Below, one piece after another: positions 1-39,582 of a DNA stretch of 39,582 bases (within the stretch, counting starts at the first letter, position 1; each line of letters starts with the position of its first letter). The notes under the pieces are model-generated. The model saw only the letters and a list, made by a program, of their open reading frames with translations. It was not told where the DNA came from and searched no databases. Where the stretch lies: assembly GCA_021432655.1 (NCBI GenBank), contig MU271610.1, positions 1 to 39,582 of the forward strand. Direction: 5' to 3'. A program made the translations under genes and the position numbers. The DNA comes from Atractiella rhizophila. Its lineage: Eukaryota.

Positions 1-3000
1 TCTGGCGAAAGAGGCGGAGGAACAGAGGGTTGAAGCGGTTCGTCTCCACTGATTGATCTGGATGTGGCTCTCATCTCTTTTAGGAGCGACTTGCTGAAGA
101 GGCCAGGAAAGCGGAAGAAGAAGCTCGATTGGCAGCTGAACAGGCTGAACAGGAGCGTCTTGAAGCGGAAAAGCTGGAAGCAGAACGCCTTGCAAAGGAA
201 GAGGCTGAACGCGCTGCAGAAGAAGCTCGAAAAGCAGAAGAAGAACGCGTTGCTGAAGAGGCTCGACTGGCTGCGGAGAAGGCGGAACAAGAACGTCTGG
301 AAGCTGAAAGGCTAGCTAGGGAAGCGGCTGAGCAGGCAGAGCAGGAGCGACTGGAAGCCGTCTGTCTCTTTCTCTCCCGCGCATACCCATTCTCATTGCG
401 CCACTCAGGAGCGTGTGGCAAAGGAAGAAGCCGAGCATCTCGAAACCGAAAGGATCGCTGAAGAAGCAAGATTGGCCAGTGAAAAGGCAGAACAGGAACG
501 CATTGAAGCTGAGCGTCTAGCCAAGGAGGCGGCTGAGAAAGCTGAGCAAGAGCGCCTCGAAGCTGTGCGCCCCCCAATATCTCCGTTGCTACTCTTACAC
601 GGTGGTTTAGGAACGTCGGGCGAAAGAGGAAGCCGATCGCCTTGAAGCTGAACGGATTGCTGAAGAAGCGCGACTAGCCGCTGAGAAGGCAGAGCAAGAA
701 CGTGTAGAAGCGGAAAGGCTGGCTGAGGAAGCTCGATTGGCTGCGGAGAAAGCTGAGCAGGAGCGCGTTGAAGCAGTCCATCTCTTTCATCTACCCATAT
801 CTTATTCTCACTTAGTTATATAGGAACGTCTGGCGAAAGAGGAGGCCGATCGCCTTGAAGCTGAACGGATTGCTGAAGAAGCACGCCTAGCCGCTGAGAA
901 GGCAGAGCAAGAACGCCTTGAAGCTGAACGACTTGCAAAGGAAGCGGCTGAGAAAGCCGAGCAAGACCGTCTTGAAGCTGTGTGTCTACTCTATTGTGCC
1001 AATTGCCGCTCAGACGATTGTTCAGGAGCGTTTGGCAAAGGAAGAAGCTGACCGTCTTGAGGCTGAAAGGATTGCTGAAGAAGCTCGACTAGCCGCTGAG
1101 AACGCGGAGGAAGAACGCCTTGAAGCTGAACGACTTGCAAAGGAGGCAGCTGAGAAAGCCGAACAAGAGCGTCTTGAAGCCGTCCGTTGCTTCCCCACGC
1201 CGTATTGGTTCTCACAGTTATTTAGGAGCGTTTGGCGAAAGAGGAAGCCGACCGCCTTGAAGCTGAAAGGATCGCTGAAGAAGCTCGATTAGCCGCAGAG
1301 AAGGCAGAGCAAGAACGCATTGAAGCTGAACGTCTAGCCAAGGAGGCGGCTGAGAAAGCTGAGCAAGAGCGTCTTGAAGCCGTCCGCCGTTTCCTCTCCT
1401 AGCCTTATGGTTCTCATTGATGCTTCAGGAACGCCTGGCAAAGGAGGAAGCCGACCGCCTTGAAGCTGAAAGGATTGCTGAAGAAGCTCGACAAGCCGCT
1501 GAGAAGGCGGAGAAAGAACGTCTTGAAGCAGAACGTCTAGCCAAGGAGGCGGCGGAGAAAGCCGAGCAGGAGCGCCTTGAAGCTGCATGCCTCTTCCATT
1601 TTATCACTTACTACTCTCACCTTGTCGTATAGGAACGTTTGGCGAAAGAGGAAGCTGAACGCCTGGAAGCGGAACGAATCGCTGAAGAGGCGAGACTAGC
1701 TGCTGAGAAAGCGGAGCATGAACGTCTCGAAGCCGAAAGACTGGCGGAGGAAGCCCGAGTAGCAGCGGAAAAAGCTGAGCAGGAGCGCCTCGAAGCTGTT
1801 CGTATATGCACTCTCGTACTTTCCGACTTAAGTCTCTTTCTAGGAACGGTTGGCCAAGGAAGAGGCGGATAGAGCTGAAGCCGCGAGACTCGAAGAGGAA
1901 GCTCGGTTGGCTGCAGAGAAAGCTGAACAAGACCGTCTCGAAGCAGTCCGTTCAGTCCGCTCTCGCAGACATCCCTTCTCATATATTTTTAGGAACGTTT
2001 GGCGAAAGAGGAAGCCGATCGCCTTGAGGCTGAACGAGTTGCTGAGGAAGCTCGCCTAGCCGCTGAGAAGGCGGAACAAGAACGTCTCGAAGCGGAGAGG
2101 TTAGCTGAGGAAGCTCGAGTAGCCGAGGAGAAAGCTGAGCAGGAGCGTCTTGAAGCTGTGGGCTCTTCCGTTTTCTCGTTTACTACTCTCACGTTATTGT
2201 ATAGGAACGTTTGGCGAAAGAGGAGGCTGACCGCCTTGAAGCTGAAAGGATTGCAGAAGAAGCTAGATTGGCCGCTGAGAAGGCAGAGCAAGAGCGTCTC
2301 GAAGCTGAAAAGCTCGCCAAAGAGGCGGCTGAAAAAGCCGAGCAAGAGCGTCTTGAAGCCGTCCGCCCGCTTCCTCTCCTAGCCTTCTGATTCTCATTGA
2401 TGCTTCAGGAACGCCTAGCAAAGGAGGAAGCCGACCGCCTTGAAGCTGAAAGGATTGCTGAAGAGGCTCGATTGGCGGCCGAGAAGGCGGAGCAAGAGCG
2501 TATCGAAGCTGTATGCTCCTTCCATCCCGTTTACTATTCTAACGATGTTGTATAGGAGCGTTTGGCGAAAGAGGAGGCCGACCGCCTTGAAGCTGAAAGG
2601 ATTGCAGAAGAAGCTAGATTGGCCGCTGAGAAGGCAGAGCAAGAACGTCTCGAAGCTGAAAAGCTCGCCAAAGAGGCGGCTGAAAAAGCCGAGCAAGAGC
2701 GTCTTGAAGCCGTCCGCCCGCTTCCTCTCCTAGCCATCTGATTCTCATTGATGCTTCAGGAACGCCTAGCAAAGGAAGAAGCCGACCGCCTTGAAGCTGA
2801 AAGGGTTGCTGAAGAGGCTCGATTGGCGGCCGAGAAGGCGGAGCAAGAGCGCATTGAAGCTGTATGCTCCTTCCATCACCCCGTCTACTACTGTAACGTT
2901 GTTTTGTATAGGAGCGTTTAGCGAAAGAGGAGGCCGACCGCGTTGAAGCAGAACGGATTGCTGAAGAAGCGCGCCTAGCAGCTGAGAAGGCTGAACAAGA

Positions 3001-4081
3001 GCGTCTTGAAGCGGTTTGTCCCTGTTCTCCAGTCACTCTTTGTCTCATTTTCTGCAGGAGCGCCTTGCTAAGGAAGAAGCTGACAAGGCTGAAGCTGCTC
3101 GTCTGGCTGCGGAAAAGGCTGAACAGGATCGTCTCGAAGCTGTCTGTCTCTTTACGTTTACCCGTGCCCATGCTTAATTATGCCATGTAGGAACGTTTGG
3201 CGAAGGAAGAAGCCGACCGTCTCGAAGCTGAGCGCATTGCTGAACAATTGGCAGCTGAAAAAGCAGAGCAAGAACGACTGGCTGAAGAGGCACGATTAGC
3301 GGAAGAGCAGAGAATTGAGGCGGTTGGTGTCTCCCCAATATAACTTCCAGTGTAATGGTCGATATTAGGAACGTGTGGCAAAAGAAGAAGCGGACCGCCT
3401 TGCAGAGCAGGAGAGAAAGGCGGAGGAGGAGCGACTCGAAGCCGTTTGTTTGCATCAGCTGAATAGTTTATCGCATTGAACGCTTTGTATAGGAACGACT
3501 TGCTGAAGAGGCTCGATTGGCGGAGGAGCATAAACTTGAGACTGTCCGTCTCTAATGCTCCATCCACTTACGGCAGCTGACTATACAGTTTAGGAGCGGC
3601 TCGCTGAAGAAGCTAGGAAAGCTGAGGAAACTCGGGTAGCTGCTGAGAAAGCAGAGGAAGAGCTGGCCGAAGCTCAGAGGAAGCTCGATGAGGAAGAGAA
3701 CCTGGCCAAAGAACAGGCGGATCAAGTAGGCTGATGCTCTCTACTCATTTCCCTTATCTGACCGATTTTTAACAGAAGGCGGATGTGCAAGACACGACTG
3801 TAAAGGGCAAGGTACTAGTGCTAACTCCTTAGAAAGCGCCGGCTCATCCGTTTGTGGATTAGGACAAGGAGGAACCTGTCGATGAACCTGCATCTGCCGA
3901 CCCTGTTAAATCCTCAGTCGAAACAGAAGAGACAGGATCTGTGCCACCTTCCCCTCTCGAAGCGAGCCAAGCCGGCCTCGAACCGGAGGTAGAAGACGAG
4001 GAGGAGGCAGGAGCAGACCCGTCATCCCCCACCAGCCAGAAGAAGAAGAAGAAGAAGAAGAAGAAAGGGAAGAACAACTAA
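1..4081 (+). CDS. 5'-truncated, very long E/A/R/K-rich alpha-helical repeat protein (about 1010 aa within window) with an acidic Pro-rich linker and C-terminal poly-Lys
   Basis: 22 introns of 44-51 nt, all phase 0: 38-83, 360-408, 565-610, 776-823, 980-1025, 1182-1225, 1382-1428, 1585-1632 (GC-AG), 1798-1843, 1946-1992, 2158-2204, 2361-2408, 2511-2555, 2712-2759, 2862-2911, 3014-3057, 3142-3190, 3323-3368, 3444-3492, 3544-3593, 3726-3775, 3812-3862. Splicing gives one open frame of [34 protein letters not shown] repeats ending [22 protein letters not shown] at 4079-4081. Confidence 0.9.
2205..2911 (+). repeat. Higher-order tandem duplication (~351-bp unit: 156-nt exon, intron, 102-nt exon, intron)
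   Basis: 2205-2555 and 2556-2911 are nearly identical, including introns 2361-2408 vs 2712-2759. Intron 1382-1428 is a more diverged member of the same family. Confidence 0.9.
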
Positions 4082-5124
4082 CAACACCTAACATACGCTT
4101 TAGTTATTTTAGACTTCTCTATCCAGTCAGCTTTCTTGACAATTCAGATTTCATTTAGGTTCTATCCTGATTTGTCCTTTATCACTTCCATACTTTCAGC
4201 TGACGACGCTTCGTTATCCGCAATATTTCTGCGATACCTAACTTCAAATTGAGGATTTGCTTCGGAATAGCATACTGATACCTTGGCTCTTCATATTTTG
4301 CATTACGGTAATCCCTTGGTGTTTGCTTGTTTCTCTGCGTTCAAATTGTTCACTTGTTAGCTGTTCTCGAACCCACATTCCTTTACTTCATTTTCCCGTC
4401 CAAGTTGCAAACCGCAATGATTACATTGGTTGAAAGCATTCTCACTTCCCTTAAGTCTGAAATTTCTCAATATCACCATGGTTAAAGTTACGATTTTTTC
4501 CCTTTATCCTCCTTTGGTACACAAATATCACGATAGCTGCGTTGAAATTACTAATCTTGCTCCTTTACGATATGCGACCAACACTGAAGGTGTATGACCG
4601 AAGAAGCAATAGAGTGAAGTAAAGTTGTTACTCCTCGATAATCGTAACAGGAGCTTGAAGGAAGATGCCTTAAGCCTTACTGCCAGAGTTGTGATATCCA
4701 TCAGCGTCACTGATCGCAGCGACCAGACATCAACGAGGACGGTCATCAACAATTATACCAGCTGTCGGAGAGAAATAAACCCTGGATGGGGAATACTGAT
4801 GGAAAGTTCGGCCTGCCGGAATTGTGAAAGCCACTGTATTGTCTGCAAGCTACACCGAAACAGATTCTTCTTAAGCATGTTTCCTCCTTTTAATCCAGAA
4901 GGAGCATCGCTGGTGAACGAGTGAGAATGAAGGATATCGAGTTGGGAGCTGGTGTTACATGCTCTAATGCTCTGGTCATAATGAGAATAAGCTGAGAGAA
5001 GGAATGCAGCTGACGCTGCACGGTTGACGTCGTTAACTGTAGACGATATTCACGCGTGGACTTTGGGAACGAGAGCAAACCAATCACAATAAGAACTTCT
5101 GGTTGAGTTGCAATGTATCAGGAA

Positions 5125-6696
5125 CTAGCTGCGACGATTTTTCTTTGGGAGCACTAATTCGATACCTGTACTCCGACAATATTTGGCTATTGCTGACCTC
5201 GTGGATCTCCCTTTCTTTGTTAAGGATATCGAGATGGAATAAGAGTCCTGATCCAGCGATAGACGTTTGATTTAGCTTGCTTTCAGAGATGTTTCCCACA
5301 AACCCCAATCCAATCCTTCTCCTGTGCAACGTTCTAAGCTGAGTCGTTGCAGGGTAGGTGGGAATAAACCAGCAGATTCTACGCCCTCCACCAATGTGAC
5401 GCCCTTGATCTTCAAAGAGATCAGGTGAGGACATTTTTGAAGGATGGTATAAAATGTGTCGCAAACACGCCCTGTGGAGTAAAATCCTGCACATTGAATG
5501 AAGAGACTCTGAATTGTTGGAGAAATTGCTTCGAGAATATACTCCATGAATTCTACACCATATGCAAAGTTGCATTCGAAGACATGAAGGTTCGGGATTC
5601 GGAAAGGTGTATCTTTTCGTTTAACGCGCCGAACATTCTGAAATAAAGATGAGCCCGTCCCTACCGCGCGCAACGTGACGAGACGTGAAGATAGTGCTTC
5701 TGAGAGATTTATGTCACTTCCTGTAAATGCGCCATAGTTACGAGTAGTCCCTAAGTGTGTTATTGTAGGTGGTGAGTCTGAAGACCCCAAAAATAGGGTG
5801 AGATGTGTGACGTGTGTAAAAGTCTTGAGTGCCTCCCAGAAAAAATGGCGAACCATCATCCACCAAGTATAACGTTCTAATTCGATCTTTGACGGGCTGC
5901 AAAGCCTGCAGGATGTCTGAGAAGAAAGCAGAGTGTTCTTTATCCAGACTAGTCGCATTGTTGTTGCTCCCAATCCCGTTTAAACTAGGGGTGGTGATGT
6001 AGGTGCATAATCCGATGATTTTGAAAATTACCACTTGTTCGAAGAACCATACTGGGTTGGCTTGAATGGTCAGATGTCGAATGTCTTCAACCTGCACGCG
6101 AGTGAGCACCCGTAAAAATGTAGATATTGTTTTCCAGTCACGAAGTATGACGGAGTCCACTGAAAGCTCGCACAACACCTGTATCCAAGTTGGAGCAGTC
6201 AATCATTTCGTAAAACGCAAGGTGAAGGCGGTTACAATGGGAAAGAGCTCTTTGCAAATACAAAGCCAGCTACTCATTCGCCTATTCGTCCTGATTCCTC
6301 TACATGTAGCGCTTCGTAAAAGATGATAGATAGTATCTCGTTCGGTAGCTGCAAAAAGGTGTTGTTACAGTTGGCCTGGGTTTTTTTTCCATGTATTGGT
6401 CGAGACGGTAACAGTTGATATTTTCGGCATCGTGGCAGTAGTTTTCGAGCTGGTTTCCCTTTTAGCAAGCTGGTTCACGGTGTCACGCCGTAAATCAGGC
6501 ATATTTCGGTTGGAATCGAAACCTTGGATCTCCCAGATGTTGCTGAGAGAATAGGCGACCTGCTCTATGCACTCGCTTTGCTTAGCATCCTGGTCGGAAC
6601 CATCGAACTGAAGTTTGGAGAAACTTTTTTGAACCAAAAGCTTTGGAAGATTGTCAAGCCGTCGATGGAGTCATCAACATCAGGGAGAGCGTCCAT
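5125..6696 (-). pseudogene. F-box/leucine-rich-repeat protein pseudogene
   Basis: F-box motif FLQLPNEILSIIF...LCICKELFPIV is split across frames. LRR-like units include IRHLTI, LQRLSL, LISLKI and IKRLSL. In-frame stops at 6203-6205 (TGA) and 5272-5274 (TAA), with the frame continuing to ...AKYCRSTGIELVLPKKNRRS* at 5125. Apparent frameshifts near 6638, 6385 (A8 run), 6285 and 5740-5800. Confidence 0.7.
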
Positions 6697-7408
6697 GGTG
6701 TCTATCCAACAAACGCGGAATTGAAGAGTAGCACCTGGATAAAATAAAGAAACGATGCGATGTGTTGAATTTTGAACATTTGAAAGAGGAGCAGACCTAT
6801 TTTGAAGCCGCCGCCACGTTACTCTCACAAATGTTTCACATATCATGGCGCACCAACTTACATTCCACTCGAATGTGTAACCTAAACCTCAACAAATAAA
6901 TTCACTTGGCTAGAAGAACTTTCGCACCACCGTGGCACTTTGTAGCTTGAAAACAAAGTTGGGTTGCTTAACCGGCAGGTTCCTGCAGCAAGATGATGAC
7001 CGACAAAGATATTCCTGTTGGATCCAGTGCATAGACCTAGGCTGTTATTGTTCTGTTTAACCTTAACCATTTATTTCCAGTACTGATCATTGTCAACAAG
7101 GTTAGCATTTCTTCAAGCCCGACCTCAAGAAGGGATCACTCAGCCTACCAGGTCTCCTCCAACTTACACGAACCCTGTTCAATGTCGGTCTTTGACCCTC
7201 CAAATTCTCCTTTGGAATGTTCTATTCTACGTTGTGCTTTTGGTTTCTGTTCCTCTCAGACTATTTCAGCCAAAATTTTGAACCAACCTCGCAAACAGGA
7301 ACGTCTCGTAAAAAATTATCGTCTGTCACGAATATATTGTGTATTGTACATTGCACTTTCATTTTATTCATTCTAAACAGTTCTAATGCACATTCACCAT
7401 CTTATCGA

Positions 7409-8574
7409 TCAGTCCAGTAAAGTTCTTCCTCTACCCTCAGCCCAAAACTCATCCTTCAGCATATCCTCATGCACGACCGCAATCCGGAACGACTTCTTCT
7501 CCTTCCTCTTGCGCTCCTTTCTATGCTTCTCCTTTTCCTCGCTCGTGTGTTGATTTTCATTCTCAGCTTTTGGCGCAATCGGAGGAGCGACTGCCTCTTC
7601 GACCTCCTCCCAAACGAGCAAACTACCCTTCTTGAACATCTCTGGCTCCTCGTTGTAGTTCATGCCAAATCGTGAGAAGAGGATTTCATGCTTCTGTGAA
7701 CTGACAGTACCCTGATCCCCCCATTTAGTCGACTCTGTTAGCCAGCAACGAGAACGAGGGCGGAAGAGCGGAGGAGAGACACGAACGCTCAATTCTGCGT
7801 GGGCTTCTTTGGCCGTCATCTCTCCTCGTTGGACCAGTGCCCAAAATACAGTGTTATAGAGATTGTTGATGTGCGCTAGAGGACGAAAGGAGGATGAAGG
7901 CCATTCCGAGGGGAAAAAAGGGACGGATGAAGCCAAGGAGGAACTCACTGTCTACTTGGCGCCATTTCAGGTAATCAATGACGATAGCTTTTAAAGGATA
8001 CTGCACTATTCTGCTGTATGGATCAGAAGAGAGATATCGAGAGGCATAGAACGGACCGTCCATCGAAGGCTGGAATCTCATTTGAACCGTCTAATAATGG
8101 AATGGTTGGAAAGAATCGTGGCCAGTGCAAGCAGTATGCGGAGGTAAATATCGAGACGCAGGTTGAGAGGATCTTGCTTGTGAATTATCGTGAGAAATAT
8201 GGGTAAGTCGCGCAAGAGGTAAAATCTCACCTCTCTCGACGATTGTACAAGGAGCAGTGAGGCGAGATCACAAAACTGTTCCTCATTATTGATACGATTT
8301 CGATCTCTGTAGCGAAGAAGGAGAGAACGCACCTGTATTCGTCACTCTCACCAAAAGCACACATGATGTTCTCCTTCCCCAGCTGCCTCATCAACGTCTC
8401 AGCTGCGCTATTCATGAGTTTGAGAGCACGTTCATCGTTTGGCTTTGTGAAACCTTTGGCAGTGGAGAACTTCGAGAATCCCTTGCCATCGAGCCTGAGG
8501 ACAAGATATGTGGAGGGTAAGAGTGAATCGGGCAGCTCGAAGGTCTTCACGTAGGCAAAACGTGATTGAGACAT
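7409..8574 (-). CDS. THG1: tRNA(His) guanylyltransferase, complete, 6 exons
   Basis: Spliced product has [101 protein letters not shown] and FKKGS, all Thg1 hallmarks, with canonical GT-AG introns. Confidence 0.97.
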
Positions 8575-8702
8575 GTTGGATCTGGATCCAGCAAAAGAAA
8601 GCTTAACATTGTTTGTGCCCTTGTCGGTGTTCACAATCGATAACAAGTATAACCAGACGTCCAACAAAACTTCTGAACGTCCAATACCTCACGATACCTA
8701 CG
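8575..8702. promoter_or_regulatory. Compact bidirectional promoter, copy 1 (THG1 / truncated peptidase)
   Basis: 128 bp between divergent ATGs at 8574 (-) and 8703 (+). Function is inferred from geometry. Confidence 0.7.
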
Positions 8703-9023
8703 ATGTCCCCTTTGCTCTTTCTAGCCCTCAGTGCCTCCGCTTACTCAGCCTCACTCCAGTGGAGCGTCTCAGATGACAGACACAGCGAACAGCTCGTCTT
8801 CCAACCTCAATTTGAACAACCTGAGACCCCGACAGCGCCTGGATTTCATAATGCATTCGAGACATTGGATGTTCTCCTTCCCCAGCTGCCTCATCAACGT
8901 CTCAGCTGCGCTATTCATGAGTTTGAGAGCACGTTCATCGTTTGGCTTTGTGAAACCTTTGGCAGTGGAGAACTTCGAGAATCCCTTGCCATCGAGCCTG
9001 AGGACAAGATATGTGGAGGGTAA
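8703..9023 (+). pseudogene. Truncated aminopeptidase 5' copy fused to antisense THG1 sequence
   Basis: [16 protein letters not shown]...HNAFETL crosses the junction at 8868 into the reverse strand of THG1 exon 1 and stops at 9023. Confidence 0.8.
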
Positions 9024-9077
9024 GAGTGAATCGGGCAGCTCGAAGGTCTTCACGTAGGCAAAACGTGATTGAGACAT
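8769..9077 (-). pseudogene. THG1: Truncated THG1 5' copy (~70 codons) fused to antisense peptidase sequence
   Basis: MSQSRF...QLGKENI is identical to THG1, followed by unrelated QCLECIMKS... after the junction. It lacks the SDE motif and the C-terminal half. Confidence 0.85.
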
Positions 9078-9206
9078 GTTGGATCTGGATCCAGCAAAAG
9101 AAAGCTTAACATTGTTTGGTGCCCTTGTCGGCGTTTACTATCGATAACAAGTATAACCAGACGTCCAACAAAACTTCTGAACGTCCAATACCTCACGATA
9201 CCTACG
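9078..9206. promoter_or_regulatory. Bidirectional promoter, copy 2 (truncated THG1 / intact peptidase)
   Basis: Second copy of 8575-8702, lying between ATGs at 9077 (-) and 9207 (+). Confidence 0.7.
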
Positions 9207-11400
9207 ATGTCCCCTTTGCTCTTTCTAGCCCTCAGTGCCTCCGCTTACTCAGCCTCACTCCAGTGGAGCGTCTCAGATGACAGACACAGCGAACAGCTCG
9301 TCTTCCAACCTCAATTTGAACAACCTGAGACCCCAACAGCGCCTGGATTTCATAATGCATTCGAGACATTGGGCTTCCCTCCATTGGAAGAGTTCGGTCT
9401 CGAAGATACCATGATGGAGATGCTTAGGGAGTTTCTTCAGGTCGAGACCGAAGAAAGGTGCGTATCAGGCTTATTATTCAATTCAAATTGTTCCACTGGA
9501 ACTGCTTGTTCGACTTTTCGGTTTACAAACACGTCTACAGTGTAGCTGTACCATTTCTGAAGAGTTATTAGCTTATTTGCTCTGAAATAAACTGGATGGC
9601 TTGACCTGCATTGCTCTGGCGGTTATTACATCACCTGTCCTGTCCCTCTGTATCACAATGGGTACTACAGCCATGATGAGGCTCGCCGCCCCCGGGATGC
9701 AGTTAACATCAATGACTTACCTTCGATGTCGAGTTTGACGTCTATGTCTTGTTCGAAAATTTGTGTGCTTTGAGTTGTAACGAAATGCTCCCGCTCCAAT
9801 TCGGTTGACTGGACTTCCTAACACACAATGGCAATAGATACGTCCAACTCTCTCCAGACGCTAAGGATATCCACCGCATCACGGAAGGAGAAAAGACTCT
9901 CCTTCGTCTACAGGGGAAACCTTTCATTGACGTCACTGACTCCATCTCGTTTGACTATTCGAGCCCTTTTGTACAACAAAGTCCAGAAGTAGAGGAGGAT
10001 CCTTTCTCTAGTACGCTACACCGCCCCTTTCCCGTCCCTACCAGGATAAAGACGAATGGAAATTGAGTGTGTATTAGTTCCGGACCTGAAATACTCTCGT
10101 GAGGATCTCAAGGACGCGTTTGCAAATACCTGGAACGAAGACAAGATGGAAGAGTTCTTGACCGAATATTCTGGATTCACGACCCGGTAAGCCACTCTTC
10201 CGTCTTGTCCTGGTGAAATTGAAATCGATTATGTTGGCAAAAGGTACTATCGCTCTCGTTATGGTGCTGAAGCTTCCGATTGGTTAGGCGCTCAGATCCT
10301 CGCTCTCGGTTTGCCTCTTCTGCTCTCTTCGCCTAATACATTATTGACACAATCGAATCCTGACAGTTAACTCTTACGACCTCTCTCCTGAGAAAGCTCC
10401 AGTCCTGAAAGCCTTCCCCCACTCCTGGGGTCAGAACTCTTGGATCCTGACCTTCCCCTCTGCGTCTCCCTCAGCTCGGAAAGTCATTACCGGTGCGCAT
10501 CTGGACAGCGCCAACATGCTCCCTTTCCTCCCTGCTCCTGGGTTCGTTTTCTTTCACATCGTTCCATCCCTTTCCTTGGAGAGTACCAACGGATGAGAGA
10601 ATGTTTTGGTCCAGAGCGGACGACGACGGCAGCGGTACCACTTCTAACCTCGGCGCACTTGCCGCCGTCCTCCAGCTGGTAAAGGATGGATGGGAATCAG
10701 ACGAGCAGATCGAGTTTCAGTGGTACTCTGCTGAAGAAGGTAAGAGTCCCCCTGCGTCGTTCTGTCGATACCGAACAAGAGCTTATTGGCTGCTTGGCTC
10801 TTGAAGCTGGTTTACTTGGAAGTCAGGGGATCGCCAAGGCGTATAAGGCGGATAACGTGAAGGTGAAAGGGATGCTACAGGTTCTTGAACATTCACCTCC
10901 TGCAGTTTCGGGCCATTATTGACAAAGCTTGTCCAGATGGATATGACAGCCTGGTTGAAGCAGGGGAAACCAGAGACGTTCGGTATCTTTGCAGACTACG
11001 TCAACCCCAACGCGACTGCATTCCTCGAAAAATTGGTGACCGAGCATCGTGCGTTCCCATCCATCCACTGTTCCGTCTTGAGAACACTGATGATGTCGCT
11101 CGACTTCAGTTGACATCCCTTTCGCTGAGACCCTCTGCCATTACGGATGTAGCGATCACGCTTCCTTCTTCAACGCAGGCTACCCCAGCGCAGGGAGCAC
11201 AGAGAGCATCTTTCAGGACTTCTCTCCTTAGTTCGTCCTCTTTCTTTTTGAGATCGTCGAGTATGGTTAACTCTTTCGCTAGCGCACATACTGTGAGAGA
11301 TACCATCAATCACGAGGAGTTCAGCTTCTCGCACATGAGAAAGTTCTCCATCATCGCGACGGCTTGGATGGTCGAGTTGGGAGGGATGAAGAAGAACTAA
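9207..11400 (+). CDS. Secreted M28 family zinc leucine aminopeptidase (LAP1-like), multi-exon
   Basis: Signal peptide plus motifs [59 protein letters not shown] and HTVRDT...FSFSHM. Stop at 11400. First intron 9458-9837. Confidence 0.93.
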
Positions 11401-12123
11401 TGTATTCAGGCTCATGAAGATGAAATGATCGTTACTATAAGCTCTGTGTGATTCTTGACGGTCCACATCAAGCTTGAAGCTTATGGCCTCCACCACCTTG
11501 AGATCGCATGAGAACGTCCTAAGGACCAGCTTTGACGATGGGTTCACATTTGTTTAAGATGTGTAGCCCACACAAATGTTACTCGGCGGGTGTGCAAATA
11601 AATGTGTTCGATTGAGGAATGTGTGTCTTCTTTCCTTCTGACTTACTTCGCACTGACTTGGATTCAAGTACATTCTCGTTTATCTTGGCCGAAGAAGGAT
11701 AAAACAGCCAATCACCGGGTCAACATTCCACTCCCAACACGATCCCATGCCTCTAGAAAACTGAGCAGAAGTTGCTCGTCTACTCCTATGGTCCGAGTCG
11801 GCACAATTTGTTTGTGCCCATCACAAACTAATGCGGGACATTTTCGCCCTCTTCAGAGATCCTCCTGGTATCACCATGCCTGATTCTAGTCTTTCTCATT
11901 CGTCATCGCGCTCCTTAACAGTTCAAAATCCCAGTCCCAGTTGAGCTTCCCACATCTCTCTCTCTCATCCCCTCATTCCCTTTCTCAATTTGCAACATTT
12001 TATACATTATTCACAGTAGAAAACTCGTTGCAGCTGGTATCACTCAGAATCAAAACACATCCCTAACTCTCAGAATCTTCCTCCTGAATGGCCCAAAATA
12101 TCAACAAGAAAGCCGAAACGAAA

Positions 12124-14362
12124 CTAATTGTGGCGCGCTTGTTTCCCTTCCACAGATTCACAGCGCAACCTCGAGAGAACCGATTCCAAATACTGCTTCA
12201 ATGCCTTGCGTTCCTACACAACTTTCAACGCCATCACAAACAAAAAGACTGCATACCTCATCCTTAGCTCCTTTGTCATCCCCCATGAGCTTTTCCGTCG
12301 CTCGCTTCGCCTCCTCAAACTTGGCATGAAAATCGTCCCCACCATTTTGATCCTTCTCATTAGAAGGTGCTTCGGATCGTTTCTCGGAAGGAGGACGCTC
12401 TGAGGTATCTGCAAGGTGAACAGGTTTCTCAATGCCTATCTTCCGAGCGTACTCATGATCGACATCCTCCAATAAGTGGTCTCCATCAGCGAAAGCATGT
12501 TCTATCTCTGCATTGAGACAAAGTATATAAGGGAGCAGAGACACTTACTGAACTTGGAACTGAACGCTTCCTGGAGGACTGAGAAGAAAATGGTCACGTC
12601 TGCTGCTCCAAAAAACGACCTGCAAGTTCGTCAATCCACTAGACTAGACCATGAGACATTTGGCGTGTACAGACCAGGCAACGAAGAAGGCTTTTCCCGC
12701 CTGTGTTGTCGGGAACAAGTCTCCGTATCCGACGGTTGTGAACGCAACATAAGAGAACCAGATTGAGTCCCAATACGACCATTTTTCAAGGTAGACGTAA
12801 GCCACCGAACCAATCTAAAACAGTGCGATTCAGCGTCATTACGCATGATGGGGAGCATGAAATTCACCGCCCAAAAGAGGAGAAAGAAGAGTGTAGATAT
12901 GACAATCTTCGACCTGAAGTCTCGTCTCCTCAGCCTCTTCAACTCCTTCTTAACCCTCTCCTTCTTCTCAAAGTCCGTCTCTTCCTCGAGCGCCTCCTCC
13001 ACCTTTTCAGCTAGACAACTGAACGGGATCCTCTTCCTCCTCGCAAACCGCGAAAGCATCCGCTTCTCTCTTTCCTTATACGATTCCTCGAGGTATTCGA
13101 TCACCTGCAATCGCTTCAACACAAAAAAATAAATAAATGGCGATGAAAAAACTCACGCTCTCTCGCAGAGCCACAACGAATACACCTGCGTGAATGTTTG
13201 AGCGTCAGGAATGTTCAAGTGGGAAAGGACGACGGATACCGAAACAAACTATGCCAAGAGTATTGTTGAAATATGCGAATAATCTCGCTCCAAACGACTG
13301 AGGTACGATATCTCCAAACCCTGCATCACGGAAGTCTCAGCCATTGCCTCCTATCATGGATTGAATCTTTACCTGTAGTGATAACCGTCTGAACAGTGAA
13401 ATAGAGCGTATCCACAAACCTGCAGGAGCATCAACAAGTCTGCGATTCAGCCAAAAAGAGAAGCGCATACGTTGTGCGTTGTGGTTGAGGGATGGTAGTT
13501 GTTGGATAAGTTTCCAGGATGAGGAATTTATTGATGAGAGTTCCGAAGCTGATGACTGTAAGAAAAATAGTGTAGGAGAGTACCAAGATCCTCTCCTTCT
13601 CGCTCAAGACCTTCAACACGCCCTTCCTCGTCCATTCAACCGCCAAACAGACTGTGATAACAGCATCACAGCAAACAAGGCAAACAGTGACCCAATACGA
13701 CAACGCATATCGGAACCCATCCGCCGGCTCCCTATTCCTGAGACCTGCAAAGATGGATACATTGAGGAGGGAGATGAGGGTCGAGAGGAGAAAACAGATT
13801 CCTCCTCCGACGATGTACCGTCGAGGCGTCTTGCTGTGCAAGCGCACGACGCACAGAAGGCTGCCGATGGCGTTGAGGGCGAGAGCGAAGGATCCACCGA
13901 CTACGACGAGCGTGGGATCGGAACGTGTCGTTTTTGAACCGTCTGGATTGTCGCGCACATACCTTTGCAACAGCATTTGTGATCAGATTCGCTTTGGACA
14001 GCGTGTTTGATACAACTAGGCTACACAGTCTTCTCCGGTGATATGGAATGAACTTGTGCTTCATCCTCAGACCTGTAGAGCTCATCATACGGCTCTCACA
14101 GAGACCATCAAGTGCACTTTGCTGAGGTTCAGCAGATGCACCCATACACTCCACTCTCCTTTGCGCAAATCATACCACCTTTTATAACCAAAGTAATAAC
14201 TCACCAATCTTCCATCAAAGCAGGCAGCGCAAAGACCATGCTCAGAGGTCCCAATGCAGCCCCAGCCAAAGCAAAAGCCCTGTGCCTCCAGACGGCTGAC
14301 ACGCTCGCTTCTCTCTCCCTTTCCTTCGTCTCGTCCACCTCTCGTCCACCGTGCTTCTCCAT
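12124..14362 (-). CDS. TOK-type two-pore-domain potassium channel (start and stop approximate)
   Basis: Multiple TM helices. Pore 1: FVDTLYFTVQTVITT|GFGDIVP (intron 13321-13372). Pore 2: WDSIWFSYVAFTTVGYGDLFPTTQAGKAFFVAW. Charged inter-pore loop. Nearest in-frame ATG is 14362. Confidence 0.9.
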
Positions 14363-14613
14363 TCCTTATGCTGCAGCTGGTCTGGTTCGGACTGGCTCAG
14401 AGATGTCGTTGTTGGGTGTGGCTGCTGTTGCGTCATAGATCTTATCCAGGACCACGAATCCGTGGACGGCGTTTGAAGCGATAACACGTGATTCTCACTC
14501 TCAAAGGTCGAGATCATTTGGACCATCTGGACATCATTGACGTGAGGCTGCTTGTCCGTGCTGCTATTCGCAGCTTTCGTGGCGTGACAAAGCCCAAGAC
14601 TGGCTTTGCATTA

Positions 14614-16242
14614 TCAGACGACGGAGAACCTGTACTCGCTCTCCCAAACTACCACTTCTCCTTCTTTGTAAATTTGATTCTGGCCCCATTCAGGATGATT
14701 AATGGCATCGTCCCATCCACCTTGTTCTAACGCGACGCACTGCATGCCATAACCTCGTTAACACAGGACGGTATAGATGGCGCAAAGCTTACACTTCGAG
14801 AACCATAAATCCCAGCCGTTGCTCCTCCCTGGGAAGCCTTCCGGGGAAGAGAAGCCACTCCGATGCCTTCGCAAGTCCACACTTCCACAGATGGCTGATT
14901 TGTGTAGACGTCCATCCTTCATGAAAGAAAGTCATGGTGAGCGTCACTGTGATAATCGAGAACAAGCGGATGAAATCGCACTTGATTCCAGAATCTACAC
15001 TCCGCAACGTCAAAGCTGGCTTCTTCGTCGACCGATCATCTTCGTATATCATACCTTCGCACCGTGCATCAGCTTCCTTCATCACGAGATAAGAGAACAA
15101 GCACAGATGTTAATCCCATCGCAGCCCGGTCCACAAAACGGCGTCGTGCCATTCGTCACGAAATGGTCCGCCAGAGGTTTGTCCGTCCTAAAATCGAGAC
15201 CTGGAACATTATCCACGTCCAATATCTCACCCGTTGGAAGGAGGGCTGCATCAACCTGCAGAGCGCGATCCGCATTGAGTTGGAGATTATGGGAATCGAG
15301 GAAGGTACGGTTCGTATCGTTGGTATAAGCGTGGTAGCCTTCTAGGTTCCAATATGCGTGAGACGTGAGTTTGACGGGCGTTTTCCCCTCGAGGACGCGG
15401 GAGAGGAAGCGCAGATGCCAACTAGTAGATGTGAGAGTGTATGTCAACTCCGTGTAGACGGAGCCACCAAAGCCTTCCGTTCCATTCTTCACCATCGGGT
15501 CAGATGAGGTTTTAGAGGTTGGGAGGAGAGGACGGACCTTGTCTAGTAGACCTAACGTGAGAGAATGAGGTGTAGAGTCTATGTATGTCCATGCTCTCAA
15601 ATCATAGCCTTTAGCTCCACCGTGAAGCGTTGTAACTGGATCGGCACACCAGATGATGAGAACATATAGAACTCATTGTATAGAGACGCACCATTATTCT
15701 CGTTCAGCGTGGTATGAAAGATCTCGATCCCAGCAGGGAGAGAATCATTAACGGCGGTATTATGTGTAGTCGGAATCGAGTATGTCCCGTTCCTGATCCT
15801 TCCTGCATATCTCCCGACTGCAGCACCAAACTGTGCGCGAATCTGGGGATAAAGCTCCTGCCATTCAAACACTTTCAGCCCACTTTGCAACTTCCAGGGA
15901 GTTCACAAACTAAGTCATCGAATCCGAGGATAACATCTCGAAAGTCACCATCCTTGTCCTATCCCGCCAGCGTTAGACATGCAGCCTGCAGTGGCACAAA
16001 GCGGTAGAAACACGCACTTGGACAAACAGAGAGTATGCGCTGCCGCCTAATTCGAGGAATGAACCCCGAATGCTTCCGTCTGGGCTCGAGATGTTGTGCA
16101 GCACTAACCCATCGGAAAGGTTCGATGTTGCAAGCTGCTCGAAAGATGCAACCTCCATCTTGAAATCATGACTCCCCGGAATAGCCGCAGCTTTGCACCT
16201 TAGAAATAAAGACACGAAGACAGGAAGGAAGGTAGACAACAT
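14614..16242 (-). CDS. Aldose 1-epimerase (galactose mutarotase family) with signal peptide
   Basis: DVILGFDD, GAAVGRYAGRIRNG, TLHGG, TSHAYWNL, LLPTG, VYTNQP and CVALEQ motifs after splicing. TGA at 14614-14616. Confidence 0.93.
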
Positions 16243-16671
16243 TGTTATGGGTTTCCCAGGTTCAGCTGGTGGGCAGTACCTCCCCTAACTCTCCCTTCCT
16301 CTTATACGAGGCAAAACATTTCACCTTGTGCGCGAGAGAACAGAGGACTCGTTATAATTAGCTTCTATCCGTGCAGCTGGAGAGCACGAGGGTGCATGAT
16401 GGTATGACGATCGTTTTATGATGTGATCGTGAAGTTTGTAAATGGCGAAAACCCTTGTCTCTCGCTGCAATCACAAGGTGAAGGAGGTCAAGCGAGGACG
16501 GACCTATTCAGCAAGCAGAAGCGGTTAGATCCTACTGATTTTTCATTTTCCTTCTACATTATTCAATACATCTCATTTTCGCTTCACTTTTGCCTTTATT
16601 TGTTTCGGTACAATCGTCCACTCGAGAGTTGAGAGTTGAGAGTTGCATGGTTCTTCGCATCCACGGCACAA

Positions 16672-19600
16672 TCAATCGTACCTGTTGCCTCCATGATGAC
16701 CGCCTGCGCGAAGATAAGCTGACGTTATCAATGCAAGAGGGACAAACCGTGATGATGACCTCTCCTCCCTTCGTCCTCCTCATCGTCGTCGCCGTGGCGC
16801 CGGCCGCCTGGTCCAAAAATTAATCCTCGGTCTACAACAGTGGCTTGGACGAACCTTGATGCCCTCCCCTCCTTCCTTCCTCGTCATCATCCCGAATGTT
16901 CATCCTCTCGACACCGTAGCTATCATCCCTTCCTCCTCCCCTGCCTCCAAATCCTCCCTCCTCCCTCGCACCTTGCCATCCACCGCCTCCTCCGTGCCTC
17001 TCTTCCCTTCCTCCACTACCGTAACCACCACCACTTCCATAGCCTCCTCCATCATTTTGGTCGCTCCTCTCGAACGAGCTCCCGTAAGTGTTTTGGAAGC
17101 TGTCTTCGTTTCGGTTGGCAGAATAGCTCTCTTCATCCCGCTCCCCGTAGGGTCTGGATCCACCACCTCCATAACCACCACCGCTACCACCGTAACCGCC
17201 TGACCGAGAGTCTCCTCCTCTATTATAACCCCCACTGAAGGTATCTTCCCCTGATCCCCCTCCTCCTCCACGACCATAAGAGGTCTGTTCCGCTTCCTCT
17301 CCTAATCCACCATGATGACGACCGCCACCACCGTGATGACCGTGTCCACCCTGTTGATTGTCCCTTCCGGTAGATGAACCATACTGATTACCGCCGCCGT
17401 ACGAGTCCTCGTTCCTGGAAGACCCATACTCGTTGCGGGAGGAGCCATATTCGTTGTCGCCCCTTCTTCCCGACTCGTTGTTATCCCTTCGAGATCCATG
17501 CTCGTTGCGGGAAGACCCAAACTCATTGCGAGAAGATCCGTACTCGTTGTTATCGTCCCTTCGAGACCCATATTCGTTTCGCGAAGAACCATATTCGCCA
17601 CCGCTTCTTCCTCCCGATCCGTATTCATTGTCCCCTCCGCCGTAAGCACCAGCGGTTCTACCACCAAAAGATTCTTCCGTCCTGCCTTCGCCGTATGATG
17701 ATTCATTCCTTCCGGATTGTCTTCCGTATGAAGATTCCTCCCTTCCAGACTGACCATAGGACTGGCCGTATGACGGTTCTGTTCTCCCAGCCTGCCCATA
17801 CGATTGGCCGTACGACGGTTCAGTTCTTCCAGACTGGCCATAAGAAGATTCGTTTCTGCCAGATTGGCCGCCATACGATGATTCATGCTGGCCGTATGAG
17901 GATTCATGCCTTCCAGACTGTCCACCATGTCCCTGACCGTGACTGCCTGATTGACCACCATATCCTTGGCTCTGAATTCGCGCTCCGCCTCCGCCCCTTC
18001 CACCTTGAGGATGAGGTGCCTTCCTTCCTACACATGCCCCGTGAACCTTCGTATTCTCGTCGGCACCAATACGTTTATTGTCGCCTTCCCTCACGCTTTC
18101 CTGTTCCCACCGAATGGCAAATTAGGTCAAGCATAGTAGGTCAATGGGATGAGAACCTTAGAGAGCCTTTGGATAACAGTGTTCTGGTCCTCCCTCGACA
18201 AACCTTCGAACCACCTCCTCATCTCATCTGCCATTTTCTCCTGAATACCGGAACGACCATTTGCAATGTACGGGTGATGGAACGTCTCAAGGATCTGTTA
18301 CCTCTCTCTTCAATATTCTGGCCCAAAGACCAGGAAATAACAAAATACCTCGTCAACGGCTTGGTTCGCATCCATTCTCCCACTCCAAGCGCTGACGACC
18401 CTCGTAACTGCCTCCCTCACCACGACTTTAGCAATTCGTCCCTGTCATTCAAGCATCAGTCTTCCCTTCTTAAGAACGTTGGTAAGCGTACAGCAGGATC
18501 GTTTAGGATATTGTCGAAATGATCCTTTGATATCATTGAATGTGAGGGGTCTGAAGCTTGAGGATTGTCGAACACTTCGTACTGGTCGTCTTGGTCAATT
18601 ACCTCCCGGCTGCCTTTGCTAAGTCCATCCGAGACCGTGGATAGTAATGTCTAGTGGTAACTGTCAACTTGGTTTGCCCGTCTGCTTTTGGAGCAAAGCT
18701 CCGCTGGGAATGAGCCTACCTGAATGTAAGGTTGAATAGTTGTATAGACGAAGACGTTCACAGCTTCCGTGAGCTCTTCAACCAAATTCTGAAGACCAGG
18801 GATTTTCTCCACGGTTGCTTCAATGTCTCGCATAACACCGTCTCTCCACTTCAAAGCTGAGTAAACCATCAGCCTAAGACCTGTCTCTTAGTTGGAAAGG
18901 AAGAGACGCGAACCGTCAGTCAGGGCACGCTGGACTTCTTCGCTAGCGACATCATCAGGATTGAAATCAACGGCCTTCTTCTGCATTTCTTCAGCTTGGG
19001 ATACTTTCTCGTCTCCACCACCTCCGCCGATTTTGGAAAAGATGTCTGCGAGAAAAGGGTAATAGGACACACATTCAATCGGGCTAATAGGAAGCTTACT
19101 CTTGATAACCTCAAGCTGCCCTTCCTTTCCTTTCGAGTTCTGCATCTTTTTGTCCAATTCTGCAATCGAGGATTCCGAAAGCTTGTCTTGTGCTTCACCC
19201 ATAACACTGAAGACTGCCCGCATCTATCAGTAATTTCCCTGATGATAATAAAAGGTCGCACTGAAATCGGCGCTCCCAAAGGTGCCGGTTACCAACGGAG
19301 AGACTTCGCCGTTATTGGTGCGAATAGTAACATTATCGCCAACATGTGTGAATACGGAGTCGTGTCCCATCTTCCTCAGGGTGAGTTCGCTGGATTGTGC
19401 CGATTGCGTCAGCTTCACGTTGTAGCGAAGAGGTATAAAATTGACATACCACCAATTACTGTGTGCCAACAAGTCCTCCAATGTATGCAGCGCTCCGCCT
19501 AACAACCTGTAAGCTTCGAAGAGCTCCGGAGAGTCTCTGCCTCCGCTTCGCTGAGCAAGTTCTATATTCTTTCTCAGAAGCCGCGTGCAAATGAAGCAGA

Positions 19601-20635
19601 GGATAGTTGCAAACCGATAGCTTTCAGCAAAGATCTCCTCACATGTGCGGCAGCGGTATCGTACCTCTGCCCTTCCTTCGCAATATAATTCTTCATTCCC
19701 GTCCTTTCATCGATCTCCAACTCTTGCGGGTCCACAGGGGGTCTGAGTTTCGGATGATACTTTCTCGGGTCTTCGTTCCCTCCGTAACCCTTGGGATTAT
19801 CGATATGTTCAACCGTTTGATAGGTTCCCAGCCTTTCTGCCGTCAATTCGAACTCCTCAGTTGCATATCCAAAGCTCATGAATCCCAGAACGGAAAGAAC
19901 AAGGACGATAGTATCTGCAGTCGCGTGAGAAAGGCCGGCAATGTCCATGGCTTGTGAATAATCGCGGAGCCAGTTGCCCTACACCACATCTTCGTCAATT
20001 CGCAGAGAAAGGAGAGCATATGCCAAAGTCGTGGACAAGGATAATGAGATACGCACGAAGTAAACTCTCTTCACATCAGACTTGCTAAACCTCGCTCCTC
20101 CCTTCGCTGCCGTTGCCGCTGCGCTCAATATTCCGACCTATGAAATAAAGCATCCGCATAGTTAATCAAGTCATTGCCCCTGGATCCAGGCGAGAGATTA
20201 GCAAACGCACAGCAGCTCCCAGCAATCCTCCTCCTCCTCCGTGATGTCCTCCATCTCCATCAGTCCTTCCTTCCCATCTCAACAGCTCTTCGAGGGTGCT
20301 TTCAATATCGCCATGCCTGTAGGCAGAATCGTGGCAATAGGAGAATGAGGGGATCTCGCCTGTTGCGTTTCCATTATTAGCAATCTCACTTAATGTCGAT
20401 CACAATAACACAACAACAAAATGCGATGGTTGAATCGCCATCTGTTTCCACAGCTACGTAGCTGATTGAAGACACAATCGCATAGTTCATCTGATAACGA
20501 ACAATCTTCCCCCTCCCGCACCCTGCAACCCGATCGATGTAGAAACTCACCAGCTCCGAAGGCGTTAACCCTGGCCACGAAAAAGAGCAACACAAACGCG
20601 ATGATCAACAGGAAAGGAGGTTTGGAGAACGCCAT
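16672..20635 (-). CDS. HET-C family (heterokaryon incompatibility) protein with signal peptide and Gly/Ser/Tyr-rich C-terminal tail
   Basis: AFGAG|EIPSFSY...RHGDIE, GNWLRDYSQAMDI, EHIDNPKGY, GMKNYI, LGGALHTLEDLLAHSNW, PLVTGTFGSADF and HSMISKDHF. Terminal small exons give ...GGHHGGNRYD* at 16672. Confidence 0.93.
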
Positions 20636-21338
20636 ATTTGACCGAAATTTGATCCTCGATTTCTCGGTTTCGGTAGCTTCGATTTCGTTTTCGCTTGTAA
20701 GCTTGTTAGAAAAGATTCGGTTCTGTTGTCTGCTGGTTGATGCTTGTGATTTGGATGTTGGGATGAGGCCTCGTCGTCGTTTTTGTGAGCAGCCTTGGAA
20801 ACGGAGGCACATTTAACGATAGGCTAATGACGACCGCCAAGACTTGCTGCCAAGACTATCTTGTGTCAAAGCAAGGCATTATGAGTCTCTGGATTGCATT
20901 AATTGGAAGGCGTTATTCCGACTGGTCATTACAAGAATGTATTACTATTACAAACTATTATTCGATATTCATTGATACTTTACTCATTTAAACGACATCT
21001 GTGTCAGTCGGCGTAATGCGTCGAGTATTAGTGGATGGAGTAAGTTTAGTGGATGGAGTAAGTTGCATTGCACGACGTTACTAACGTTACTGACATGACT
21101 GATCCCAAAAAGCTCTCGAAAAACGAGAAACAGAAAAACTGCAGCGAGAGAAGAATCAAGCTGCAGTGCTAAGGGTTAATATAGTAAGACTATCCAGTAG
21201 CGACAGAGAAAGCACCGAACATGTAATATATGAAGCTACTGCTAATGATAGAATGATACTTTTCGAAAATCGTGTATGCGCGTGTCATGATGATGATAAA
21301 AAAATATGTGACTCCATGGAGTCAGTCCTTCTTCAAAT

Positions 21339-22761
21339 CTACATCCCAGAACTGGGACCGAACCACTCTTCCACGAGTTTCCCAACGTGCTCCTTCCATT
21401 TCGTCATTCTCTCGAGATCCAAATGGAACGCTATCGCACCAAAGAGAAAGACAGCAACGAAGAGGACGAGGAAGTAAAGTGACCGCAGTGTTGCAACACG
21501 ACGGTTTTTCGATGCCAAATTCGACGAGATAAGCGGATCGGTCTCTACTGCTTCAGACGAGCGAGCGACCTTCCCGCCTCGTTCGACGTCATTGCTTTGC
21601 GTCCTCCTTAAGCACCCGAATATCCCGCATGTCCTCCCTTCTTTCGCCTGTTCGCTCTCATCTTCTTCGTCCGAAAATGTTGGTGGCTGATCCATGAACG
21701 GAGTATAAACCTTCGAGTTCGGGCGATGATATTCTTTAAGCGAAGGACGGCGAGTGGAGGTGCTGGTGTCAACGCCCTCGAAGGGACGGATCGTTTTCGA
21801 GCTCTCTCCGCGAGTTAAAGGCAACGGGGTGACAGATCGCAATGGAGAGGAAGGGGGAAGGGGTTTAGGGGTAACAATCGGGACGGATTTTATGTTCGCG
21901 GCCGATGACGAGGCAACACGTTTTGAAGGAGGAACGATAGGCATGGCCGACGAAGAAGGATATTTGAAGTCAGGAACGGACGAGGGTTTAGCCAGTTTCG
22001 CTTGTTCAGCCGCAAGAGATGGGATCCTCGATTTCCCTTTATTCTCCTTCCCACCGCCTTCTCTCTTCGACCGTCTCTCCTCTTCTCTTCGAGCGCCCAA
22101 TTCAATGCTCTTCTGCAAGTCCCTCTTGTGTCTTCGAAACTCATTCATCTCTCTTCTTTGACCCTGACTGTGCAACGATGTCTCGCTTCCACGCTGAGCC
22201 AGCGAACGAACATCCTTGTCTCTCCTCCAGAAGCTCTCTTCGAACTCAGCTGAAGGAGGAGGGGAGCGCAAGATGACGCTTTCCCCATCCTCGTCATCGT
22301 TCGACTTCCATCGGCTTTGACGGAATGGTCCCGAGGTCGAAGCGTACGAGTACGCCTGAGGCTCTGTGCCTCTTCTGGAAGTCGGCGTGAAAGGGCTCGT
22401 CTCCCTGGACCGCAACGGGCTGGTTTCTCTACGTGCCACAGAGCCATAGTAACCGGAATCTACGCGGTCTTTATCGGATGCCTGTAGACGGAAGGAAGAG
22501 TGTTCCCCATCCGCAGACACTGCCGAGTCGATGGAGTCTATACGCCGGATTTTTCGATAGTCGGGAGACGTCGAGTGAATGCTTTCCGTCGGCGTGTGAA
22601 TAAAACGAGCACGAGAGATGGAGGAGGAGGAGGGAATGCGAAATGGCGGTTATATTCCGAGCAGCTATCGCAGCAGCGCGGCTCGGAGTGGTTGGTCCAT
22701 CCGGTTGACGTATAACGGGAGATGAAGGTGCCATGCTATCTTGCAGACTGGTAGAAACCAT
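21339..22761 (-). CDS. Hypothetical S/R/P-rich disordered protein with a single C-terminal TM helix (tail-anchored-like); 5' end frameshifted or uncertain
   Basis: Open frame 22649-21339 ending LYFLVLFVAVFLFGAIAFHL plus a short tail. The Met-bearing upstream segment (ATG 22761/22734) is in a different frame, with the break at ~22650. Confidence 0.65.
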
Positions 22762-24993
22762 CTGTGAGTATGCTGAAGCCGAAGGCAATACTTCGTTATC
22801 ACTGTGACAATGCCACGAACTTTTACATGCAGCTTGGTGACGCAGCTCCCCTGGCAGGATAACACCAATTATATCTCATGTCTTCTTTGATACTCATGGT
22901 CAACGAGCGGACAGATAGAACCGATTCAGTCAATGACTATTCGTTGAAAGAAGTCTTCTCTGCGCTCAGAGCCGAAGTAGAACAAGACAGGGTACTGTCG
23001 CACTGAGCCACTTGTAATGCCAATCCTTCCAGCTTCTCGAAAGCCAACATGCATTCACCTTCAATAACACAAAGTGAAAAGTCAAAGTCTTAGGGCTTCC
23101 TCCGAATGGTAACACACTTTACTTATCCAAAGTTCAGTGCTGTGGAAGCACGTCGCAGCCCGCATTAGAAATCAAATGTTGCTGAGGCTTCTTTACACCA
23201 CTGCAAAGCGGTGAGAAAGGATTGCACTATTATGCAGTACCCTCAGTCTCTCAACATGTAGATGAATAGTGTCAAAGCAAAAGCGTTTAAACTGGAACGA
23301 AACAGCAAGTAACTTTGTGGACACCTTCCTTCGCCACCTCATGGTGCCAACTCCTCATTCCCAACGCGAGCTAGTACAAAAGAGCACTCCTCTCACTCTC
23401 CCCAGAACACAACAAAGACAACTCACCAGCAAAGTTCCTGTTAAGGCACCAAAAAGCCAAGATCCAATCTCCAAACAAACTGTCAATGTCACGCTAACGC
23501 CACGACTGCGATCCAGTCGAGCCAATCCCAAACGTGAGCCGAGGCAGCTACTTTAGCTTTGAAGATGAGTTGGCTTGCGATAGCGGGGCGATAATTGGGA
23601 GGATCGTCGTTTTTGAGTGCTCTGCGGACGAGCTTCGGCTTTTTGACGTCAGGTTTGCTCAGGTTGGGGTTGGGAAGGTTTGTGGGACAGAACGACGATT
23701 TCACCGGGTGACACGGGACGACAGTCGCAGCTTGGACGCAGTCTAGCTGGTCGAGAAGGATACTGTAAAGATAATAGACGTGCTGAAGGGCGACGAGTAA
23801 ATGAAGAGGAAAGTAGGTGTCAAGCACAGAAATTGAGTGAAAATAAAGATTGCAAACTGCATTATCTCAATTGTGAGTTCCGTGTTTAGCGTATTACGAC
23901 AACAGCTCCACAAAGCAGCACTTGGTTAGGAGCACTGAGCTAGCGTTCATTGACTTCATTGCTTAGTCGCACATGGATATTTGAATATCCCCGTTGCTAA
24001 GCCGTTTTCTATGAGCAGCAGCATCTCAATGTTGTTGGTAAACATGAGTACCATTCTGTTTAGTTGCATTGTGGTCGCTAAAACGATGTGTTTAAAGCCT
24101 ATAAATGAGTTTATTGCTCATTTTATTCGTGTCTCTAAACACCATTGGAGCTATCTTTGCCAGAAATAAACACTTTGCTGTCTCTTTCCTGTGGTGTTTC
24201 TGCATGAAAGCAGTTCATCTCTGTAATTTCCTACGACAGTCCCCCTTCTTCTCGGACTTGACATTGTCCATCGCCTGTCAGATCAGATTGCTGAGATAAC
24301 TGGATTGTGGTCTGATTCTTGCCCACTTATGTGGGAGAAAGGACAACGTCCTGACACAAATTTCAGACAATAAACGTATTCATTAGACAGCAAAGCAGGG
24401 TGTTCAATAACGTTCAGTTGTTGTGCTAGCTAGATAAACTTGCTTTTATTTTGCATGTTTATGCTCTGTCCCAAAAGTGTTACATGTGAAACCTCCATTG
24501 CGCCGTATTAACATGCAACTTAGAAACAAAATAATGTTTCATATTGCCAACATAGTTGGTTAGGGATTGTTCATACTGTCATCATGTCAACTCTTGCTGG
24601 AGGTTGCCAATGTGGTGATTCTCTAATCAACAATTCTTGCAGGGAACCGCAAGTGGCTTGGAACGGTATTGACACAAGTAGACATCAATTATCGCGGCTC
24701 CGTAAAAGGCGTTCTTGATTGGGTCTGGGATGATGAAGGAAGCGAGAAGGTGCGTAGGGACTAAAACACCTCTAAGCAGTTGTGGATAAACAATAAACAA
24801 CAACGCTTGACAATCCTGAGGAGTGGAGGTTCAGCAATCAGCTCCTGAATCAACTCAACAAAGATAAGGGGTTGGTTGAGCCAACTTACTAGCACGTCTC
24901 TTTTAGTGAAAGCGGGAATTTGCGGGGCACTGATGCTGATGCTGATAAGGTTCTCTCAAACCAGCCGACGTTGAACCATTTCCAAGGCTCTCC

Positions 24994-26119
24994 ATGGCTT
25001 CACAACAATCTCAGCGCAAGACCTACATCGTCACTGGAGGAGCTAACGGTTCGGTCCCTTTCATGCTTCTTCCTGTTATCTGAAAGATTGTCTAGGCATC
25101 GGCGCGTTCATCAGCTATCATCTCCTCACTCTAGGAGCGCGAGTAGCAGTGTTCGACCTTGACGCCGAAGCGTTGAAACTGTTCGAGGACCGCCTCACGA
25201 ATCCAGAATTGGTGCCTGACGAGTGTCAAGTGTTCTTGAGGAAGGATGACCTCCTTTGCCTTCAGTGTGATGTGTCCGACGAGCAACAGGTTCTAGATTG
25301 TGTGAAGGGAGTGATAGCTGTATGGGGCGAAGAACTAGACGGGATAGTGAACAGTTCGTTTTTTTCCTGCTTCTCGTCCCTCATAATCTTAACATTGACT
25401 AGATGCGGGCATCCCCTCATCCCACGGCTACGTCAAGGTGCCAAAAACCTCCATCACAGATTGGACGACTCCCGAGTTTCTACGCTATCAACACGTCCAC
25501 ATTTTAGGAACCTTTCTCCTCTGCAAACACAGCGTTAAATACCTCGAAAAAAGAAGAGGCGCAATAGTCAATCTCTCGAGCGTATGCGGACAGTTCAGCG
25601 ATCAATTTCAAGAAGCCTACGGAGCTTCAAAAGGAGGAGTATCCGCTCTCACGCATTCTCTAGCGAGCAGTTTAGGAGATCAAGGAATCAGAGTTAACTG
25701 TGTCTCGGTGCGCATCTATCCATTTTAAACCAATAGCACCTTAAAATTAATATCTCACGGAATCAGCCGGGGTACGTTGGATCCTTCCTTCGAAGAAACA
25801 GCAATTGAGATATTGAAAGGTACATCGACGTAACGGCCGCTCAACAAAAGCAGGTCTCACGATTCCCACCAGCGAAAGACGTACCTTCATCCCGTCCACT
25901 TCCTTTCCACTTTCAAATGCTACGAAATCGTGTGGGGAGAGGTGAAGATGTTGCAAAACTAGTTGCATTCTTGCTTGACAATGATCAGAGCGGCTTCATC
26001 ACGGGACAAGACATTAATGTTGAGTGAGCTATTTTCCAATCCCAAACTCATAATTTGTTGATACGCGCCACAGCGGTGGATATGAGAAGAAGAGACCTCC
26101 AGAAGATTGTGGATCATAG
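24994..26119 (+). CDS. Classical short-chain dehydrogenase/reductase
   Basis: IVTGGANG|IG, CDVS, VN|NAG, IVNLSS, YGASK (YxxxK), GIRVNCVS|PG, EDVA...FITGQDINVD|GG. TAG at 26117-26119. Confidence 0.95.
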
Positions 26120-26446
26120 ACTTTAGAAATATCGGAATGGTTTCAACCAGACCTTACCATTGAGGTCTCTGCACCTTCAGGAATACCGTAGTCTTCGCGA
26201 GCCTGAAAGAACTATACCTTTAGCGCGAGTTGTTCTTCTGACTTGGAGGCCAGAAAGGTCACCCCTTCAACCTTTCTTCCAACCCAGCCGAAATCGCCGA
26301 AATCTCTACAGTCGAACGGTATCCTGTGACCTCTCCGCCATCTCCACTTCTCTCTCCGGACAAAACTTCTGCCCATGCCTCCTACCACTTTAAACCTCCA
26401 TGAAATGTAAACAGGCTTACACGCCGCAAGCGTCAGATAGCTTAGT

Positions 26447-28231
26447 ATGGTAACATCAGCAGAACCATTGAGAATAGCCATCGTCGGAGGAGGGATTGGA
26501 GGTGAGAGATCCATGTCCAACAAACCTAACATCATATTAAGCACATCCACGTAGGCCTCACCCTTGCCGTGATGCTCTCTCCCGCATTGTCGCAACCCAA
26601 TCCACCTTTCACTCTGAAGCTTTATGAAGCTTCAGCAGCTTTTCAGGAAATTGGCGCTGGCGTAGGCTTTGGACCCAATGCGTTAAAAGCACTACAACGT
26701 ACGGGATTGGGAGAGGAATATTCCCGACGAGCGGATACTACCGTTAAGAATAGGGGAGAGAAAAGTGTTTGGTTTGAATACAGGTTTGTTGTCCATGTTC
26801 GAATAGACGCAGATATGCCATTTACCATCCAAAAATACAGGAAAGGAGTCAAGTTAGAGGAGAATGATAAAGAAGGAGAGCTGTGGAACGAAGTGTTCAC
26901 TGAGCCAGAGGGCCACTCCAGTATTCATCGGTTTGTTAACGCCTGTTTTGCCGAAGTAAAGAGACAAACACCAAAACAAGGGCAGAATTTCTGGATCTAC
27001 TAGTTTCTCGATTGCATCCCTCTGTCGCAGTGTTCTCCAAACGGCTCGTTTCCCTTCATTCACCTTCTCAAGGTCAAGCAGCGACGAGGCTTTCATTTCT
27101 AGACGGGACTTCGGCGGAAGCCGACTTAGTTATAGGAGCAGATGGTATAAAGTCAGTAGTGCGAAAATGGATGTACCAAGGAGTCGAAGGAGGAAGATAC
27201 GTAGACCCGCAGTTTACTGGGACATCAGCCTATCGCGGAATGGTACCCATGGAAAAAGCCGTAAAGCATTTAGGAGAACAATGTCGAAAAGTTCCTCAGA
27301 TTTACAGCGCGCCGTCGAAGGTTCGTGATTTCTTCGCCAATCAGTGATGCTAGGCAGTGAATAAAATGTCAGCATGTCCTCACATTCCCTATTCAACAAT
27401 TCAACACTCTCAACATCGTCGCTTTTCTCACCGACCGCTCTGCCGCCGTCAACTCGCACACTTCGGTGGATGAAGCTCCATCGTCAACTGGAGCGGTAGC
27501 GTGGCCAGGCGGACCTTGGGTGACGCAGATTACAAAGGAAGAGCTGCTGAAAGCGTATGATGGTTATGGAGAAGGCGTGCTAGCCCTGCTCAGCGAGATC
27601 GAGCAGCCATCAAAGTGGGGGTTGCATGAGTTGGAAAGCCTGCCTTCCTGTAAACGTTCCGAACTAGCTGTGGAGAGTCTACTAAAAGCTGACTTGATAT
27701 TTTGCAGATGTGAAAGACAACGTGGTGTTAATGGGCGATGCGGTAAGCCCCTTCAGTTCAAAGCCCAGTTTTAATGTTATGACAGGCACATGGAATGCTT
27801 CCTCACCAAGGAGCTGGAGGTAAGTCTCGCTATTCTTGTAGGACATAAACATTCACTAACCTCGCTGTCACAGCCGGGCAGGCGCTTGAAGTAAGTTGAT
27901 ATCTGAATACTGATCACACTGACCTTTCGGTACCCAGGACGGCTACATCCTATCAGTCCTTTTGACAACGTCTCCACTTCCTCCAGTCACCTCCATTCTT
28001 GCCATTTACGATACTCTGCGTCGGCGAAGGGGAAACGAGGTTAAGGAGAAAAGTAGGGCAGTAGGAGACATATACCAACTTCAAGGAGGGAAGGAAAGCT
28101 GGAAATTGTATGCAGAGCGGTTAAAGGGATGGTTTAAATATTTATGGGAGTATGACGTTGATGAGGCAGCGGATGAGGCGAAGAGGTTGTGCAGGGAACA
28201 GACCAGATTAGTCAAGAAGCCCATATGCTAG
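26447..28231 (+). CDS. FAD-dependent monooxygenase (salicylate hydroxylase-like, group A)
   Basis: IAIVGGGIG|GL, EIGAGV, PNA, VIGADGIKSVVR, AYRG, and VVLMGDA|AHGMLPHQGAG|AGQALE|DG on micro-exons. Confidence 0.95.
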
Positions 28232-28579
28232 CTGCTCTGTTGCCAGTGATATCGTATTGTAAACATGCCATCAACTTGTTCAGTTACCATGCTCACCTTA
28301 CATGTTCGCTCTGATACAACCTAAGCGGGCCGGGAACAGCTCAACGCAAGGAATGCAATAGACGCAACGGGGAGACCATTCAACTATTCATCTTTGTCCA
28401 TAACTTCTCCGCATGCCTCATACCAGAGCTCTGAATAGAACCTGTAACAGAATGCACGGTCCTGTTATTCGTCGTCTTCACGAATGAACACGCGAATATG
28501 TTGAAGGACAAGGGGAAGAAGGTACTGCGCCCGAGAGACTGGTGTAGGCGGAATGTGAGCGAGGTGGAGGTAGGAAGCC

Positions 28580-28720
28580 GGGGAAGAAGAAGAAAAAACA
28601 ACCCAACCCAAAAGGAAATCCCCGCGCAAAAGATGGAAAAACAACCAAAAAACCCCCGGCCCCCCCCGCCCCAAAAAAAAAGTGGTTGGTACCGGAACAA
28701 AAGGGAACAAAAGCAACAAC
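28580..28720. repeat. Low-complexity A/C homopolymer-rich tract
   Basis: Clustered A-runs (up to A9) and C-runs (C4-C8), unlike the flanks. Confidence 0.7.
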
Positions 28721-28962
28721 CCCAGCTTGCCTTGGATGGAGACCATTCAAGATATCCAACAAGATCCTGTCAGAGTGTCACCCTCCGCGCCGGGTCACAA
28801 CCGAGGAAGCATCTAACGAGTGTAACTGCTATGTTAGCCTATTACTTCACTGTGGCGCGTCGCATCGCTGCATGGAAGGCATAAAAGTGTGCAACGCTTT
28901 GAGCTTCGAACTCCATTATACCTCCTGCCCAGGCCGCCTTCAAACCAACGGTTGAGCTCGCA

Positions 28963-31111
28963 ATGATCAGGCCTCTGTGCTTCTTGGTCTCAGTTTCAAC
29001 AGCTCTTGCTGCAATAGATACAAGCGGGGTCACAGATTTTATCCTCGCCAAAACACAAGAAATCCAAGGTCCGTTCTTGGAAGCAGCGAGGGCAATCCTC
29101 TCCCATCCAGAGATTTCTGGCTCCGAAGTTTTCGCGCACGACACACTTGCTTCGCTCTTTGAAGTTCTCAGTGCGTCTTGTCTGACCTACCTCCGTTTTT
29201 GATCGAAAGTTGAAGCTGGCGGGAAAGCAGATGGGTGGAACGTGACGCGAAGCGCATGGGGCGAAAAAACTGCATTCGAGGCGTCTTTCGTCAATCTACC
29301 AAATGGAGTGGGAGAAGAAAGCTTGCCTGTACTTGGATTCGTAGCGGAATATGACGCGTTAAATGGGGTCGAACATGCATGCGGTTCGTCGTTCCCCTCG
29401 CACTTTGTTCAGTGATAATGTCTTAGCTCAGGCCACCATCTCATTGCCCTCAACGGAATTCTCTCCGCTGCTCTGGCCCAAGCAGCTGTAGTGAAGTATA
29501 ATATTCCAGCAAAAATTCGATTGCTTGGATGTCCAGATGAGGAAGAGAGGGGAGGAAAGATAAGAATGTGGCAGAGAGGCGCTTTCACAGAAGGAGACGT
29601 ATGGATGATGGCGCATCCTACGGTTGCGAACGCGATTCAAGTACGTCTGTGGATTGGATATGGTATAGATACTGAAAACACTGCAGCCAATGTTGGCCAG
29701 ACGGACTGCATTCGCGAAATTCACTGGTTCATCGCATGAACAGTCAGTACTTCTGACGCATATCCATCTTCGCTGAGAATGGAAACAGAGCTGTTTTACG
29801 GGCATACCACGCGCTTGTTTCCATCACTGATGCAGCTACCTCCCTTCCGGGAACAGCAAGCTCCATCGTTCCAACAGAGCATATTGGTATGTTACCTCTG
29901 ACTGTTAGTTTCATTGAGTACTTATGCTACGAACAGGAAGAGCGGTGTCCAACGTCGTCCAGACCGAAAATAAATTGGGAATCCGAGGATCGACCGTCGA
30001 AGCTGTAAACGCGACGGTTCTTGCAGCGTACCAGGCTTTTCAAAGCAACTTTGCAGGAGTGAATTGGACAACGACTACTGATTCCAGAGGAGGAGTCGTT
30101 GTCGACGCTCTTGGTCCTGGGTCCATCCCCTTCCATCTCAAGAAAATAGAGGTTAACAGTGCCTGTTTTACAGAGGGCATGCCGCTGAGGGAACGCAATT
30201 TTCCGCCCTTAGGTTGACAATCGAGACTTTCCGCTCTCTCGCGAACGATGATACTATTTCCTTCTACCTCCCCCACAATGACACCATAGCAGAACTCGAC
30301 CTCTTTGCATCCATACGTACTCGGTATACCCCCGACCTTCAAGCCGTTGTTTCACGCTATGTCGAGCGTTCGTCAGCCGTTTCATTTCCTTTACAAAACT
30401 GAACAAGGGACCTACAACAGTTGTGGCTCCTTTCGTCTCCAGCTCGACCTTCGATGACGTCTATCCTGCACTCGAAGTTACGCCTAATCTCACGCAGCGA
30501 TTTATCAATATTATGTCGCAGCCAAAGCTCAATCAAAGTTGGGGTTATAGTACACGCGCTCCTGCAAGCACAGATTTGAGCCAGGCACAACTCCCTCAGA
30601 TCGATCCAACCACCAAAGCCATTCTGTCTGAAGCCGTACCCGTGCTTCAGTGAGTGTCATTTTCGGAAGAGGACCACTTGAATAACACGCAGTTAGTGCG
30701 AATTTCGGCATTTGCCCTGATCCTACCGGAGCTGGATGTAGGCATTCTATTTTGTTTTATGGACGACTCTGACCCATCCCCCCCGTCAGGGTAAGCGTTG
30801 GTCTCTTCAATACAAAATTGCCGACGCCATCCTTTTTCTCTGTGATACAGCGTACATTCCGTTTCTGCTGAGTAGAATGTGGCTAACAAGCAACAGCCCT
30901 TCAATCACGAGCCAAATTTCGCAGCCCTGGCATCTACAGAGCTTGCCTTCGAGAATACCATGGTTGTCTCACGAGCAATAGCCGAGCTAGCAACTCTTTT
31001 GGCAGCTGATAATGAAGCAATGGCAGCGTATGCCTTCCCATGCTGAACGAGATAAAGCTGATATTGTGTGATGTCATTGGCAGTGCTAGAGCTCTTGTGC
31101 TTTCTTCTTGA
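28963..31111 (+). CDS. M20 family amidohydrolase (PM20D2/Acy1L2-like) with N-terminal signal peptide
   Basis: HPEISGSEVFA, TAFEA, AEYDAL, HAC|GHHLIA, LLGCPDEE..GGK, MMAHP, ASTD and PFNHEPNFA. The last exon ends at 31111 (31046 if unspliced). Confidence 0.88.
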
Positions 31112-32389
31112 CGAGGCTCAGTGCATTTCTCCGGGGAGTGGATTTGGAAGACGCAGACAGATTTATATATATTCTTCATCGACTGTTTAAGCTAGGCAAT
31201 TGATTTATCGCATGGAGCAAAAGCTAGACACAAATCGCGCTTGCAGCTGTCCTATCTATCCAAGAGTATTCCAAGTGTCGATCGCTTTCATTCTTGGGCG
31301 TTAGGTAATGATACCTCATTATTGGAGCCAAGGAAGCGAAGACCACTATATTATTCAGAAGACAACCGTCATTCCCCAAGTCACAAGTGAAATACACGCG
31401 CGTGGTCACGGAAAATAAAAGACCTATTACACATTGTGGAACCTTGTGTGTATGAAAAGGCAAAAGAATTACATGTCGTCATTTATTTGACGATAGATCT
31501 CTGTACAAGCGAATCGAGTGAATGGCGAGACTGGAATATTGAATGGCAGAGGTCGTTTCACTCAAGAGCTACTGGAATCTAGAATAATCCTCCGTGAGAT
31601 TAGTTGGTTTCGACGATCATTGATCATTGAGTGCCTTGACCTTAATTTTTACACTTACTCTTCAGAATTGTGTAGTTGCTGCTGTAATCATAACTGTTAC
31701 GGACAACCGCCACTCCTGAGACATATGCATCCTGCTAACTTTTTTGACATACCTGGCTAAAGAATGGGATGATGTCCCCGACTAACATCGTGGGATATTC
31801 GAGTTTCTTCGCTAAATACGATGTTAATGTTTGCACAACAAGCATATTCAGGATACAAAATATCACTATGTACATTCGGATGTCTGGCAACATGGCTACA
31901 CACAGTTCAGAACTATAGGCTGTCAGTCGGAAAATAAAGGCCCTGTTGCATAATGGTGTGGTTTGATCGTATAAATCCGGGTTCCAGAAGCGAAACGGGT
32001 GACGGACGAGACTTTCACTAGGGACAGCCTGACTACGTTTTTAGCGAGAGCCCCCAACGGTCGATCAATGCCATATTGAGATTGTGATGCGAACAATTGG
32101 TTTTCGATCATCATGTCGATAAATAGGCTAGCTTTGGGAGCTGTCCTTCCGTCATACGTGCACCAAACTTGAACAGTCCATCAGCATGAACACGATTTAT
32201 AAAGTGGAACCATTTGAAGGGACAAGGATGAAACACCACAGCGCGTTCCGACTCCTAAACGCAACAGGGGGCGTCTAAATCAGCAAGGATTTGAAATTCC
32301 TTGAGGTTTGAGAAAATTCATTCAGAGATGCAACTTCATTCAGAGATGGAACTGTATAGCTGACTTTCGCTGGGCCCGGAAATATAAAG

Positions 32390-35300
32390 TCAAACACATA
32401 ACTCTGAACAATATGAGATAGCCACGACAGGCTGCGGATTTGGTTTGGCGATGAAACACGAGGGAGTTCTGAGCGGAGTGAAAGCCATTGGCAAACTACT
32501 CAAGACTACCCTCAGTCGCCAGCAAGCAGAGGACTCAAAAATAGTACTCGTCGGAATATTCTCAAGCGTCCTGCTGACCAGTGAATACCCAGACAACTCC
32601 CGTTGAAGCGGAGGTTGCAGGATTTTGGTCTTTGAGGTCAGAAGCGCAGAGGAGTTCTTCGGGTAGGTCGAGAAGGGTAAGCGCGGCAGGTGTACCTCGC
32701 ACTAGCCGAAGGATAATGACCGTCAGCTAACACGGCGGGAACATGCAACTGCAGACTAGAGTCCAAGCCCTCTTCGACAAAAAAGGTTGGACATCCTGTC
32801 AAGACTATGGCAGTTGAGAGATGATTATCGCGCATTTTCCTTTCTTCAGAGAATATCACAATGCTCCCCAAGTCTACGACTGGTAAAGAGAACGTATACA
32901 ATTCCATGTACTTTATCGCAGGAGGCAGAAGAAATGGCATTGGTTACCGTACTGGCTTTTGGATGGATGATGCTCTCTGGGTGGAAGGTGGAAGTGGATG
33001 AAAAGAAGACATAGTATCAAAGCAACAACATGCAATACAGACGGGGTCACCAGTTAGCGAAGAGAGGCACGGAAGGTAAACGATAAAAGCAGCAAGCAAG
33101 TGTACCTCAAGAAATGAGGATCTTCGGAGACATGAGTAGTATACGGAGACGATTGGACCGGGAGATGGACAGAGCAGACATATGCGAGCTATTGTACGAC
33201 GTAAAAGGAAATCTCGTTGTTTGTTTCAGAGATCGAGAGACCATTCTGCAAATTGAATCAGGTCGGGATATTTCTTGTGCAGCGGGCAGCGTTTTCTATC
33301 AGTGATATGATTCCTAAGTAACTTCTTGAGCAGCAACACTTGCAGCTAGCATATAGAGGAAGGCTTTACACGATAACCGACGGCTTTTTGCCATTAAATT
33401 TGAATGATGGTTTGTGCGCACAATCACCTACGAGCAGGTGCCATAGTTAGATTGAGAAACAATAAAGGGATGAATGGCTCTACCAATTGATTTTAATTGT
33501 CCCCGTAGAAAATCTGTTGCATACATCAGAAAGCGAAGCAGTCAAACATGTAGCGCACTGTTTCGCTCTACGTGATTAGTCGCGAAAGGTAAGCACACCT
33601 TTCCACCGAAAGTAACCTCAACATATGCTACACTAGTACTCGGTCCGAAGGTAACAGGACCTTCTAAGCATTCTTCTTCCAGATCGCGTCCGTGTTGCAG
33701 TAGTTCTTCTTTCGTCCAAATCCTTTTTGCTTCTCTTTCGAAATAGAGGATGAAGGTTCGTTTAAGCTGGGTGATCTTGAGTTTAGCAGCTAAATGATAC
33801 GCATTCAAGCATGATGACATCAGGTGGAACACAGCGTACTGTTTCTCCTATGTGCGTTGGTGGACTTTACTTCTGAACCTGCCAGTATGTTCTCAGGTCC
33901 TATAAAGTAGTCAGCGCTGCAAACCTAACTCTCCGTCTGTAACCATACCAGCTTCGTTGGGAACCGGCGCGGCGTTCATTCCTAGAAAATGAGTTAAGAT
34001 CGTCATCAACAAGATGGAGATGGAGACAAAAAGACATACCCATGTTCCCAGAACAGTTGGATATGGTCTCCTCGAACGGGCTGGGATTCATGACCAAGTG
34101 GTCACAGTTGACAGCGGGTGGCACGGGAAATGGTTGAGCAAACGACGCATTCGTGTTCGAGAAATCTGCTGGGAGCATGTCTCTAAAAATCCTCTAGGGT
34201 ATGCGGAGAACAAACCAGCAGACACGCTATGCGCTTTGGAAGTTGGATAAATTTGGTTAAGTCCTAGAGGATATTCAGCGATCGGCTCCAGGAGAGGAGC
34301 ATACGGTGGATGGTTAGCCTGGTGGTTCTGTAACGGCACAAATAGGGGGTTAGAGGTCCAAGGAAACCCGAAATCGTTTGAGGTGGGGGTTAAGTAGGCC
34401 GCCAATGGGTCCCTGAAAGTCTCGAATCCGTGATTGATCAAAGGAAACATGGGAATGGCACGTCGATCTAATTGGCTATAAGCGTTCCTCCACGGCCTAG
34501 CCTCCAAGTTGGAGAACGGCACAGTTGGAGGCTGATACGGGTGGATGAATGGCGGGACCTCATGCAAGTCTGTTGCTCGTGTCTCTTCTGGATTGAAGGA
34601 CGTTGGATATGGGTCCGAAGACGAATAGACATGGGAGGCTTCCATATTCAGCTTGCTCGAATTGAGCACTCCTCGACGAAGAATCAGACTAATGCGAGAG
34701 AAAGCCCAGCCCCTGCTCCTGTCCCATGCCAATCAATCATGACCGCCCGGCAAGGGTCCGGTCGCCAAATAACCCCGATCGACTAGTCCACTTGTATTCA
34801 GCCCTGAGTCCGTCGGGTCTGGCGAGATTGAGTGACGCTGGGCGAGATCTGCCATCTCTCGTCCCCTCACTGCATCTCTAACGATCACTATCTGCATCTC
34901 CTCGTTTAGGACGTTGAGAACGGTGCGCGTTTCTGCTCATCCCGAGGCTACATTCGCTCCCGTAGTGGAAATGAAAGCCACAGGACAGGGACAATGTAAG
35001 CGAAGCAGGAGGAAGCAGCAACTGCAATCTCTGCGATGATTGCCAATGTTGATGTTCCAGATGTCGTCCACCTGCATTCCATCCGGAAATCAACGGACAA
35101 CCGTGGGTCCATTCAACTGGAAGCGGTCAACACAGCTATTGTATCACAGTTCAAAGACGAAGATGAAGACGCAACATTCTCTCAAGCGACAAAGACTAGA
35201 CGGACAAGCAAGGTGAGCTCACCAATGGTCAAAAGATAAGATTCCACCCAACATCTAATGCCTCATCTATCTGCATCAACGCGCTTCAATCCCCTTTCCA

Positions 35301-35650
35301 GCCCAGCATTTCAAGGATAACGACGGGAGAAGCGTAAGGGCCAGGGATGGATAGATAGATAACAGCCATAGACCGATTCGAACGGATTTGGAGAAGTGAA
35401 GAGGTCAAGGCAAATGTGATTTATAACCCGACATGATGACTGTTCCTTAGCCTTCTCCGACAGAAACTACCATTCCACCGGTCTCTTAACACTGCCAATA
35501 AGTAAAAGAAAAGGCGTACCTGGCAAGACAGACAGGACGGACACCTTCATAACAACTTCCACCGACTCCTTATCGTCTTCGCACGTCATGCCCGGTTTTG
35601 GTGACTCCAATAATGCGTCTTCTGTGCCATCAGGATCAAGGTCACAGAGG
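32390..35650 (-). pseudogene. Fragmented exon-like segments of one or more hypothetical, probably decayed genes
   Basis: Protein-like stretches, several bounded by splice-like signals (32390-32596, 32638-32940, 33542-33832, 34088-34732, 35070-35270, 35520-35650); some carry internal stops. YHLAAKLKITQLK resembles a BTB C-terminal helix. No coherent model could be built. Confidence 0.3.
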
Positions 35651-36220
35651 TTTCATAATTAGGATATCAAAAAGTCGCCCCAATGGGAAGGAAGGAGAGA
35701 ATATCAAAGTGGGAAAAGAGAGTCACAGGTGGCCTGGAAATAAGGCTCGATTTTTATCGACGTGATGGAGTTGGGTCCGGAAATTAGAGGCATGGGTTTA
35801 TGAGTTGTGGGTGGTGGCATCATTTAGCAGTAATGAATGACAAACATGGACCCTATTCAGCCGCCCTGCTTCTGTAGGACCCTGTGATGTGATCTTGGCA
35901 GGTCGTGAAGGTTTTGTTGACATCAATGAAGTTTAACCTTGCATTTTGAATAAATAATCGCATTTCGTTCGGGAGGTATTTTGGACTACTGTACACCAGC
36001 GAGCCAATTCTTGGACTTCCGTGGTTGTGCTAGCCCCCGAGCCAGACTCCACTAGATATTTGGAAAACGATGCTTTGCAAAAATCATGTGCGTACGCTAC
36101 ATTGGTAATATGAATTACTGCATCATTACAAATTTAAGAAAGCAAACCCATCCAAAATCCAGCAGCGCTGGAGTCTGCAACCGGAACGGTTCGAAACCCG
36201 ATCCGACCATTTCTGAACGC

Positions 36221-36493
36221 AAATATTTCAACCACAACAGCTCATACACCGTTGGAGTAAGCGCGAATCCGGATAGTCTTAGCAAAAGATTGGTTTGCGC
36301 GCTTTTTTGGTGAGTTTTCGTTGCATGTAACCATCTTTGCAGGTCTATATTTCGCTACATACGAGCTATTGAGCTCCATGGAGCCCATGTACGACCTCTT
36401 TCTTCTATTCTCGCATACCCACCGAGCATGACAACCGTCCACCGCACCCTACTAGCGTCTTACCAACCCCTCTTCTCGGTCGGTAGCCTCTCA
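36221..36493 (-). repeat. 273-bp inverted repeat, left arm
   Basis: Reverse complement of 37181-37453 with no indel and no mismatch seen. Both arms encode the identical 66-aa ORF in the track. Confidence 0.97.
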
Positions 36494-37180
36494 AACTGTG
36501 CGACGAAGATAAGAATGGGCTCTCGTGCTTTTATAAGGTGATATTAGCATATGTGGTGTGGCATAGGTGGCATAAGCCATCAATGAGTCATGCTGGTGAC
36601 TCAACTTGTACATGGAGTTTTTAAGCTGGCAGCAGTTTCTACATTGCAATATGTCCCATGTGTAGCTACCTGAATAAATACCTTCTGTAATCAAGATTTC
36701 ACACTTGTAAGCTGACCTGCAATGTGCGAACGCATCCGACGTGAACAGAATGGGAACCTAGAAAAACTCAATACGCGCCGATTTCTCTCCGAGAGGCAGG
36801 GATACGGAGGTGAAGCCTTGGTTGGTGGATCTGGCGAGTTGGTGATATTCTTTCGCAAGGAGCATGGCAGCCTTCGTATTTCGTTCTAAGAGTCTCGTAG
36901 ACTCTGTCGAACGGTTGGAGGTGTCGTCCAAGTGAAGGAGAGACAAATTGCGCTGGAAAGGCGGAGGAACGACCGTTCCTAATCGTGCTTGCAGGAGCTG
37001 GCGATCGACATGGATTTTGTTTGTAAGCATCACTAGACCTGTTTTAGATCGTTAGCGACCTTTCAGAGGTAGACAGAGAAGAAAGGGAGGGAGGTGAAAG
37101 GATGGTACTAGAGAGGAGCGATGGATTGGGCGCAAGAGCTCTGAAAACAGTCACAGAGAATCTGTGGGCCCTTTCTTATC

Positions 37181-37453
37181 TGAGAGGCTACCGACCGAGA
37201 AGAGGGGTTGGTAAGACGCTAGTAGGGTGCGGTGGACGGTTGTCATGCTCGGTGGGTATGCGAGAATAGAAGAAAGAGGTCGTACATGGGCTCCATGGAG
37301 CTCAATAGCTCGTATGTAGCGAAATATAGACCTGCAAAGATGGTTACATGCAACGAAAACTCACCAAAAAAGCGCGCAAACCAATCTTTTGCTAAGACTA
37401 TCCGGATTCGCGCTTACTCCAACGGTGTATGAGCTGTTGTGGTTGAAATATTT
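37181..37453 (+). repeat. 273-bp inverted repeat, right arm; possible terminal repeat of the downstream element
   Basis: TGAGAGGCTACC...GGTTGAAATATTT. 687-bp spacer to the left arm; ends 226 bp before the Gag-like ATG. Confidence 0.97.
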
Positions 37454-37679
37454 TGTGGCAGAAAAGACTGAAGTGAGTCATGAGCGAAAGATCTTTTCCG
37501 CCCTTCCAACAAATTGTAGAATGCGAAGTGAGGTCATTGCTTGTTTTCACAACCACTTCGCCATTCCCTCTCAGCAGATCAGCTCACTCAAGTGAGTTTT
37601 CACGCGTCCTAAAAGCGCAAAAACTTCATTCGGCACCCCCCAACAGCTCTCCTTCTCTAGATTCACTCAGTTCAAGATA

Positions 37680-39582
37680 ATGGCCGATATGGCAGGAAAC
37701 GATGGCGGGAGTGGAGGGCAAGGCGGAATGACGTCCTCTGAGTCTCTGGAGAACTTGTTTGCAGGAGGCATGTCTGGCGCTTCGGGAAACAATTGGGGAG
37801 AGAGAGGATTGGCAAGTGGTCTGAGAGAAGGAGAAGGAAGAGAAGGGATAGGAAGCCAGGCAACGGAGGGTGGTGTTGTATCGGGTTCGCACGCGTCCGG
37901 ACCCGGTGGCGTGGAATCAGGAGCAGGAAATGCGGAAAACGCGTCGGATCGAGTTTTCTTCGACTCCCTACAACGCCTGGCTAAGGAAGGGCGACTTCAA
38001 GGCATCCTGAACGCGTCGGGCTGGGTGAATACTTCAGAATCGGCATCGCAGGTAGCCACCACCAAGTTCCTCGATTCTATCGGCAATCTTGTCCAAAATC
38101 TCACCAGCTCAGTTACGAAGGAGAAAGAAAAGGAGGGAGGAATGTCTGTGATAGATGGGACAGCAAGAGTTTCAGGCGCGTGTCCTCCAGTGAGTGTTTC
38201 ATTTGTTGTCGGGACAATGATGCTTGGAGTTTTGGGCGTCCGCCAGTTAGCTGGCGTTGCGCGTGCAGTACTGGTTAGCCGGGCTGCAGAAGCTGTTCTG
38301 TCAGCCTGCGTTGCGTTTTGCGTTAGAGCATTTAGCTCAGTTAAGAAATATACAACTGTGTAGGCAGTTGTAAAGCGTCGCGTCACTGGTTAGCCAGTTC
38401 TTGCAGCGGTCTCGGCAGCTGCATTGCGTTGCAGTACTGGTTGGCCAGCTTTTCTTGCGCAGTTGTGTTGACAACTGCATTCTTTGCGTTACTGGTTAGC
38501 CAGTTAGTGCAGCTGTGTTGGCAGCCGCCATGCGTTGCGTTACCCGTTAGCAGGTTAATAGAGCTGTGTTGACAGCTGCCTGCGTTGCGTTACAGGTAGC
38601 GGGATTGTGTTGGGAGACTGCATTATGTCCCAGTTTCTTGTGTTAATACAGTTGTGTTTGTAGACTGTCATGGTGTGCTGCGTTTCACAGGGGATTGTGA
38701 TGGAGAATGGAGCTGATGAAATGTGCGGTGAAACAGTGGCTGCATGTCAAGTTGTATGAACATGCGAAGAAGAATCCGCACGCGTTCCTCGAAATGGCCG
38801 CCTATTCGCCCGGATTCAACAAAACGCGTACCCCCAACATGTCAGACAAAGTCGCAATCGATCTCAACCTCGGCACCACAGTTTACGCCACCAACTCGGT
38901 GGAACATATCCTGAAGAACTTCAAAGGGAAGGACAAGCTGCTCTCCTTCGATGAATGGTACAGGGCGGCGAAGGTCCTGTTGAGAATTTTTCGAGAGGCA
39001 GAGGACAAGCACGAAGGAGCGGCGGCGTGTTGGGAAAGATACATTGATTTGGTGGAGGGTATCTACTACGGCGAGGGGAGAGGATCGGCAGAGAACTGGC
39101 CGGTCATCCGCGACGCAGATATTCGCCACAGGAATCAACACGCAGTTTCAGGCAAGGATCTGGGGAACGGATCGAGAGCGTGGCCCGATATCAGCAACTC
39201 GGCTGTGTTCGAGTCGCTGTATCAGTCGGTGGTACGAGAATCGCTGCATTCGATTGTCTCAAGACCAACCGCGACGCCTTTTCCTTCACCCTCGAATCGC
39301 GCACCTTCTCAGAGAAACGGCCAGCCCTTTCGGAGCGGCTCCACGTCTCCCTACGAGAGACGCCAATCGGCAGCGGGTAGCGTTGCCTTTAGCTGTTGCA
39401 TCCAGTGTGGAAAGGATAAAGCGGTCTGCGGTAGTAGGACATGTAGGTCGATTGTAGTGTGCAGCGGTTATGTGGCTGAGCTCAAGAATAGGGCAGTGGT
39501 GCAAGGAGTCAACCACAGTTGCAGGAAAGCCCATCAAGAAGCAGTCCCTCCCTCGTTCCGCTCTCCTCGACCCCCAAGGACG
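37680..39582 (+). CDS. Spliced Gag-like protein (exon 37680-38189, intron 38190-38736, exon 38737 to window end)
   Basis: Donor CCA|GTGAGT, branch CTGAT at ~38713, acceptor AACAG|TGG, in-frame phase-0 join (GACPP|WLHVKLYE). Exon 2 is stop-free for 282 codons (not in the ORF track) with LSFDEWYRA, CWERYIDLV, WPVIRDADIRHR, QPFRSG and a Cys cluster CCIQCG..C....C. Confidence 0.7.
38245..38620 (+). repeat. Degenerate minisatellite, ~50-57-bp unit, about 7 copies
   Basis: Core ACTGGTTAGCC(AGTT) or variants at 38270, ~38325, 38385, 38436, 38491, 38542 and 38592, each followed by GCAGCTGTGTTG...GCGTTGCGTT-like sequence. Confidence 0.85.

Follow-up and report, generated by a model that had tools for sequence, protein, structure and literature searches.

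Retroelements are expected to lose introns, and the known exceptions, namely Penelope-like elements and some tyrosine recombinase (YR) elements, are unexplained. Fungal Ngaro elements are already known, and introns are reportedly known from some YR elements as well, spliceosomal ones being mentioned by Goodwin and Poulter in 2004. No paper on a spliced gag, or on an end structure such as the one described here, was found for fungal Ngaro elements in our literature search, outside of which lay Goodwin and Poulter 2004, their later reviews, and the Repbase reports. For the Ty1/Copia elements EVD (PMC5580714) and BARE (PMC3735527), excerpts of the respective reports describe splicing that yields a Gag mRNA distinct from the RNA being copied, and BARE is described there to keep separate RNA pools. 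For DIRS-1, parts of the corresponding report describe a trans-acting RT, the formation of unspliced cDNA from constructs with a marker intron near the 5' end, and also marker introns that were lost on transposition (PMC7192593). To this knowledge, the locus studied here adds RNA-level support for splicing, a second intron that switches the reading frame, an intron common to three families, ends fitting neither Ngaro nor DIRS, and a pol frame without a start codon.

Spliced gag gene at the end of the window

The window, i.e., the whole analyzed stretch of 39,582 nucleotides (contig MU271610.1 of the Atractiella rhizophila assembly GCA_021432655.1), stops where the contig stops. Its positions 37454–39582 on the plus strand represent the 5' third of a gag-pol(RT/RNase H)-YR retrotransposon, named family A in this study, which is present in several copies in this basidiomycete genome; the remainder lies beyond the contig end and was taken from other copies (C35, C310, C76, and C548). 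Its insertion has split the right arm of an inverted-repeat element not related to it (36210–37453, without strand assignment), whose arms of about 280 bp lie 687 nt apart and which has relatives on several contigs. Elsewhere in the window, a gene with many tandem exon-plus-intron duplications (1–3700; period of approximately 200 nt) encodes Glu/Ala/Arg-rich repeats, a near-perfect tandem duplication with a period of 503–504 nt is located at 8365–9372, and short repeats of 21–54 nt (17399–17924) reside within a minus-strand frame of 429 codons (16832–18121).

The gag gene starts with the ATG at 37680. Its plus-strand exon 1 (37680–38189; 510 nt, 170 codons) encodes a Gly/Ser-rich and then helical segment and is left in phase 0 at intron 1 (38190–38736; 547 nt), which features a GTGAGT donor at 38190, a branch-like CTGAT at 38713, and a CAG acceptor ending at 38736. 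In a contig of the sequencing run X1, exactly these 547 nt with their GT..AG ends were skipped; the junction 38189/38737, predicted in a preliminary description of the locus, is in use. X1 is a single public run, of a type not on record and available as strandless contigs, and possibly underlies the deposited gene models, so that run and models are not independent of each other. Five of these models (P0001, P0003, P0081, P0082, and P0083) use the intron-1 junction, and a sixth (P0002, copy C76) is modeled without it.

Among the six copies spanning intron 1, the intron length ranges between 497 and 553 nt, and donor and acceptor were kept in each of them. Comparing three copies with C35, 15 pairwise indel events were counted in the 547-nt intron and none in 1461 nt of gag exons, a tally in which shared indels appear more than once and from which the decayed copy C64 was left out; C64 itself carries seven indels in intron 1 and four in exons 1 and 2. 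The pN/pS values amounted to 0.14–0.29 for exon 1 (all five pairs) and to 0.06–0.27 for exon 2, i.e., purifying selection acts on both exons. The 547-nt intron 1 is a real spliceosomal intron. Its loss was not encountered among the 17 listed matches of the intron-1-spliced model P0001, none of which crosses the exon 1–exon 2 junction uninterrupted. Within the intron, a degenerate tandem array of 51-nt units with short hairpin motifs (38356–38588, plus strand; 4.5 copies, 72% match) was noticed, the folding z-score of the intron RNA is -5.4, and five hairpin motifs are located at 38271–38554. The in-frame ATG at 38707, considered as a start for exon 2 alone, was rejected: it is intronic, it is altered in C64, and the exons are joined in X1.

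Exon 2 (38737–39442, plus strand; 235 codons plus 1 nt) encodes an NPHA motif, a helical core, and the first Cys pair. The preliminary description had given the ATG, the 170-codon exon, the 547-nt intron, and a subsequent exon of 282 codons, all of which were reproduced as open frames and coordinates. The 282-codon frame is open to the window end; however, it is not a single exon, since an intron at 39443–39491 ends exon 2 at 39442, and its last 47 codons are intron or wrong frame. This intron 2 (49 nt, plus strand, GT..AG, with a branch-like CTGAG near 39476) was joined out in X1 and measures 49 nt in six of six copies. Its removal shifts the frame and leads to a Gag of 486 aa ending in a CCCH finger and a CCHC knuckle, both encoded past the window by the exon 3 that starts at 39492 (39492–39582 in the window, plus strand), where the start-less pol frame opens as well. 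In spliced exon 3, PF00642 (CCCH) was matched with an E-value of 6.7e-4, just under the curated cut-off, and the knuckle reads C-x2-C-x3-H-x4-C; a gag-like first ORF with a zinc knuckle, as expected for a YR retrotransposon, is present in family A.

Three copies show 39 substitutions after intron 2, of which 34 are silent in the spliced frame, three in the unspliced frame, and two in the pol frame (34 of 52 silent in the spliced frame when C64 is added). This substitution pattern shows that selection acts on the 486-aa Gag obtained after both splices. Together, the pattern and the frame shift at intron 2 indicate that unspliced RNA encodes neither Gag nor Pol. An X1 contig retaining intron 2 carries the variants of C64, in which the branch A is altered, and this copy represents a natural control for intron 2 splicing. 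In the deposited gene models, which lack intron 2, these gags are entered as host genes and end in an incorrect C-terminus. A third intron of 63 nt directly follows the YR stop, was skipped in X1, and is kept in four of four copies; all six copies spanning introns 1 and 2 retain both. The introns display the features of the U2 type, i.e., GT..AG ends, a branch site, and removal from RNA (one run, contigs only).

Pfam searches with gag exons 1 and 2 yielded nothing, and the Gag homologues detected were exclusively proteins of A. rhizophila (3 of 788 candidates, 2 in a library of 1.84 billion sequences, and 4 of 4272 with an alignment). The only leads from the Atlas were unnamed, mostly Basidiomycota clusters at 0.90–0.92. 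The structure model of exon 2 was poor (mean pLDDT 48.7), its best hits being unrelated helical bundles (Z of up to 6.2), and the missing viral or capsid match at E ≤ 0.001 is, given this model, not evidence against a capsid fold.

Complete element, its termini, and related families

The copies C35, C310, C76, and C548 reach one common 3' end, giving a unit of 6062 bp (about 6.06 kb) with the order gag, pol(RT/RNase H), a 276-nt spacer, and YR. The 5' end was found in at least nine genome matches with unrelated flanks; copy counts are lower bounds, given a fragmented assembly and searches that score the best candidates only. Between C35 and the window copy, 9 of 2129 nt differ, so the spread was recent; every long copy compared (four of four) carries at least one stop or frameshift in some gene, and current activity is only a possibility. 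In copy C64, internal inversions and deletions were observed (L022 3030–3450), and X1 contigs show the same rearrangements.

A profile built from the pol of families A, B, C, D, and F matched solved RT/RNase H chains (best E-value 8.6e-6) and the Ty3 Gag-Pol (3.9e-4), i.e., the RT/RNase H characteristic of YR retrotransposons (order DIRS) was recognized by the five-family profile. Family A pol alone had zero matches in Pfam and in the PDB sequence search; parts of a survey of these elements warn that their RTs escape such searches (PMC3783388). The RT contains a WVDD motif, and RT/RNase H is constrained (pN/pS 0.07–0.13). A charged insertion of about 65 residues between the first RT motifs (L021 3262–3470) is missing in the sister families. 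In place of an integrase, family A encodes a tyrosine recombinase that matches PF00589 (E-value 7.5e-6; 26.3 bits vs. a cut-off of 27.1), is constrained to a similar degree (pN/pS 0.09–0.10), and has 75 homologues among 3719 candidates, the best of them (34–40% identity) in Agaricomycetes. In the YR tree, which was rooted at the midpoint, contains no named Ngaro or DIRS reference, and from which two family F rows were dropped as too short, family A lies on a long branch within a mostly basidiomycete group of 32 rows that also contains family B. Downstream of RNase H, no methyltransferase was detected: pol stops about 35 codons past the last RNase H motif, and no Pfam family was found there, as is typical of Ngaro.

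The pol frame, which shares the phase of donor 1, begins immediately behind the acceptor-2 TAG, and its first ATG is located only well inside the RT. Because of this phase, a transcript that skips exon 2 would have exon 1 joined in frame to pol; the donor 1–acceptor 2 joint was absent among the 11 joints listed from X1 contigs. Past the gag stop, 10 of 20 substitutions are silent in the pol frame. The constraint switches from the gag to the pol frame at this stop, which is also compatible with a +1 frameshift, and the openness of the pol frame across exon 3 corresponds to the chance expectation (P 0.43). In family C, a conserved pol motif begins upstream of the gag stop, which excludes frameshifting at the stop codon as a general mechanism. 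Pol would be a fusion made from the same transcript, possibly by joining donor 1 to acceptor 2, a route to which we assign somewhat less than an even chance, or, slightly less probably, through +1 frameshifting at the gag stop or ahead of it, or else by another route. The UCC-UGA at the family A gag stop has what we take to be an antizyme-like look. The YR has an ATG of its own in families A, B, C, and D and would be translated from it, so that a scheme of one donor with three acceptors is unnecessary for the YR here. Across the 437 gag codons of family F (L060, minus strand), no stop interrupts the +1 (pol) frame, an openness exceeding the expectation from synonymous recoding (P 0.002).

The 5' terminus of family A is sharp (TGTGG, 37454–37458, plus strand) and shows no target-site duplication, and an empty-site contig in X1, which skips 6062 nt, shows no duplication either; dispersed copies without target-site duplication are a property of the order DIRS. 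The features at this end all lie on the plus strand. Nucleotides 4–14 (37457–37467) pair with nucleotides 39–49 (37492–37502) in a terminal hairpin (37457–37502), in which 10 of 11 positions are paired and the mismatch is retained across family A copies. A 10-nt segment (nt 52–61; 37505–37514) is complementary to the last 10 nt of the element at all ten positions, a value equaled by none of 3000 shuffles, and an 11-nt segment (37579–37589) is the complement of sequence slightly inward of the 3' end, forming the inner stem of a panhandle; its counterpart in family C is longer and differs in sequence. End pairing at nt 36–54 also occurs in families B, C, and D. Without gaps, it reaches 9/10 in C (P 0.002) and in B (P 0.003), with letters differing from those of A, and is non-significant in D (7/10, P 0.44), where the stem is bulged. 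Apart from the kept mismatches, the 5' complementary segment resembles a DIRS ICR relocated to the 5' end. As a true ICR template, it was dismissed, since the mismatch persists and an ICR is, according to parts of the DIRS reports, an exact template (PMC3266345, PMC7192593); the persistence of stem mismatches in A, C, and D indicates that the stems are structural.

Two elements of about 460 bp ("minis") at different loci retain approximately 175 nt from the left and 240 nt from the right terminus, connected by the same novel linker of about 50 bp. Intron 1 is absent from them, i.e., its repeats are not needed for mobilization, and the idea of these repeats as a packaging signal was discarded. 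A motif TGGGGT(G/A)(A)GC follows the YR in families A–E (L021 6409–6418, L049 8725–8735, L048 about 8770, and L053 about 8680) and is also retained by the minis; in family B, it starts repeat B. The motif represents a candidate priming or processing site. Rfam searches with four loci revealed no ribozyme or known RNA (six matches, all far under the gathering score). Self-comparison of family A showed only the intron-1 array and no split direct repeats (A1..B1-A2-B2), which the same type of test recovered in family B. Likewise, no inverted terminal repeats of the DIRS-1 type were found beyond the 10- and 11-nt complementary segments, and no exact ICR near the 3' end, the segment in question being located at the 5' end with its left half mismatched. 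Family A functions like Ngaro but lacks the split repeats that define it and is, therefore, not classed as a member.

Regarding the preliminary description as a whole, its assignment to a multicopy YR retroelement was borne out by several contigs matching from 37454 on and by RT/RNase H and YR downstream of gag in the copies that pass the contig end. The retention of the intron in all copies spanning it agrees as well; the split or inverted repeats it had named for inspection are absent, and it had overlooked intron 2 and the zinc fingers, along with the missing start codon of pol and the atypical ends.

A YR search of the genome gave 33 matches; 19 of the divergent loci were taken, and C880 in addition, resulting in families B–F with 31–37% YR identity to family A where the match is long. 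In the YR tree, families B, C, and E group together (100/100), and D joins them at 91/91. The exon 2 protein of family A aligns with the gags of families B, C, and D at 18–25%. In families A, B, and C, the first gag intron has a phase-0 donor and an acceptor exactly 12 codons before [NH]PHA; its lengths (547, about 484, and about 307 nt, respectively) differ, and the intron sequences are unrelated. The intron calls in B and C were made from sequence only, and the shared position points to an intron 1 older than the divergence of the three families. Family D gag has no intron at this site and intron-like breaks elsewhere, and family F gag is unbroken. The split direct repeats of family B have no equivalent in C and D. 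Several further observations concern these relatives. Tandem repeats, hairpin-like in B and unrelated in sequence to those of A, also occur in families B and D within the first intron or intron-like break of gag (L049 2890–3210; L055 3341–3531). Within the YR of family D, a gap of about 50 nt with a frame change (L053 7808–7859), at a position shared by L052, L053, and L056, is probably an intron. Furthermore, a GTAGGT donor follows the first zinc knuckle of family D (L055 5268–5325), with the remaining fingers in another frame; this intron resembles intron 2 but lies about 14 codons away. A family C copy (L057) interrupts a repeat that occurs without the insertion in L064, again with no target duplication.

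Proposed separation of translated and copied RNA

Family A is, on balance, probably a Ngaro-related YR retrotransposon that separates translation from replication. We infer that splicing divides mRNA from genomic RNA and favor this over the other readings. Proteins would come from spliced RNAs, and the template would, with a similar and only fair degree of confidence, be a small unspliced fraction of full-length sense RNA, which these proteins would copy in trans. Signals acting in cis would lie in the first ~175 and the last ~240 nt, and pairing of the two ends would bring them together for closure and for integration by the YR without target duplication. The two minis with the same linker count for action in trans. 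Several points count against this explanation: no unspliced full-length RNA, cDNA, or circle turned up, the stems, mismatched in A, C, and D, are not templates from which the ends could be rebuilt, and the loss of marker introns from DIRS-1 implies that total retention is not the default. Past the pol stop, the depth of X1 contigs declines, and parts of the flank have zero depth; contigs can neither rank the parts of the element nor show its ends.

Other readings have to be considered against the same evidence. The preliminary description had proposed two products from one start, and intron retention would then make a second functional protein of 227 aa with a membrane tail. Such a frame indeed reads 57 codons into intron 1 (38190–38363, plus strand, with the stop ending at 38363) and stays open in four of six copies, and the pN/pS values of the hydrophobic tail (0.42–0.85) are nominally below 1, with p = 0.027 for one pair. 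However, four of five pairs are not significantly below 1, the tail is frameshifted in C76 and C64, its length varies (57, 60, or 82 residues), and the read-through sequences of families B and C are unrelated in sequence and length. The tail is not conserved as a protein, the 227-aa product is under no selection, and a functional role for it is very improbable. The domestication of a host gag gene that gained introns, suggested previously as an alternative, would agree with the five deposited host gene models using the intron-1 junction; it is refuted by the copy structure, i.e., by near-identical copies and at least nine 5' ends in unrelated surroundings, by the linkage to pol and YR, and by the minis and the empty site, and its probability is practically nil. 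Movement at the DNA level, by Crypton-like excision or by YR copy-out with the RT as helper or passenger, would account for the retention of all introns, for the blunt insertion, and for the lack of SDRs, ITRs, or an exact ICR from which ends could be rebuilt from RNA. On the other hand, RT and RNase H are constrained as strongly as the YR, the Gag retains nucleic-acid-binding fingers, and Cryptons are described, in parts of the source, as lacking an RT and having terminal direct repeats of 4–6 bp (PMC3212892), which are absent here. With an RT that is present and constrained, and with different element ends, the Crypton-like alternative of the preliminary description does not hold, and DNA-level movement in general appears improbable.

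Closer to the favored explanation is the possibility that an antisense full-length RNA from the right end serves as template, on which the introns would be invisible to the spliceosome. The retention of all introns, including the one after the YR (four of four copies), fits this assumption, as does the end-joining segment, which on the coding strand lies at a distance of 39–61 nt from the 5' end, a mirror image of DIRS, whose ICR lies near the 3' end (excerpts of PMC3266345); moreover, DIRS-1's right LTR makes a 4-kb antisense RNA (parts of PMC3950715). Family B, with ordinary A1..B1-A2-B2 repeats, has the same intron 1, so that retention is independent of mirrored ends, and DIRS-1 itself transposes via sense RNA (parts of PMC7192593); we regard an antisense template as unlikely. 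A somewhat broader version, in which Gag and Pol come only from spliced RNA, the template for the genome is either the opposite strand or an RNA shielded from the spliceosome, and the ends are closed by a 5' hairpin and a panhandle in place of SDRs, ITRs, or an ICR template, is a little less unlikely, though still doubtful. If true, such a lineage would represent a third end-replication plan for the order DIRS and would explain the indefinite inheritance of introns by a retroelement.

Comparison with known retrotransposons

Compared to the fungal Ngaro groups 1–4, as presented in parts of the study by Muszewska et al. 2013 (PMC3783388), family A has the same gag-pol-YR order, RT/RNase H together with a YR, overlapping gag and pol frames, no methyltransferase, and a basidiomycete host. 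Furthermore, its YR is nearest to YRs of Agaricomycetes, and its sister family B combines true split direct repeats with the same intron 1. In contrast to Ngaro as described in these parts, family A lacks split direct repeats and features three spliced introns, a gag requiring two splices, and a start-less pol. With DIRS-1-like elements, as far as described in excerpts of PMC7192593 and PMC3266345, it shares an internal segment complementary to both ends and the absence of target duplication, and the trans-acting RT of DIRS-1 (PMC7192593) corresponds to the one proposed here. Unlike these elements, it has no inverted terminal repeats of 66–316 bp (PMC3266345) and no methyltransferase, and its complementary segment, about 23 nt long and located at the 5' end, is an inexact copy.

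The Ty1/Copia elements EVD and BARE use splicing in a comparable manner; however, their unspliced RNA still encodes Gag-Pol in one frame according to the passages cited above (PMC5580714, PMC3735527), whereas the unspliced RNA of family A encodes no selected protein, and they possess LTRs and a DDE integrase in place of a YR. In Penelope-like elements, introns survive retrotransposition for unknown reasons, as stated in parts of PMC8557442, but these elements have another RT class, a GIY-YIG endonuclease, and no gag (PMC8557442). The minis of family A, composed of about 175, 50, and 240 bp, resemble the layout of SIRE of VIPER, for which sections of PMC6681497 give 185 bp of the 5' end, a linker of its own of about 30 bp, and 220 bp of the 3' end; VIPER differs in its split direct repeats, its gag-YR-RT order, and its kinetoplastid host (PMC6681497).

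In family A, introns are spliced, are required for the selected Gag, and are retained in every spanning copy, and the question of which RNA is copied becomes testable in one fungus. Compared with the standard pictures of DIRS and Ngaro ends, the absence of split and inverted terminal repeats suggests that these pictures miss some fungal elements.
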